Assembly (NCBI GenBank): GCA_963808235.1
Contig: CAWEEQ010000004.1
Span: forward strand, 1,792,001-1,856,000
DNA length: 64,000 nt
Direction of reading: 5' to 3'
Source of the DNA: an uncultured delta proteobacterium
GTDB lineage: Bacteria; Desulfobacterota; Binatia; Binatales; Binataceae
Below, in pieces: positions 1-64,000 of this stretch (position 1 is its first letter; each line of letters starts with the position of its first letter). A model generated the notes under the pieces. It ran no database searches, had not been told where the DNA came from, and saw nothing but the letters and a program-made list of their open reading frames with translations. Both the position numbers and the translations under genes were made by a program.

Positions 1-1
1 A

Positions 2-124
2 AAACAGGAAGCCGCCAAGCTGAGTTCGCAAGACCAGATGCGCGCCGGACGAATCGACGCCGATCGCGCCGCAATGGCCGCCAGCCGCGGAAAAAATGGA
101 CAGCAGAGGTCGCGTGACATATGA
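2..124 (+). CDS. kaiC: C-terminal tail of a probable KaiC-family ATPase (partial, truncated by window edge)
   Basis: Open frame KQEAAKLSSQDQMRAGRIDADRAAMAASRGKNGQQRSRDI* whose TGA overlaps the kaiB ATG (ATGA). Identity inferred from the usual kaiC-kaiB-kaiB-kinase order and a DRAAMAxSR-type tail. Confidence 0.5.
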   Translation, partial: KQEAAKLSSQDQMRAGRIDADRAAMAASRGKNGQQRSRDI

Positions 125-474
125 TCAGGAGGAAGAAACGCGCGGCCAAACCGACTCGCACAGCCAAGTCCAACGGCAAAGCGAGGTCGAAGAGTGAGGT
201 GTGGAACCTGCGCCTCTACATCGCCGGGCAAACCACCAAGTCGATCGCGGCTATCGCCAATCTAAAACGCATCTGCGAAGGGTATAAGCCGATCCGCTTT
301 AAAGTTGATGTGATCGATTTGATGCAGAAACCGCACCTGGCGCGCCACGATCAGATAGTCGCGATACCGACGCTGATTCGGGACGTTCCCGTGCCCATCA
401 AGCGCATCATCGGAGATCTCTCCGCAACCGAACGGGTGCTCGTCGGTCTGGACCTGATACCGCCAAAAGCCTAA
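121..474 (+). CDS. kaiB: KaiB-family protein
   Basis: LRLYIAGQT..S..AIANLKRICE, VIDL..P.LA..DQIVAIPTL, IIGDLS motifs. Confidence 0.9.
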   Translation: MIRRKKRAAKPTRTAKSNGKARSKSEVWNLRLYIAGQTTKSIAAIANLKRICEGYKPIRFKVDVIDLMQKPHLARHDQIVAIPTLIRDVPVPIKRIIGDLSATERVLVGLDLIPPKA

Positions 475-496
475 TCAAGAATAGAGGACTGCTGCG

Positions 497-826
497 ATGC
501 CGATCGCGCTAACAAAAAAACGCCGCGCGATGCTCAAAGGCCAGCTATACGTGCTGCGGCTTTATACCAGCGGATCCACTCCCCGCTCCGCGCGAGCGAT
601 CCGAAATCTCAAGCGTATCTGCGAAAGCCGGCTCGAGGGGCGCTACCAGCTCGACGTTATCGATATCTACCAGCAGCCGGGACGCGCGCAGCGCGATCAG
701 ATAATCGCGACTCCAACCTTGATCAAGGAAGAGCCCTCGCCGCGCCGTGTCCTGGTCGGTGACTTCTCGCGCGATGACCGCGTGCTCGCCGGTCTGTCGC
801 TCCCGCCGTTATCGGCCACATCATGA
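497..826 (+). CDS. kaiB: Second KaiB-family protein
   Basis: YVLRLYTSGSTPRSARAIRNLKRICE, DQIIATPTLIK, LVGDFS motifs; GAGGA RBS upstream. Confidence 0.88.
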   Translation: MPIALTKKRRAMLKGQLYVLRLYTSGSTPRSARAIRNLKRICESRLEGRYQLDVIDIYQQPGRAQRDQIIATPTLIKEEPSPRRVLVGDFSRDDRVLAGLSLPPLSATS

Positions 827-3021
827 AGAAGTCAACCAGCCGCCCCAAATCCGGGCGTATCGCCAAGGGCGCCAAAACCAAGACTCCCGCCGGTTCTCGA
901 TCGGCCGTTTCGAAAAGCGCCTCCCGGCCGCGGCGGCAGGAACTCGCGGAACTTCGGCGCAGAGTCGAAGTCGCAGAAATGACGCTCGACGCGATCCGCT
1001 CCGGCGAGGCCGATGCGCTCGTGATCTCCGGCGCCGAAGGCGACCGCGTATTCACCCTTAAGGGCGCCGACCAGCCCTACCGCGTCCTGGTCGAGTCCAT
1101 GAACGAAGGCGCGGTCACCCTGACCCCTGACGGCATCCTGCTCTACTGCAATCGTCACTTTGCCGACCTGCTCGGCCTGCCGCTGGAAAAAGTGATGGGC
1201 AGCTCCTTATATGAAGTCGTCCCGGCAAGTGAGCACGCGCAGCTCGAAGCTCTCCTGCAGCAGGGCAAATCCGGCGGGAGCAAGACCGAGCTGACGCTTA
1301 GCGGTTCTCGCGGCGCAATCAGCGTCCAGCTATCCGCCACCGCTTTGCAGGTCGATGGGCTCAAGGCGGTGAGCGTCATCGTCACCGATCTGACCGAGCG
1401 GCGACGCAGCGAGCAAATCATCGCGTCCGAAAACCTCGCGCGATCGATTCTCGATCAGGCCGCCGAGTCGATCGTCGTTTGCGATCCTGAAGGTCGCATC
1501 GTCCGCGCCAACCCGTCGGCAATCGAGCTCTGCGGGCAGAACCCATTGTTGCGTCAATTTACCGAGGTATTCCCGCTGCGCGGAGTTCGGCAGGCAAGCG
1601 GACCTGAAGATCGCTCGCCGAGTAGCTTTATCTCCGGTACCAGTGAGACGCTGCGCAGCCTCGGCGCGGTTCTGATCCGTCCGAATCTGCCTCCAGTCGA
1701 GGTGCTGATCAGCGCCGGCCCGCTCTCGACCGCCGACGGCGAACCACTCGGACGCGTGATCACGCTGACCGATATCAGCGCGCTGGCCCGGGTCCAACGC
1801 GTCCAGCGCTTTCTTGCCGAAACAAGCGCCCAGTTGGTGCAATCTCTGGATCTGGAAGGCAAACTTCGGAACCTGGTCCGCGCGGTGGTCGGCGAATTTG
1901 CCGATTGGTGCTCGGTTGAAGTGATCGAGCAGCGCGGCCTGATGCGAGCGATAGGCTCGCGAGGAACTGGTCGAGAAATCGATATCTCGGTTGAGGTCGT
2001 CGAGTCCGGCGAAGATGCTTCAGAGCGATTCGAATCGCTGCGCCGGGCTGCCGACGGCGGGGTTCATGAATTGCGGAAGTCCGCGCGCGACGACCGCGCC
2101 CGGGAGCTCTATGGGCGCGGGGCGCGTTCGGTAATCTCGATCCCGCTGATCGCGCGCGGCGGCTCTTTCGGAGCGATGACGCTGGCCTCCTTCGACGCCG
2201 ATCACATTTACGGGCCTCAAGACCTCGCGTTTGCGTCTGAACTGGGTCATCGCGCCGCAAATGCGATCGACAATGCGCGGCTCTATCGCGAGGCCGAAGA
2301 CGCGGTCAAAGAGCGCGACGAGTTCATGTCGATCGCCGCCCATGAAATGCGCACACCTTTGATGGCTCTCGGTCTTCAATTGAGCAACCTGATGCGCCTC
2401 GTCTCGAGCGCTCCCACAGAAACTCTAGAGACGAAAATCAAGAAAGCTATCGGGCAGACCGATCGGATGGCCAAGCTTATCGATCATCTCCTCGACGTGT
2501 CCCGGATCACCGCCGGCCAACTCGTCCTGGAACCCGCGAATTGCGACCTGTCCGAAGTAGTACGTGAAAGCGTCGAGCGCTTCGCCGAAGAGGCCAGCCG
2601 CGCCGGAGTTGAGCTCCAGATGCGCCTGGAGCCTGGCGTAAAAGGGACTTGGGATAGTTTCCGGCTCGAGCAGGCGGTCACCAACCTGGTGTCCAACGCG
2701 ATAAAGTACGGAGACGGGAAGCCTGTTGAGGTGGTTCTCGAAACCAACCCCCGCGGGGCGCGGTTGATCGTTCGAGACAATGGAATCGGAATCGCGGAGA
2801 AAGACTTACGCCGCGTCTTCGAGCCCTTCCAGCGCTCGACCATGGTTCGCAGCTTCAGCGGACTCGGCCTCGGACTCCACATCACAAGCCAGATCGTGCG
2901 GGCCCACGGCGGCGAGCTTCGAGTGAAAAGCAAACTCGGCGAGGGATCCTCGTTTGTCGTCGATTTGCCGCATGGTGCACAGGCATCCGCTTCTGCTCCG
3001 GAACATTTTCTTTCGCGCTAG
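823..3021 (+). CDS. PAS-PAS-GAF sensor histidine kinase
   Basis: Two PAS segments, GAF (ADWC..., PLIARG, AIDNARLY), H-box AAHEMRTPL, N-box NLVSNAIKY, G-boxes DNGIGI and GLGLGL. Confidence 0.92.
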   Translation: MKKSTSRPKSGRIAKGAKTKTPAGSRSAVSKSASRPRRQELAELRRRVEVAEMTLDAIRSGEADALVISGAEGDRVFTLKGADQPYRVLVESMNEGAVTLTPDGILLYCNRHFADLLGLPLEKVMGSSLYEVVPASEHAQLEALLQQGKSGGSKTELTLSGSRGAISVQLSATALQVDGLKAVSVIVTDLTERRRSEQIIASENLARSILDQAAESIVVCDPEGRIVRANPSAIELCGQNPLLRQFTEVFPLRGVRQASGPEDRSPSSFISGTSETLRSLGAVLIRPNLPPVEVLISAGPLSTADGEPLGRVITLTDISALARVQRVQRFLAETSAQLVQSLDLEGKLRNLVRAVVGEFADWCSVEVIEQRGLMRAIGSRGTGREIDISVEVVESGEDASERFESLRRAADGGVHELRKSARDDRARELYGRGARSVISIPLIARGGSFGAMTLASFDADHIYGPQDLAFASELGHRAANAIDNARLYREAEDAVKERDEFMSIAAHEMRTPLMALGLQLSNLMRLVSSAPTETLETKIKKAIGQTDRMAKLIDHLLDVSRITAGQLVLEPANCDLSEVVRESVERFAEEASRAGVELQMRLEPGVKGTWDSFRLEQAVTNLVSNAIKYGDGKPVEVVLETNPRGARLIVRDNGIGIAEKDLRRVFEPFQRSTMVRSFSGLGLGLHITSQIVRAHGGELRVKSKLGEGSSFVVDLPHGAQASASAPEHFLSR

Positions 3022-3137
3022 CTCATACCGGACCGCGTTTTCCCGCCGTAAGAAGCATTTCAGCTAGATTTCGCTAGTGCAGAAGCGCCCAGAGAGCGCT
3101 AGGTGCGGGAGGATGTTATGGCCTCCCGGGTTCCGCT

Positions 3138-3537
3138 ATGCTTGGCGACGTGACCGGCGGGAAAAACGAAGAATGCGCCATCCTGGTGATCGAAGATGAC
3201 GAGGATGTGCGCCAGGCGATGGTCGCTATCCTGGAGATGAAAGGCTACAGCGTCGCGTCCGCAGAAAACGGCAAGGCGGCGATGGACTACCTCCGCGCCG
3301 CGCCCATTCCCAACCTCATCATTACCGACCTGTCGATGCCCGTGATGGACGGCAGGCAATTCCGCCGCGAGCAAGTCAAAGACGCACGCCTGGCAAATGT
3401 TCCGCTGTTGGTAATAACGGCGATGAATGATCGAAACGGCATCGACGCAAACGAGATCCTGCGCAAGCCGGTCGAACGTCGATCATCTGCTCGCGACGGT
3501 CAGCCGCTACTGCGAGCCGGAGTCGACCCCGCGATGA
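3138..3537 (+). CDS. Single-domain response regulator with a +1 frameshift near 3475
   Basis: ILVIEDD, DLSMPVMDG, ITA, RKPV. Removing one base near 3475 gives KPVDVDHLLATVSRYCEPESTPR* ending at a TGA that overlaps the next ATG. Confidence 0.75.
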
Positions 3538-4676
3538 GCGCCAAGGACCAGCCGCCTGAGAGCCCCTTTGTAACGCGCGATCACGAGTTACTTTCTTCGC
3601 TGGTGATGACTGATTTGCCCGCTCGCGTCTGGGTCAAAGATTCGAGCGGCCGATACGTCTTCGTGAATTCCCGGCTCACATCGGAGCTCGGCATCGATCG
3701 CGAAAAGTGGATCGGCTCCAAAGACGACGAACTGTTTCCAAACGTCGGCCACGTTTACTGGCGCAAGGACCTGCAGGTCTTGTCGTCGGGAAACACGCTG
3801 GTGACCACCGACCAGGTCGAGAAAGGGAAAACGATTTTCGTAGTGAGATTTCTGCTCGATGTCGATGGTCAGCCGCACGTCGCCGCGGTAGGCCTCGATA
3901 CGACCGAGCATATATCGGCGCTGATCGGCATCTTTCAACTGCGCGACGAGCTTTTTCGAAGCGAACGCCTGCGATCGATCGGCGAGATGGCTTCGGGCTT
4001 CGCCCACGATCTGAAAAACATTCTCAACGCCGGAGCCATAAGGCTCAACATCCTGCGCGCGAAAGCCGGCAGCGGGTTGACCGGCGACCTCGATGCGCTC
4101 GATAGAACGATCAAGGCCGCTGCCGACCGGGCCCGCAGTCTTCAGGATTTTGTGAATGCGCGACCGCAGGAGACGCTCGAGCCGTCCGATTTGTCGGTTC
4201 TGATTCGCGAGGCGGTCGAGATGGTGGATTTTCTGATTTTCAAGAGCCCGACCGTGAACGGCGGCACGATTAATCTCGAGCGTAAGCTGCCGGCCTCATT
4301 GCCAAAGGTCCCTACTTTTCCAAACCAGTTGAAGCACGTGATCGCGAACCTGCTGATTAACGGCCGCGAGGCGATGCCCGACGGCGGCAATCTGCTGATC
4401 GAGGCAAAGAAAAATACCTCGAACGTCGAAGTCGTCGTCGCCGATGAAGGCACTGGTATCTCCGCAGACATCGCGGAGAAAATTTTTGACCCTTTTTTCA
4501 CCACCAAGCAGATGGGTACTGGTCTCGGCCTCTCGATGGCGCGCGACGTGATGACCCGCATCGGAGGCGATATTCGCGTCGTAAATCGCGCTCCGCGTGG
4601 AGCGGCATTCACCTTGATTTTCCCAATCCCGGCAAGCTCGGCGCCTGGAACCGGCGCTCCCAATGCCGACGGATGA
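3534..4676 (+). CDS. PAS-domain sensor histidine kinase
   Basis: PAS (WVKDSSGRYVFVN), H-box FAHDLKN, NLLINGREAM, DEGTGI, FDPFFTTK, GTGLGL. Confidence 0.88.
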   Translation: MSAKDQPPESPFVTRDHELLSSLVMTDLPARVWVKDSSGRYVFVNSRLTSELGIDREKWIGSKDDELFPNVGHVYWRKDLQVLSSGNTLVTTDQVEKGKTIFVVRFLLDVDGQPHVAAVGLDTTEHISALIGIFQLRDELFRSERLRSIGEMASGFAHDLKNILNAGAIRLNILRAKAGSGLTGDLDALDRTIKAAADRARSLQDFVNARPQETLEPSDLSVLIREAVEMVDFLIFKSPTVNGGTINLERKLPASLPKVPTFPNQLKHVIANLLINGREAMPDGGNLLIEAKKNTSNVEVVVADEGTGISADIAEKIFDPFFTTKQMGTGLGLSMARDVMTRIGGDIRVVNRAPRGAAFTLIFPIPASSAPGTGAPNADG

Positions 4677-4741
4677 GGCGGCCTGGATTCGAATCGAAGA
4701 ATCGATTGCGCGCTTTTCCCGTTTGCTGATAACTCGTAGCC

Positions 4742-5461
4742 ATGTCTCTCAGTGCTAAAACCGTCGTCATCCTTGGTGGCAGCTCAGGCATCGGACTCGC
4801 CACCGCCAGCGCCGCGCTGACGCAGCATGCCGACGTGATCATCACCGGCCGATCACGCGAGCGGCTCGACTCGGCGGTTCGTGAATTGGGCTCTCGCGTG
4901 CGCGCGATCGCACTCGATGCGGGCGACGAAGCGGGCACAGGTGCGATGTTTGACGGGATCGATCACGTCGATCACATCTTCGTGAGCGCGGGCGGAGTCA
5001 CCCCTGATGCGGCGCTCACCGTCGAAGTCAGTGCGATGCGCCCCGCGATGGACGTGCGTCTGTGGGGCGCGGTCTACGCCGCCAAGTACGGCGGTCGCAA
5101 GATGGGCGCAGGCGGCTCGATCACGTTCATGTCGGGGACAGCAGCGATGCGCCCGATAGCCGGCGCGACGGTCGGCTCAGCTTCATGCGCCGCAGTCGAA
5201 GGCCTCGCGCGATCGCTCGCGGTTGACCTGTCTCCCATCCGCGTCAACGCAATTTGCCCGGGACTAATCGACACTCCGCTAATAGAGACCTTCATAGGCG
5301 GCGAGAACAAAGACGCGATCGTCGCGAGCTACACCAAGCGCTTCCCGGTAAAGCGGATGGGCCGCGCCGAAGAAGTAGCCGACGCCGTACTCTTCCTGAT
5401 GAAGAACGAATACGTGAATGGTACGACGCTCGTAATCGACGGCGGCGGCTCGCTGGTTTGA
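4742..5461 (+). CDS. Short-chain dehydrogenase/reductase
   Basis: GGSSGIG, RVNAICPG, IDGGG. The catalytic YxxxK appears degenerate (GSASC). Confidence 0.88.
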   Translation: MSLSAKTVVILGGSSGIGLATASAALTQHADVIITGRSRERLDSAVRELGSRVRAIALDAGDEAGTGAMFDGIDHVDHIFVSAGGVTPDAALTVEVSAMRPAMDVRLWGAVYAAKYGGRKMGAGGSITFMSGTAAMRPIAGATVGSASCAAVEGLARSLAVDLSPIRVNAICPGLIDTPLIETFIGGENKDAIVASYTKRFPVKRMGRAEEVADAVLFLMKNEYVNGTTLVIDGGGSLV

Positions 5462-5638
5462 GCGCGCAAATGTTCTCCGCGCGCCCTCTCCGCTGATTCT
5501 CACTCATCTTTGGTTCCCTGCATCACACAATTCAGTCCGGCAGCATCGCATTCCGATGTATGTCGACTGGCATGGGAGTAAAGATGAGTAGTCCCTCTAG
5601 AACCGCCTCAGCCGAGACATCATAAATAGGAGTCTGAA

Positions 5639-5986
5639 ATGAAATACGCATCCAATTCCGCAATAGCTATTTGTGCTGGTATTGCGATGGCATGTCTGGT
5701 CGGCTGCGCGCCGACTACTCACGTCACGGAAACCACGACGACCAGGGAATACGACACTACCAATCCGCCAGTGATGGTGGCGCCGGTCGCGAATTCGAAT
5801 ACGACCACAACCACCCAATATGACAACGGCACCGTGCAGCGAACCTATAGCCAGCCCGCTCCTTACGTGTATTCGCAGCCCGCTCCGTACATAGCTCCGG
5901 CGCAAAGCTCAACCACGGTGACTACGAATTCCGACGACGGCGCCACCCAGAAGCAGACAACCACGACCTACGCCGCGCCGTACTAG
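5639..5986 (+). CDS. Thr-rich lipoprotein, hypothetical
   Basis: AGGAG RBS, lipobox LVGC, poly-Thr runs, tandem YSQPAPY repeat. Confidence 0.7.
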   Translation: MKYASNSAIAICAGIAMACLVGCAPTTHVTETTTTREYDTTNPPVMVAPVANSNTTTTTQYDNGTVQRTYSQPAPYVYSQPAPYIAPAQSSTTVTTNSDDGATQKQTTTTYAAPY

Positions 5987-6124
5987 CAATCGCTGAGTGC
6001 GCGCTACGCGCGCGAGATTCGAGGTCGGCGGAATCGGTTCGTCTCATTAGCGATTGCTGTTCGGTGAGCCGCACTTGTGATTTTCCGCGCACAAGCGCGC
6101 GCTCTCTTGTCTTCGCGAACGTGA

Positions 6125-6556
6125 ATGAAATTCAGTAAGATCGAATACACGCACCTGAATGCGCGCCAAAAAGAGAACTTCAATTTTCAGAAAGTGTCGG
6201 CGATTCTCGCGGACTATGGTTTCATTACAATTCGACTTTCTGACGACTGGCAGGGCGCGGATTTTATCGCGCTGCACATCAGCGGCTCGTCAGTGCGCGT
6301 TCAGTTGAAAAGCCGCCTCGGTTTCGACAATAAGTATCGTGGCAAAGATCTTCACGTAGTATTCGGCGAAGGCGGCGCCTGGTATCTGTATCCGCACGAC
6401 GAGTTGTTTGACAAAGTCCTTAAGGCAACCAAAATTGGCAACACTAGCTCGATACGCGAGCGTGGCGGATATAATTTCCAGCGGATTCCGACCTCGATCG
6501 CGCATTTGATCGAGCCGTATCGAATCAGTGGAGACACCAAGCCTCTGACGGAATAG
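6125..6556 (+). CDS. Hypothetical protein with PD-(D/E)XK nuclease-like motif
   Basis: GADFIA...VRVQLKSR resembles the PD...(E/Q)xK core; more AT-rich than neighbours. Confidence 0.55.
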   Translation: MKFSKIEYTHLNARQKENFNFQKVSAILADYGFITIRLSDDWQGADFIALHISGSSVRVQLKSRLGFDNKYRGKDLHVVFGEGGAWYLYPHDELFDKVLKATKIGNTSSIRERGGYNFQRIPTSIAHLIEPYRISGDTKPLTE

Positions 6557-6630
6557 CGCGCCCGGAGGGATTCGAACCCCCAACCCTCAGATCCGAAGTC
6601 TGATGCTCTATCCAGTTGAGCTACGGGCGC
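6557..6630 (-). tRNA. tRNA-Arg (anticodon UCG), CCA not encoded
   Basis: Reverse complement GCGCCCGTAGCTCAACTGGATAGAGCATCAGACTTCGGATCTGAGGGTTGGGGGTTCGAATCCCTCCGGGCGCG folds as a cloverleaf with anticodon loop CTTCGGA. Confidence 0.95.
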
Positions 6631-6709
6631 GAGTTTTTCACGGCGCTGCGAGCATCCGCTAAATTAGCAGATCGACTGCCGTTATGTACTCCTGAATCGA
6701 CGCAGGCGC

Positions 6710-7882
6710 CTACTGGCCTGGCGGAAAATCCAGCGTCCGGCGAATCGTGGTCGGAAACAGGGACGGTGGCGACGGCGCCAGGTAGTTACTCAGATCGAAA
6801 TCGCGGCCGTAGCTGCTGACCACTACTTTGCCGTTCTTAAGCACATCGACCAGGGTGAATCCATAATAGAAAGGTTTGCCGGCGAGCTCCCAGAGCGCGT
6901 CTTCCTTGGAGCCGCCGTTGCCCGCGATGATCTGCACGGTGTGCTGGAGCATCGAGACCGGCGAGACCGGTACGCTGAAGTCCCAGAGGTGGGCATGAGC
7001 GACCAGGTAATAACCAACGCCGGCATTATTCAGCTCGTCCCAGAACTGGTTGCGGAGATCGGGATTAGAATCGAGCGCCTGCTCCGAGTTTGCGTCGGCG
7101 GGAGAAAAAGCCTGCTTATGACCCAGCACAAACGTATGCTTCAGGTGAGGGTCGCCGGCCGCGGACGCCAGATCCTGATGAAGCCAGTTGAGCGGAACCG
7201 TCGCGACCGCGCCGTACGGATCTGTGTTCAGAATCACGAAATGTGAATCGCGAAAGTCGAACGAGTAGGTGAACTGGCTCTGATCGGTCTGTAGATTATC
7301 GGCGCCGCCCGCCGGAGGACCGTTGTTTCCGGCGATGAACGGTTGCATCACGGAGAGCCACACTGCTTCGGCGCCGGGATTGGAGGTCTGCGAACCTTTC
7401 GCGCCCATCAGCGATTCGTGATTGCCGGGGAGCGCGATCAATCGAATCTTCCGGTCATTGCCGAGCTCGGAGTTCCGATACACATCGACCCAGGATTCCA
7501 GTTCATGGCGCAGTTCGTTCAGGTCGGGAGTGAGTCCAAGTACCATGTCACCGGTGAAGACGACAAAATCCGGCCGCGGCTTCAGCTCTGCGATTTCGGT
7601 GAAGCTGCGCTCCAATTGGGCGAGGTTCGCGGTGCTCGGATTTTCCGGCGTCTTGTCGCCCTTGAACACGCGGTTACATCCCATGAACACGAACGAGTAC
7701 TTGATCTTCTGCTTATTGTGCGGCTCCGCATCGTCGTCGTTCCAACTCTGCGCACTCGCAAAACTCGCGAAGCTTCCGATGACGACGACAACGATGGCGA
7801 GCATCGCAGCAGCCGCATCATATCTTCGAGCGCGCCGATGCCCCGTAGCTCCGCTTCGAGCAACACCCCCGCAACCAATCAT
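6710..7882 (-). CDS. Secreted calcineurin-like metallophosphoesterase
   Basis: Signal-like hydrophobic segment; motifs GD (FTGDMV), GNHE, GH, HAH. First motif reads GCNR. Confidence 0.8.
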   Translation of the reverse strand: MIGCGGVARSGATGHRRARRYDAAAAMLAIVVVVIGSFASFASAQSWNDDDAEPHNKQKIKYSFVFMGCNRVFKGDKTPENPSTANLAQLERSFTEIAELKPRPDFVVFTGDMVLGLTPDLNELRHELESWVDVYRNSELGNDRKIRLIALPGNHESLMGAKGSQTSNPGAEAVWLSVMQPFIAGNNGPPAGGADNLQTDQSQFTYSFDFRDSHFVILNTDPYGAVATVPLNWLHQDLASAAGDPHLKHTFVLGHKQAFSPADANSEQALDSNPDLRNQFWDELNNAGVGYYLVAHAHLWDFSVPVSPVSMLQHTVQIIAGNGGSKEDALWELAGKPFYYGFTLVDVLKNGKVVVSSYGRDFDLSNYLAPSPPSLFPTTIRRTLDFPPGQ

Positions 7883-7987
7883 GTAACGCTCCCCCTGCTT
7901 GCTCCGCGGAACCCGTTTCCTCCAAGTGCCGCGCGAGCGCGGACCACGCTATCACCTTTGATCGTTGCGGTTGATAGTTTGTGACGG

Positions 7988-8033
7988 TTGACTCGTCTGC
8001 GGCGGCAATAAAGAATGTGACTGACTGGTCAGT
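7988..8033 (+). promoter_or_regulatory. Sigma70-like promoter with TetR-type operator
   Basis: TTGACT-17 bp-AAGAAT followed by palindrome ACTGAC-TG-GTCAGT (8020-8033) just before the tetR ATG. Confidence 0.65.
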
Positions 8034-8035
8034 TT

Positions 8036-8695
8036 ATGAAAAATATCTCACAAAATTCACTCAAAACTAATAATGGTCGTCCAAACCCGATCAGCGAGCC
8101 GCTCCCCAAACACGAGCGCATCCTCGCCGCGGCGCTGAAACTTTTCGCTCACGAGCCCTACCAGGCAGTCACGATGGATCGAGTGGCGCACGCCGCCGGA
8201 GTCGCCAAGGGCACGCTCTATCTTTATTTTCCGTCCAAGGACGCGCTCTATCTTGGAATCCTGAGCACCGAGCTCGACAACGCGTATCGGACCCAGCAAA
8301 ACAGCGCCGATCCGCAACTGCCGCTGATCGAGCGGATGCGCCGTTCGATCGCGGTCACGGTGGAGTTTTACGATCGGCGCCGCGATTTTTTGCGCTTTTT
8401 CGCGACCGAGGAGCCGCGTCTTGCCGAAGCGCGCAATCGGATTATCGAAGCGGCGCGCGAGCGCAACTTCAATTTTTTCGCCTCGCTGATCGAGGAAGGA
8501 ATTCGCAACGGGGAATTCGCGCCGGTCGATCCGCGGCTCGCCACGTTCGCGATCCAGGGATCGATTCGATCGCTGCTGCTCTTCTATGGTTCGAGCCGCC
8601 CGGTCTCCGAGTTGAGCCGCGAACTCGGGAGCCTGATGCTGAAGGCGCTCGGCGAAAACCCGGTCCATTATTCCAAGCCGGGGCATCCGGACTAG
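8036..8695 (+). CDS. TetR/AcrR family regulator
   Basis: HTH ILAAALKLF...VAHAAGVAKGTLYLYFPSKDAL. Confidence 0.95.
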   Translation: MKNISQNSLKTNNGRPNPISEPLPKHERILAAALKLFAHEPYQAVTMDRVAHAAGVAKGTLYLYFPSKDALYLGILSTELDNAYRTQQNSADPQLPLIERMRRSIAVTVEFYDRRRDFLRFFATEEPRLAEARNRIIEAARERNFNFFASLIEEGIRNGEFAPVDPRLATFAIQGSIRSLLLFYGSSRPVSELSRELGSLMLKALGENPVHYSKPGHPD

Positions 8696-8708
8696 CGCGA
8701 ACTCAGCG

Positions 8709-9593
8709 ATGCGAACTTTAATCCGCCGGATTATCCGGCTCGCGATCTTTGCCGGCATCGTCGTGGGAATTTATTTCTTCGGACGAGTCTATCTGTGGCC
8801 GCCGGAAGATCGCTCGAAGATCCAGGCGGTCGGAATGATCGAGGCGCCCGAAGTTAATATCACCAGCCGAATCGCGGGCCGAATAAAACAGCTCAACCTG
8901 ATCGAAGGCGACCGGGTGCACAAGGGCGATGTCGTATGCCTGATCGAGGATATCGATCTGCGCAATCAACTCGCCAAGTCGAAGGCCGATCTCGCGCATG
9001 CGCAGGCTGATCTCGGGCAAGCACGGCGCGATCTCGCTCGCGACGAGCAGTTGTCGCGCGAAAACGTGATCGCGACAAAGATCCGCGATGACGCGATCAC
9101 GCTCGTCCAGGAGGACGAGGCCAACGTGCTCAGCGACGAAGCCAACGCGAAATTCTATGCGGACCAGGTCGTCGATACCGAGGTCAGGTCGCCGGTGGAT
9201 GGCGTCATCGTCTCCAAAGCTCTGGAGGTCGGCGAATGGGTCACGCCGGGCGTGCCGATTCTCACCGTTGACGATCTCTCCACGATTTGGGCGCGCGTCG
9301 ATGTGGAGGAAACCGATCTCGGCTCGCTCTACATCGGCAAGGCAGCGCAAATCGAATTGCCGACCGATCCGCCCCAGACCTTCACCGGCCGCGTCATGGC
9401 GATCGGACAGGAGGGCCAGTTCGCGACCGAGCGCGACGTGCGCCGCGGACGCCAGGATATTCGCACCTTCTACGTGAAGGTGCAGGTTCTGCAAGCAGAC
9501 GGCCAGCTCAAGCCCGGGATGACTGCGGAAGTTACTTTTCCGAGGCGCGATGGAACCCGAGTCACCAGCAATACAGACCAAAGACCTGACTAA
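8709..9593 (+). CDS. HlyD-family periplasmic adaptor
   Basis: N-terminal TM, lipoyl-like GRI..L...EGD.V.KG, RSPVDG, LKPGMTAEV. Confidence 0.9.
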   Translation: MRTLIRRIIRLAIFAGIVVGIYFFGRVYLWPPEDRSKIQAVGMIEAPEVNITSRIAGRIKQLNLIEGDRVHKGDVVCLIEDIDLRNQLAKSKADLAHAQADLGQARRDLARDEQLSRENVIATKIRDDAITLVQEDEANVLSDEANAKFYADQVVDTEVRSPVDGVIVSKALEVGEWVTPGVPILTVDDLSTIWARVDVEETDLGSLYIGKAAQIELPTDPPQTFTGRVMAIGQEGQFATERDVRRGRQDIRTFYVKVQVLQADGQLKPGMTAEVTFPRRDGTRVTSNTDQRPD

Positions 9594-10557
9594 GCGCTTC
9601 GGCACTTTCACCGCGGTGGACAAGGTCAGCTTCGAGGTCCGCCGCGGCGAGGTCTTCGGACTGCTCGGCCCCAACGGCGCGGGCAAGACTACTGTGGTGA
9701 GAATGCTAACGACGCTGATTCCGCCGACCGACGGGCACGCATACGTCATGGGTATCGACGTCGCGCGCCATCCGCGCCAGGTGCGCGAAAATATCGGCGT
9801 CATCCCGCAGGCGCTGACCTCGGATCTCGATCTCACGGGATGGGAAAATATCGACATCTATGGCGAGTTCTTCGGGCTGTCGCGCCGGGAGCGACGCGAG
9901 CGCGGGGACCGGCTCCTCAAGATGGTTGGGCTTAGCGAGCGCGCGCATGATCTGGTCGCGACCTATTCGGGCGGTATGCGCCGGCGGCTCGAAATTGCGC
10001 GCGGGCTGATCCATTCGCCCGACGTGCTGTTCCTCGACGAGCCGACCATCGGACTCGATCCGCAGAGCCGGCGCGCGGTCTGGGACCTGCTCGAAACGCT
10101 GCGCAAGGAAAGCGAGATTACGATTTCGCTGACCACGCATTACATGGACGAGGCGGAGTCGCTGTGCGATCGAATCGCGATCGTCGATGCGGGCAAGATA
10201 ATCGCGCTCGACACGCCGGTCGGCCTCAAGTCGATGGTCCCGGGATCGGATCGAATCGACCTGGTGGTCGAAAAGGATCCCGAGGCGGTCGCGACGATGC
10301 TGCGACCGATGCCGTACCTGACCGCGGTGAACCAGGACGGTGGCAACCGCCTGCAACTTTCCTCCAACGACGGCGCGCACGCGATTCCGAAAATCCTCGA
10401 GGCCGTCGAAGAGACCGGTGACCGGGTGACCTCGATCACGGTGCAGAAACTCTCGCTTGAAGACGTCTTTATCCACTTCACCGGACGCACACTGCGCGAC
10501 GAGCCGGCAAAAAAAGTCAGCCTGCTGGTCGGCGCCGGGATGCCTCAGCAGCGCTGA
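9550..10557 (+). CDS. ABC transporter ATP-binding protein (DrrA-like)
   Basis: Walker A GPNGAGKTT, signature YSGGMRRR, Walker B LFLDEPT. Confidence 0.95.
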   Translation: MEPESPAIQTKDLTKRFGTFTAVDKVSFEVRRGEVFGLLGPNGAGKTTVVRMLTTLIPPTDGHAYVMGIDVARHPRQVRENIGVIPQALTSDLDLTGWENIDIYGEFFGLSRRERRERGDRLLKMVGLSERAHDLVATYSGGMRRRLEIARGLIHSPDVLFLDEPTIGLDPQSRRAVWDLLETLRKESEITISLTTHYMDEAESLCDRIAIVDAGKIIALDTPVGLKSMVPGSDRIDLVVEKDPEAVATMLRPMPYLTAVNQDGGNRLQLSSNDGAHAIPKILEAVEETGDRVTSITVQKLSLEDVFIHFTGRTLRDEPAKKVSLLVGAGMPQQR

Positions 10558-10569
10558 CGGACCATCGCG

Positions 10570-11694
10570 ATGTTCGGACTCAAGTTCCTCGCAATCATGC
10601 GCCGCGACCTGAAGAAGCTGATGCGCAATCCGATCACGCTGGTCTCGGTCATCCTGATGCCGATCGTTTACCTGGTCATCATCGGCAATTCATTTCAGGG
10701 CCAGCTGAAGCATCTGCCGATTGTCGTAGTCGAGCAGGATCACGGCTTGTACGCGCGCCGAATCGTCGAACAGTTGCTCGCGCTGCAAGCCGGGCCGAAG
10801 ACGATTGACGTTACCTTCGAGAGCGATCCAGGCACCGCGATCGACGAAGTGCGCGACGGGCGCTTCAAAGGCGCAGTCGTAATCCCGTCCGACTTCAGCC
10901 ACGACGTGGCCGAAGGCCTGATCGGACAAATCGGACTGTTCACTGACAACGTCGACTCGATAAGTTCAGTCACTCTCGAGGGCGCGCTCGATACCGCCGC
11001 GGCTACCGTGCGGGTCAGCTTCGTCACCGCGCGCGAACCCAAGCTGAACGACATCTCGCTCCGCCCGAGCTGGCTGTTCCCCTACGTCGACTACGATCGC
11101 TCGCTTATTCCCGGAGTCATCGTGATGGCGATCTTCATGGGCTCGCTGATGTCGGGAGTGTTCAACTGGGTGATGGATAAATTTCTCGGCGTCACGGAAT
11201 GCTACCTGGTGACGCCGCTCTCGCGATGGGACATCGCGGGCGGCGTGCTCGCGAGCGGAGTCAGCGTGACGAGTGTGGCCGGTGTGATGGTTTTGTTCCT
11301 CGGCTTGTTGATCACGCGCGGGCGAATCGAGGGCGGACTGGTCGCGCTGCTCACTCTCGTCGGGATAATCGTCGTGAGCGCGACCGGGCTGCTCGCGATG
11401 ACGTTTGCGATCCTCGGCCGCGCGGGCCATCCGCGCCTGGTCGGCACGTTCTCGGGATTCCTGAATGTGATCTTGTTTTTTCCGAGCGGCGCGATCTATC
11501 CAGTCGAAAGCTTCCCGCCCTGGCTGCGCGCCTTCGCCCGCTTCAACCCCGAAACCCACTCGGTGAGCGCAATAAAACAGATCCTCTTCAAAGGCGCAGA
11601 CTTCCCCGCAGTCAGCGGCGACATCCTGTTCCTGCTAATTTTCATGGTCCTGATGCTGGTGCTGGCAAGCGTCTCCTTCAAACGGACTCTGTAG
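10570..11694 (+). CDS. ABC-2 type permease
   Basis: Multiple TMs, FFPSGAIYPVESFPPWL motif, follows the ATPase. Confidence 0.92.
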   Translation: MFGLKFLAIMRRDLKKLMRNPITLVSVILMPIVYLVIIGNSFQGQLKHLPIVVVEQDHGLYARRIVEQLLALQAGPKTIDVTFESDPGTAIDEVRDGRFKGAVVIPSDFSHDVAEGLIGQIGLFTDNVDSISSVTLEGALDTAAATVRVSFVTAREPKLNDISLRPSWLFPYVDYDRSLIPGVIVMAIFMGSLMSGVFNWVMDKFLGVTECYLVTPLSRWDIAGGVLASGVSVTSVAGVMVLFLGLLITRGRIEGGLVALLTLVGIIVVSATGLLAMTFAILGRAGHPRLVGTFSGFLNVILFFPSGAIYPVESFPPWLRAFARFNPETHSVSAIKQILFKGADFPAVSGDILFLLIFMVLMLVLASVSFKRTL

Positions 11695-11746
11695 GAGAAG
11701 GACGGTTCCGCACTCCGGCGAAACTTGCGTCGCGACCGCACGTGGC

Positions 11747-11792
11747 AAAAGATCCGGGTCCCTCGGCTCCGACAGCCTTCGCTCGCGATGAC
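11747..11792 (-). repeat. REP-like palindromic repeat, copy A
   Basis: Reverse complement GTCATCGCGAGCGAAGGCTGTCGGAGCCGAGGGACCCGGATCTTTT, homologous to copies B-E. Confidence 0.85.
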
Positions 11793-11926
11793 ACAAAGAG
11801 TGCTGACGAAAAGTCTGCTGACACAAGGTCTGCTCACGCAAAAAACTTGCTGACCCAAAGCCTGCTGACCCAAAGATTGGTGACACAAAGGTTGCTGACA
11901 CAAAAGGCCGCTGGCACGACGGCCCC
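11789..11926 (+). repeat. Degenerate 15-17 bp tandem array, about 8-9 units, consensus TGACACAAAGnyTGC
   Basis: Units start at 11789, 11804, 11819, 11834, 11851, 11866, 11881, 11896 and possibly 11912. Confidence 0.85.
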
Positions 11927-11933
11927 TAAAATC

Positions 11934-11975
11934 CGTCATCCCGAACGCAGCCGAGGGACCCCGGATCTTTTTCGA
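11934..11975 (+). repeat. REP-like repeat, copy B (a partial copy C lies at 12019-12038)
   Basis: CGTCATCCCGAACGCAGCCGAGGGACCCCGGATCTTTTTCGA; partial copy ACCCCGGACCTTTTTCCGAC. Confidence 0.85.
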
Positions 11976-12040
11976 CGCCGACTGGCATCACGCCTTGCAA
12001 TTCTTTCACGCGCTGCGAACCCCGGACCTTTTTCCGACTT

Positions 12041-12350
12041 CTACCCGCACCACCGGGTGCTCAGGTCATTCCAGGAGGGGTTCACAGACTCGATCAGGCG
12101 GATTTTCTTTTCGCGTCTCCAACTCTTCAGTTGTTTTTCACGCGAAATGGCGGCAGCAGGAGTCCCGAACTCCTCGAAGTACACAAGACGATAGACGTTG
12201 TACGTACCGGTGAATCCCGGAAGTTCCTTCCTTTTGTGCTCGTGAACTCGCCGAATTAAGTCGTTCGTCAGTCCTATGTATAGGGTGCGAGAAAGGCTCG
12301 CGACGACGTACACGAAAAAAGAAGGCTCGCCGTTGCGCTCTTGCCAGTGG
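12041..12350 (-). CDS. Stand-alone GIY-YIG nuclease (start codon uncertain)
   Basis: FFVYVVAS...TLYIGLTNDLIRRVHEHK...GFT..YNVYRLVYFEEF...AISREKQLKSWRREKKIRLIE..NPSW.DL. The frame stays open upstream to 12538 through the repeat array; no ATG lies near the domain start. Confidence 0.85.
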
Positions 12351-12371
12351 CGTTTTTGTCCGCGTCGCTGA

Positions 12372-12413
12372 ATCCGGGGTCCCTCGGCTGCGGCAGCCTT
12401 CGCTCGGGATGAC
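12372..12413 (-). repeat. REP-like repeat, copy D
   Basis: Reverse complement GTCATCCCGAGCGAAGGCTGCCGCAGCCGAGGGACCCCGGAT. Confidence 0.85.
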
Positions 12414-12533
12414 ACAAAGATCGCTAATGCAAGGATTGGTGACACAAAGACCGCTGGAAACAAAGCCTGGTCACGCAAAAAAACTTGTCGACACGGAGAC
12501 TGCTGACATAAAGGCTGCTGACGGAGAGATGTG
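12410..12533 (+). repeat. Second degenerate 15-18 bp tandem array, about 7-8 units
   Basis: Units start at 12410, 12425, 12440, 12455, 12471, 12489, 12504 and possibly 12519; same consensus as the left array. Confidence 0.8.
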
Positions 12534-12559
12534 AGCATTAGCTGGTACGAGTCGAAATC

Positions 12560-12598
12560 GGAAAAAGATCCGGGGTCTCTCAGCTGCGCTCGGATGAC
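12560..12598 (-). repeat. REP-like repeat, copy E
   Basis: Reverse complement GTCATCCGAGCGCAGCTGAGAGACCCCGGATCTTTTTCC. Confidence 0.8.
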
Positions 12599-12613
12599 AG
12601 AAAGTTAGCAGAT

Positions 12614-13006
12614 TCAGCCGGGGCGGGTGGCGAGGTAGTAGCGCTTGAGGGCGTCGCCGATTACGCGGGTTAGTTCGGCTATCGAGACTGGTTTCAGGAG
12701 ACACAGGTTTGCGCCGGCGGCGCGGGCGGCTTCGTTCATGCCTTGCGTGTTGTGACCGGACATCACGATGATCGGCAGCAGCGCGGATTTTGCGCGGGCG
12801 TGGCGGACGATCTCGATCCCGTTTGAATCGGGCAGACTCAAATCGGTGAGTACGAGGTCGGGAGTTTCGGAGTCGATAAGCTCGATCGCCTCGTGCGCAC
12901 CGAATGCACCGACGCATCGATGGCCCGCGCGCTCGAGCAGGCGGACGTAGGCGTCGACCAGGTCGCGCTCGTCATCCACGATTAGAATTTTCGCTTGCTC
13001 AGCCAT
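12614..13006 (-). CDS. Single-domain response regulator
   Basis: ILIVDDE, DLSLPDSNG, MSG, LKPV. Confidence 0.92.
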   Translation of the reverse strand: MAEQAKILIVDDERDLVDAYVRLLERAGHRCVGAFGAHEAIELIDSETPDLVLTDLSLPDSNGIEIVRHARAKSALLPIIVMSGHNTQGMNEAARAAGANLCLLKPVSIAELTRVIGDALKRYYLATRPG

Positions 13007-13012
13007 CGTGCC

Positions 13013-14422
13013 TTAACGCCCGGAGCGACTACTGTCCGCGGCCGCGCGCAGCGGCGCGGCGGGCGCCTCGGCAGAATCGGGGCGCGCCGGGTTCTCGACT
13101 TTGTCGTCAGTCGTCGGCAGCGTAATCACGAACCTGGTCCCCTTCCCCGGCTCCGATTCGGATACGATCGTACCGCCGTGATCGTGAATAATCCGCTGGC
13201 TCAGCCATAGGCCGAGCCCCGTGCCCTTGGGCTTGGTCGTGAAGAATGGCTCGAACAGTCTGCGTAGCGAGTCGGCGGCGATACCTGAGCCGTCGTCTGA
13301 AATCGAAAGCTGCAGGTGATCGGCGCGGCCCGGCGCGCGCCTCGTTTCGATTCGCACCAGGTGAGCGTCCGCATCGCGCGCGTTCATCACCAGGTTGATG
13401 ATCACCTGTTCGATCCCGGTCATCTCACCGACGACCGATGGGAGCGAGCGATCGAGCTGTACGTCAATTTTGAGCGCACCATCGCGCGCCTCGGCCCCGG
13501 CGATGAGCATCGCCTCTTCAACCGCCACGTTCATATCGAAAGCAACCCGCGAACCGGGACGCTGGCGAGCGAGCGAGAGCATGTTGCGCGAGATGCGGCT
13601 GGCGCGTTCGATATTGCGCTGCAAGACCAGCAGGTCGGCACGAGTCTCGACCGAAAGATCCTGATCGGCCGCCAGCATCAGCTCGATTCGCGAGTCCATC
13701 ACGGCCAGCGGATTGTTCAGTTCGTGCGCAATTCCGGCCGCGACCGCGCCCAGCGCGTTGATCGTTTCATTGCGGCGCGCCTCGCGTTCCATCGCACGTC
13801 GCTCGGTGATATCGGTGACGAATGCGATCACCAGGTTGCCGCGCCGGATGTGAACCACGTTCAGGCTCACCTCGGCGGGAAACTCGCTGCCGTCCTTGCG
13901 GCGTCCCGCGATCTCCATCCCGCGGCCCATCAGGCGGGAACTCGGCGCCGCGAAAAAAGACCTCCGATGCGCCTCGTGCCGATCGCGAAAACGATTCGGC
14001 AGCAAAACTTCGATCGGCTGGCCGACCAGGTCCAACTCGTGGTAACCGAACAGTTCCTGGCCACGGGGATTTACCTGGCGAATCAAGCCGTCGCTGTCGG
14101 TGGTGATAATTCCCTCGACCGACGACTCGAAGTAGCCGCGCGCGCGGACCAGCGCTTCCTCGCGTCCCGCAACCGACATCCGAATCGCCTTCATGTACCG
14201 ATACGCGACCAGGTAAAGCAGCAGCGCATTGACGCTCACGAACATCAGGCGGTTGAGCGCGTACGAATGCGCCGGCATCAGGGCGAGCACCTGGTCGGAT
14301 ATCAGGACCCAGATTAGTCCGCCGACCGCATAGTAGAGCGCAATCCGGACCGGGCGGCTGCGCGCCACCGGAAAATGGTGTTCTTCGCCGGCGTGCAAGT
14401 GATTGTTCAGATCGGCAGCCAT
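13013..14422 (-). CDS. Membrane PAS sensor histidine kinase
   Basis: Two TMs, FixL-like PAS (RHEAH...MGRGMEIAGRRKDGSEFP), IAHELNNPL, FEPFFTTK, GTGLGL. Confidence 0.92.
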   Translation of the reverse strand: MAADLNNHLHAGEEHHFPVARSRPVRIALYYAVGGLIWVLISDQVLALMPAHSYALNRLMFVSVNALLLYLVAYRYMKAIRMSVAGREEALVRARGYFESSVEGIITTDSDGLIRQVNPRGQELFGYHELDLVGQPIEVLLPNRFRDRHEAHRRSFFAAPSSRLMGRGMEIAGRRKDGSEFPAEVSLNVVHIRRGNLVIAFVTDITERRAMEREARRNETINALGAVAAGIAHELNNPLAVMDSRIELMLAADQDLSVETRADLLVLQRNIERASRISRNMLSLARQRPGSRVAFDMNVAVEEAMLIAGAEARDGALKIDVQLDRSLPSVVGEMTGIEQVIINLVMNARDADAHLVRIETRRAPGRADHLQLSISDDGSGIAADSLRRLFEPFFTTKPKGTGLGLWLSQRIIHDHGGTIVSESEPGKGTRFVITLPTTDDKVENPARPDSAEAPAAPLRAAADSSRSGR

Positions 14423-14548
14423 CAGTGCGGATACTTTAGTCCTCGCTCGCGGGACAAGGTAGATGACTGGAGAATGAAAAAGTGAAAATTAGCGACCCGA
14501 GGGCGCCCGAGAGTCAATTTCCCGAAGCGGGAAACCAACTACCTGCGG

Positions 14549-15388
14549 TTAACGGACGCCCAGGTCGTCGCCCCGCGATGCGACCGCGGGAGTGTGCTCC
14601 GCTGCGCGCGGATTGGACGGTGAGGTCACCAGGGCCGCATCGGGCATCGGGGTAGCGATCCAGCCGACGCATACAGTCGCGCCGTCGATCCCGCGGATCG
14701 GAACAATCATCATGGCGACGGCTATTTCGGTGCCGTCGCTGCGTAACTGGACGGTCGGAAACCGATGGACGACTTTGCCGCCCAGCGCTTGCCCGTGAAG
14801 CCGGCGCGCCTGTTCGCGAAGCGCGGGCGGGAACAACCTCTCGAAGCTGCGGCCGACTACCTCAACGTCTGGATATCCATAGATTTGCCGCGCCGAAGGA
14901 TTCATCGCAGTGATAATTCCGGAGGCGTCAACCGCGTGCACCCCGTCAGGAATCGAGTCGATCACGCTCGCCATCAGTTCGCGGGCGGTCTCGCGCTGCT
15001 TGCTCTCGAAGGCCGCCCGGGTCACCGCGACCAGATCCTCGAAGCCGTCGGGCTTGAGCAGGTAGTGGTACAGGCCGTACTTGAACGCGCCCGCCGCAAC
15101 TTCTTCTCCGCCGTTGCCGGTCAGCATGATTACCCGGACCCGCGGCCATCGTTCGCGCACCTGTTGCAGAACCGACAATCCGTCGCTCCATCCGAGCCAG
15201 TAGTCCGTGACTACAACGTCGTAATTGGCGCCCTTGAGACACTCCTTCAGAGCCAGAGGCTCGTCGGCAACCCGAATCTCGGCCTTTGGAAACGCGCGCC
15301 GGAGCCGCGCCTGGATGACCATCGTGTCAGTCGGGCTGTCGTCAACGACCAGAAGATCCATTCGAGGATTTCCAAATTCCGCAGTCAC
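14549..15388 (-). CDS. Receiver plus PAS protein with no output domain
   Basis: LLVVDDS, DYWLGWSDG, LLKP, followed by a PAS domain. Confidence 0.85.
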   Translation of the reverse strand: MTAEFGNPRMDLLVVDDSPTDTMVIQARLRRAFPKAEIRVADEPLALKECLKGANYDVVVTDYWLGWSDGLSVLQQVRERWPRVRVIMLTGNGGEEVAAGAFKYGLYHYLLKPDGFEDLVAVTRAAFESKQRETARELMASVIDSIPDGVHAVDASGIITAMNPSARQIYGYPDVEVVGRSFERLFPPALREQARRLHGQALGGKVVHRFPTVQLRSDGTEIAVAMMIVPIRGIDGATVCVGWIATPMPDAALVTSPSNPRAAEHTPAVASRGDDLGVR

Positions 15389-15402
15389 TGAAGAACTTGA
15401 GG

Positions 15403-15419
15403 AGCAATCAGTATGCCGG
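15403..15419 (-). promoter_or_regulatory. Sigma54 (-24/-12) promoter candidate
   Basis: Minus strand CCGGCATACTGATTGCT: GG-N10-GC with TTGCT, directly upstream of the REC-PAS gene. Confidence 0.6.
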
Positions 15420-15627
15420 TCGCCGGTCAGGCAGGCGTGCTACGATGTCCGTCGGAAATAGTACGAGATCGAAGAACAAAAGTGGCCATGAACAACGGTA
15501 GCGCAATCCGACCGCCATGACAGGCGCGATCAGCTGTCCCGCGATGGGACACAGATACGTGTCGAGGGACACCGGAAGAAGATCCGGATCCCTCGACTAC
15601 GCTGAGACTGGGATTTCAGCGCCCTGG

Positions 15628-16284
15628 CTAGCGGGACTTTTTCTGAACTGCTTTCTTCGCTTTTGGGGGTCTGCCGCGACGACGCTTTTCGACCCCGGTC
15701 GCTTCGAGTTCATCCTCGTCGGGTCCGAAGGCGCTATCGACCGGGACGTCGTCTTCGGCGGTGCGAACTGGATCGGGATGCTCGTCGGAATCCTCGTTGG
15801 CGCTCATTTCCTCAGGCGGTGTCCATCGATTGCCAAACGGCCTCGCGAGGCCGCCCTGCCCGCTTCGAGCTTCATTGTTCACTTCGTGCTGGCAATCGAC
15901 GCAATATTGCGCAAACGGCACCGCATGCAGGCGCGCCAGCGGGATTTCGTCACCGCATCGCGCACAGGTTCCATACACTCCGGCGCCGAGCCTCGCGATA
16001 GCCGCATCGATTGCGCCCAGACGTTCCTGCGCACGCTCAAACAACGCCGCGTGAGTCTCGACTTCTGCCAGCGATCTGGCGACATCCATCTCGTCCGCCG
16101 GCGGTGGCGCGCCACTGCCCGCCTGTTCTCGCATCAATTCCTTGACCCGGGCAAGCGTATCGGCGCGCTCCTTGGCGAGCAGCTTCTTGAGCGCATCGAT
16201 TCGACGGCCGCCGGTGCTGGCCGCAGCTGATTCCATCATCTTGGGTTTCTTCCTTTTCGTGGTCTGGCTCTTCGGGGTCTTCAT
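15628..16284 (-). CDS. TraR/DksA C4 zinc-finger protein
   Basis: DEMD coiled-coil tip, YGTCARCGDEIPLARL.AVPFAQYCVDCQ; basic N- and C-terminal tails. Confidence 0.88.
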   Translation of the reverse strand: MKTPKSQTTKRKKPKMMESAAASTGGRRIDALKKLLAKERADTLARVKELMREQAGSGAPPPADEMDVARSLAEVETHAALFERAQERLGAIDAAIARLGAGVYGTCARCGDEIPLARLHAVPFAQYCVDCQHEVNNEARSGQGGLARPFGNRWTPPEEMSANEDSDEHPDPVRTAEDDVPVDSAFGPDEDELEATGVEKRRRGRPPKAKKAVQKKSR

Positions 16285-16353
16285 GGGTTGATACCTGTTG
16301 CCGAAAACAACTGGCACCCCGCTAATCGGCACTCCACTAAGAATGTAAACATG

Positions 16354-16369
16354 AGCATTGATCGTGCCT
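16354..16369 (-). promoter_or_regulatory. Sigma54 promoter candidate for the dksA-like gene
   Basis: Minus strand AGGCACGATCAATGCT (GG-N10-GC), about 70 bp upstream of ATG 16284. Confidence 0.5.
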
Positions 16370-16696
16370 CGCGCCACTGTGAAAAGGACCAACGAACTCT
16401 ATATTTTTGCGACTCATCAATCGAGAGGTAATCTCCTTTAGGTACATTTGTTAGGATCAGCCGCCCCGATTCGGGTTTACATATACGTCGCCGAGGGCGA
16501 ATCGTTGCGCGCAGGGTTCGGCCACGCAAACTGTGTCCTTGTACCAGGTACCAGAGCGGATTCACGCCGGGTCGGATGGCACTGCACAAACGAAGATCAG
16601 CGTGATGCCGCATAGTTAAGCAGCACTCTTCGTCCATCCACATCACCACTTGCCCATAATTGCTACCGATTTCGAGTTTAGCACGGCGTCACCAAG

Positions 16697-16713
16697 TTGG
16701 CACAGACGATGCT
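16697..16713 (+). promoter_or_regulatory. Sigma54 promoter candidate
   Basis: TTGGCACAGACGATGCT (TGGCAC-N5-ATGCT), about 48 bp upstream of ATG 16761, which has a GGAGGTGA RBS. Confidence 0.62.
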
Positions 16714-16760
16714 GAGCCATCAGCAACTTGGTTTCGGCTTGGGGCAGGAGGTGACTTAGT

Positions 16761-17303
16761 ATGTCCGTATCCGGTTCAGAGCAAATTCAAAGCGGCCTTT
16801 CGAGCCAGCACCTGGTTTTTAACGAGTGTTCGGGCCCCGATCCCTGGTTGAGCGCCCGATTCGAGCCCGATTTTCTGGTTCCGGTTCAGTTTTTCGATTT
16901 GACCCGGCGGCGCTCGATGCCCGACGGCGAGACCCGGCTGCTGTTTGCGGTGCTGGAGGACGCCGTACGATGCTACGTGAAGACCGCCAACTCGGCGCGT
17001 CGATCCGATCGCGAACAGTTCGATGAAGTCCGGCGATGGTTCGATTCCGACGCGGGAACCAGGAGCCCATTTTCCTTCGAGTATGTGTGCGACGTGCTGA
17101 CCATCGAGCCGGCATCGTTGCGCTCCAGGCTCCAGTTGCTGAGCGCCAAGGATCTGCCGACCAAACAGATGCGCTCGGTTGGGCGGCGGCAGGTTGTGCG
17201 GGCCGGGCGCTCGTCGCAGAAGCGCTCACGCCGTGAGGTTCGGACCGGGTCGGGCGCGCACGGTATGTCATCGAGGCATGGCATATCGATGCAGTCCAAG
17301 TGA
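16761..17303 (+). CDS. Hypothetical protein (ExRLLFAVLEDAV...WF...FSFEYVCDVL type)
   Basis: Strong RBS; helical core with an Arg-rich tail; function unknown. Confidence 0.75.
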   Translation: MSVSGSEQIQSGLSSQHLVFNECSGPDPWLSARFEPDFLVPVQFFDLTRRRSMPDGETRLLFAVLEDAVRCYVKTANSARRSDREQFDEVRRWFDSDAGTRSPFSFEYVCDVLTIEPASLRSRLQLLSAKDLPTKQMRSVGRRQVVRAGRSSQKRSRREVRTGSGAHGMSSRHGISMQSK

Positions 17304-17392
17304 TTTCCGACCGCGCCTGAAGGCGGACGCCACGATGGCGCGACATTGATGGTATAATTCGATGGCAGCGATTGTGATCGCCGTGATGAATC

Positions 17393-18016
17393 ATGGACAA
17401 GGGCAATTCGCAGCCAAGATTCGAATTCCGGATATGGGGAAATCATCTCGCGCCGATTCGCGATCGCATGGCGGCGGCCGCGGCCCCATCGGCACTCGAA
17501 GAAAGCGCTGAGACTTATATCCTGTCGCGCGAGACTGACGCCGCCAATCTGAAAATTCGGGCCGGCCTGCTCGATTTCAAGTTGCTGGTGCAGCACGACG
17601 GGCGGCTCGAGCGATGGCGTCCCGTGCTGAAGGCAGCATTCCCGGTCGACTCGCGCACTATCGTCGAGGACATATTCCCCGCCCTGGCCGTTGTGCCACC
17701 GCATATTGAGCGGCCGTCGTACACTCACGGCGAATTTATCCGCGATCTCGTGAGACCGCATCGCGAACTCTCGGTGGTGGAGGTCGCGAAAAAACGCTCC
17801 GAGTTCAAGTTCGATACCTACACGGCGGAATTTGCGGAAATTGAAATCGCCGGCGGCGCAAGTTCGGAGACGATCGAATTTGAATCCGAAGATCACGCCG
17901 CGGTGCTTCGGGCGATCGCCAAGTTCGGCCTGACGGCACATCCGAACATCAGCTATGTGCGTCATCTGAAGCTGATGATCGGGATGATCCCGCACCCCAG
18001 AGCTTCCGCGAACTAG
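17393..18016 (+). CDS. CYTH-like (triphosphate tunnel) protein
   Basis: RFEFRIWG, ETYILS, NLKIR, KKR, AEF, IEFESE pattern; adjacent to a canonical CYTH gene. Confidence 0.6.
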   Translation: MDKGNSQPRFEFRIWGNHLAPIRDRMAAAAAPSALEESAETYILSRETDAANLKIRAGLLDFKLLVQHDGRLERWRPVLKAAFPVDSRTIVEDIFPALAVVPPHIERPSYTHGEFIRDLVRPHRELSVVEVAKKRSEFKFDTYTAEFAEIEIAGGASSETIEFESEDHAAVLRAIAKFGLTAHPNISYVRHLKLMIGMIPHPRASAN

Positions 18017-18038
18017 CGCGCGCTCTTCTGAATCACCA

Positions 18039-18515
18039 ATGGCCAAGGAAATCGAGCGAAAATTCCTGGTCCGGCCGCGCAAGTGGAGCGAACTCGGACC
18101 CGGCAAGGTGATTCGGCAGGGCTACCTGAGCATCGCGATCGAACGCACGGTTCGCGTGCGCACTTACGGAGAGCGCGGCTACGTGACCATCAAGGGAACC
18201 ACGTCGGGAATCTCGCGCGATGAATACGAGTACGAGATTCCGCTCAAAGATGCGACCGAAATCCTGGACGGACTTTGCCTTCATCCGCTAATCGAAAAAA
18301 CGCGCTACCGGATTCCGTTCGGCGGACATACCTTCGAGGTTGACGAATTCATCGGCGCCAACCTGGGATTGACCGTCGCGGAAGTCGAACTGAAAAGCGC
18401 CGACGAAAAAATTGAGCTTCCCGACTGGATCGATCGCGACGTGAGCGGCGATCCACGATATTTCAACTCGAACCTGGCGCAGAAACCGTTCTCGACGTGG
18501 GGAAAATCAACCTGA
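18039..18515 (+). CDS. CYTH-domain protein (class IV adenylate cyclase/triphosphatase family)
   Basis: EIERKFLV, IRQGYL, VRVR, TIKG, EYEYEIP, KTRY, FEVDEF, AEVEL. Confidence 0.93.
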   Translation: MAKEIERKFLVRPRKWSELGPGKVIRQGYLSIAIERTVRVRTYGERGYVTIKGTTSGISRDEYEYEIPLKDATEILDGLCLHPLIEKTRYRIPFGGHTFEVDEFIGANLGLTVAEVELKSADEKIELPDWIDRDVSGDPRYFNSNLAQKPFSTWGKST

Positions 18516-18595
18516 CAGTGGCGATGGACGCGCGAAGGTGGCTCGGCATACTGTCCGCACTCGGGCTAGACGCGGCATTCTGGTAGGCTTAATCG

Positions 18596-20971
18596 ATGGC
18601 TGAAGGGCAGCCGCGTATAACTGCGTCGGGGATGCGCGCGGCGGGCGCGTACGGGGCGATGATTGCCGCCCTGGTGGTCATTTACCTGGCTATTCGCTCG
18701 TACGGGGAGATGCTTGGAGCGCCCGCTCCGACCAGTGACGCGATTTTCGGATCTGCCGCGGCGCGTGCGAACGCCGGCGAGCTGCTGCACGTGCTGCTCG
18801 CGCTGGTGGTCGTAATCGCGACGGCGCGCGGGCTGGGATCGATTTTCCGCAACGCGCATCAGCCGCCGGTCGTCGGCGAGATAATCGCGGGAATCCTGCT
18901 GGGACCGTCGCTGCTCGGGCGCGTCGCGCCAGGCGCGTCGGCGTACCTGTTTCCGGCCGCGGTCGGCCCGTTTCTGAATATCATCGCGCAGGTCGGCGTG
19001 ATCCTTTACATGTTCCTGGTCGGGCTCGAGCTCGACCCGGCGCTGCTGCGCAAGCGCGGGCACGCGACTATCGCGATCTCCCACGCGAGCATCATCACGC
19101 CGTTTTTGCTCGGCGCATTGATTGCGCTGCTCCTTTATCCGCGCCTGTCGACCAGCGACGTACCGTTCACCTGCTTCTCGCTGTTCCTGGGCGTCTCGAT
19201 GTCGGTGACGGCGTTCCCGGTGCTCGCGAGAATATTGACCGATCGCAAGATTCATAAGACTCGGATGGGTGCGATCGCGCTGACTTGCGCCGCGGTGGAC
19301 GACGTAACCGCGTGGTGCATGCTCGCGTTCGTGGTCAGCGTGGCGCAGTCGGAAAGCACCGGCGCGTTGACGACGATCGCGATGGCGCTCGGGTACATCG
19401 CCCTGATGCTGGTGGTGATACGGCCCGCGATGGTGCGCCTGTCGCTGGTGTACGGAAATCGAGGGCGGCTGACGCAGGGTGTGCTGGCGGCGATCTTCGT
19501 GGCACTGCTCATCTCGGCCTCGGCGACCGAGCTAATCGGGATTCACGCCGTGTTCGGCGCGTTCGCGCTCGGAGCATTGATTCCGCATGACAGCGGGATG
19601 GCGCGCGAACTCTCCGACCGGCTGGAAGATATCGTGATCGTGCTGCTGCTGCCGGCGTTCTTCGCGTACACGGGGCTGCGCACGCAAATCGGCCTAGTCA
19701 GTGGATGGGACCAGTGGATGATTTGCGGGCTGATAGTGATCGTCGCCTCGGCGGGAAAATTCGGCGGCAGCGTGATCGCGGCGCGAATCACCGGTCTCAA
19801 CTGGCGCGACTCGTCGGCGCTCGGCGTGTTGATGAACACCCGCGGGCTGATGGAACTGATCGTGCTGAACATCGGACTCGAGATGAAGGTGATCTCGCCG
19901 ACGCTGTTTGCGATGCTGGTGATCATGGCGCTGGTGACGACCTTTGCGACCACGCCGATTCTGCATCTGATCACGCGCCGCCAGGAGCCGGAGCTGGAAC
20001 CCTCTTCGGCGGAATTCGGAACCTTCTCGCCGGAGCCGGTGATCGCTCAACAACCTTCAAGCCGGTTGCCGCATCCGGCGCCGCGGCCGATTCAGGCTCC
20101 GCCGCGACCGACAATTGCGGCGCACGCGCACAGCGCGATCTTGGTGCCGGTTTCCAATCCCGAGGGCGTCGCGGACCTGATCGAGTTGGCGCTGGCGGCG
20201 ACTCCACACGATGCGCCCGCGCCGCGTGTGCTCGCGCTGGTAAAGACTCCGCCCGGAGGCGCCCGGTCGGGACTGCGAGAAGCCGAGCAGCGGGTGCCAC
20301 CGCGCTCGCTGGCGCTGGCGGCGGCGCTGGATCATGCGGTCGCACGCGGGGGCCAGATTACTCCGCAAGCGGTGTGGACCAATGATCCCGCGACGGACAT
20401 CCTGACGTTCGCGAAAGAGCCGCAAATCGGATGGCTGCTGCTGGGGTCGCATCGCGCGGTATTCGGCTCAGACTTCATGGGCGGCGTGGTCCGCGAGATC
20501 CTGGACCGGGCGCGCGCGATGCCGGTTCATGTCGCCGTGGTCATCCGCGGCGGCGAGCGCCCGCTGGACCGCATCTTCGCCGTGATCGACAAGGGATCGC
20601 ATGGCAAGGCGGCGCTGGACCTGGCGCTCCGAGTTGCGATTCGGAAAAAATCAAGTCTGCACGCGGTGCTGCTGCCGGCCAAAGACAACGCCGCCGATCC
20701 GGAACTGCTCGCGATGATTCGCGACGCGGGTCATACGCTGGGGCGCCGGTTGCATACCGATGTGCTCAGCGCGCCGAGCGCGGCGCAACTCGGCCGGCAA
20801 ACCCCCGGCGGGCTGGTGGTGATCGCGACCAACCTCGCGGACAAAGTGGGACTCTCGCCGGAGAGCTTCGCCGACGGCCGGCGATGCGTCGTGGTGGTCC
20901 AGGGCTCCGATCAGGCGCTGGCAAAAGTCGCGGAGCGCGCAGCGGAACGCAACCGAATCGTGAAGCCGTAG
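18596..20971 (+). CDS. CPA2 cation:proton antiporter with C-terminal USP-like domains
   Basis: QPPVVGEIIAGILLGPSLLG, TAFPVLARIL, AAVDDV, MNTRGLMELIVLNIG; soluble ILVPVSNP tail. Confidence 0.92.
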   Translation: MAEGQPRITASGMRAAGAYGAMIAALVVIYLAIRSYGEMLGAPAPTSDAIFGSAAARANAGELLHVLLALVVVIATARGLGSIFRNAHQPPVVGEIIAGILLGPSLLGRVAPGASAYLFPAAVGPFLNIIAQVGVILYMFLVGLELDPALLRKRGHATIAISHASIITPFLLGALIALLLYPRLSTSDVPFTCFSLFLGVSMSVTAFPVLARILTDRKIHKTRMGAIALTCAAVDDVTAWCMLAFVVSVAQSESTGALTTIAMALGYIALMLVVIRPAMVRLSLVYGNRGRLTQGVLAAIFVALLISASATELIGIHAVFGAFALGALIPHDSGMARELSDRLEDIVIVLLLPAFFAYTGLRTQIGLVSGWDQWMICGLIVIVASAGKFGGSVIAARITGLNWRDSSALGVLMNTRGLMELIVLNIGLEMKVISPTLFAMLVIMALVTTFATTPILHLITRRQEPELEPSSAEFGTFSPEPVIAQQPSSRLPHPAPRPIQAPPRPTIAAHAHSAILVPVSNPEGVADLIELALAATPHDAPAPRVLALVKTPPGGARSGLREAEQRVPPRSLALAAALDHAVARGGQITPQAVWTNDPATDILTFAKEPQIGWLLLGSHRAVFGSDFMGGVVREILDRARAMPVHVAVVIRGGERPLDRIFAVIDKGSHGKAALDLALRVAIRKKSSLHAVLLPAKDNAADPELLAMIRDAGHTLGRRLHTDVLSAPSAAQLGRQTPGGLVVIATNLADKVGLSPESFADGRRCVVVVQGSDQALAKVAERAAERNRIVKP

Positions 20972-20994
20972 GCAGGGCGCCAGCCCCTGCTACT
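20969..20994. terminator. Hairpin between convergent genes
   Basis: GTAGGCAGGG-CGCCAG-CCCCTGCTAC joins the two stop codons. Confidence 0.45.
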
Positions 20995-21587
20995 TCTTGA
21001 TTGCTTCCACGTCTATCGAAATTGCCACTTCGTCGCCGACCATCACGCCACCGGTTTCGAGCGTTTTATTGTAGGTGAGGCCGAAATCGCTGCGGTTGAT
21101 CTTGGCCGTGGCTGAGGCGCCCGCGCGCGTGTTGCCCATCGGATCGTGAATCGGCGCGCCGCTGCTTTCGACCTCGAGGACGACCGGTTTGGTGACTCCA
21201 TGCAAGGTCAGATCGCCGGTTACTTTCCATTTACCCGTGCCGGAGGCTTCAATCCTGGTCGATTTGAAGGTGATAGTCGGGTACTTTTCGAACGTCGAGA
21301 AAGTTTGAACTCTTCAAGTCAGCGTCGCGGCGCGGGACGCGGCTGTTCAGCGATGACGCGTCGATGGTTGCGTCGATTTTCGCGGTAGTCGGATCGGTGC
21401 CCTGGATGGTGATGGTCCCCGAGGTTTTCTCGAAATTTCCCTTGACGTTGGAGATCATCATATGACGCACCGTAAACTCGACGTTGGTGTGCATGGGATC
21501 GATCTGCCAGGTGTCGGCATGAGCGAGGACGGGTAGCGCGAGGCTGATTGCAAGCGCGATTGCTGATTTCGAAATCCAGGGTCTCAT
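20990..21587 (-). pseudogene. YceI-family protein with a +1 frameshift near 21291 (possibly a sequencing error)
   Basis: Signal peptide, WQIDPMHT.VEF.VRHMMIS.VKG, RDADLKS..FLDV; continues in the next frame as EKYPTITFKST...GDLTLHGVTKPV...RSDFGL. Confidence 0.85.
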
Positions 21588-21754
21588 AGAGGCTCCTTCG
21601 ATGGTTGAGCGGTTGTTGGGATCGATGCGCGCCGAAAAAGCATTCGGCCAAGATTGCCTCATCTCGATGCGTTTGGGTAGCCGGGAATCAAATTGCACCG
21701 GTGAGAGTATCTTTTCGACTGAGTCGCACGTCCTACCTATGAGAGGAGTCTGAA

Positions 21755-22744
21755 ATGTTCGAAGAACCCGCTTCCGACCAAATGGCAAAGCAACTGCGCG
21801 AGGCCTGGTTCCGCTATCTCAATGCAATCGGACCGGTTCGTCCCGCGCTGTATCGCTATTGCCGGCGCATTACCCGCGACATTTGGGAGGCAGAGGACCT
21901 GTTGCAGGAAACGATGCTCAAGGGGTTTGGCTCGATCGGACGTGGAGATTTGTGCGGCGGCCCTGACGCGCCGGTAAGAGATTCGCGCGCATATCTTTTC
22001 CGAATAGCGACCAATCTCTGGATTGACCAGGTGCGGCGCAGTCAAATCAGGTGGGACGAAGACGCAGGAAAGCCTTCGACCCAGCCGGAACAGGCGGTAT
22101 CGACCCGGGATGCGGTCTCGGTCCTGGTCGCACGCGTGGCACCGCAACAACGCGCCGCGGTGGTGCTCAAAGACGTGTTTAATTTTACCCTGGAGGAGAT
22201 CGCAGAGATGCTGTCGACTACGGTCGGCGCAATCAAGTCAGCTTTGCATCGAGGGCGCGCAAACCTGGAGAAAACGAAAGGTATCGGGCGCTCCATGTCC
22301 CGAGGCCCATCGAAAGAGCTGATCGATCGCCTGGTCGAGGCGTTCAATTCGCGTGATGTAGACCGGGTGACGGCCCTATTGTTGGAGAACGTGACGCTCG
22401 AAGTGCCCGGAGTTGGCGGCGACCGCGGCAAAAATATGAGCTGGCTGCGCACATCCTCCGAGGAATCGACCGCAGAGGCCGTGATGTATGACGGCGAGTG
22501 GATCGTTGTGCAATGGGGCGGTCCACGGTCTGCCCGGATCCTGGTGACGGTTGAACGTTTTGAAGAAGAAGACGGGTGTGTCGGCCGAATATACGAATAC
22601 TTCTACTGTCCTGAAACGCTTGCGGAGATCGCCAGCGAACTTGGATCTCGGGCACGGCCGCACGGGCATCACCAGCTTCCCGACGTTTTGTCGAGGATGA
22701 TTTCGTCGGCCGCCCTTCCCTGGAACTCAACCTCGATCGGATAA
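21755..22744 (+). CDS. ECF sigma-70 factor with SnoaL-like C-terminal extension
   Basis: AEDLLQET, AYLFRIATN, QRAAVVLKDVF..EEIAEML.TTVGAIKSALHRGR, followed by an AFN.RD..V.ALL domain. Confidence 0.88.
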   Translation: MFEEPASDQMAKQLREAWFRYLNAIGPVRPALYRYCRRITRDIWEAEDLLQETMLKGFGSIGRGDLCGGPDAPVRDSRAYLFRIATNLWIDQVRRSQIRWDEDAGKPSTQPEQAVSTRDAVSVLVARVAPQQRAAVVLKDVFNFTLEEIAEMLSTTVGAIKSALHRGRANLEKTKGIGRSMSRGPSKELIDRLVEAFNSRDVDRVTALLLENVTLEVPGVGGDRGKNMSWLRTSSEESTAEAVMYDGEWIVVQWGGPRSARILVTVERFEEEDGCVGRIYEYFYCPETLAEIASELGSRARPHGHHQLPDVLSRMISSAALPWNSTSIG

Positions 22745-22783
22745 CCTCCTCCCGTCGCGGGCGTCTTTCGCCGGGCTATCCAG

Positions 22784-24088
22784 TCAATCGGCGGATTCAG
22801 ATCTTCCTACGGACTTCAGGCGGGTTAGCAGGACGATGCCTGATAGGAGCGTGACCGCGCCGCATATTACTACCGTTCCTTCAGGGCCGAAGTGACTGCC
22901 CATGTAGCCTACTTCGAGTGCTCCTAGCGGAGTCATCCCGACTGCGGCGAGTTGATAGGTGCTCATCACGCGGCCGCGCAGGTCGTCGGAGACGAATAGC
23001 TGCACCAGCGTGTTGTTGCTCGCTCTGAAGTTGGTCAGGCCCGCGCCGATGACGAGCTGCGCGACCATCGAGAGAATCATCGAGCGCGACATCCCGAAGA
23101 CTGCGATTCCGAGCGCGGAGACGAATAGCCCGAGGATCAGATTGTTTCTGATCCCCGTCGTCGTGGTGCGTCTGGCGAGAGTCGCGGCGCCGAGAACGGA
23201 GCCGAGTCCCTGGATTGCGACCAGAAATCCGTAAGTGCGCGCGTCACCGTGCAGCACGTTCTTCGCGAACAGCGGGACGAGCACCAGATATTGGTAGCCG
23301 AAGCCGTTGGTCACCGCCGCCAAAGCCATCTGATGGAAGATCGGCCGATTGGCCCATACGTAGGCAAGTCCTTCGCGCAGTTGATGGAACATGCGGGTGC
23401 CGATACCGGCGATCAAGCGGGCGGGGATGTCCATCTGAAAGAGGCTCCAGATGACGGCGAGAAAACTGAGGCCGTTCAGAAAGAAACAGGTCCCGATACC
23501 GAGCCATGCGATGAGCAAACCCGCGGCGGCCGGGCCGAGCATCCGCGCGCTGTTGAACATCATCGAGTTGAGCGCGATCGCATTGGCGAGATCTTCGTAA
23601 CCAACCATCTCAACTACGAACGATTGGCGGCCGGGCATATCGAACGATCCGACGGTGCCGTTGAACGCGGCGAGCAGGATCACGTACTCGACGCGAACGG
23701 TGCCGGTCCAGGTCAGCGTCGCCAGGGTGAAGGCGCTCAGCATCAGCAGAATCTGGGTGGCGATTATCAGGCGGCGACGATCGAGTCGGTCGACCATGAC
23801 GCCGGCGAACAAGCCGACCAGCAGGATGGGAGTGAATTGCGCGAACGAGACGACGCCGAGCATGAAAGAGGAATTCGTCAGCTTCAGCACCAGCCACGCC
23901 TGCGCGGCGGATTGCATCCAGGTGCCGGCGAGCGAGACGAGCTGGCCGAAGAAATATAGGCGATAGTTGCGATGACGCAGCGCGCGGAAGGCGCCGCGGC
24001 TCTCGCTTGGTGTGTCGTTGTCGTCCGACGGTTGGAGCTGGCCGGGCTCGCCAGTCTCCGCCCCGGGCGCAGAATCGAATTCAGACAC
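22784..24088 (-). CDS. MFS transporter
   Basis: ALRHRNYRLYFFGQLVS, motif A GVMVDRLDRRR, about 12 TMs; GTG start overlaps the upstream stop. Confidence 0.92.
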   Translation of the reverse strand: MSEFDSAPGAETGEPGQLQPSDDNDTPSESRGAFRALRHRNYRLYFFGQLVSLAGTWMQSAAQAWLVLKLTNSSFMLGVVSFAQFTPILLVGLFAGVMVDRLDRRRLIIATQILLMLSAFTLATLTWTGTVRVEYVILLAAFNGTVGSFDMPGRQSFVVEMVGYEDLANAIALNSMMFNSARMLGPAAAGLLIAWLGIGTCFFLNGLSFLAVIWSLFQMDIPARLIAGIGTRMFHQLREGLAYVWANRPIFHQMALAAVTNGFGYQYLVLVPLFAKNVLHGDARTYGFLVAIQGLGSVLGAATLARRTTTTGIRNNLILGLFVSALGIAVFGMSRSMILSMVAQLVIGAGLTNFRASNNTLVQLFVSDDLRGRVMSTYQLAAVGMTPLGALEVGYMGSHFGPEGTVVICGAVTLLSGIVLLTRLKSVGRSESAD

Positions 24089-24836
24089 GGCGGGCCGACT
24101 TGTTGTTGAAGGCCGCGATGCGATCGCGCATGTCGGGACCGACGCCCGCGTTTCGATAAACTTCGTACGAGAGGCCGGCGCCGAGCGGCAGGCCATCGGT
24201 CTCGATCAGGAGGCGCTTGTTGGCGCGATGGCTGAACCATGAGTTGGCGAGAATGGTCGCGGCGAGCTTGCGCAGTTCGGCGTCGAAGGAGTCATCAGGA
24301 ACGCAGATATTCGCGAGGCCCATCGCGACGGCCTCGACGCCAGAGTAAGTGCGGCAGGTCAGCATCATCTCGCGCGCCTTCGAGACACCGACCCGCCTCG
24401 GCAGGCGCTGACTCATCCCCCAGATCGGAGTAAGCGCCCATCGCGCGTGAGTATCGGCGAATTTTGCGGACTCGGACGCGACAATCAGATCGCCGGCCAG
24501 CGCTAGCTCGAGCGCGCCCGTGTAGCAATGTCCGTGAACCGCGGAGACGACCGGTTGCGGCAGGTTCGCCAGGTGCTCGATAGTGTCGGACTGGAAGTTG
24601 GGCTTCGGCGGGCGCTCGCCCTTTGCGATGTCGGCGAGATCGTGGCCCGCGGAAAAACATTTGCCCGCGCCGCGGACGATGACCAGGCCTATACGATCGG
24701 TCTCGCTGGCAATCCGATCGACGTGGGCGCGGAGCTCGATGAACATCTCGACGTTCAGCGAATTCAGTTTCTCGGGGCGATTCAGGGTGAGAGTCGCGAG
24801 GCCGTCATGATCTTCGCGAAGCACTAATTCGGACAT
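24081..24836 (-). CDS. Enoyl-CoA hydratase/isomerase family protein
   Basis: TLNRPEKLN, FSAGHDL, GALELALAGD, FADTH. Confidence 0.92.
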   Translation of the reverse strand: MSELVLREDHDGLATLTLNRPEKLNSLNVEMFIELRAHVDRIASETDRIGLVIVRGAGKCFSAGHDLADIAKGERPPKPNFQSDTIEHLANLPQPVVSAVHGHCYTGALELALAGDLIVASESAKFADTHARWALTPIWGMSQRLPRRVGVSKAREMMLTCRTYSGVEAVAMGLANICVPDDSFDAELRKLAATILANSWFSHRANKRLLIETDGLPLGAGLSYEVYRNAGVGPDMRDRIAAFNNKSARRV

Positions 24837-24955
24837 GATGGGTTTCCTCCGATCGAAGATCGCAGACTAACTACCATGGTCGAGGTTCGCAATTGCGATT
24901 GCGGCGTATTAAAGATTCGATGAGACGATATCCGGTGAGTGGCCAGGAGTAATCG

Positions 24956-26506
24956 ATGAGTCGGATGAATGGCGCGGAGAGCCTGATTCGAGTTGCGCTC
25001 GCCGCGGGCGTCGATACTTGTTTCGCAAATCCGGGCACGACCGAGATGCCACTGGTCGCGGCGCTCGACTCGGTACCCGGGATGCGCGCGGTGCTCGGCT
25101 TGTTCGAGGGTGTGTGCACCGGCGCCGCGGATGGATACGCGAGGATGTCGCGCAAGCCCGCGATGACGCTGTTGCATCTTGGGCCGGGGCTCGCCAACGG
25201 GCTCGCGAATCTGCACAACGCGCGGCGTGCGCATACGCCGGTCGTGAACGTGATAGGAGATCACGCGACGTGGCATCGCGGGGCCGACGCGCCACTCACG
25301 AGCGACATCGTATCGCTCGCGTCGCCAATGTCCGGATGGGTGGGGACGAGCAAATCGGCGCATGCAGTCGGCGGTGATATGGCCGATGCGATTGCGGCGT
25401 CGATGGCTCCGCCCGGACAGGTCGCGACGTTGATCGTACCGTCGGACTGTCAGTGGGACGACGCAGAGACAGTAGCGACTCCTCGCGCAGTTGCGAAGTC
25501 GGCGAAGGTCGCAGACGGCACTATCGCGCGCATCGCAACGATTCTCAAAAGTGGCAAACCGGCGACGATCCTGCTGGGCGGACACGCGCTGTCGGAACAA
25601 GGACTCAAGACGGCGGCGAGAATCGCAGCAGGCTCGGGATGCTCGCTGATGGTCGAGACGTTTGCGGCGCGGATCGAGCGAGGCGCCGGAATTCCGTCGC
25701 CGGCTCGTCTCCCCTACTTTCCCGAGCAGGCAATCGAGGCACTGAAGGACACCGGGACTCTCGTTCTTGCCGCGGCGCTCGAGCCGGTCGCGTTTTTCGG
25801 CTACCCCCGGCTGCCAAGCAAACTCGCGCCTGAAGGATGCAACGTCGAGGTGCTTGCGACAGTTGCGGAAGACGTAGGCGGCGCGCTGGAGCATCTCGCG
25901 GATGCGATCGGCGCGCCGAAGACGGTTGCCTCAGCACCGAGCAAACCGCCGCCACGACCGGCGGGCAAGCTCGACCCGGTGAGCCTCGGCGCCGCGCTCG
26001 CCAACCTTCAGCCCGACGGTGCGATTATCGTCGATGAAAGCGCGACTTCTGGCGGCGCTTACTCCTCGATGGCTCCTGGAGCCGCCCGGCACACCTGCCT
26101 TGCGCTGACCGGCGGTGCGATTGGTCAAGGACTTCCCTGTGCGACCGGCGCAGCGATCGCATGTCCCGACCGGCGCGTGATATCGCTCCAGGCGGACGGC
26201 AGCGCGATGTACACGGTCCAGGCGCTGTGGACGCAGGCGCGCGAGCGGCTCAACGTCACGACGCTTTTGTGCTCGAACCATGCCTACCGGATTCTGCAGA
26301 TCGAGTTGATGCGCGCGGGCACCACCGAACCGGGCCACAACGCGCGGACCCTGACCGACCTTGCTTCACCGGAGATCGGATGGGCCGAGATAGCTCGCGG
26401 GCTCGGAGTGCCGGGGGTGCGAGTCGAGACTGCGGATGATTTGATGAAGCATCTGGGAGATGCGCTCAAAGCCGAGGGGCCTCATCTGATTGAAGTAATG
26501 CTCTGA
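24956..26506 (+). CDS. ThDP-dependent enzyme (acetolactate synthase large subunit-like)
   Basis: FANPGTTE, GAADGYARM, LHLGPG, ADGSAMY...N ThDP motif. Confidence 0.9.
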   Translation: MSRMNGAESLIRVALAAGVDTCFANPGTTEMPLVAALDSVPGMRAVLGLFEGVCTGAADGYARMSRKPAMTLLHLGPGLANGLANLHNARRAHTPVVNVIGDHATWHRGADAPLTSDIVSLASPMSGWVGTSKSAHAVGGDMADAIAASMAPPGQVATLIVPSDCQWDDAETVATPRAVAKSAKVADGTIARIATILKSGKPATILLGGHALSEQGLKTAARIAAGSGCSLMVETFAARIERGAGIPSPARLPYFPEQAIEALKDTGTLVLAAALEPVAFFGYPRLPSKLAPEGCNVEVLATVAEDVGGALEHLADAIGAPKTVASAPSKPPPRPAGKLDPVSLGAALANLQPDGAIIVDESATSGGAYSSMAPGAARHTCLALTGGAIGQGLPCATGAAIACPDRRVISLQADGSAMYTVQALWTQARERLNVTTLLCSNHAYRILQIELMRAGTTEPGHNARTLTDLASPEIGWAEIARGLGVPGVRVETADDLMKHLGDALKAEGPHLIEVML

Positions 26507-26575
26507 GTAACGAAACCAGCTATACGAGTGAGTAATCTCGTTTTAACGAATAAGTAATGCCTTCGGGAGGTTGAT

Positions 26576-27484
26576 ATGAGCGAAAATATAATCCGGGTCA
26601 CTGAGCTTGGCTATATGGGTGTCGGAGTAAAAAACCTCGAGGAGTGGAAGAATTTCGCGACTAGTATAGTTGGGTTGGAGCTCGCGGATGAAGGCGAGCC
26701 GGATCGATGCTATTTGCGGATGGACTATCAGCATCATCGAATCGTCCTGCACGCCGATGGCAGCGATGATCTGTCATACCTGGGTTTTCGCGTAGCGGGC
26801 GCGGAGGAATTCGCGGCGATGCAGGGTCAGCTAGCCGCGTCGGGAATAAAATTTCGGGTTGGCTCACAGGAAGAGGCCGCCGAGCGCCGGGTGCTCGAAG
26901 TCCTCAAACTGAACGACCCTGACGGGAATCCGATCGAGATATTCCATGGGCCGCTGGTTGAATTCAGCAAACCGTTTCATCCCGGCCGCGCGATGCATGG
27001 ACGCTTCAAGACTGGAACAGGTGGACTCGGCCATACCATCATACGCGAAAAAGACATTACCGCCGCGCAACGTTTCTATACTCAGTTGGGAATGCGTGGC
27101 GGAGTGGAATACAAGATTCCAATGGGGAAGCAATCTCTCGACTTGGTATTCATGCATTGCAATGATCGCGATCACACCGTGGCGTTTGGCGTCCCGGGAT
27201 CGGACCGGAGAATCAATCATCTGATGATCGAAGTGGATAGTCTGGACGACGTTGGACTGACCTATGATTTGGTTCGCAAGAACAAGATCCCGGTCACAAT
27301 CACACCGGGCAAACATTCAAACGACCATATGTACTCATTCTACTTTCGCAATCCCTCCGGATGGATGTTCGAGTATGGATGGGGCGCGCGGGCCGCTACC
27401 TATCAGTCGGAACACCATAACGGCGATATGTATGGGCATCAGTTCCAGGCCGACGCTTTCGATGTGAACACGGAAAAGCGATAA
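26576..27484 (+). CDS. Extradiol ring-cleavage dioxygenase (BphC/HsaC-like, VOC family)
   Basis: ELGYMG, YLRMD, GLGH, HCNDRDH, NHLMIEV, GKHSND, SFYF.NPSG..FEYG. Confidence 0.92.
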   Translation: MSENIIRVTELGYMGVGVKNLEEWKNFATSIVGLELADEGEPDRCYLRMDYQHHRIVLHADGSDDLSYLGFRVAGAEEFAAMQGQLAASGIKFRVGSQEEAAERRVLEVLKLNDPDGNPIEIFHGPLVEFSKPFHPGRAMHGRFKTGTGGLGHTIIREKDITAAQRFYTQLGMRGGVEYKIPMGKQSLDLVFMHCNDRDHTVAFGVPGSDRRINHLMIEVDSLDDVGLTYDLVRKNKIPVTITPGKHSNDHMYSFYFRNPSGWMFEYGWGARAATYQSEHHNGDMYGHQFQADAFDVNTEKR

Positions 27485-27490
27485 GTAATT

Positions 27491-27521
27491 GAATCTTGAA
27501 TCGCAGAGAATCTTGAATCGC
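27491..27521 (+). repeat. Direct repeat GAATCTTGAATCGC, two copies with 17-bp period
   Basis: Exact 14-mer duplicated in the dioxygenase-ACAD spacer. Confidence 0.6.
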
Positions 27522-27550
27522 GAAGTCAGACCTAATAGGACCAGTGGTAT

Positions 27551-28735
27551 ATGAGCGATCTTGAAACCTTTCGTAAAGAAACGCGGGCATGGCTCGAGGC
27601 CAACTGCCCAGCCGAAATGCGCCGTCCGATGCAGAGTGAAGAAGAAACCTGCTGGGGCGGCCGGCATTGGAAATTCCAATCCGATGCGCAGCGACTTTGG
27701 CTCGAACGCATGGGAGAAAAGGGCTGGACGGTGCCCGAATGGCCGCGTGAGTATGGCGGCGGCGGACTCTCACGCGATCAGGCAAAAATCCTGGGCCAGG
27801 AGATGCGCGCGATCAATGCGCGCTCCCCGCTGAGCAGTTTCGGGATCTGGATGCTTGGCCCCGCGCTGCTCAAGTATGGATCGGAAGAACAGAAGCACGA
27901 GCATCTGCCGAAAATCGCGCGCGGCGAGATTCGATGGTGCCAGGGATATTCGGAACCGGGCTCGGGCTCCGACCTCGCGTCGCTGCAGACCCGCGCCGAG
28001 GACAAGGGCGATCAGTTCCTCGTAAACGGATCGAAGATTTGGACCTCGTACGCCGACCACGCCGACTGGATCTTCTGCCTGGTCCGCACCGACCCGAACG
28101 CGCCCAAACACGACGGAATCAGTTTTCTGCTGTTCGACATGGAGAGTCCCGGCGTCTCGACCAAGCCGATCACTCTCATCTCAGGCGCATCGCCATTTTG
28201 CCAGACTTTTTTCGACGACGTGCTGGTGCCGAAGGCGAACCTGGTCGGCAAACTGAACAAGGGATGGGATATCGCGAAGTATCTGCTCACACACGAGCGC
28301 GACATGATCGGCGGCATGGGCACCAGCGCCGCGGACAATCGCTCGCTCGGGCAGATTGCGAGCGAGACGATCGGAACTGAGAATGGAGTGCTCGCCGACA
28401 CGATTTTGCGCGGCCAGATCGCGGCGTTGGAGATCGACGCGCTCGCGTTCCGGCTCACGATGGAACGCGTCGGCGACATGGCCAAGGTCGGGCAGGCGCA
28501 TCCGGCGGTTTCCTCGCTGCTCAAATATTACGGCACCGAGCTTAACAAACGGCGGATGGAATTGGTCATGGCAGCAGGCGGTTCCGACGCGCTGGAATGG
28601 GAAGGAGAGCACTCGCGCGAAGGACGCACCGCGCGCGCATGGTTGCGCTCGAAAGCCAACTCGATCGAGGGCGGGACCAGCGAGGTTCAGTTGAACATCG
28701 TCGCCAAACGAATTCTGGGCTTGCCGGGCGCGTAA
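27551..28735 (+). CDS. Acyl-CoA dehydrogenase (heteromeric type, first subunit)
   Basis: WCQGYSEPGSGSDLASL, NGSKIWTS, SIEGGTSEVQ. Confidence 0.93.
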   Translation: MSDLETFRKETRAWLEANCPAEMRRPMQSEEETCWGGRHWKFQSDAQRLWLERMGEKGWTVPEWPREYGGGGLSRDQAKILGQEMRAINARSPLSSFGIWMLGPALLKYGSEEQKHEHLPKIARGEIRWCQGYSEPGSGSDLASLQTRAEDKGDQFLVNGSKIWTSYADHADWIFCLVRTDPNAPKHDGISFLLFDMESPGVSTKPITLISGASPFCQTFFDDVLVPKANLVGKLNKGWDIAKYLLTHERDMIGGMGTSAADNRSLGQIASETIGTENGVLADTILRGQIAALEIDALAFRLTMERVGDMAKVGQAHPAVSSLLKYYGTELNKRRMELVMAAGGSDALEWEGEHSREGRTARAWLRSKANSIEGGTSEVQLNIVAKRILGLPGA

Positions 28736-29875
28736 GTGGCACTAGTTCTCAACGACGAACAAATCATGCTGCGCGACAATGCGCGCGGCTTTTTGAGCAA
28801 GAACGCTCCAATCGCACATCTGCGCCAACTTCGCGACGGCCGCGACGCCGACGGCTTCTCGCGCGCACTCTGGAAAAACTTCGTCGATATGGGATGGGCG
28901 GGAATCCTGGTGCCGCAGGAATACGGCGGACTCGGACTCGGCCACGTCGAAGCCGGCGTGGTCATGGAGGAGCTCGGGCGCACGCTCACGCCATCGCCGT
29001 TTCTATCGACCGCGCTGATTGCGGCAAATGCTCTTGCACGCGCGGGAAACGAGAAGCAGAAGCGCGAATACCTGGCGAAAATTGTGGCGGGCGATTTGAT
29101 CGGGACGCTTGCCGTCGATGAAAGCGCAAAGCATCGGCCCGAAAAAACGGCGATGACTGCGACGCGCTCCGGGAGCGGCTTTGCTCTGAATGGCACCAAG
29201 ACTTTCGTGCTCGACGGTCACGTCGCGAATCTTTTTATCGTGGCTGCGCGAACTGCCGGCAACCCGGGCGAAACGAAGGGCCTGACCCTGTTTCTCGTGG
29301 ATTCAAGCGCGAAAGGAATTCGCGCCGAACGCACTCCGATGGTCGATACTCATAACGCGGCGCGGGTGAAGTTCGAAAATGTGAACGTCGCGGCCGATCA
29401 CGTGCTCGGCGAAGTCGACGCGGGTTGGAAATCGCTCGAGGGCACGCTCAACGTCGCGCGCGCAGCAGTCGCGGCAGAATTGATAGGTGCGGCCGAGGAG
29501 GCATTCGGCCGGACTGTGAGCTACTTGCGCGAGCGCAAGCAATTCGGCCGGCTGATCGGCGAGTTCCAGGCATTGCAGCATCGCGCCGCCAATCTCTATT
29601 GCGAGCTGGAAGTCAGCCGCTCCGCAGTGCTGAAGGCGCTGCAGATGCTGGACGAGTCGTTCGATTCGGCGAGAGCGATCGTCTCGGTGGCAAAGGCGAG
29701 AGCCGGGCAAAGCGCGACGCTCGCAGTCAATGAAGCGGTGCAGATGCACGGCGGAATCGGGATGACCGACGAGTTCGACATCGGCTTGTTCATGAAGCGA
29801 GTGCGGGTCGGGCAAGAGCTTTTCGGCGACGCGAATTTTCACGCCGATCGGCTGGCACGGCTGAACCGCTACTGA
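28736..29875 (+). CDS. Acyl-CoA dehydrogenase (partner subunit)
   Basis: PQEYGGLG, ERKQFGRLIGEFQALQH, QMHGGIGMT; starts immediately after the previous stop. Confidence 0.93.
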   Translation: MALVLNDEQIMLRDNARGFLSKNAPIAHLRQLRDGRDADGFSRALWKNFVDMGWAGILVPQEYGGLGLGHVEAGVVMEELGRTLTPSPFLSTALIAANALARAGNEKQKREYLAKIVAGDLIGTLAVDESAKHRPEKTAMTATRSGSGFALNGTKTFVLDGHVANLFIVAARTAGNPGETKGLTLFLVDSSAKGIRAERTPMVDTHNAARVKFENVNVAADHVLGEVDAGWKSLEGTLNVARAAVAAELIGAAEEAFGRTVSYLRERKQFGRLIGEFQALQHRAANLYCELEVSRSAVLKALQMLDESFDSARAIVSVAKARAGQSATLAVNEAVQMHGGIGMTDEFDIGLFMKRVRVGQELFGDANFHADRLARLNRY

Positions 29876-30088
29876 CGGCTACGTCTCCCCCCTTCTGCCC
29901 TGCGTCGGCGCTTCTACTCTTTCGGAACCTTCATTTCACACCGGAATATTTCCAGGCGCCCTACCCTGAAACTTCAGGGCACGACAGTTGCTCCTCTTCT
30001 TCCTTCGAGGGCATAGCGCCTTAAGCAAAGGAATAGAGGATTCATATCGGGACGCTTCGAGACCGATATCGCTGTAGATGAGATCGAT

Positions 30089-32728
30089 TTGCGCCTGGCC
30101 GCTGAGCGTGAGGTCGACGTTCTCCGTGCCGAACTGGCCGAGCAGGTCGCCGCACGGCATGAGGTGCAGGTCCGCCTCGAGCAAGAAATTGCGCAGCGCG
30201 ATCGGATCATTGCCGAGGGTGAGCAAACCGCATCGATGTTGCGCGAGAGCGAGGCAGCGCTGCGCCAACTATTCGACCAAAACCTCGACTCGATGGTGAT
30301 TCTCGACCTCGAAACCGGCAGATATATCGACATCAACGATGAGCACACCCGGAACAGCGGCTACAGCCGCGAAGATATGGTTGGTAAACGTTCACGCGAC
30401 CACCAGTCATTCAAAAATCCTGAGGATAACGAGCGCCTGGTCGCGGAACTTAAACGAGTCGGCCTGGTCAGGAACATGGAGGCGATCTTCGTCCGCAAGG
30501 ACGGGAGCAGCTACTGTTGCCTAATCTCCGCGATCAATCTGAGGCTGCGCGGACATCTGTGTTGCATCACGATCGCGCGTGATATCGGCGCGCTCAAGGA
30601 TAGTCAGGTTCAACTAATCGCCGCCCGCGAGGCTGCGCTCGAAGCCTCGCAGGCCAAAGACCGCATAATAGCCGAGGGCGAGCTGACCGCGGCCAAGTTG
30701 CGCGAGAGCGAGACGGCGCTGCGCCAGCTATTCGATCAGAACCTGGATTCCATGATGATTCTGAATCTCGAAACCGGCAGGTATATCGATATCAACGATG
30801 AGTACAGCCTGAACAGCGGCTACAGTCGGGAAGAGGTCGTCGGCAAGCGCTCACGCGAACTCTCGTCATTCGAATACCCTGAGGAAAACCGTCGCCTGGT
30901 CGCCGAGCTCAAACGAGTTGGCCTGGTCAGGAACATGGAGGCGACCTTCCGCCGCAAGGACGGCAGCACTTACTCCGGCCTGATTTCCGCGATCAATCTA
31001 CATTTCCGCGGACATCTATGCTGCATCACGATCACTCGCGATATCGGCGCGCTCAAGGAAACGCAGCGTCAGCTAATCGCCGCGCGCGAAGCGGCGCTCG
31101 AAGGATCGCGGGCCAAGTCTGACTTCCTCTCGAGCATGTCGCACGAGATTCGCACCCCGATGAACGCAGTGCTCGGGATGGCCGACATGCTCTGGGAAAG
31201 CGATCTGACCGACGAGCAACGCCGTTACCTCGATATCATGCGCAACAACGGCGAGACCCTGCTCAGTCTGATCAACGACATCCTGGATCTCGCAAAGGTC
31301 GAGAGCGGGCAGCTCAGCTTCGAGGAAGTTGACTTTGACATTCGGGAGCTGGTCGAGACGGCCGCGGAGACGATGGCGATGCGCGCGCATGAGAAGCATC
31401 TCGAACTCGCCGGGCATGTGGCGTCCGACGTGCCGCACAACCTGGTCGGCGATCCGCTGCGGCTGCGCCAGGTGCTTGTCAATTTGCTAAGCAACGCGGT
31501 CAAATTCACCGACCGCGGCGAGATCGTGCTCCGCGTCGAGAGGGCGCATCAAGATTCAGGCGCCGGCACCGCCAATATAAAATTTTCGGTGACCGACACG
31601 GGTATAGGAATCCCGCCCGACAAAACCGATTCGATCTTCGGCGCATTCACGCAGGCCGATTCCTCGACGACGCGAAAGTATGGCGGCACCGGACTAGGGC
31701 TCACGATCGTCCGCCGCCTGGTTGAGATGTACCACGGCCAGGTCACCGTCGAGAGCGAGGTCGGTAAGGGCAGCACCTTCAGCTTCAACGCCGAGTTCAA
31801 GACCCGCGCTGCCCCTGCGACGGCAGCACTTGCCGCGGCGGTCGTGGACCTGGCCGGCATGCGAATTCTGGTCGTCGACGACACCGCCGCCAACCGAATG
31901 ATCCTGATCGAGGCGCTCACTTCCCAGGGCGTTGTGGTTACCTCTGCCGAGAGCGGCCAAGGTGCGCTGGACGAAATCGATCGGGCCGCGGCCGCCGGCG
32001 AGTCCTTTCAAGCGGTGCTGCTCGACTGCCGGATGCCTGCGATGGACGGAATCGAGGTGGCCGGTCAAATTCGTCATCGCGAGCTGACTCCGCGCGACCA
32101 TCCGATCATAATGATGCTTACTTCTGACGATCTCGACGCAACCAAGGCGCGCGCTCGCGCGGTGGGCGTCGAGGTCTACATGATCAAGCCCATAAAGCGC
32201 GCCAATTTGTTCGAGGCGCTAAGCCGCGCACTTGGCGCCGCGGGGGCAACACCAACAGGTGCTTCACCCGCGGACCGGGCTGGCGCCGAGTCGACTGCCG
32301 GAAACAACGTCTTCGACGAAATGCGCCCACTGAAGATTCTGCTCGCCGACGATTCCCGCGACAACCGTTTGCTCGTGCAGGCCTACTTCAAGAAGACGCC
32401 ATACGTTCTGGATGAGGTCGAAGACGGCGCCGCCGCAGTCGCGAAATTCAGAGACGGCGGCTACGACCTGATGCTGATGGACATCGAGATGCCGATCATG
32501 GACGGCTATTCGGCGACCCGTGCGATTCGCGCGATCGAAAAGGAAACCGGACGTCGCCGTATGCCAATCATCGCGCTGACCGCTTCGGTCCTGGAGGGCG
32601 CGCTGAAGAAGGCTCACGACGCTGGATGCGATGCGCACGTCGCCAAGCCGGTCAAGAAAGTCACCCTTCTGGCCGCGATTCAAAAAGCGGTGCGCGACGC
32701 CGTGATCGACTGCACCACGCCGGATTGA
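30089..32728 (+). CDS. Hybrid histidine kinase (2x PAS, HisKA, HATPase, 2x receiver)
   Basis: MSHEIRTPMN, NLLSNAVKFT, FTQADSSTTRKYGGTGLGL, two REC domains. The true start may lie near 30046. Confidence 0.93.
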   Translation: MRLAAEREVDVLRAELAEQVAARHEVQVRLEQEIAQRDRIIAEGEQTASMLRESEAALRQLFDQNLDSMVILDLETGRYIDINDEHTRNSGYSREDMVGKRSRDHQSFKNPEDNERLVAELKRVGLVRNMEAIFVRKDGSSYCCLISAINLRLRGHLCCITIARDIGALKDSQVQLIAAREAALEASQAKDRIIAEGELTAAKLRESETALRQLFDQNLDSMMILNLETGRYIDINDEYSLNSGYSREEVVGKRSRELSSFEYPEENRRLVAELKRVGLVRNMEATFRRKDGSTYSGLISAINLHFRGHLCCITITRDIGALKETQRQLIAAREAALEGSRAKSDFLSSMSHEIRTPMNAVLGMADMLWESDLTDEQRRYLDIMRNNGETLLSLINDILDLAKVESGQLSFEEVDFDIRELVETAAETMAMRAHEKHLELAGHVASDVPHNLVGDPLRLRQVLVNLLSNAVKFTDRGEIVLRVERAHQDSGAGTANIKFSVTDTGIGIPPDKTDSIFGAFTQADSSTTRKYGGTGLGLTIVRRLVEMYHGQVTVESEVGKGSTFSFNAEFKTRAAPATAALAAAVVDLAGMRILVVDDTAANRMILIEALTSQGVVVTSAESGQGALDEIDRAAAAGESFQAVLLDCRMPAMDGIEVAGQIRHRELTPRDHPIIMMLTSDDLDATKARARAVGVEVYMIKPIKRANLFEALSRALGAAGATPTGASPADRAGAESTAGNNVFDEMRPLKILLADDSRDNRLLVQAYFKKTPYVLDEVEDGAAAVAKFRDGGYDLMLMDIEMPIMDGYSATRAIRAIEKETGRRRMPIIALTASVLEGALKKAHDAGCDAHVAKPVKKVTLLAAIQKAVRDAVIDCTTPD

Positions 32729-32758
32729 TCAACAAAAATCTGATTTCGGCTACAATCT

Positions 32759-33532
32759 ATGGCGCGTCGTCCCGCTCAAGTATCTGCTCTGCTCCATAAT
32801 CTGGCGGCCCGACTACCGGTCCTACTGGGTAGGAACCTGGTCGGCATCTACCTGTACGGATCACTCACACAGAACGCGTTCGACACTGGGCGAAGTGACA
32901 TTGACTGTATCGTTGTGACGAAGCGCGCGTTGCGCGACGCGCAGTTGAGGAAACTCCGCACGTGGCTGACCCTTAGCGCCAAATCGAGGCCATGGACAGC
33001 GCGCTTGCAGATGTCGTTTCTGATTCGCGACAAAGTCCTCACCAAAAATTCCAAGGCGTGCCTTTTCCAATTCGGGCGGTTAAAACGCAGCGTCTCGGAC
33101 GCCAACCCGATCATATGGATTAACGTTCTGAAGAGCGGCGAAATCCTCTACGGTCCAGGGCCCGACTCATTCGTTCCGACGATAACGCCCGAGATTCTGT
33201 GCGCGGCATTGAAGCGTGAAGTTGGTTATATCCGCGAGGAAATCGAGAAGCCACGTAGCAAATGGAGAGACGTCGCCTTCTATCGCGCGTATGCGGTCCT
33301 GACCCTGTGCAGGATTCTCTATTCCTTCAGCAATGGAACCGTGGTCTCGAAGCCGCAGGCCGCAAAGTGGGCGATTCGACATCTGCCGCATGAGTGGCGC
33401 GAACTCATCCTTCAAGCGCTGGATAGCGACGCCGGCAAACGGCGCGCACCCATATCCGTCCGTCGCATCGCGCAGTTCGTCGATTTCACCGCCGCACAAT
33501 TCAGTGCGAGGGTCGCGAAGTCGCGTAGGTGA
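32759..33532 (+). CDS. Nucleotidyltransferase of the aminoglycoside adenylyltransferase (AadA/DUF4111)-like family
   Basis: GIYLYGSL...SDIDCIVV, LYGP.P, YAVLTLCRILY...VVSK..AA.WA. Confidence 0.8.
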   Translation: MARRPAQVSALLHNLAARLPVLLGRNLVGIYLYGSLTQNAFDTGRSDIDCIVVTKRALRDAQLRKLRTWLTLSAKSRPWTARLQMSFLIRDKVLTKNSKACLFQFGRLKRSVSDANPIIWINVLKSGEILYGPGPDSFVPTITPEILCAALKREVGYIREEIEKPRSKWRDVAFYRAYAVLTLCRILYSFSNGTVVSKPQAAKWAIRHLPHEWRELILQALDSDAGKRRAPISVRRIAQFVDFTAAQFSARVAKSRR

Positions 33533-33829
33533 CCTTCGCGATCGAAATTGCGCAGTTGTCGCTGATTGTTGATTCTATCGTTCCTCAGGCGCTTCACAGC
33601 CTCAAGTAGTAGTGAATGTGCTCTCGCCCGACAACTGGTTCGAAACTCCCAGTGGCTCTATTAAGAGGTTCTCTTCTCGACTCTAGATCGCGAAGACTTT
33701 CCGTGTCGATCGCCAGGCTCCCGGCCCGAACTGGACCGTGCGAGCTCGTTGGCCAGCAACGTTAGTCATACCTCGGAGAGCTTTGCTACAATCGACTCAA
33801 AATCCGATTTCCAGGGAGGCAATGGTTTT

Positions 33830-34771
33830 ATGGGTGACGCCAACGGCCTTCGCCATACAAAGATACCGCTCAATAACGGCTCCGATGAGATTCCGGCGCT
33901 CGGGTTTGGGACGCTGATTCCTGATCCGATCGCAACAAAAGAGGCCGTCAGGATCTCTCTGGAGGCGGGCTTTCGTCAATTCGATTGCGCCGAACGCTAC
34001 CGAAATGAAGAACACGTGGGCGAAGCAATGCGAGCGGTGTTCAAGGAGGGCACGGTCAGGCGGAATGACGTTTTTATCGGTACGAAACTCTGGAACAACA
34101 ATCATCGTCCCGAACGCGTTAAGCCCGCCTTCGAGGCAAGTCTGAAAAGACTGCAACTGGACTACGTCAATCTATACAGCATCCATACTCCGTTCGCTTT
34201 CAAACCCGGCGACGAGCAAGACCCGAGAGACAAGAACGGTAATGTTATTTATGACGATGCGGTGACTCTGACGAATACCTGGAAGGCTTTGGAGAACTTG
34301 GTGGACGAAGGTCGGTGCAAGGCGATCGGATTGTCGAACGTCAATTTAGGACAGCTGAAAGAGGTGTTCGATATCGCTCGCGTAAAGCCGGCAGCTGTTC
34401 AGGTTGAATCCCATCCATATCTCCCTGAATGGGAGCTACTCGACTATTGCAAGAGGAATGGCATCGTGATGCAGGCCTTCGCTGCTTTGGGTCATGGTAT
34501 TGAACCCAAGTTGATCGACAATCCCGTGATCACCGTCATTGCGAAGCGCGTCAACAAAACCCCCGCTCAAGTCCTGCTGGCATGGGCGCTGCAGCGCGGC
34601 ACGGCTCCTCTCACCACAGCTACAAGCAGCCGCTACATCGAGGAAAATTTTGATGTCTCGGCTCTTCCCGATGATGCGATCAAGGAAATTAGTGAAGGGA
34701 TCAGTACACGAGTCAGGCTCAATCCGGTCGTGGACACGGGCATCCCGGGGTTCATTCCAAAGGGAAGATGA
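33830..34771 (+). CDS. Aldo/keto reductase
   Basis: IPALGFGT, DCAERY.NE, TKLW, IGLSN, QVESHPYL, PAQVLLAWALQRG. Confidence 0.93.
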   Translation: MGDANGLRHTKIPLNNGSDEIPALGFGTLIPDPIATKEAVRISLEAGFRQFDCAERYRNEEHVGEAMRAVFKEGTVRRNDVFIGTKLWNNNHRPERVKPAFEASLKRLQLDYVNLYSIHTPFAFKPGDEQDPRDKNGNVIYDDAVTLTNTWKALENLVDEGRCKAIGLSNVNLGQLKEVFDIARVKPAAVQVESHPYLPEWELLDYCKRNGIVMQAFAALGHGIEPKLIDNPVITVIAKRVNKTPAQVLLAWALQRGTAPLTTATSSRYIEENFDVSALPDDAIKEISEGISTRVRLNPVVDTGIPGFIPKGR

Positions 34772-35021
34772 ACGCTCAAGCCGGAATTTCCCGCTGAGCT
34801 GACAGGCATTGGCGCGCTCCTCCATTGGTTCACAACTGCGAACAGTGCACGATGTTGTGCGGCACCCTCTCTGTCCGGCTTGCCCCCGGCACTAACCGTC
34901 GAGTAACACGCGTCGCTAGGGGGCGCATATGCGGGATCAGGCTCTTGCTCCTGAACACATCCCCCCCTTTCGAGATGCTCCACATCGTCGATCTGCATCG
35001 CAACTAATCTGGGAGAAATCG

Positions 35022-35096
<75 letters not shown>

Positions 35097-35176
35097 TCTG
35101 GACCGGAGTTTAGAAGCCCACCTCAAGACTGTCAAATCAGTGCGAAAGTTCATAAGCTTGCCCGCACTCGTTCGCG

Positions 35177-35782
35177 ATGACGCAAGCGCTGAAACTCTCG
35201 CGCGACTTCTACGCTCGGCCCGTGCTCGTCGTCGCGCGCGAGTGCATCGGCAAAGTCCTCGTCCATCGCACCGCCGACGGCGTGGCCGCCGGCCGTATCG
35301 TCGAGGCCGAAGCCTACCGCGGTCCGCGCGATCTTGCCGCTCACAGCGCGCGCGGCCTCACTAAGCGCACCGCCGCGATGTATGGTCCGCCCGGGCACGC
35401 GTACGTTTATCTACTGTACGGGATCAGCTGGGCGATGAATCTCGTCACCACTTCTGAGGGCGAGCCACATGCCGTGCTGATCCGAGCGATCGAACCGCTG
35501 CGGGGAATCGACTTGATGTCGCAACGGCGCCGCAGACCTGCCGGCTCTCGCGAACTGACTAATGGCCCCGGCAAACTTACCCAGGCACTGGCTATCACCG
35601 GGTCTGACTATGGAAGGGATCTATGCGATAGTCGGCTCTACCTCGAGACTAGCGCACTACCGCTCGGACGCATCGGCCGCTCGACGCGAATAAATGTCGA
35701 TTACGCCGGTCACTGGGCATCGAAGCGATGGCGATTCTTCGAACGTGGCAATAGGTACATCTCCGTGGCGCCGCGCAACTAG
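35177..35782 (+). CDS. mpg: DNA-3-methyladenine glycosylase (AAG/MPG type)
   Basis: GRIVEAEAY, YVYLLYG, AVLIRAIEP, LTNGPGKL. Confidence 0.93.
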   Translation: MTQALKLSRDFYARPVLVVARECIGKVLVHRTADGVAAGRIVEAEAYRGPRDLAAHSARGLTKRTAAMYGPPGHAYVYLLYGISWAMNLVTTSEGEPHAVLIRAIEPLRGIDLMSQRRRRPAGSRELTNGPGKLTQALAITGSDYGRDLCDSRLYLETSALPLGRIGRSTRINVDYAGHWASKRWRFFERGNRYISVAPRN

Positions 35783-37242
35783 CTATTTGGCGGGTTGTGA
35801 TTCGGCGGCTGCGATCGCCACATTACGAGTATATTTTTAACCGCAGCGGCTTCCGGATATTGTTGTTTCAATTCCGCGATCCGTGACGCCGCAACCGTCG
35901 GCGACGCCACTACCACGGCAATATCCACGCGGTCCGCCTCATGCGAAGGAACCTGAACAACGTGCACAGAATCACGCTGCGACGCTCCAATATAATAGCT
36001 AACCAGGTAGTAAGCGTGACTGGCGCCGATGCGGCGCTCGGGACCGTCGTGAGCCAGCGCCAGTTCGCACGCACGACGCCATCGATCGTCGCCCGGCCTG
36101 AAGTCCGATGAGACTCGAAGTATAGAAAGAGTGACTATCGCAATTAACGCAAGTGCTCGAACGTTCTCGGAAGAAAACGATTGAATACCTATTGCAGTGA
36201 GTATAAAGACCGGGACGAAAGAGGAAATCAAATATCGCGTCACAAGCATCGGAGCAAACAGGTATGAACCCGCGAACAGCGCGATTGGGGGTAGCGTCAT
36301 CCAGGCAAGGGTCAGGATGGCTTCATCGCGATTCGTTCGCCACATGCGTACGCCGCCCAGAATCGCGAACAACACGAACAATGGAAACGGCCAACTGCCG
36401 AGCCCGCTCTCGAACGTCGAGAGCGGTTCCCATCGGCCCGGAGGTGCGATCCAGTTGAAATCCCCGCGCTCGACGCCGACCGCTCCATTCTCGAAGCCCC
36501 GCGCAAACGGCAACAGCAACACACCCGCGACGAATATCGCCGCGACCAATCGCCATATCGTCCCGCGCCGTTCCTGCAGACCAATCCGCTGGTCGCGCAC
36601 GAAAAGATAAATCAGCCAGAGAGTCTCCGACCCGAGCACCAGCAACGCGGTAAAGTTGGTGGCGACGGCGAGCGCGGTAAAGATCGAAACTCCCGCGTAG
36701 TTGGCGAGTCCGCCGAGTCGCCGCGCGCGAAGGATGAAGATGACTTGCGCCAGTATCCACGCTTGCGTCATCGAATACATTCGCGCCTGGCGCGCTATTT
36801 CGACCGCCGGAAGTCCGACTGCGAACAGCAGCGCCGATATCGCTGCGATAACGTAGATTCTGCCTTGCTGACGATCCTCGGCTTCGGTGGCCGACACCGC
36901 CGAGAGGATTTCCGCCGCCAGGATGAACACCAGCACGATCGAGAGTGCCCCGATCAGCGCCGACATCGATCTCATCGCGGCTTCGCTCTCACCGAAGAGC
37001 CGCATCCATCCGCGCAGTGCGAGTTCGTGAACCGCCAGTTTTCCCGAATCAATTTGATGCTGAATATGCAGCAGGTCACTGATGCTTGGTGCGGCGGCCG
37101 CATACCATGATAACGATTCGTCGATTGATAGCTCGCGCGAGCCGAGCCGAAAAAATCGCAGGAACGAACCAATTATGAGCGCGAAGCAAAATAATATCGT
37201 GGGCCAGCTCTGCCAGCCGCCAGGCGGGAAGTTGCGTCTCAT
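35779..37242 (-). CDS. GT39/ArnT-PMT-like membrane glycosyltransferase
   Basis: LSIDE, FGESEAAMR.MSAL, ARQARMYS, RYL motifs; many TMs. Confidence 0.8.
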   Translation of the reverse strand: MRRNFPPGGWQSWPTILFCFALIIGSFLRFFRLGSRELSIDESLSWYAAAAPSISDLLHIQHQIDSGKLAVHELALRGWMRLFGESEAAMRSMSALIGALSIVLVFILAAEILSAVSATEAEDRQQGRIYVIAAISALLFAVGLPAVEIARQARMYSMTQAWILAQVIFILRARRLGGLANYAGVSIFTALAVATNFTALLVLGSETLWLIYLFVRDQRIGLQERRGTIWRLVAAIFVAGVLLLPFARGFENGAVGVERGDFNWIAPPGRWEPLSTFESGLGSWPFPLFVLFAILGGVRMWRTNRDEAILTLAWMTLPPIALFAGSYLFAPMLVTRYLISSFVPVFILTAIGIQSFSSENVRALALIAIVTLSILRVSSDFRPGDDRWRRACELALAHDGPERRIGASHAYYLVSYYIGASQRDSVHVVQVPSHEADRVDIAVVVASPTVAASRIAELKQQYPEAAAVKNILVMWRSQPPNHNPPNS

Positions 37243-37312
37243 TTTTCTGCGCGATTGATATTCAAAATTCGAGAAATTGCGTCGGACCCGTGTTTCGCGG
37301 TCTACTACCGCG

Positions 37313-38137
37313 ATGCCGCCGCTCGCGCGAAGCCGTTCCCCGCTCGCAATCATAACCGACTTCGGCTATCGCGACCATTATGTAGGCGCGATGAAGGGCG
37401 TGATCGCGTCGATTGCCCCCGACACTCCGGTGATCGATATCACGCACGGTATCCCGGCCCAGTCGATCGTCGCCGGCGCGATCGTTCTGCGCGAGTGTTG
37501 GCGCTATTTCCCCCCGCGCACGACCTTCCTCGTCGTCGTCGATCCCGGAGTCGGCACCGCACGCGCCCCGATAGCCGTCGAGACTCGCGCCGGCGCCCGC
37601 CTGGTCGGACCCGACAACGGCGTTCTCTGGCTGGCCGCATCCGAGGCGGGTATTAAGCGAATCGTGAAACTGACTTCGACGCGCCATCGTCTAACCAACG
37701 TGAGTGCTACCTTCCATGGCCGCGACATCTTTGCGCCGGCCGCCGCGCATCTCGCGCGCGGCACGCCCATCGCATCGCTTGGCCCTTCGCTTCGATCGAT
37801 TGAGCAGCTCGAGCTGCCGCAGCCCGTGCAGACGCCGCAGGAGCTTCGCGGCGAAGTAATTTATGTGGACGGCTTCGGCAACCTGGTAACCAACATTGAT
37901 CGCGGCCGGGCCGATCAGCTTCATGCTTGCTTTCGTGACCAATCGCTTTCGGTTAGGATCAAGCGTGGCGCCGCGCCGATTCGCATCGTTGATACCTACG
38001 CCGCTGTGCCCAAAGGTGCTCCTCTCGCAACTTTCGGTAGCTTTGGCCTGCTCGAAATCGCGATCCGCGATGGAAACGCCGCGACGCACTTCAGCTCAGG
38101 ACCCGGCTCATCGATATCGGTAGTCGGGCGAAGATGA
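37313..38137 (+). CDS. SAM hydroxide adenosyltransferase (DUF62, fluorinase/chlorinase superfamily)
   Basis: TDFG..D.YV, VVDPGVG, GPDNG, TFHGRDIFAP, DGFGN. Confidence 0.92.
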   Translation: MPPLARSRSPLAIITDFGYRDHYVGAMKGVIASIAPDTPVIDITHGIPAQSIVAGAIVLRECWRYFPPRTTFLVVVDPGVGTARAPIAVETRAGARLVGPDNGVLWLAASEAGIKRIVKLTSTRHRLTNVSATFHGRDIFAPAAAHLARGTPIASLGPSLRSIEQLELPQPVQTPQELRGEVIYVDGFGNLVTNIDRGRADQLHACFRDQSLSVRIKRGAAPIRIVDTYAAVPKGAPLATFGSFGLLEIAIRDGNAATHFSSGPGSSISVVGRR

Positions 38138-39216
38138 TGGATGAAATCGCCGCACACAAGGATGCTCCCACTGTTCTGACCGACATTCCGCGCTATGCTG
38201 TCCGGCCGGCGCAAGCCGATTTGGCGCGCGAGCGTCCTCGAATTCCTGCGCTCAACGTCGCCCTCTTCCTGTTCACCTTGCTGACGACCACCACCGCCGG
38301 CGCGTACATAAACAATGAGGAGGTGTCGATCCTCCACCCGATCCTCGCCCTTACTGCATTGCGCTCGGGACTTTCTTTCTCGCTTCCATTGATGGCGATT
38401 TTACTCGCGCATGAGATGGGCCATTACCTGACTGCGCGCTACCACGGCGTGCCGACGTCGCTACCCTACTTCATTCCCGCGCCACCATTCTTCATCACCG
38501 GAACGTTTGGAGCTTTCATTCGATTGAAGGCCATGCCGCGCACGCGCCGCGTGATGTTCGACATCGGCGCTGCCGGCCCGTGGGCCGGTGTGATCGTCGC
38601 CATTCCCGCACTGATCGTCGGACTTTGGCTCTCGAACGTCACCCCGCTCGATAAGACCGTCGGCGGCATCGAATTCGGCAGCTCGCTCCTCTTCCTCGCC
38701 CTTACACATCTGGTGCTCGGCGTGGATCCGTCGACCGTCAACGTGAATCTGCATCCGATTGCTTTCGCGGGATGGATTGGTCTGCTGGTCACATCGCTCA
38801 ACCTTCTGCCGGTCGGCCAGCTCGACGGCGGACACGTGATTTACGCGCTGTTCCCGCGCCGTCATCGTGCGATCTCCACCCTGTTCGTCGTGTCCTGCGT
38901 GTTGATGGTAGTGGTACCGCTCGCGCTCGGCCGCGAGCTTTGGTGGGGATGGCTGCTGTGGGCGGTGCTGTCGATCGCGCTCGGATTGGGGCATCCATCC
39001 ACCGTCGATCGCGACACCCCGCTAAACCCGCGCCGCGCCGTCGCAGCCTGGTTGACGGTGCTGCTGTTCGTCGTCACGTTTAGTCCCGTGCCGCTCGCAA
39101 TCGTGCAGCCCGAACCGGCGATGCCACAGAGTCCTGCCGATCACACGCAGGAAATCATCCATCACGCGCCACACTATGACCGGATGTTTCGTCATCTACC
39201 CGGTGTTCGAATCTAG
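38134..39216 (+). CDS. Site-2 (M50) membrane metalloprotease
   Basis: HEMGH, NLLPVGQLDGGH. Confidence 0.93.
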   Translation: MMDEIAAHKDAPTVLTDIPRYAVRPAQADLARERPRIPALNVALFLFTLLTTTTAGAYINNEEVSILHPILALTALRSGLSFSLPLMAILLAHEMGHYLTARYHGVPTSLPYFIPAPPFFITGTFGAFIRLKAMPRTRRVMFDIGAAGPWAGVIVAIPALIVGLWLSNVTPLDKTVGGIEFGSSLLFLALTHLVLGVDPSTVNVNLHPIAFAGWIGLLVTSLNLLPVGQLDGGHVIYALFPRRHRAISTLFVVSCVLMVVVPLALGRELWWGWLLWAVLSIALGLGHPSTVDRDTPLNPRRAVAAWLTVLLFVVTFSPVPLAIVQPEPAMPQSPADHTQEIIHHAPHYDRMFRHLPGVRI

Positions 39217-39274
39217 CCGGCGCGAATCAGGTGCGGGAGATAGCAATGAGCGCGCGAATCAATCGAGGCCCGGC

Positions 39275-39754
39275 ATGAGCACCGGGCGTCCGAGCTGGCA
39301 TCAATACTTCATGACCATCACGCGCGAAGTCGCGGAGCGCTCGACCTGCCTGCGCGCGAAAGTCGGCGCAGTGATTGTCCGCGATCGCAGCATCCTCGCG
39401 ACCGGCTACAATGGTTCGCCGGCGGGATTGCCGCATTGCACCGAGGTCGGATGCCTCATCTACGAATCGCGCACACCCGACGGTGACGTCGAGCAAAACT
39501 GCTACCGCACCATCCACGCCGAGATAAACGCGATTTCGCAGGCCGCGCGCAACGGCGCGGCAATTCGCGACGCCGACATCTACGTCACTCACACCCCGTG
39601 CATCCACTGCCTCAAGGTGTTGATCAACACCGGCGTGCGCACCGTGTATTACGCCAAGGAGTACAAGCTGCACACGCTCGCCGAGATGCTCAAGCACGCG
39701 AGCATCAAGCTGGTGCCGGTGCCAACGGAAAATTCCACGGCGGGCGCGTCATGA
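39275..39754 (+). CDS. dCMP deaminase (ComEB-like)
   Basis: RPSW..YFM, RSTC, ATGYNG, HAE, PCIHC. Confidence 0.92.
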   Translation: MSTGRPSWHQYFMTITREVAERSTCLRAKVGAVIVRDRSILATGYNGSPAGLPHCTEVGCLIYESRTPDGDVEQNCYRTIHAEINAISQAARNGAAIRDADIYVTHTPCIHCLKVLINTGVRTVYYAKEYKLHTLAEMLKHASIKLVPVPTENSTAGAS

Positions 39755-40224
39755 CAACCGCTTGTCTCCTGTGCGAGATGATCGATCGGATCAATGCGGG
39801 CACCTTCCGCGATTTCGTCGCTGAGCTTGATGCGAGCTACGTGATCCTGGGCGATCAGCAGTTCTATCGCGGCTACTGCGTGCTGATTTCAAAGGCTCAC
39901 GTGACCGAACTCTACCTGATGCCCACACAAGCCGCTCGCACGCTGTTCGACGAGATGCGGCTATGTGCGGAAGCAATCGCCACGGTCGCGAAGCCGTGGA
40001 AAATGAATTACGAATGCCTCGGCAACTCGGTGCCGCATGTCCACTGGCATCTGCTGCCGCGCTTCGAGACTGAAAGTGACGAACTCCGGCGCGGGCCCAT
40101 CTGGCTCCGTCCCGAAGCCGAACGAAAGGTACCGCTTGACGAAAATGACCGCCGCGCGCTTATCGGATCGATCCGCCACGAGCTTGCCCTCCGCTTCCCC
40201 GATGCGCGCATCCCGGTCTCCTAG
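39751..40224 (+). CDS. HIT-family hydrolase
   Basis: CLLC and GNSVPHVHWH. Confidence 0.88.
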   Translation: MTTACLLCEMIDRINAGTFRDFVAELDASYVILGDQQFYRGYCVLISKAHVTELYLMPTQAARTLFDEMRLCAEAIATVAKPWKMNYECLGNSVPHVHWHLLPRFETESDELRRGPIWLRPEAERKVPLDENDRRALIGSIRHELALRFPDARIPVS

Positions 40225-40528
40225 AAAATCAGCATCGACGCCGAAGGTCGCGAGCATCGCGCTCGGCGCTGCGTCGCTCTTCGTTCTGCTCGCCGGATGC
40301 AAACCTCAGTCGCTGCCTGAATCGAACAGTCCCGCCGCACAGCTCTACGCCAGTCGATGCGGCAATTGCCACGTGCCCTACAATCCGCATGAGATGACTG
40401 CGTCAATGTGGGAAACGCAGGTCCCAATGATGGAAGTGAAGATTCAAAACGCCGGGATGCCCCCGCTGACTTCGGAAGAGCGCGACGCAATCCTCGACTA
40501 CCTGAAGCGCAACGCCGGCACCGAGTAA
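40202..40528 (+). CDS. Monoheme c-type cytochrome lipoprotein
   Basis: Lipobox LAGC, CxxCH (CGNCH), distal Met; start uncertain. Confidence 0.75.
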   Translation: MRASRSPRKSASTPKVASIALGAASLFVLLAGCKPQSLPESNSPAAQLYASRCGNCHVPYNPHEMTASMWETQVPMMEVKIQNAGMPPLTSEERDAILDYLKRNAGTE

Positions 40529-40552
40529 CTAGCAATTCTGTCTACGATTGTT

Positions 40553-40586
40553 CCCCTTCCCTCGAGGGAAGGGGTTAGGGGTTAGG
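40553..40586 (+). repeat. REP-like palindrome with TTAGGGGTTAGG tail
   Basis: Perfect 22-bp palindrome CCCCTTCCCTCGAGGGAAGGGG followed by TTAGGGGTTAGG. Confidence 0.7.
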
Positions 40587-40630
40587 TTTCTTCGCCTGAG
40601 TAAATGCTAAATCCAGCACCGAGTGATCGC

Positions 40631-41242
40631 ATGCCCGACGAACTCCTGACCATCAAGCTCTACTACGACTACAAGAGCCCGTTCGCATATCTCGCGATGG
40701 CGCCCGCTTACGCGCTGATGGAATCGCATCGCGTCCGCCTGCATTACATCCCGCATGAATTGAACGTCCGCGGCGCATTTGGCGGAGAAGTCGACGAGCG
40801 CCCGGAGCGCGAATGGCGCAAAGTGCGCTACCTCTACCTCGACGCGCGCCGCTACGCCAACGCACGCGGGATGATCATCCGCGGTCCGCAAAAAATCTTT
40901 GACTCGAAACTATCTCTGATGACAGGTCTGTGGGCCGACCAGCACGGCCTCTTCCGCCCTTACTCCGACCGCGTGTTCGAGCGCTTCTTCAAACGCGAAC
41001 TTGACATCGAGGATGGCGCTGCGCTCGCCGCGGTGATGAAGGAAGTCGGCCTCGACGCCGACGGGTTCGAACGCTTTGCGCATCACGACGGACCGCGCGA
41101 ACTTCAGGACGCGTTCGCGACCGGCGATCGCGACGGAGTTTTCGGCGTGCCTACTTTTATCGTCGATGGCGAACCGTTCTGGGGCAACGACCGCGTCGAG
41201 TGGGTCGTCAAGAAGCTCGACGCGATGGGACTGAAGCGCTGA
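40631..41242 (+). CDS. DsbA-like / 2-hydroxychromene-2-carboxylate isomerase family protein
   Basis: YYDYKSPFAYL, GVFGVPTFIVDGEPFWGNDR. Confidence 0.9.
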   Translation: MPDELLTIKLYYDYKSPFAYLAMAPAYALMESHRVRLHYIPHELNVRGAFGGEVDERPEREWRKVRYLYLDARRYANARGMIIRGPQKIFDSKLSLMTGLWADQHGLFRPYSDRVFERFFKRELDIEDGAALAAVMKEVGLDADGFERFAHHDGPRELQDAFATGDRDGVFGVPTFIVDGEPFWGNDRVEWVVKKLDAMGLKR

Positions 41243-41254
41243 AGGAGTCCGACC

Positions 41255-41650
41255 ATGAAGCCGATTCCAGTTGGAACAAAAGGCACCGAAACAAAGACCG
41301 TCGCGGCCGTCGATCTCGCAAGCCATCTCGACTCGACGCTGGCAGCCGTGCTCTCCACGCCAACGATGATCTCGATGATGGAACACGCGGCGATCGACGC
41401 AATCCGCACCTACCTCGATCCGGGCGAGAGTTCGGTCGGCATGTCGATCGAAGTGAATCACACCGCGGCCACGCCGCCGGGACATCGCGTGCGCGCTGAG
41501 GCAGAACTGACCAAAATCGAGGGACGCCGACTCGAGTTTTCAGTGCGCGCCTTCGATGAAGTCGAGCAGATCGGCTCTGGGACGCATCGCCGCGCCGTAA
41601 TCGACTTCGCCAAATTCAACGATCGGATCAAAACCAAACAGAAGAGTTAG
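41255..41650 (+). CDS. FlK-like hotdog thioesterase
   Basis: VLSTP.M...ME, SVG..I.V.H.AATP, G.H.R. Confidence 0.85.
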   Translation: MKPIPVGTKGTETKTVAAVDLASHLDSTLAAVLSTPTMISMMEHAAIDAIRTYLDPGESSVGMSIEVNHTAATPPGHRVRAEAELTKIEGRRLEFSVRAFDEVEQIGSGTHRRAVIDFAKFNDRIKTKQKS

Positions 41651-41666
41651 CGCGCGGTATTCGACT

Positions 41667-42548
41667 ATGAGCACCGAGATGTTCGATCGCAAAGAAGTTT
41701 ACGTGGGCCGCGACTTCGGCGGCATGACCTACGACATCACGCCCGATCTTGTCGCGACCTATATCGCCGGCACCGGCGACGACAATCCGTGGTATCGCGA
41801 CAAGTCTCCGCTCGGAGGACCCGTCGCACCCGCGCTGATTCTTCACAGCGCGGTTTACCAGACGCTCGGTTGGTATCTGCCGAATATCTACGGCAACCTG
41901 CACGCGCGCCAGGAATGGGAACTGTTCGGGCCTGTGATGGTCGGGGAGCGAATCACGACCCGCTCCGTAATCGTCGACCGTTATCTCAAGCGCGATCGCG
42001 AGTACGTCGTGAACGAAGTCCTCGTCGGCAACGCGAGCGGCCAGATCGTTTCGCGCAGCCGGACCCATCAGAGTTTTCTTCTCCCCGATCAAACCAAACA
42101 GGGATTCGTCGTCGATCGCACCCGCGAGAAAGATTCCAAACGATCATTCAAAATCGGCGAACGCAGCGGCGAGCCGATCGATTCCCCGATGCGCACGATT
42201 ACCGAAGACATGTGCATGGCGTTCTCCGGCCCCGCGCGCAACTATCACAACGACAAGCAAAAGGCCGTCGAGCTTGGGTTCCCCGAAATTGTCGTGCAGG
42301 GAATGATGTCAGTCTGCTTCATATCCGAAATGATGACGCGTCGCTTCGGCCTCGGCTTCCTCTACGGCGGCAAGATGGACCTGCGACTGGTCAACGTAGT
42401 TTGGGGCAACGATACCACCGGCCCCAAGGGCCTGATCGTCGAGCGTCGTCCCGAAGGCAAGCGCTCACGCGCCGAAGTCGAAGTCTGGTGCGACAAAGCC
42501 GACGCCACCAAGACCATAGTCGGCGCCGCGAGCGCGCTCGAATTGTAA
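41667..42548 (+). CDS. Double-hotdog MaoC-like dehydratase
   Basis: D.NP.Y, LHARQEW, NYHND..A..LGF...VVQG. Confidence 0.8.
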   Translation: MSTEMFDRKEVYVGRDFGGMTYDITPDLVATYIAGTGDDNPWYRDKSPLGGPVAPALILHSAVYQTLGWYLPNIYGNLHARQEWELFGPVMVGERITTRSVIVDRYLKRDREYVVNEVLVGNASGQIVSRSRTHQSFLLPDQTKQGFVVDRTREKDSKRSFKIGERSGEPIDSPMRTITEDMCMAFSGPARNYHNDKQKAVELGFPEIVVQGMMSVCFISEMMTRRFGLGFLYGGKMDLRLVNVVWGNDTTGPKGLIVERRPEGKRSRAEVEVWCDKADATKTIVGAASALEL

Positions 42549-42791
42549 GTGCCGAGCATAGTGGCGAATCGGATGCGCGTCATCGGCGCAATCGCTGTTT
42601 TCACTATGGTCGCGCTCGCGGCCTGCGCAAATCGATGCGACTACGCGCAAGTCAAATGCCAGTACGAATGCAAGCGCACCTACCAGGCGTGCGAACTACG
42701 CGGCAACGACGAGTGGTACTGCCACAACCAAATCGGTGAGTGCTGGTCGAATTGCGAAGCGACCCGCGCCGGCTGTCATTCGATCTTGTGA
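42549..42791 (+). CDS. Small cysteine-rich lipoprotein
   Basis: Lipobox LAAC followed by 8 regularly spaced Cys. Confidence 0.65.
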   Translation: MPSIVANRMRVIGAIAVFTMVALAACANRCDYAQVKCQYECKRTYQACELRGNDEWYCHNQIGECWSNCEATRAGCHSIL

Positions 42792-42803
42792 GTATCGGAT
42801 CCG

Positions 42804-44123
42804 CTATGCGGCAGTGAGCGCCTCGATGTCGGCGACCATCTTCGGCGTCGCCGCAGTCATCACTTCGTAGCCGTCGTCTGTCACCAGCACGTCGTCCTCG
42901 ATTCGAATTCCAATTCCGCGGAAACTCTCCGGCACATCTTCGTCGTCCGGATTGATGTAGAGCCCGGGCTCCACCGTCAGCACCATCCCCGGCTCCAGCA
43001 CTCGCGACGCGCCATCTAGTCGGTATAACCCTACGTCATGCACGTCCATGCCGAGCCAGTGACTGGTGCGATGCATGTAGTAGCGCCGGTACGCGCCGGT
43101 CTCGATAATCTCGGCGGCCGAACCGTGCAAAATTCCGAGCTGGCGCATCCCATCGACCAGCACCCGCAACGCAGCTTCATGTGGATCGTCGAAGCGCGCG
43201 CCCGGCTTGATCACTTCGATCGCCTGCCGCTGCGCCTCGAGAACTACTTCGTAAAGGCTGCGTTGTAACGGCGTGAAGCGCGCACCGATCGGCGAGGTCC
43301 GCGTTATGTCGGCTGCGTAAAAGTCGTACTCCGCACCTGCGTCGATCAGCAGCAGCTCACCGTTCCGCATCTCGCGATCGTTGTTGATGTAATGGAGCGT
43401 CGCCGCGTTGAATCCCGACGCGATGATCGACGGATAGCTCGGCCCGGTCGCGCCGTTGGAGCGGAACGTGTAATCGACCTCCGCCTCGATCTGCCATTCC
43501 TTCATCCCGCCGCGCGCCTTCATCATCGCGCGCTTGTGCGCCTCCGCGGAGATCTCCATCGCCCGCCGCATCGATTCCAACTCGGCCGGTTCCTTCTTGA
43601 GGCGCAGCTCGTGGATGATATCGCGCGGATCGATTATCGAGGACGGTCCCATCCCGCTTCGCGGCCGCATGCTCTGCGCCCATCGCACCAGCTTCAGCAC
43701 CCGCTCATCCATCTTCTCGTTGAGGCCGAGCGGGTAGTGGACGCGATCGCTCTTCTCCAGGTAGCGCGGCAGAATTTTCTCCAGCTCGTCGATCACGTAC
43801 GCTTTGTCGGCGCCGTACTCGACGATCGCGCCTTCTATCCCGGCGCGCCTGCCCGTCCACGTCTCGCGTTCCTTGTCGCGCGGACGAACGAACATGACGA
43901 ACTCGCCGTCGGGATGCCCCGGCGAAAGCAGCGCGACAGATTCCGGTTCTGCAAAACCGGTCAGGTAGTAGAAGTCGCTGTCCTGCCGGTAGATGAACTC
44001 GACGTCGCCGGAACGGATCGCCACCGGCGCGCTCGGCAAGATCGCGGTTGCACCCGGCGCGATCGCATCCATCAGCCGTTTGCGCCGCGCCGCGAAGCTC
44101 GTCCCGTTGTTGTTCGCACTCAT
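42804..44123 (-). CDS. pepP: Xaa-Pro aminopeptidase
   Basis: RQDSDFYYLTGF.EP, LHY, DAG, DITRT, H.TSHWLGMDVHD, EPG, GIRIEDD. Confidence 0.95.
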   Translation of the reverse strand: MSANNNGTSFAARRKRLMDAIAPGATAILPSAPVAIRSGDVEFIYRQDSDFYYLTGFAEPESVALLSPGHPDGEFVMFVRPRDKERETWTGRRAGIEGAIVEYGADKAYVIDELEKILPRYLEKSDRVHYPLGLNEKMDERVLKLVRWAQSMRPRSGMGPSSIIDPRDIIHELRLKKEPAELESMRRAMEISAEAHKRAMMKARGGMKEWQIEAEVDYTFRSNGATGPSYPSIIASGFNAATLHYINNDREMRNGELLLIDAGAEYDFYAADITRTSPIGARFTPLQRSLYEVVLEAQRQAIEVIKPGARFDDPHEAALRVLVDGMRQLGILHGSAAEIIETGAYRRYYMHRTSHWLGMDVHDVGLYRLDGASRVLEPGMVLTVEPGLYINPDDEDVPESFRGIGIRIEDDVLVTDDGYEVMTAATPKMVADIEALTAA

Positions 44124-44177
44124 CGAAGTAAGATTACGCCACGCCGCGACCGCTGGCGCCAGAGGGTTCTTGCGCGC

Positions 44178-45019
44178 TCAGGGCAGCCCGGCGCGCGGCA
44201 CCTCGACCTGCGTGATCTCGATTCTGCCCGTCCGATTCGCAGCACATTTCTCAGGATCGGAGTTCGCTGCCGTCGCGACAAACAGCGTGCGCCCATCAGG
44301 ACCGCCGAGCATGCACGCGAACGCGTCCGTCTCGACTTTGATTCGCTCCGTTACTGCACCGCCCTGCTTCACCCGAATCACTTCCGACGCGGTCGGACAC
44401 GCAACCCAGATCGCATTTTCCGCATCCAGGCAAATTCCGTCGGGTAAGTTCTTGTCGAGCTCGGCCCACACGCGCCGATTATTCAGCGACCCGTCTGCAG
44501 CAATGTCGAAGGCAGTGAGCCGCCGCCCGAACGTCTCGCCGACGATCAGAGTTTTTCCATCCGGCGTGATGACCATGCCGTTGGGGAACATCATTTCTTC
44601 TGCGACGATTCGCGCGACGCCATCAGCCGCAACCATCACAATCGTCGTCCCGCGAGGCGTTTCGTTCGCATGCAGATCGAACCCAAAGTTGCCCACGTAG
44701 GCGCGGCCAGCCGCATCGACGACCATGTCATTGCAATGAAACGGCGCGAGCTTGCTCATATCGGCGACTGTCTTCAGCCCGTCGCGATCGAGCCGCATCA
44801 GTTTTCGATCCGTCATCGAGACGACAGCATCCGCCCATCGGGCAGCCATCCGAGTCCCGATGGCCACGCCGGCACTTCGCAAACGACCTCCGACTTGCCC
44901 GCCATATCGACCGCGAGCACCTGATGCGCATGCATGTCGGAAAAATAAAATTTCCCGCCATGCCATCGCGGGCCTTCCGGAAACGCGAGACCATCGAGCA
45001 AAACTTTCAGCCTGCGCAT
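44178..45019 (-). pseudogene. SMP-30/gluconolactonase family protein with a one-base deletion near 44826
   Basis: FPEGPRW, PSGLGWLPDGRML in one frame; VSMTDRK, NDMVVD, FPNG, PDGICLD in the other. Confidence 0.85.
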
Positions 45020-45033
45020 TTTGATCTCGTCCT

Positions 45034-46278
45034 CTAATCGAGTGCGCCCTTCGCCCGCATCGCATCGATTTCCGCCTTGCTGTAGCCGAGCTCCGCCAGC
45101 ACTTCATTGGTATGCTGCCCGAGCGTCGGCGCCGCCGCCTTCACTTCGCACGGCGTCGCGCTCATCCGCCACGGTATTCCGCAATGCTGCCGCTTACCGA
45201 CCTCAGGATGCTCGCGATACACGAAGTATCCGCGCTCAGTCAGCTGCGGATCCTCCGACAGGTACTTGCTGTCAGCGCATGCCGACGCTGCGACGCCCGC
45301 CTTCTGCAACTCCGCGACGACGTCCGCAACCCGCCGGCCCGAAGTCCATTCGGTGATGATCGCCTCGAGCGCGGCCTCGTTCTGCTTCCGTGCCGCGAGG
45401 GTCTTGAAGCGCGCATCGTTGGCCAGTTCCGGCTTGCCGATCGCGCGCGCGAGGCGTTCCCACTCCGCATCGTCCGCACACACGATCGACACCCACTGGT
45501 CGATCGTCACGTCCATCACCTTCTCCGGCAGATCGAGGCACTTGAAAATTCCATGCGGCGCCATCTGCGGATCGATATTTCCAACTCGCTCAGGTTCGCG
45601 CCCGTTCATCGTGTACTCGAGGATTCCCTCCGCCAGCAGGTCCATCGCGCATTCCCACTGACTCATGTCGATGTACTGTCCCTCGCCGGTTTTCGCGCGA
45701 TGGAACAGCGCGCATATCAACGCGAACGCGCCGTGCACTCCCGCGTTGGGATCGGCGTAGCTGAACCCCGCATGCATCGGCGGGAAACCTTTGTACCCCG
45801 TCAACGCCGACAACCCCGACAGCGGAACCTGCGCCGGCCCGTACGCGACGTAGTCCTTGTATGGTCCAGTGTCGCCGTAGCCCGACAGCGAGATCATGAT
45901 CACCTTCGGATTCGCTTTCTTCACCGCGTCGTATCCGAAGCCCATCTTCTCGATCACACCCGAAGCGAAGTTGTTGATCACGATGTCGCTCTGCTTGATC
46001 AACCGCCACGCCGCTTCACACGCCTCCGGATGCTTGAAATTCAGCGACAGCGACTTCTTGCCCTGGTTGTATTGGTTGAAGTAGCCCGACTTGTTGAGGC
46101 CGTCGAACACTCCGCCCGGCCACGGCGGCAGCATCCGCGTCACGCACGGCCGCGTCTTGGTCTCGATGCGAATCACTTCGGCGCCGAGATGAGCCAACTG
46201 GAGCGTGCAGTACGGGCCGGCCCACACCCACGTAAAATCGCAAACCCGTATTCCTGAAAGTGGCGGCGGCTTCGCCAT
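45034..46278 (-). CDS. CaiB/BaiF (family III) CoA transferase
   Basis: WAGPYC..LAHLGAEVIRIE, NQGKKS, SGYG.TGP, APTLGQHT. Confidence 0.93.
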   Translation of the reverse strand: MAKPPPLSGIRVCDFTWVWAGPYCTLQLAHLGAEVIRIETKTRPCVTRMLPPWPGGVFDGLNKSGYFNQYNQGKKSLSLNFKHPEACEAAWRLIKQSDIVINNFASGVIEKMGFGYDAVKKANPKVIMISLSGYGDTGPYKDYVAYGPAQVPLSGLSALTGYKGFPPMHAGFSYADPNAGVHGAFALICALFHRAKTGEGQYIDMSQWECAMDLLAEGILEYTMNGREPERVGNIDPQMAPHGIFKCLDLPEKVMDVTIDQWVSIVCADDAEWERLARAIGKPELANDARFKTLAARKQNEAALEAIITEWTSGRRVADVVAELQKAGVAASACADSKYLSEDPQLTERGYFVYREHPEVGKRQHCGIPWRMSATPCEVKAAAPTLGQHTNEVLAELGYSKAEIDAMRAKGALD

Positions 46279-46280
46279 CG

Positions 46281-47489
46281 CTAAATCACACCTTTGCGTT
46301 TGAGTTCGTCGAGTCGCGATTGGGCGAGCCCGAGCTGTTTGTCGTACACCTCGCCGTTATGCTGCCCGAGCGTCGGCGCCGGCCGCCGAATCTCCCACGG
46401 CGTCCGTTCGTACTTGAGCGGCGCGCCGGGATACTTATGCTTTCCCGCGACCGGCTGCGCGATCTCGACGAAAAATCCGCGCGCCTTCAGATGCTCCGAG
46501 TTGAGAAGATCGCCCATCGTCGAGACCGGCGCGAACGGAACCCGCTTCGCCTGCGCCTTGCGATACAAATCGAGCACCGTCTGCTGGCTGACCCATTCTT
46601 CAAGTAACACTTTAAGCGCGTCCCAGTTGAGCGCGCGCACCAATCGGTCCTTGAAAATTTCCTCGTCGGCCCATTCCGGGTTGCCCATGATGTCGACGAA
46701 CGAGCGCCACTGATGCTCCTCGATACAGCAGAGGTAGATGTAACCGTCTTTGCACTGCATCGTCTCGACCGGTTGCAGCGGCTTCTGTCCGAGTCGCGTC
46801 GCGATCATTTTCATGTACGGCCAATACTCGAACGTCATCTCCAGCATCGAGGCGATCGACTCCTGTACCGAGACCTCGATATGCTGCCCCTCGCCGTCGC
46901 GCAGATGCGCGAATGCCGCCGCAATCGTCGCGGTCGCGCCATGCACTCCGCCCTGGTAGCCCGCCTGCTGCCCCGCCGTCTTCAGCGGCGGTAGCTCCGG
47001 ATGCTCCGGCCCTCCGCCATTCAGCACGCACACTCCGCCCGCGCACCAGAGAGTCAGGTCCTCCGCACGATAGTTGCGATACGGACCGGTCATACCGAAC
47101 GGCAAAATCGAAGTCATAATCAACTTCGGATTCACCCGATGCACTCGTTCGAAGCTGAGCCCGATCCGATCCATGTCCGGCGGCGTAACGTTGTGAATTA
47201 GAATGTCCGCATCACCGACTAGCTTCTCGAATATTTCAAAACCGTCGGGCTTCGTGATGTCGAGCGTGAGGCCGCGCTTGTTGGTGTTGAGATAAAGAAA
47301 CAGCCCGCTGGTCTCAGGATTCGGCTTGTCGCCGGGAAACGGCCCGCGCGTCCGCGCGCGATCTCCCGCGCCCGGCCGCTCGATCTTGACGACGTCGGCG
47401 CCCATGTCCGCCAGCAGTTTGCTGCAATAAGGCGCCGAGACCATCTCGCCTACTTCTACGATCTTTAAGCTGGACAACGCTCCTGCCAT
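46281..47489 (-). CDS. CaiB/BaiF CoA transferase (partner subunit)
   Basis: APYC.KLLADMGADVVKIE, YLNTNKR, PFG.TGP, APTLGQHN. Confidence 0.93.
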   Translation of the reverse strand: MAGALSSLKIVEVGEMVSAPYCSKLLADMGADVVKIERPGAGDRARTRGPFPGDKPNPETSGLFLYLNTNKRGLTLDITKPDGFEIFEKLVGDADILIHNVTPPDMDRIGLSFERVHRVNPKLIMTSILPFGMTGPYRNYRAEDLTLWCAGGVCVLNGGGPEHPELPPLKTAGQQAGYQGGVHGATATIAAAFAHLRDGEGQHIEVSVQESIASMLEMTFEYWPYMKMIATRLGQKPLQPVETMQCKDGYIYLCCIEEHQWRSFVDIMGNPEWADEEIFKDRLVRALNWDALKVLLEEWVSQQTVLDLYRKAQAKRVPFAPVSTMGDLLNSEHLKARGFFVEIAQPVAGKHKYPGAPLKYERTPWEIRRPAPTLGQHNGEVYDKQLGLAQSRLDELKRKGVI

Positions 47490-47503
47490 CGACACTCCAA
47501 TTC

Positions 47504-47776
47504 CTATTCCGGAAAAACCTGTCGGAACGGCTTCACCTCGACGCGCGCGAACACTCCACTAGTCGTATACGGATCGCTCTCCGCAAATGCTCTCGCTTCC
47601 GCCTCGCTCTCCATATCGACGATAATCAGACTGCCACTGCCATCGGTAAACGGCCCCGCGATCTTGACCTTGCCCGCATTCACGAGCGGCCGCAGATTCT
47701 CCAGATGTGCCGGCCGAATCCGCGGCCGGAGCGCCGCGCCGTCAGGTCCGTCGTGACCGATAATCACGAACAACAT
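47504..47776 (-). CDS. YciI-family protein
   Basis: R...RPAH, AGP, GSL, DPY motifs. Confidence 0.9.
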   Translation of the reverse strand: MLFVIIGHDGPDGAALRPRIRPAHLENLRPLVNAGKVKIAGPFTDGSGSLIIVDMESEAEARAFAESDPYTTSGVFARVEVKPFRQVFPE

Positions 47777-47815
47777 TACATAGTCCTCTTTTCTTTTAAC
47801 ACCGAAGAAGTCTTC

Positions 47816-48865
47816 CTACACCTGGTCCCGGTCCAACGACGAGCTCCACTTCCGCGACGCGCGCCCTTCCCATCCGCGCTTGTGATACGCATATCCCACG
47901 ATCAGCGGCACCGCGATGGTCGCCTCGCAATACACCATCTGCTCGTACGTCGTATCGACCTTGCCCCAACTGCTCGCTTCCTTGAGCGTGCTGCCCGAGA
48001 GCGCGCCGTCGCGCACGTCGGCGACGGTAATCTGGATCGCGTATTTATGCATCGGCACGTCATGACCCAGCACCTCGGCCGAGACCACGATGTCCTGCGC
48101 GAAATTTTTCGGCACTCCGCCGCCGATCATGAAGAGCCCGGTGCTTTGATTTTTCACCTTGAGCCGGGTCAGCTCGTAAAAATCTTTTGCGCTATCAAGT
48201 GATACTTTAGGTTTTCCGTGGCGCGCCGCCTGATGCGCCACCAACCCGAATCCGGCCGAACAGTCGCTGAACGCCGGGCAGAAAATCGGCACCTCTTCGC
48301 GAAACGCCTCCAGCACGATACTCGCGGCCGTCTTCGCGCCAGTCTCGGAAAGATACTTGCCCATCTCGCCCACAAACTCGCGCGATGAATACGCCCGCGG
48401 CTCGAGCCGGTCGGCAATTTTCTGGATCGTCTCGTCGCAGACCCTGAGCTCGTCCTCGTCTATAAGCGTGTCGTAGATTCGATCGATATGCATCTCGCGC
48501 AGCTTGTCGTCGTCGAGTCCGTACTTGAAGCGATCCTCGGCCATCCAATGCCGATAGCCGAGCGCCTCGAAGAAATCCTGGTCGACGATATTCGCGCCGG
48601 TGCTCACGATCGCATCGACCATGTGATTGCGAATCATGTCGGTGAAGACCCGCTTCAATCCGGCACTGATCAGCGATCCCGCAAGACACAGGATCACGCC
48701 GCAATCGCGATCGCGCAGCATCCGATCGTAAATCTGCGCCGCGCGATGCAAGTCGCGCGCGCTGTATGCCATCTGTCCCATCGCCTCGACGATCGGCACC
48801 ACGCTCTCACGCGTGATATCGACGTGTTCGATCGGATGCTTTAAAAATTCCGCCTTGCTACTCAT
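47816..48865 (-). CDS. Deoxyhypusine synthase-like protein (putative homospermidine synthase)
   Basis: STGAN, DRIYD, FCPAFSD, GGGVPKN, DGALSG....EA.SWGK with the catalytic Lys present. Confidence 0.9.
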   Translation of the reverse strand: MSSKAEFLKHPIEHVDITRESVVPIVEAMGQMAYSARDLHRAAQIYDRMLRDRDCGVILCLAGSLISAGLKRVFTDMIRNHMVDAIVSTGANIVDQDFFEALGYRHWMAEDRFKYGLDDDKLREMHIDRIYDTLIDEDELRVCDETIQKIADRLEPRAYSSREFVGEMGKYLSETGAKTAASIVLEAFREEVPIFCPAFSDCSAGFGLVAHQAARHGKPKVSLDSAKDFYELTRLKVKNQSTGLFMIGGGVPKNFAQDIVVSAEVLGHDVPMHKYAIQITVADVRDGALSGSTLKEASSWGKVDTTYEQMVYCEATIAVPLIVGYAYHKRGWEGRASRKWSSSLDRDQV

Positions 48866-48883
48866 CTCGAAGCCTCTTGTGCA

Positions 48884-49756
48884 CTATTTGGCCGGCCCGA
48901 TTCCGCCGAGCCCGGTGTAATATAACAGGAAATAAAAAATGCCGAGCGCGATCAACGCCGCGAATGCAATGCGATCCGATGCCGCCACCGGGTATTCGAT
49001 AAACGTCGTAGGCTCCCGCGTGAATCCGAAGCCGCGCGCTTCCAGAGCCATCGCCATGTTGTTCGCCTTGCGCAGCGCTCCCATGAAAACCGGTATCACT
49101 ACCGGCACGTAGCGCCGCACCCGCTCGATCGGACCGCCCGCGTCGAAGTCGTAACCGCGCAACCGCTGCGCATCGACTATAGTCACCGCCGAGTCGATAA
49201 ACAGCGGCACCAATCGAAACGAGAGCGAGATCGCAAAGCTCACCCGGTACGGAACGTTCATCCGCTGCAGTCCATAAGTGAACTCTTCGATCTTGGTGGT
49301 CGACAAAAATAGCACCGACGCAGCCAGCAGCTCTGCCAGCTTGATCCCGCGTCCGACCCCGAAAGTGATCGAAAGCCAGGTGATTTTCAGCATCACCGGA
49401 CGCCCACCCCATCGGAACGTGCTCGTGTACGGGCCGAGCGGCACGCGAATCGAATGCGGCGCGAGATGAAACAGCGTCATCGAAAACAGCGGCGTCCCAA
49501 GCTGATAGAAAACCATCCACATCAGCGTGGTCGTGAAAATCAGAATCACAAACAGCCAGCGGAGCCGATAAAAGTTCGGCCACGAATCGGTCAACTGCGC
49601 GACCCACAGCATCAGCACTCCAATCGGAAACAGCAGAGCGATCGGGTTGTCCACCCAGTACACCGACCAGAACATGATGAACAGTGCGAACACTTTGACC
49701 GTCGGATGCAGTCTATGAACAAAAGTCCCGCGATCGATGTACAGGTAGATCGGCAT
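48884..49756 (-). CDS. ECF transporter T component
   Basis: HRLHP..K, AQRLRG and ALEARG motifs. Confidence 0.92.
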   Translation of the reverse strand: MPIYLYIDRGTFVHRLHPTVKVFALFIMFWSVYWVDNPIALLFPIGVLMLWVAQLTDSWPNFYRLRWLFVILIFTTTLMWMVFYQLGTPLFSMTLFHLAPHSIRVPLGPYTSTFRWGGRPVMLKITWLSITFGVGRGIKLAELLAASVLFLSTTKIEEFTYGLQRMNVPYRVSFAISLSFRLVPLFIDSAVTIVDAQRLRGYDFDAGGPIERVRRYVPVVIPVFMGALRKANNMAMALEARGFGFTREPTTFIEYPVAASDRIAFAALIALGIFYFLLYYTGLGGIGPAK

Positions 49757-51496
49757 CTAGGCGCGTCCCTTCACCCACTCGACGAACTCCTCGGTCGTCA
49801 GCGCGAGCGTGCCGAAGCGCCGGCTAAGCTCGGTGATTTCCGGCGGCCGAAACGACGAACTCCTAAGCAACTCGTCATGCATGAAAAATTCGCGCACGCC
49901 GCCGTCGAAAATCTTGGCGCCCTTTCGCATCAGCACCACCCGGCGCGCATACTCCGCGACCAGCCACGGCGTATGCGTGATGATCACAATCGCGATTCCT
50001 GATCGGTTCAAGTCGCGCACCAGGGCCATCATGCGCAGTTGCTCGCGATGGTCGAGTCCCGTAGTCGGCTCGTCGAGGATCAGCATCCGCGGCCGCAGCA
50101 CCAGCACACTTGCGACCGCGATTCGCTGGCGCTCGCCTTTGCTGAGCAGAAACGGATCGCTCTTCCGTTCATTCTGGAGGCCGACCGCGATCAGAACTTC
50201 TTCGCATCGTTTCTTGATCTCTTCATCGTCGAGCCCGAAATTGCGCGGACCGAACGCGACTTCCTCTTCAACCGTGGCGGCGAAAATCTGATGGTCCGGA
50301 TTCTGAAACACGTACGCAACTTCGCGGGCCGTCTCCGCCGGACGCATACTGATGCGATCCTTGCCCGACAGCTTCACCCGCCCCGTCGCCGGATTGAGCA
50401 ACCCCACGATCTGTTTGGCCAGTGTGGTTTTGCCCGAACCGTTCTGCCCGACGATCGCAAGAAAGTCCCCGGCCTCGACCCGAAGATCGATCGCATCGAG
50501 GACTCGCGGCCCCGCATAGCTGAAGCTCACATTTTCCACTTCGACCAGCGCCGCCCCAGTCTGCCGACTTTCAGCTGCTGCCGCATTCCCAGTGGCACGG
50601 GCGTCCCCGCCTGTGATTGCGAGATGAGGATATGCCTGAACGATCGCGTCATGCGCCTGCTCGACGCTTTCCGCCTCCGCCTCGATTCCGAGCAACTTGA
50701 GCGCGTGCCCAAGTCCGGGCGGACGCACTCCGCACTCCTCGAGTAGGCTGGTCCGCGCAAACACCGCGCGTGGCGAGTCGTCCGCGACAATCTCTCCTTC
50801 GCGCAGAACGATAATTCGATCGGCGCCACGCAGTTCCTCCGACTCGTGCTCAATTACAATAAGGCTCAAGCCCTGCTCGCGCAGCTTTCGAATCAACGCG
50901 AACACTTCCGCTCTGCCCTCCGGATCGAGATCGGTGGTCGGCTCGTCGAGCACGATCAGCCGCGGACGCAGCGCCAGCACCGACGCGATCGCCAGCCGCT
51001 GCTTCTCACCGCCCGACAGCGAAGTCGGATCGCGATGCTCAAATCCCTTCAGCCCGACCGCTTCCAGAGCGGGCGCGATTCGCCGGTTCATATCCGCGCG
51101 GTCCATCCCGACTTGCTCCATCGCAAACGCGACTTCATGCGCAACGTTGGTCGAGAACAATTGCGACTCGAAATCCTGGAAGACCATGCCCACCTTGGGG
51201 GCGACTTCGCATACGCGCAGACGCGCTAACTGCTCGCCTCCGATCAGGATCGCGCCGCTGAAATCGCCGTCCTCGAATTTCGGCACGATTCGATTGAGGC
51301 ACTTCGCCAGCGTCGATTTGCCCGCGCCCGACGCGCCCATCACCCCGATCATTTCACCGGCCGATTGCGCGAAGCTGACCCGGCTGAGTGCGGGCTTCGC
51401 CGCGCCGTGATAGGTGAACGTCACCTCATCGACGCTCACCGCATCGGCTACCACAGCCGCAGCGGCCGCATTTTCGATTTGCGTATCGGTTTTCAC
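49757..51496 (-). CDS. ECF transporter fused double ATPase (A-A')
   Basis: Two Walker A motifs (GASGAGKST, GQNGSGKTT), LSGGEKQR/LSKGERQR, two LDEPT. Confidence 0.93.
   Translation of the reverse strand: MKTDTQIENAAAAAVVADAVSVDEVTFTYHGAAKPALSRVSFAQSAGEMIGVMGASGAGKSTLAKCLNRIVPKFEDGDFSGAILIGGEQLARLRVCEVAPKVGMVFQDFESQLFSTNVAHEVAFAMEQVGMDRADMNRRIAPALEAVGLKGFEHRDPTSLSGGEKQRLAIASVLALRPRLIVLDEPTTDLDPEGRAEVFALIRKLREQGLSLIVIEHESEELRGADRIIVLREGEIVADDSPRAVFARTSLLEECGVRPPGLGHALKLLGIEAEAESVEQAHDAIVQAYPHLAITGGDARATGNAAAAESRQTGAALVEVENVSFSYAGPRVLDAIDLRVEAGDFLAIVGQNGSGKTTLAKQIVGLLNPATGRVKLSGKDRISMRPAETAREVAYVFQNPDHQIFAATVEEEVAFGPRNFGLDDEEIKKRCEEVLIAVGLQNERKSDPFLLSKGERQRIAVASVLVLRPRMLILDEPTTGLDHREQLRMMALVRDLNRSGIAIVIITHTPWLVAEYARRVVLMRKGAKIFDGGVREFFMHDELLRSSSFRPPEITELSRRFGTLALTTEEFVEWVKGRA
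50591..50617 (+). repeat. REP-like palindrome inside the ATPase linker
   Basis: AGTGGCACGGGCGTCCCCGCCTGTGAT, 24/27 identical to 58145-58171. Confidence 0.7.
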
Positions 51497-52278
51497 ATCA
51501 TGAACAAACCCGCGAATGCCAGTAGGAGAAATGGCCCCACGATTATCGCAACCGGCTTGTCGTACGGCGCCACCATCATCCACGCGGGCAGAAACTTTGG
51601 CGCCCAGCTACCAGTCGAGAGCAGGTTTCCGAAAATCCAGGCGCCACCCTCGCCCGCGATCAGCATCGCAAATCCGGTCGCGCGAATTCCTACCGGTTTC
51701 AGCTTCACCTCCGGCATCACGTCGGTGTAAAGCATCCGCCCCTTCTGCACCCGCGGATAAACTGCGGCCAGGATGAACGGCGACAGCACCATCGCCGACG
51801 CCATGTTGTTGAAAATGATCACGTTGCCCAGCATCGCAAACGGCCGTATCACCAGCACGTTGTCCGCCCATCCCACCAGGTCCGCGCAGAGCACGCTCGC
51901 GGCCAGGCAAGCGATTACGTATTTGAGAATCCCCAGCGGCGAATGGTTGATCGGACTCTGCCCGCGCCCGATCAGCTCCCACACCTTGTACGGAATCCAT
52001 CCGTAGGCAAGGTTGGCGAAAAATCCGAAGATGTCACCCGGCGACACGCCGCCGAAAAAATCTCCGATCATATTGCCGATCGCGGATCCCCACGCCGCCG
52101 CCGGACCGAACAGGAACGAGCACACTACTGGTATCGCGTTGGCAGGCCGCAGCTCGGTGACGCCGGGAATCAGCGGCACCACCTTGAATGGAACCAGCAC
52201 CGCCGCATAAAGCGCCGCCGAGATCGCGCACAACACGACCATCCGCGTGTTGCGCCACATCAGCCGCAGCTCGCTCAT
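51493..52278 (-). CDS. ECF transporter S component (QueT-like)
   Basis: AALYAAVL, PGVTELRPANAIP, FGP.AAWG.AIGN..GD; adjacent to the A and T genes. Confidence 0.8.
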   Translation of the reverse strand: MSELRLMWRNTRMVVLCAISAALYAAVLVPFKVVPLIPGVTELRPANAIPVVCSFLFGPAAAWGSAIGNMIGDFFGGVSPGDIFGFFANLAYGWIPYKVWELIGRGQSPINHSPLGILKYVIACLAASVLCADLVGWADNVLVIRPFAMLGNVIIFNNMASAMVLSPFILAAVYPRVQKGRMLYTDVMPEVKLKPVGIRATGFAMLIAGEGGAWIFGNLLSTGSWAPKFLPAWMMVAPYDKPVAIIVGPFLLLAFAGLFMM

Positions 52279-52349
52279 CGCGCGATGCTCCCCGCGATAC
52301 GAACGCGCCCCGCGGCTGTTATAATGACGCCGCGCGTATGCGGGATCAT

Positions 52350-53120
52350 ATGATAGACACTCACATTCATCTCGACGCTGACCAGTATCCCGACCCTTCG
52401 GCCTGTATCAAGCGCGCACTTTACGCGGGCGTGACTGCGATGGTCGTGCCCGGGACAGACCCCGCGTCGAATCGCAAAGTGATGGACCTCGCTCACACGC
52501 ACGCGCGCGTCGTCTATCCAGCGCTCGGTCTCCATCCCGAGCGGCTCGAGCACACTGATCTCGACGCCGACGCGGTTGCCGAAATGATCGCGCGCGAGCG
52601 CAACTCGATCTGCGCAATCGGAGAAGTCGGCCTGCCCTGGTATGGAGATCGCGCGAGCGACGCCGCTGTCGATGCGCAAGCGAAAAAGCGCCTTGCACAA
52701 TTCGCCCGACTCGCAACCCAACTTGGACTACCGATGATCCTCCACGCGCCCCATCGACGCGCCGCCGAAGCACTCGCGATAATTCGCGACGCGAAAGTTC
52801 GCAGCGCGGTTTTCCATTGGCACAAATCCGACGAGCAGACCACGCGCGCGATTATCGACGCCGGCTACTTCATCTCGCTGAGTCCGGAAGTCGCCTACCG
52901 GCAGCGCGATCAGGAACTCGCTCGAATGCTCCCCAGTAATCGGATGCTGGTGGAAACCGACGGCCCGTGGCCCTACGGCGGCCAGTTCGCCGGCCAGCTA
53001 ACTGAGCCCGCCTTCATCAAGGAAACAGTCGCCGCGATCGCACATCTACGATGCGCCACGATCGAGGAAATCGCCGCCGCAACGACCGCCAACGCTCGCG
53101 CACTGTTCGGAGTAGTATAG
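52350..53120 (+). CDS. tatD: TatD-family nuclease
   Basis: IDTHIHL, GLHP, IGEVGL, LH, FH, LVETDGP. Confidence 0.9.
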   Translation: MIDTHIHLDADQYPDPSACIKRALYAGVTAMVVPGTDPASNRKVMDLAHTHARVVYPALGLHPERLEHTDLDADAVAEMIARERNSICAIGEVGLPWYGDRASDAAVDAQAKKRLAQFARLATQLGLPMILHAPHRRAAEALAIIRDAKVRSAVFHWHKSDEQTTRAIIDAGYFISLSPEVAYRQRDQELARMLPSNRMLVETDGPWPYGGQFAGQLTEPAFIKETVAAIAHLRCATIEEIAAATTANARALFGVV

Positions 53121-53133
53121 AATTCTCGATTGT

Positions 53134-53493
53134 ATGCCGATCTACGAATACCAATGCGCAAAGTGCCGCAAGCTGACCAGCGTGCTCACCACCCGCGTCA
53201 GCGAAAAAATTAACGCCGTTTGCTCGCACTGCGGCAGTAAGAAAATGCGCCGCCTGATGTCGCGATTCGCGATGCCTCGCAGTGACGAGTCGCGGATGGA
53301 TTCGCTCTCCGATCCATCCAAACTCCGCGACCTCGACGAGAACGACCCGAGAAGTGTCGCCCGCGTTATGAAACGGATGGGCACCGAGATGGGCGACGAA
53401 TTCAGCGGCCCCGAATTCGACCAAGCCGTCAACGAACTCGAAAGCACCGGCGACCTGACCAGCGACGATTCCAGCAGCGACGACGACTTCTGA
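53134..53493 (+). CDS. FmdB-family zinc-ribbon protein
   Basis: MPIYEYQC..C and CSHCGS..MRRLMS. Confidence 0.88.
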   Translation: MPIYEYQCAKCRKLTSVLTTRVSEKINAVCSHCGSKKMRRLMSRFAMPRSDESRMDSLSDPSKLRDLDENDPRSVARVMKRMGTEMGDEFSGPEFDQAVNELESTGDLTSDDSSSDDDF

Positions 53494-53534
53494 TCCCCAC
53501 CGCGCGAAATCGCCGCGTCGTCATTCATTTTGCG

Positions 53535-54014
53535 TCAGTCCGCTTCGAGCATCACGATCGCCGCCGCTGCCATTCCATCGCCACGCCCGAGCGCCCCGAT
53601 TCCCTCCGGACTCGACGCCTTCACATTGACCCGCGACTCCTCCGCGCCGAGCGCTCCCGCGAGCCGCGCGCGCATCGCATCGAGATACGGCTTGAGCTTC
53701 GGCGCCTGCGCAAAAATCGTCAGGTCGGCGTTGCCGAGCCGCCATTTTCCCGCCCGCGCGAGTTTCCACACTTCAGCAAGCAGCGCGATCGAGTCCGCGT
53801 CCTTGTACTTTGGATCGTTGTCCGGGAAATGCCGTCCGAGGTCGCCCGCTCCCAGAGCCCCCAGGATCGCATTGGCGAGCGCGTGCGCGACGACGTCCGC
53901 ATCGGAATGCCCGCGCAGTCCTTTGTCGTGTTTGATCTCAACTCCGCCCAGCACGAGACGCCGCCCCGCTTCCAGCGGATGAAAATCGAATCCGTTGCCG
54001 ACCCGAAAATTCAT
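53535..54014 (-). CDS. ispF: 2-C-methyl-D-erythritol 2,4-cyclodiphosphate synthase
   Basis: RVGNGFDFH, LGGV, GHSDADV..HA, GDLGRHFP, QAPKL. Confidence 0.95.
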   Translation of the reverse strand: MNFRVGNGFDFHPLEAGRRLVLGGVEIKHDKGLRGHSDADVVAHALANAILGALGAGDLGRHFPDNDPKYKDADSIALLAEVWKLARAGKWRLGNADLTIFAQAPKLKPYLDAMRARLAGALGAEESRVNVKASSPEGIGALGRGDGMAAAAIVMLEAD

Positions 54015-54128
54015 CGCGACTCCCTTAACCCCGCCGCATAAATTCCGCTGCGCCCGCCCGCGTTGACATCCGCGATTTCAACCGCCAAGCTTTTCTCAAT
54101 TCGCCCCCGCGCAGGAGGTTCGCTCGCG

Positions 54129-54420
54129 ATGCCCGCATTTGCCAAGAATCCGAAATTCATCATCGGCACGATCGTGGTGCTGTGGGTCGCATATGTCGTC
54201 TACGCGAACTTCCAGCCGCAGCCCGTGGATTTCTACCTTCTGCCGTTCGGCGTGATTATACAATTCAAGCTCACCACCGTAATCGTCGGCGCCGCGATCT
54301 TCGGCGTTCTCGCCACGCTCATAATTCAGTGGTTGTGGCGGCGTCCCTCGAACGTCATCTTCTTCGGCAACTGCCGCGATGTCGCCGGCGCCCGCGCCGA
54401 GCAGCAATACCGTCGCGTGA
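54129..54420 (+). CDS. LapA-like small membrane protein with a +1 frameshift near 54351
   Basis: AGGAGG RBS, two TMs with N.Q.V.F. Removing one A gives the tail PSTSSSSATAAMSPAPAPSSNTVA*. Confidence 0.65.
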
Positions 54421-55600
54421 GGTGCCAGCCTTCAGTAGGCTCTCCGTCGACGGACCGATCAGCAACCCATCGGCGCGCGACAGCGAACTCAAAATCCCCG
54501 AGCCCTGATTCCCCGTCGGCGTCGCAACCAACTCGTCTCCCGTCGCGCTCGATTTTTACGCGCACGAACTCAGTCAGATCTTTCGCAGTTCTGATGTCGA
54601 CGGCGCATCGCGCTTTCACTCGCGGCAGCCCGACTCGACGCCGCCCCGCCATCTTGAGGATCGCGGGCCGCGCGTACAGGTAGAAGCAAACCATCGTCGA
54701 AACCGGATTCCCCGGCAATCCGAATATCGGCCGATAGCCCACGGTTCCAAACTTGAGCGGACGCCCCGGCCTCTGCGCGACGCCATGGAACAGTTGACGC
54801 ATCCCGAGTTCGTCCAGCGCCCCTTTGACGTGATCGAACTGCCCGACCGACACTCCGCCCGTCGATAGCACCACGTCGAATTGCATCGCCTCGGAAAGCC
54901 TCGCCGCAATCTCTTCCGGCGTGTCGCGCGCCACTTTCAGGATCGCCGGCTCGCCACCCGCCTCGCCAATCGCACCCGCGAGCGCGTATGCGCTCGAGTT
55001 GACGATTTGCGCTCCCGACGGAGCCTCGTCGACGTCGACCAGCTCGTCGCCGGTCGAGACGATCGCAACTCGAGGCCGCCGCACAACCTCGACCATCGCG
55101 CGATTCACCGCCGCGAGCATCCCAAGGTCCGCCGGCGCGAGCACCTTGCCCGCCGCGATCACGAGTTCTCCGGCGCGCAAGTCCTCGCCGCGCGGCCGGA
55201 TGAAGCTGCGCTCCGGTGCCGGCGCCATAATCTCGACCACGTCGCCGCTGCCGCGAGTCCGCTCCACCTGGACGATCGCGTCGGCGCCCTCCGCAATCGG
55301 CGCGCCCGTCATCGTGCGAGTCGCCTGTCCCGCTTCGATTCGACGCGTCGGCATCTGCCCCGCGCCGACTGTCTCGACGACGGCGAGCCTCACCGGCTTT
55401 TCCTCCGACGCCGCCGCGACATCAGCCGCGCGCACCGCGTACCCGTCCATCGCGGAGTTGTCGAAGCCGGGGATATCGCGCGGCGAGCGAATGTCCTCGC
55501 CGAGCACGCGCCCCGATGCGTCCAGAATCGGCGCGCGCTCCACTCCGAGCGGCGCGACATTCTGAAGTACGATCTCGAGGGCCTGGTCTGCACTAATCAT
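54326..55600 (-). CDS. moeA: Molybdopterin molybdotransferase MoeA with three +1 indels near the 3' end
   Basis: PGFDNSAMDGYA, MTGAP, STGDEL, TGGVSVG, RPGRP, GLPGNPVS. The conserved GNQGSGILSSLSRADG segment lies in a shifted frame (indels near 54540, 54421 and 54351). Confidence 0.92.
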   Translation of the reverse strand: MISADQALEIVLQNVAPLGVERAPILDASGRVLGEDIRSPRDIPGFDNSAMDGYAVRAADVAAASEEKPVRLAVVETVGAGQMPTRRIEAGQATRTMTGAPIAEGADAIVQVERTRGSGDVVEIMAPAPERSFIRPRGEDLRAGELVIAAGKVLAPADLGMLAAVNRAMVEVVRRPRVAIVSTGDELVDVDEAPSGAQIVNSSAYALAGAIGEAGGEPAILKVARDTPEEIAARLSEAMQFDVVLSTGGVSVGQFDHVKGALDELGMRQLFHGVAQRPGRPLKFGTVGYRPIFGLPGNPVSTMVCFYLYARPAILKMAGRRRVGLPRVKARCAVDIRTAKDLTEFVRVKIERDGRRVGCDADGESGLGDFEFAVARRWVADRSVDGEPTEGWHLTRRYCCSARAPATSRQLPKKMTFEGRRHNH

Positions 55601-55705
55601 TTTGGAACTCGCGAGCCAAACAATACCCGCGTTCAAGCCGCGATTGAACTATCGCGAGCACGGAAGTGAGGAAGTGAGAAAGTGAAAAAGCCGAAAAGAA
55701 TGTAG

Positions 55706-56689
55706 CTAGAAATTGACTCGACGATAGCCGCTGGCGCTGCTCGCGACCGGGACGCGCACGCTGTACGAGCGCTCATACGGAGGAACGACGTCGCGCAGCA
55801 GCGCCGGGTTGAGTTCATGCAGATGCTGCAGGGTGGTGCCGTGATCGAGCGCCACCCGGCTGAGCGGCGTGCCGCCTTGCACGCTCAACATCTCGTAGGG
55901 CGGCGGCTCGTCGAGCTTGATAGTCGTGATTCCGTAGGTGTCCGCGTGATGCGCTATATACGCGACCGCCATGAACCGCCCAAGCAATCCGCGCGTCCGC
56001 CGCGGCAGCCGGTTGCCGAACCGCTCCATGTTAGGTCCGCGCAGGGACCAGAAGCGGTCGATCGCCCGATCGCCGTTATTCCACGCGACCACGGTCATCG
56101 GCCAATCGTCGCCCGCCTCGTCATGCAGCGTCGCCAGGTACTCGGCAGCCGCCTTGGTGGACATCACGGGGTCGCGCCGCTCATCGACGTAGTTATCTAT
56201 ATGGAGGCCGAAGCGCCGCGCCGTATCGCTATTGAACTGCCACGGACCCTTGCCGCGCCGGGAAAACTCGCTTTCCGCAAAGGCCAGGTAAACCAGGTCG
56301 TCAGGCAGGCCGTAGCTCCTCAGCACTCGAACCATGTCGGCCATGTAGGGATGGCTCCGATCAAACGTATCCTGCAACTGGTCGGGCGAGTTGACGATAT
56401 CGGACAGGTAATGGCGGACGTAACGGTTAAGAAGAATCGGGAACGGTGCGACCGGCTTGGGCTCCGGCAGCACGAATCTGACCGGCTGAGCGCCTTCTTC
56501 GGCCGGGGTCTCGAGCGCGAACCCGCTGCTCTGGCCGACGAGGCTGGGCGGCTGCGAGTCAGACAGGGTCGCGGGACCTTCCGACCCGTCATAATCGTCG
56601 GCAAAAGCGTAATTGGACGCGCCGCCGGCGACGAGCAGGCTCGTCATCAGCAACGTTAGTACAAGATAGATAGGCTTGGTCTTAGTCAT
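55706..56689 (-). CDS. Lytic transglycosylase (MltD-like SLT plus LysM)
   Basis: GLP.DL.YL...ES, G.WQF...TA..FGL, DERRDP..ST.AA..YL, AWN.G, L.ELNPAL. Confidence 0.88.
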   Translation of the reverse strand: MTKTKPIYLVLTLLMTSLLVAGGASNYAFADDYDGSEGPATLSDSQPPSLVGQSSGFALETPAEEGAQPVRFVLPEPKPVAPFPILLNRYVRHYLSDIVNSPDQLQDTFDRSHPYMADMVRVLRSYGLPDDLVYLAFAESEFSRRGKGPWQFNSDTARRFGLHIDNYVDERRDPVMSTKAAAEYLATLHDEAGDDWPMTVVAWNNGDRAIDRFWSLRGPNMERFGNRLPRRTRGLLGRFMAVAYIAHHADTYGITTIKLDEPPPYEMLSVQGGTPLSRVALDHGTTLQHLHELNPALLRDVVPPYERSYSVRVPVASSASGYRRVNF

Positions 56690-56873
56690 TCTCCCCCGAG
56701 AAACTTCGCCAACCCTACCGACCAAGACGACCTGAATCAACCCATTGGGGGTGGATGAACCATTAAAAAGTCTAATCTATAAAAGCATTCTAGTTGATTT
56801 ATGCCCTCAGATACTCGCAAATCTCGTCGCAGGTGTGCATTCCGTACCTTCAATTTAGCTGTTCCAGTTCTTT

Positions 56874-58132
56874 GTGTTACTTTGCCTAAGCCCGTCGTCG
56901 CCGGGTACGCTGGCCCCAGACAACGAGTTACTCAAATTGAATCTCTGGCGTGACATCATAGACAGCCTGACCGACGCGATCCTCGTGCTCTCGCCCGCGA
57001 TGGAACCCCAGGTCGTCAATCCGGCCGCCGAGACGATGCTTGCCGTGTCGCCGGTGACCGCCCTGACCGTCGCTGATTTGATCCGGCAGAACGATTGGCT
57101 CGCCCGGATGGTCGCGACGTGCCTGCTCAGCGGTCAGGACTTGGGCCATCTCGAGACGGTACTGACGATCGGGCCTCGGGAGCTGTCAGTCCGGGCCGAA
57201 GTCTCGCCACTGCTCGGCGCCGAAGAACGTCCCGAAGATCTCCGGAAGAACATCCAGAAGACCGGGCGCAAAATCAGCCGAGTGGCGATCATTCCAGCGA
57301 GGTCCGTCGCCGTGAAGTCCGTCCAAGCGGCGTCGTCGTGTTGCTCCACGACCTGTCGCACGAAAAAGAGGCGGCCGAGGCGGCGTCGAGCGGAGACTTG
57401 AGTCTAAGGTTATCGCCGGCCGGCCTCGCTCATGAGGTCAAGAATCCGCTGACCGGCATCAAGGGCGCCGCCGAGCTGATGGCCGGGATGTATCCCGACG
57501 ACGGCCGCGCTCAGCAATACTGCGACGTGATCCTGACCGGCGTCGAGCGGATAACCTCGCTGGTCGAGCAGGTGCTCGCAGTCAGCGCGCCGGCCCGGAT
57601 GAGTCTTGCGCCGGTCAATATCCACCAGGTCCTGCACTCTACGATGCGGATGGCGGGGCTGTTCCCCAATCCTCCCGACGGACTGTCGATAATACAGGAC
57701 TTCGACCCGAGCCTTCCCGATGTAGTCGGGGACACCGGCGCCTTGGAGCGCGCATTCTTGAATCTGATCAAGAACGCAGTCGAAGCGATCGGCGCGTCAG
57801 GCACAATCCGCCTGCACACCCGAATCGAAACCGAATTCCGGATGACCGCGCAAGGCCAGCGCCGCCAATTCCTGCGCGTCGAGATAAGCGACAGCGGCCC
57901 CGGCATCTCGGAGGAGCAACTCTCCCAACTGTTCACCCCCTTCTTCACCACCAAACCCGCCGGCACCGGCTTAGGCCTCGTCCTATGCCAACGAATAATA
58001 GCCCTCCACGGCGGCCGCCTCTGGGCCCAACGCGGCGGCGTCGACAAAGCCCGGGAAGGCACAACATCAAAAGAAGGCATGACCTTCAAAATAACCCTCC
58101 CAGTAGTAACCCCCGACTCCCGCCCCGGATAA
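56874..58132 (+). pseudogene. ntrB: NtrB-like PAS histidine kinase with a frameshift near 57240
   Basis: PAS domain in one frame; LAHEVKNPLTGIKGAA, DFDPSLP, NLIKNA.EA, LFTPFFTTK..GTGLGL in the other. Confidence 0.75.
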
Positions 58133-58144
58133 ATAGGAAAAGCT

Positions 58145-58171
58145 AGTCGCACGGGCGTCCCTGCCCGTGAT
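58145..58171 (+). repeat. REP-like palindrome
   Basis: AGTCGCACGGGCGTCCCTGCCCGTGAT (stem CACGGGC/GCCCGTG), just downstream of the ntrB stop. Confidence 0.7.
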
Positions 58172-59249
58172 GAAGGCGACTCCGTCGCCATCCACGATCA
58201 CACCGCCATGCTCGCAATTAGGCGACGAGCCTCGCCAACGCGATCCTCCGCCCCTCTACCTTCTTGTGCGGTCGAAATATTCGACGGCATGCAATCGTCG
58301 GAAGGGCGAGGCGCCCGGAAGAAGGATCGCAATGGAACCGCGGGCAGTTCGCCGTTCCGAGACCTCCTCTCGGTCACCTGACGATAACGTGGAGTCGAAG
58401 GACTCGAAGTGAGTGCGATCCATTGCTTTACGATGCTGCCAAACTCCTTAGCGTTTCGTTTCTTCCGGCGAACCGAGGAACCCGGATTTTCTCACGGCCA
58501 ACACCACTGAAGATGCACTCGCCAGCCGATCCGCAACGAAGAAGGAATCATTGGTCTTCCTACGGAAGGATTCCCAAAGTGAAGCTCGGCATTCTGCCCG
58601 AAAAACCCATCCTTGCGATTGACTCCAATCACCTCCCCCACGAAGAATTCCGGCAAAAGATTCCGAACACTCGGATCATCCCAATGCGTGAAGCCCGACG
58701 CGACACACACTTAAATTGAGGAGTCGATTCGTCCTGACCCCGAGCCCCATCGAACCAGACAGAAACTTCAGCTCTAAAGTCTTGCCTCCTCTCGATATTA
58801 AGGATATCTAGCAACATCCAGAAGTACCAACCCGGAAAAAATCCCCAGGAACGGTAGTAATCGCCTCAGCCACAACTTCGAGCACCAAAAAAAACCGGAA
58901 ACATCTTTCTTGCCGACATTTGCTTCTACCCGCAATATCCCCGCTGGGCTACGAATTCGCGATTCCACAACTCGGCTGCAAAATTCACCCAAGAGTGGCA
59001 CCTAAGGCCGGACACCGAACACTTCCGCTGAACTCACACCGAGTTCTGACTCGCACCGCTCCGCCCATTACTCCTACTGGCTTAGCTATTATTTTCACGT
59101 GTCCACTTCCCGTCAAAATAACGGCGAGGTCCTGCAACGCCTGACCTTCGGCAGATTGAACTCCACCCGCATTCTGCGTGCCCCCCAAACTTCTAACGGG
59201 CGCGCTTCGCGCCGCATCCTATTTTTTTCTCCCACCAACGGGAAGTGTG

Positions 59250-59275
59250 AAAAACGAAACCCACTATGGGTTTCG
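59250..59275 (-). terminator. Rho-independent terminator (minus strand)
   Basis: CGAAACCCA-TAG-TGGGTTTCG followed by TTTTT. Confidence 0.65.
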
Positions 59276-59581
59276 CATCCGGATCCGGTCCTTCCTCCTC
59301 CCCCGCGCTCAGCTTATGTACTTTCCTACTGTAGTGGTGTAAGATAATTCAGTGTTGAAGCAGCACCCACCTTTCTCAATTGAGTAACCCAGGCACAAAA
59401 ACCCACGCTCGAAATTCCCATCTCCCCCGAAATAACCGCCGCGGCAAGAGCCGGCAAGGCAGCCGCTCACCGGATTCCCAAAAATAAACCCGCCCAAACA
59501 CGAGGTATTTCCGGCACCCACTGCCCATTGGCGACAAGATCGCACATACTGTTACCATTAGTGCCCGTGAGCACTACATCA

Positions 59582-61090
59582 ATGGGCGCAAGCGTATCGA
59601 GTCCTAATTTCGACGAGCCGGTCAAAGACCCGGGCACCGGCGCGGCGGTTCTAATCGCGGACGACGATCCCGCGATCCGCCTTGTTTTGAGGCATCGTCT
59701 CGAAGCCGACGGACTGCGCGTCGAAGAGGCAGCCGACAGCGCGGCGGCACTCGCGGCGCTGCACAGTAACCGCTTCGACGTCGCGCTCCTCGATATCATC
59801 ATGCCCGGCGCGGGCGGCCTCGAGGTCCTGTCCGCCGCGCACGCCGAGGGCGTCCGCACCTTGATCATCGTGATCACCGCGGCGAGCACGATGAACAATG
59901 CGGTCGAGGCGATGAAGCGCGGCGCGCACGACTACCTGACCAAGCCGTTTGCAAATCTCGACCTGGTCGCAGCCGCGGTGCGCCGCGCGATCGAAATCGC
60001 AGCGCAGGCTGCCTCGCTCAATCGGCTCAAGGACGAGGTGAATCGCCAACTGGTCGGCGGCGAGATCATCGGGCGCAGCCCCGCGATGCAGGACGTGTAC
60101 AAGTTGATCGGCCGGGTCGTTACCAACGACGCGACCGTGTTGCTGAGCGGTGAAAGCGGGACCGGAAAGGAACTGGTCGCACGTGCGATTCATTTCAAGT
60201 CCGCGCGATGGCGCTCGCCGTTCGTCGCCGTCAACTGCTCCGCGATTCCGCAGGGGCTGCTCGAAAGCGAGCTGTTCGGGCATGAGCGCGGATCGTTCAC
60301 CGGCGCGACCGAGCGCCGCGCCGGCAAATTCGAGATGGCCGACGGCGGCACGATCTTCCTCGACGAGATCGGCGACCTGCCGGTCGAGTTGCAGCCCAAG
60401 CTGCTGCGCGTGTTGCAGGAGCGCGAGTTCAACCGGGTCGGCAGCGTCGAGACGCTGAAGCTGAAGGCGCGCGTGATCGCGGCGACCAACCAGAACCTCG
60501 AGACTCTGGTCGCGCAGCGCAAATTCCGTGAGGATCTGTACTTCCGACTCCGGGTGATTCCGATCGAGATGCCGGCGCTGCGCGAGCGCCGCGAAGATAT
60601 CGCCGAGCTTGCAAATTATTTCGTGAGCAAGGCGGCCGACGAGATGGGCGCGCGCGCCAGTACGCTCAGCCCCGAGGCGCGCGCCAAGCTTGAGAACTCG
60701 AACTGGCCGGGCAACGTGCGCGAGCTGGAAAACGCGGTGATGCGCGCGGCGCTGCTCGCGCCGGGCACCACAATCCGCGCCGAAGATATCGAACTCACAC
60801 GCCCGGGCGGAGTTGGCGCGGGCGCCGGTCTCCATCCCGACGGCACCCCGCTCGGCGAAATAATCTCGGGCCGCATCGCGGGATGGTTCGATTCGCCGGG
60901 CGGCGAAGAGCCGCGCGATTTGTACCATCGACTGGTTGCCGAGATCGAACGGCCGCTGGTCGAACTCGCGCTGAAACGGGCCGGCGGCAACCAGGTCCGC
61001 GCGGCGCGGATGCTCGGGCTCAATCGCAACACGCTGCGAAAGAAAATTACCGACCACAAGATCGTCCTGACCAAGTTCCCCGGCGCATGA
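59582..61090 (+). CDS. ntrC: Sigma54-dependent response regulator, NtrC-like
   Basis: REC domain, [58 protein letters not shown]. Confidence 0.88.
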
Positions 61091-61128
61091 TCGGTAGCGA
61101 CTGACCAGGAATCTCGCGCTCTCTCGCG

Positions 61129-61734
61129 ATGAAGATACCTTCGCACTTTTACGCGATGGTCGACGTGGCCTTTGCGCACGAGCCGGTCGCGCTCGCCGCG
61201 ACGATGCTCGACGCCGGTGCGCGGATCATGCAGCTGCGGTTGAAGGACGTGCCGGCGCGCGACTTCCTTGCGGCGGCGCGCGCGATCGCCGCGCTTTGCC
61301 GTGCCCATGATGCGATTCTGATCGTGAACGATCGGGTGGATATCGCGATGCTCGCCAATGCGCACGGGGTGCATCTCGGGCAGGACGATCTACCGCTCGC
61401 CGCCGCGCGGCGGATCGCCGGTGCGAGCGCGATCGTCGGAGTGTCGACGCATAGCGTCGAGCAGGCGCGCGCGGCCGAAGATGGTGGCGCGGACTATATC
61501 GGATTCGGCCCGATGTATCCGGGCGGCCTGAAGAACATCGTCGCAGGCCGGGGCCTCGAGAACCTTCGCGCGGTGCGTGCAGCGGTCAAGATTCCGATCG
61601 TCGCGATTGGCGGGATCACCGAAGCGACGGTTCCGGAAATTCTGGCGGCTGGCGCCGATGCTGCCGCGATCATCACCGACGTGCTCGCGGCGCGCGACGT
61701 CGGCGCAAAAGTGCGCTCGATCCTCGCCTTATAA
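61129..61734 (+). CDS. thiE: Thiamine-phosphate synthase
   Basis: QLR.K, IVNDRVD, GVHLGQDD, GVSTH, ADYIGFGP, VAIGGI. Confidence 0.95.
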   Translation: MKIPSHFYAMVDVAFAHEPVALAATMLDAGARIMQLRLKDVPARDFLAAARAIAALCRAHDAILIVNDRVDIAMLANAHGVHLGQDDLPLAAARRIAGASAIVGVSTHSVEQARAAEDGGADYIGFGPMYPGGLKNIVAGRGLENLRAVRAAVKIPIVAIGGITEATVPEILAAGADAAAIITDVLAARDVGAKVRSILAL

Positions 61735-61738
61735 CTTG

Positions 61739-62149
61739 TCAGGGAAGGATCTCAAAGCGGCCGAGGCGGTGTGGCCGGTAGACTTCGAAGTCGTGCCGGT
61801 CGATGGTAAAGACGCGCCGCAGACGCTCGCGCTCGGCAACCCGCACGAGCGCGGCGTCGGCGAGGTCCATCGGCAGGTCGCGGTATTTCCACATCAACTC
61901 GCGCATCCGCGGACAATCGTCGTGCCCAAGCTCAACGAATCGCACAGCGCCGACGTTTATCATGCCCCACAACGCGCGCTGGGCATCGGCAGATGACCGC
62001 AGCTGATACATCGCTTCCGTAAAGGCAGGCCAGACTGTGCCCAGCGGGTCGCGAATGGTCGTCAGCGCGTCCCGGCAACTCTGGTGATGAGAGTCACCGC
62101 GATCGATTAGCGCGACGAGCGGTCCGGCGTCGACCAGTACGGTGGCCAT
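61739..62149 (-). CDS. vapC: PIN-domain toxin (VapC)
   Basis: VLVDAGPL, TEA, KY.DLPMDLADAALV, FTID..DF. Confidence 0.9.
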   Translation of the reverse strand: MATVLVDAGPLVALIDRGDSHHQSCRDALTTIRDPLGTVWPAFTEAMYQLRSSADAQRALWGMINVGAVRFVELGHDDCPRMRELMWKYRDLPMDLADAALVRVAERERLRRVFTIDRHDFEVYRPHRLGRFEILP

Positions 62150-62402
62150 TGCTCTTTTCCCGCAAGAGTTGGGCGAAGCGCTCGCCGGTCCGCTCGGAGA
62201 GTCGCATGCCGCCACTATCCCAGCATCCGAGCAGATGGGCCATCGCCTGGGCGGGCGGCACGGGCGCGCGCCGATTGCCTTGCTCGCGCAAACTCTCAAG
62301 CGCCTGGCGCACCACTTCGGACTTGGTGCGGCCGGTCTCTCGTGCGACCCGGTCGAGGAAGCTCGCGGTACTCGGATCGACTCTAACGTTCAGCGCGCTC
62401 AT
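62094..62402 (-). CDS. RHH/CopG-type antitoxin
   Basis: LNVRVD...LDR.AR.TGRTKSEVVRQAL; upstream of and overlapping the PIN gene. Confidence 0.85.
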   Translation of the reverse strand: MSALNVRVDPSTASFLDRVARETGRTKSEVVRQALESLREQGNRRAPVPPAQAMAHLLGCWDSGGMRLSERTGERFAQLLREKSNGHRTGRRRTARRANRSR

Positions 62403-62412
62403 AATCGAAACT

Positions 62413-62431
62413 TGTATCACACCATGTAACA
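62413..62431. promoter_or_regulatory. Probable TA autoregulatory operator
   Basis: Adjacent near-palindromes TGTATCACA and TGTAACA just upstream of the antitoxin start. Confidence 0.45.
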
Positions 62432-62451
62432 CGTCGCCAGCCTAACGTGCA

Positions 62452-63114
62452 TCAGCTTCTTCGTGCGGCCTTGCGGGGTGCGGGGGTTTGCCACGGCAGA
62501 GTCGCGGCCGCGTCGTGAGCTTGATTCAAGGTTGCGACGACTTGCTCGAACTCGCGCCGCGCGTTCTCTGTCGAAGGAATCTTGTCGATCGGGAACCCGA
62601 CACGGTTTGCCCAACTCTGCCAGGTCTCGATCCGCTTAACGTGCGCGCCGCTATCAGTGTGGACGTCGTCGCCAAACGCGAGCATCCGAGCTTCGAGCAG
62701 GCGGGCATCGGTACCCAATTCTTTGGCGCTGCGCGAGGAGCGGATCTCGTCCATGCGGAGACTCTCGCGGCGGTCGAGCATTTTGAGCATCGACGTTGCG
62801 GTAGGCGGCAGGCTCGCGAGCTGCCACGGCTCGCGCGCGGACGCGATCGCATAGAGCGCCGGCCACAGACGCTGATGAACGTAGGTCATCTTGCCCGAGA
62901 GGAATCGGATGTAGATCACCTCGGGCAGGTCCATCAGGCGCATCCCGATCATGTAGATTTCATTGGCGAGCGGATGCGCCCACCAGGTTCCCTTGACCGG
63001 TCCGCCGGCCATCAGCGCGACCAGGCTCGGAAACGCGCGATCGGTCTCGAGCATGAGACCGAGCTCTCTGAGTGCCGATAGCGCGCCGTCGAAATCGGTC
63101 CGCGCGGCGCTCAT
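62452..63114 (-). CDS. Hypothetical protein, possibly AlkZ-related winged-helix
   Basis: PSLV...G.WW.HP, GKMTYVH.RLWPAL followed by an HTH-like segment; family call tentative. Confidence 0.55.
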   Translation of the reverse strand: MSAARTDFDGALSALRELGLMLETDRAFPSLVALMAGGPVKGTWWAHPLANEIYMIGMRLMDLPEVIYIRFLSGKMTYVHQRLWPALYAIASAREPWQLASLPPTATSMLKMLDRRESLRMDEIRSSRSAKELGTDARLLEARMLAFGDDVHTDSGAHVKRIETWQSWANRVGFPIDKIPSTENARREFEQVVATLNQAHDAAATLPWQTPAPRKAARRS

Positions 63115-63217
63115 CGTTTGTTGCTCCAGTTCGGATTACCCATAAACCAGTCTCATATATTATGCGCCGCGCACTCGCATCACTCGTTCGGTCGATTTGA
63201 ATTATGCGTGATACTAA

Positions 63218-63246
63218 TTCATACTTACGTACATGAAAAGTATGAA
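63218..63246. promoter_or_regulatory. Inverted-repeat operator of the second TA pair
   Basis: TTCATACTT-11 bp-AAGTATGAA overlapping the antitoxin start. Confidence 0.65.
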
Positions 63247-63463
63247 GGCTCGGGTAGCTGAGCGCGGCCAAGTGACCATCCCGAAGCGGCTCAGGGAAAG
63301 GCTGGGCGTGAAAGCCGGTACGATCCTGGAGTTCAGCGAAGAACACGGACGGCTGATCGCGGTCAAAAGCGGAAGTATCGATCCGGTCAGCGAGGTGTAC
63401 GGGTGTCTCGGGAAAAGAATCAACACTGACGCCATCATGACGCAGCTTCGCGAGCGTCAGTGA
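63233..63463 (+). CDS. AbrB/MazE/SpoVT-type antitoxin
   Basis: ERGQVTIPK.LRE.LG...G..LEF. Confidence 0.9.
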   Translation: MKSMKARVAERGQVTIPKRLRERLGVKAGTILEFSEEHGRLIAVKSGSIDPVSEVYGCLGKRINTDAIMTQLRERQ

Positions 63464-63873
63464 TCACGGCAATCGATACCAATGTGCTGCTGGACGTGTT
63501 CGGCGCCGACCCAAAGTTTGCGCCGGCATCCGCGGAGGCAATCCGAACCTGCCTGAGCGAAGGGGCATTGGTGGCTTCGGAAGTGGTATGGGCCGAGTCA
63601 GCAACCGTGTTCGGCGACGCAAGACGTTTTCGGGAGGCAATGGATCGCCTGACGGCCACGTTCTCCCCGATGACGGAAGAGGCTGCGATTAAGGCGGCGC
63701 AAGCTTGGCGGCGTTACCGGGCAGGCGGAGGCCGACGCGACCGGATCGCGGCCGATTTTCTGATCGGCGCACATGCTATGGTCGCCGCTGACCGTCTCCT
63801 AACCCGCGATCGCGGTTTTTACCGTCAATATTTTGCAGGGCTCCGGGTAGTCGATCCCACCTCAGGGCGTTAA
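63460..63873 (+). CDS. vapC: PIN-domain toxin (VapC)
   Basis: AIDTNVLLD, V.AE, ADFLIGAHA, LLTRD; GTGA overlap with the antitoxin. Confidence 0.92.
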   Translation: MITAIDTNVLLDVFGADPKFAPASAEAIRTCLSEGALVASEVVWAESATVFGDARRFREAMDRLTATFSPMTEEAAIKAAQAWRRYRAGGGRRDRIAADFLIGAHAMVAADRLLTRDRGFYRQYFAGLRVVDPTSGR

Positions 63874-64000
63874 GGCGCTTGCAGTAGCTTCCAATCGGGC
63901 AAATTGGTTTGCCGTGGAACCGACTTGGACGGCGCTGCGGTGGCGGGCGAACCGTTGGAGCCTTAAGCTGGTGGTGTCGGGATCGACATACGAATCGAGT

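Follow-up and report, generated by a model that had tools for sequence, protein, structure and literature searches.

The 64,000-nucleotide stretch of DNA analyzed here (the window), from an uncultured delta proteobacterium that the names of homologs assign to Candidatus Binataceae, contains a small cassette in which two inward-facing tagged repeats enclose a single GIY-YIG nuclease gene; the system is a variant of the published Ssn nuclease/repeat system (PMC11893778, Chenal et al. 2025). The anatomy of the cassette, the homology of its nuclease, the co-variation of nuclease and repeat and the recent arrival of the cassette at its present site are established. We consider it probable, at roughly 0.6, that the whole is a selfish Ssn-type element, arranged as repeat, nuclease and opposed repeat, which nicks DNA and leaves the repair to its host.

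According to the main text of PMC11893778, Ssn proteins are single-domain GIY-YIG proteins flanked by CGTC-tagged hairpins; members bind these hairpins, and their cutting is restricted to the single strand that carries the tag, a few bases upstream (for SsnA, 4 nt ahead of the tag). The same text reports that a GTC before the stem and a C after it determine cutting and binding by SsnA, that 71% of Ssn homologs have an SRM nearby, and that SsnA reduces transformation of Neisseria meningitidis by repeat-bearing DNA in vivo. Its Discussion likens NTS-ssnA-NTS to IS200/RAYT-REP elements, and the spread by Ssn of its repeats and of itself appears there as a hypothesis only. The pairing of nuclease and repeat is thus already known, and the assertion in the first-pass annotation of this locus that CGTC-type REPs lack an established enzyme has been overtaken, although it still held at the time of Di Nocera et al. 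(2013; PMC3733652), who defined the CGTC REPs and, in the available text of that paper, found no transposase or partner enzyme. Beyond PMC11893778 we found no report on Ssn GIY-YIG/REP pairing in a literature collection that covers few subscription journals.

A nuclease gene between inward-facing repeats

The cassette lies in a 0.9-kb gap between two convergent host genes, which encode an ABC-2 permease (10570..11694, + strand, from a sequence scan) and a response-regulator receiver (12614..13006, − strand). Five YGTCAT-tagged repeat copies, A to E, occupy this gap, and re-reading of the coordinates bore out the first-pass annotation on the place and strand of every copy. Repeat B (11934..11975, +) is downstream of the Ssn-type nuclease gene (12041..12340, −) and repeat D (12372..12414, −) upstream of it; with D on the gene strand and B on the opposite strand, both tails point toward the gene and both tags outward, the inverted arrangement that had been proposed. 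Repeat A (11747..11793, −) is a long-loop variant and a sister to D, repeat C (12019..12038, +) is a tail-only remnant immediately past the nuclease stop codon, and repeat E (12560..12599, −) is degenerate. Tags are found at 11793 (−), 11934 (+), 12414 (−) and 12599 (−), and C has none. Absent from the first-pass annotation were two arrays of 15–17 bp units, one 5′ of A (eight diverged units, 11794..11915, −) and one 5′ of D (about seven diverged tag units, 12415..12530, −), and, beside E, a remnant of a second ssn gene end. This remnant (12523..12559, +) corresponds, in diverged form, to the spacer and the last ~9 codons of an ssn gene, lies on the opposite strand and reads DVSISWYE, and E relates to it as C relates to the present nuclease gene; a diverged gene end on the other strand indicates that the locus itself has been reshuffled. 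Further partial tag or tail matches occur in the window at 15592, 32072 and 35182.

The gap and its surroundings were also searched for known RNA and mobile-element families. Rfam gave no match at E ≤ 1 within 11500–12800. No transposase or integrase family was detected among 20 ORFs scanned in 0.8–24 kb (picked out of 37 listed ORFs of at least 150 aa), in line with the first-pass annotation, and the five integrase matches in the genome all fall outside the window. Y1_Tnp, the RAYT/IS200 domain, has no match across the whole genome (93% complete) and is present in 6 of 14 control genomes. A phage collection yielded no more than four weak matches to the nuclease, at 37%.

The gene between B and D encodes a GIY-YIG domain (PF01541, E 3e-12) as its sole Pfam domain, and no NCBIfam family matched the protein. 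It is identical at 42 of 85 residues (49%; E 4e-24) to an NTS-flanked homolog from Neisseria gonorrhoeae, which stood as a proxy for N. meningitidis SsnA in the similarity test; measured through this proxy, the similarity falls within the Ssn-family bounds of E<1e-10 and 75% cover in BLASTP to SsnA. The gonococcal gene is situated amid 11 NTS-type repeats, in the same inward arrangement as seen here. In its record (L031:1177-1467, a 2.17-Mb sequence filed as a plasmid) the stretch read has no in-frame ATG, and the gene may be a pseudogene in that record. Residues Y7, Y17, R27, E64 and N83 are invariant across 50 aligned homologs picked from 120 listed, and the invariant Y7, Y17 and E64 correspond to the tested catalytic residues Y6, Y17 and E64 of SsnA. 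With a single domain and a length of ~95 aa the protein lies below the family limit of 150 aa, and its homologs are mostly of 87–120 aa. The alignment-based model has one domain (pLDDT 92.7), the closest solved folds being UPF0213 (1zg2) and Slx1; it was taken in place of a single-sequence fold with a pLDDT of 54, which was discarded. Judged from its sequence, the window protein agrees with the Ssn family in size, domain content, similarity and catalytic residues: like SsnA (CDD cd10448), it is a single-domain GIY-YIG protein of ~95 aa with the same catalytic residues, and the YGTCA-tagged repeats that flank its gene are likewise oriented and have a C behind the stem.

The gene of ~95 codons in the first-pass annotation stands as an open GIY-YIG frame, without the ATG expected at its beginning. 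In this the window copy differs from its relatives: an ATG is found nine codons before V-Y in all 13 other members of the clade, and the window gene has GAG at this position (12340–12338). The frame is open and retains the key residues. The nearest available starts are a GTG at 12313, which would drop the first residues of strand 1, and an ATG at 12538, which gives a protein of 165 aa read through D and its array. This longer reading occurs in one record alone and crosses repeat DNA; an identical 165-aa protein on a 2188-bp contig (P0002) of another assembly has the same letters and perhaps derives from the same material. Window-identical pieces from four DNA sequencing runs cover 11973–12279 and 12357–12548, and none of the pieces listed from these runs spans the start-codon region or the locus. 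By its sequence, the window copy would encode a shortened, GTG-initiated protein or represent a decaying gene, and it may be inactive. At a distance of 54 kb the genome has an intact paralog (G000:C4:1749700-1749969), whose repeats are of the same subtype.

The repeat family and its pairing with the nuclease

On the tag strand the repeat comprises a T-rich flank, YGTCA, an arm of 4–5 bp, GA, a GC-closed loop, GA, the second arm, a C and a tail. The genome-wide count that the first-pass annotation had called for was made with one regular expression, which finds at least 85 copies in 4.59 Mb and none in each of five dinucleotide shuffles; 85 is a lower bound, as the expression catches only D among the five window copies. 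Thirty-three of the 85 are of the window's subtype, and 16 lie less than 1 kb from four full-length nuclease paralogs. As a dispersed, multi-copy family with an unpaired CGTC/TGTC tag, the repeats belong to the CGTC REP superfamily, with which they also share AT at the first stem positions, an intergenic location, occurrence in dimers and clusters and a place between convergent genes. They differ from the CGTC-1 to -4 families, defined in the available text of PMC3733652 by stems of 8–9 bp, loops of 4–5 nt and CCA tails; the window repeats lack these features and do not fit that definition. They likewise depart from NTS/SRM in their 4–5 bp stem, GA/GA mismatches, GCGNAGC-type loop, bulged C and longer tail. 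The published degenerate SRM pattern has no match in the window and, under two readings of the pattern, 31 and 26 matches genome-wide versus 23–42 in five shuffles. B and D pass a detector that requires a GTC immediately ahead of the stem and a C immediately behind it, and by inspection A has both as well.

As palindromes these elements are weak, and the term used in the first-pass annotation is somewhat too strong for them. Their Watson-Crick stems are of 4–5 bp, and folding of seven strands (the five copies and two complements) gave z scores of −1.56 to +1.81, none better than its own shuffles, under a nearest-neighbor model that contains neither sheared G·A pairs nor GNA mini-loops. Such pairs and mini-loops, which nearest-neighbor folding ignores, could stabilize repeats of this kind.

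Inward-facing repeats on both sides of the nuclease gene were detected at 25 of 44 loci in the genus and 39 of 74 loci across phyla, and in none of the control windows placed 900–1200 bp away (0/40 and 0/67, respectively); both repeats face outward at 2 genus and 11 cross-phylum loci. The detector, which requires a tag, a paired 4-base arm and a following C within 300 bp of the gene, misses some visible repeats. The genus set consists of the loci from homolog searches and two more cut from this genome, after removal of one weak relative and of three loci from other families; 4 of the 44 belong to this genome. Of 243 cross-phylum matches the best 80 were used, minus one duplicate genus locus and five loci with short flanks. 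In a nuclease tree of 46 rows (two short rows having been dropped), repeat subtype I forms one side of a 97/95 branch (13 rows) and subtype II one side of a 100/96 branch, with subtype labels that were set after inspection of the data and that kin share. Simple kinship is no explanation for single genomes that harbor different clades, each with its own subtype. Within this genome, both clade-I paralogs have subtype I at their flanks, and of the 10 subtype-II copies 7 are found less than 1 kb from a clade-II paralog; the presence of four paralogs with different repeat subtypes in one host is a departure from the published Ssn systems. Both the enrichment of repeats at homologs and their co-variation with the protein tree, which had been put forward as checks in the first-pass annotation, are borne out, and on this comparison of sequences the nuclease and the CGTC/TGTC repeats are a dedicated, co-varying pair.

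A second nuclease family in this genome shows a comparable arrangement. Both DUF559 endonuclease genes (L158, G000:C4:775072-775389; L159, 2519243-2519554) are bracketed by another palindromic repeat family, of types CCCCTTCCC..GGGAAGGGG and CCTCTCCC..GGGAGAGG, with 66 pattern matches genome-wide in a count made without a shuffle control; the flanking repeats are inverted at L159 and direct at L158. These genes and their repeats may form a nuclease-repeat pair that parallels Ssn on the basis of another fold, and among publications judged by their titles we found none on such a pairing.

Arrival and movement of the cassette

The permease is present in 43 relatives, and in the 29 that were retrieved the nuclease is never found within 1.5 kb of it. 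In 24 of the 29 the receiver gene is directly next to the permease gene, and the shortest gaps between them are 6, 18, 18, 33 and 39 bp, versus 922 bp here. Empty sites, which the first-pass annotation had suggested looking for in relatives, are found, and by this sequence comparison the cassette is a recent arrival at the permease/receiver site. The relatives are too diverged for an exact junction or target duplication to be read at the empty sites, and the listed pieces of the four DNA sequencing runs contain no credible empty-site joint. The gap in relatives also gathers other, unrelated repeat families and genes, and is a general insertion hotspot. One other class of repeat, tagged with TGTCATCCTGAC, occupies it in L035, L040, L043, L045, L048, L053 and L056; these repeats often occur as long, MITE-like inverted dimers whose interior is conserved, and the tag has 15 matches in this genome. 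A common small two-gene unit, which by eye resembles a VapBC-type toxin-antitoxin pair, lies downstream of the permease in L034, L036, L044, L047 and L049.

Fourteen clade-I loci are spread over 7 gene neighborhoods, as expected of the mobile cassette envisaged in the first-pass annotation. L144, L023 and L149 have the cassette (520 bp) at a shared site, and in L144 its orientation is opposite to that in the other two. The orientation switches at the repeats, the outcome that recombination by the host across inverted repeats would give. Clades II and IV are mostly confined to one neighborhood each, which fits vertical, domesticated genes. That stability, the presence of a homolog in 34 of 47 genus genomes and the role demonstrated in vivo for SsnA in N. 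meningitidis (main text of PMC11893778) would suit a domesticated modulator of restriction or recombination, which trims incoming or recombining single-stranded DNA at repeats and for which mobility is incidental. This reading sits poorly with the scatter of clade I, with the 13 of 47 genomes that have no match and the several copies that contain stops, and with a repeat density of just ~85 in 4.6 Mb, of which 16 lie less than 1 kb from one of the four paralogs; we regard it as unlikely for the cassette described here.

The cassette also resembles the REPtrons (RAYT/TnpA(REP), GTAG REPs, BIMEs) in its lone small nuclease gene between inverted tagged repeats, its dispersed repeat family, subtype-specific pairing and local amplification, and differs from them in its unrelated fold, its tag and the lack of a Y1_Tnp match in this genome. 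RAYT proteins act by HUH phosphotyrosine strand transfer, as opposed to the hydrolysis carried out by GIY-YIG enzymes. To our knowledge, GIY-YIG enzymes hydrolyze DNA and have no strand-transfer step. The suggestion in the first-pass annotation that this protein plays the part of a RAYT survives at best in a functional sense; it does not extend to strand transfer, and the window copy may be inactive. A transposase in the full sense, which cuts and rejoins strands and excises or inserts repeats or cassette unaided, would account for the IS-like layout, in which either outer edge has a cut site, for the many neighborhoods and for the lack of a Y1 transposase in the genome. The GIY-YIG fold with its hydrolytic active site and no HUH motif, the report of cleavage alone in the main text of PMC11893778, and the fact that no clean empty/filled junction or excision joint was seen make it very improbable.

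One-sided duplications and a nick-and-repair model

Each unit of the arrays behind A and D consists of the T-rich flank and a copy of the GTCA tag; the two arrays are 74% alike over 93 nt, and nothing else in the genome matches them. In a set of 350 distinct copies of the repeat, the 12-mer spanning the tag is near-exactly repeated 12–35 bp upstream in 16–22; the mirror test at the tail of the same copies finds 0–1, and random genome positions 1 in 3000. Counted per locus, 20 of 98 have partial duplications on the side of the tag, where the cut is expected, versus 1 of 98 on the tail side, and 15 of the tag-side loci are cross-phylum, in six phyla. A cruder first count of tags found extra copies just upstream in 12 of 83, versus 8 far upstream and 9 downstream. 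Longer duplicated units of 175, 189 and 210 bp likewise start in the 5′ flank, and two of these include pieces of a paralog. Ungapped extension puts the left breakpoints between about 0 and −16, and one read by eye is at about −27; they are scattered, and a search for a breakpoint fixed where SsnA cuts, 4 nt ahead of the tag, did not find one. Tandem Repeats Finder (TRF) placed 13 of 342 arrays near a repeat genome-wide, among the arrays listed. Empty sites, inversion and one-sided duplications set the present data apart from the main text of PMC11893778, which uses none of the terms "tandem", "inversion" and "pseudogene" and to which its figures and supplements could still add; no relevant report linking dRS3, tandem duplication and a nuclease was found.

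Two loci of this genome show the same kind of structure. At G000:C4:3121830-3121993, nine copies of an 18-bp tag-containing unit, 90% alike, stand directly 5′ of a full repeat, and this array is a younger example of those in the window. The intact clade-I paralog L020 (G000:C4:1749239-1750520) has three units of 210 bp upstream, each made of the repeat and the first 28 codons, and three of 175 bp downstream, each made of the repeat and the gene end, a fresh repeat-anchored amplification on both sides.

The conserved pyrimidine-rich flank may favor slippage, and arrays formed in this way would suit an account in which the repeats spread by slippage, recombination or another enzyme and the nuclease is a passenger. 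Such an account gains from the scattered breakpoints, from the hotspot that collects several unrelated repeat families in relatives, and from the missing ATG of the window copy. Plain stalling at a hairpin should also duplicate the tail side, where only 1 of 98 loci shows it, and against a passenger stand the inward bracketing across phyla with zero in controls, the matching of subtype and clade inside one genome and the sequence-specific cutting described in the main text of PMC11893778; we think it distinctly unlikely.

We favor the selfish nick-and-host-repair cassette. By analogy with published homologs, which are ~50% identical and act on a different repeat, the protein would bind the single-stranded tag strand and cut a few nucleotides 5′ of YGTC. 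With two inward repeats, the cassette would then have a cut site at either outer edge, one on each strand. From the 3′-OH of such a nick the host could synthesize into the hairpin, and slip-back or flap ligation, together with recombination between repeats, would yield both copying of the repeat and one-sided partial duplications; the same repair of nicks may occasionally move or flip the cassette. The enzyme would initiate the event and the host complete it, repair steps that we infer from the pattern of duplications. More tentatively, and with less than even confidence, Ssn nucleases in general could be the engine that has been missing for the multiplication of CGTC REPs and could move their own cassettes with no transposase, the nick 5′ of the tag priming host synthesis into the hairpin. 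The one-sided duplications in six phyla and the arrays of the window would be the footprint of this process, and the GA-mismatch class, outside SRM, would extend the family, each clade having its own specificity.

Taken together, the empty sites, the many neighborhoods, the inversion and the one-sided duplications lend genomic support to Ssn-driven spread, for which the duplications also offer a simple readout. Four paralogs with distinct repeat subtypes in one genome provide a panel for specificity swaps, and the GA-mismatch class, which escapes the published search pattern, may hold new specificities of ssDNA cutting.
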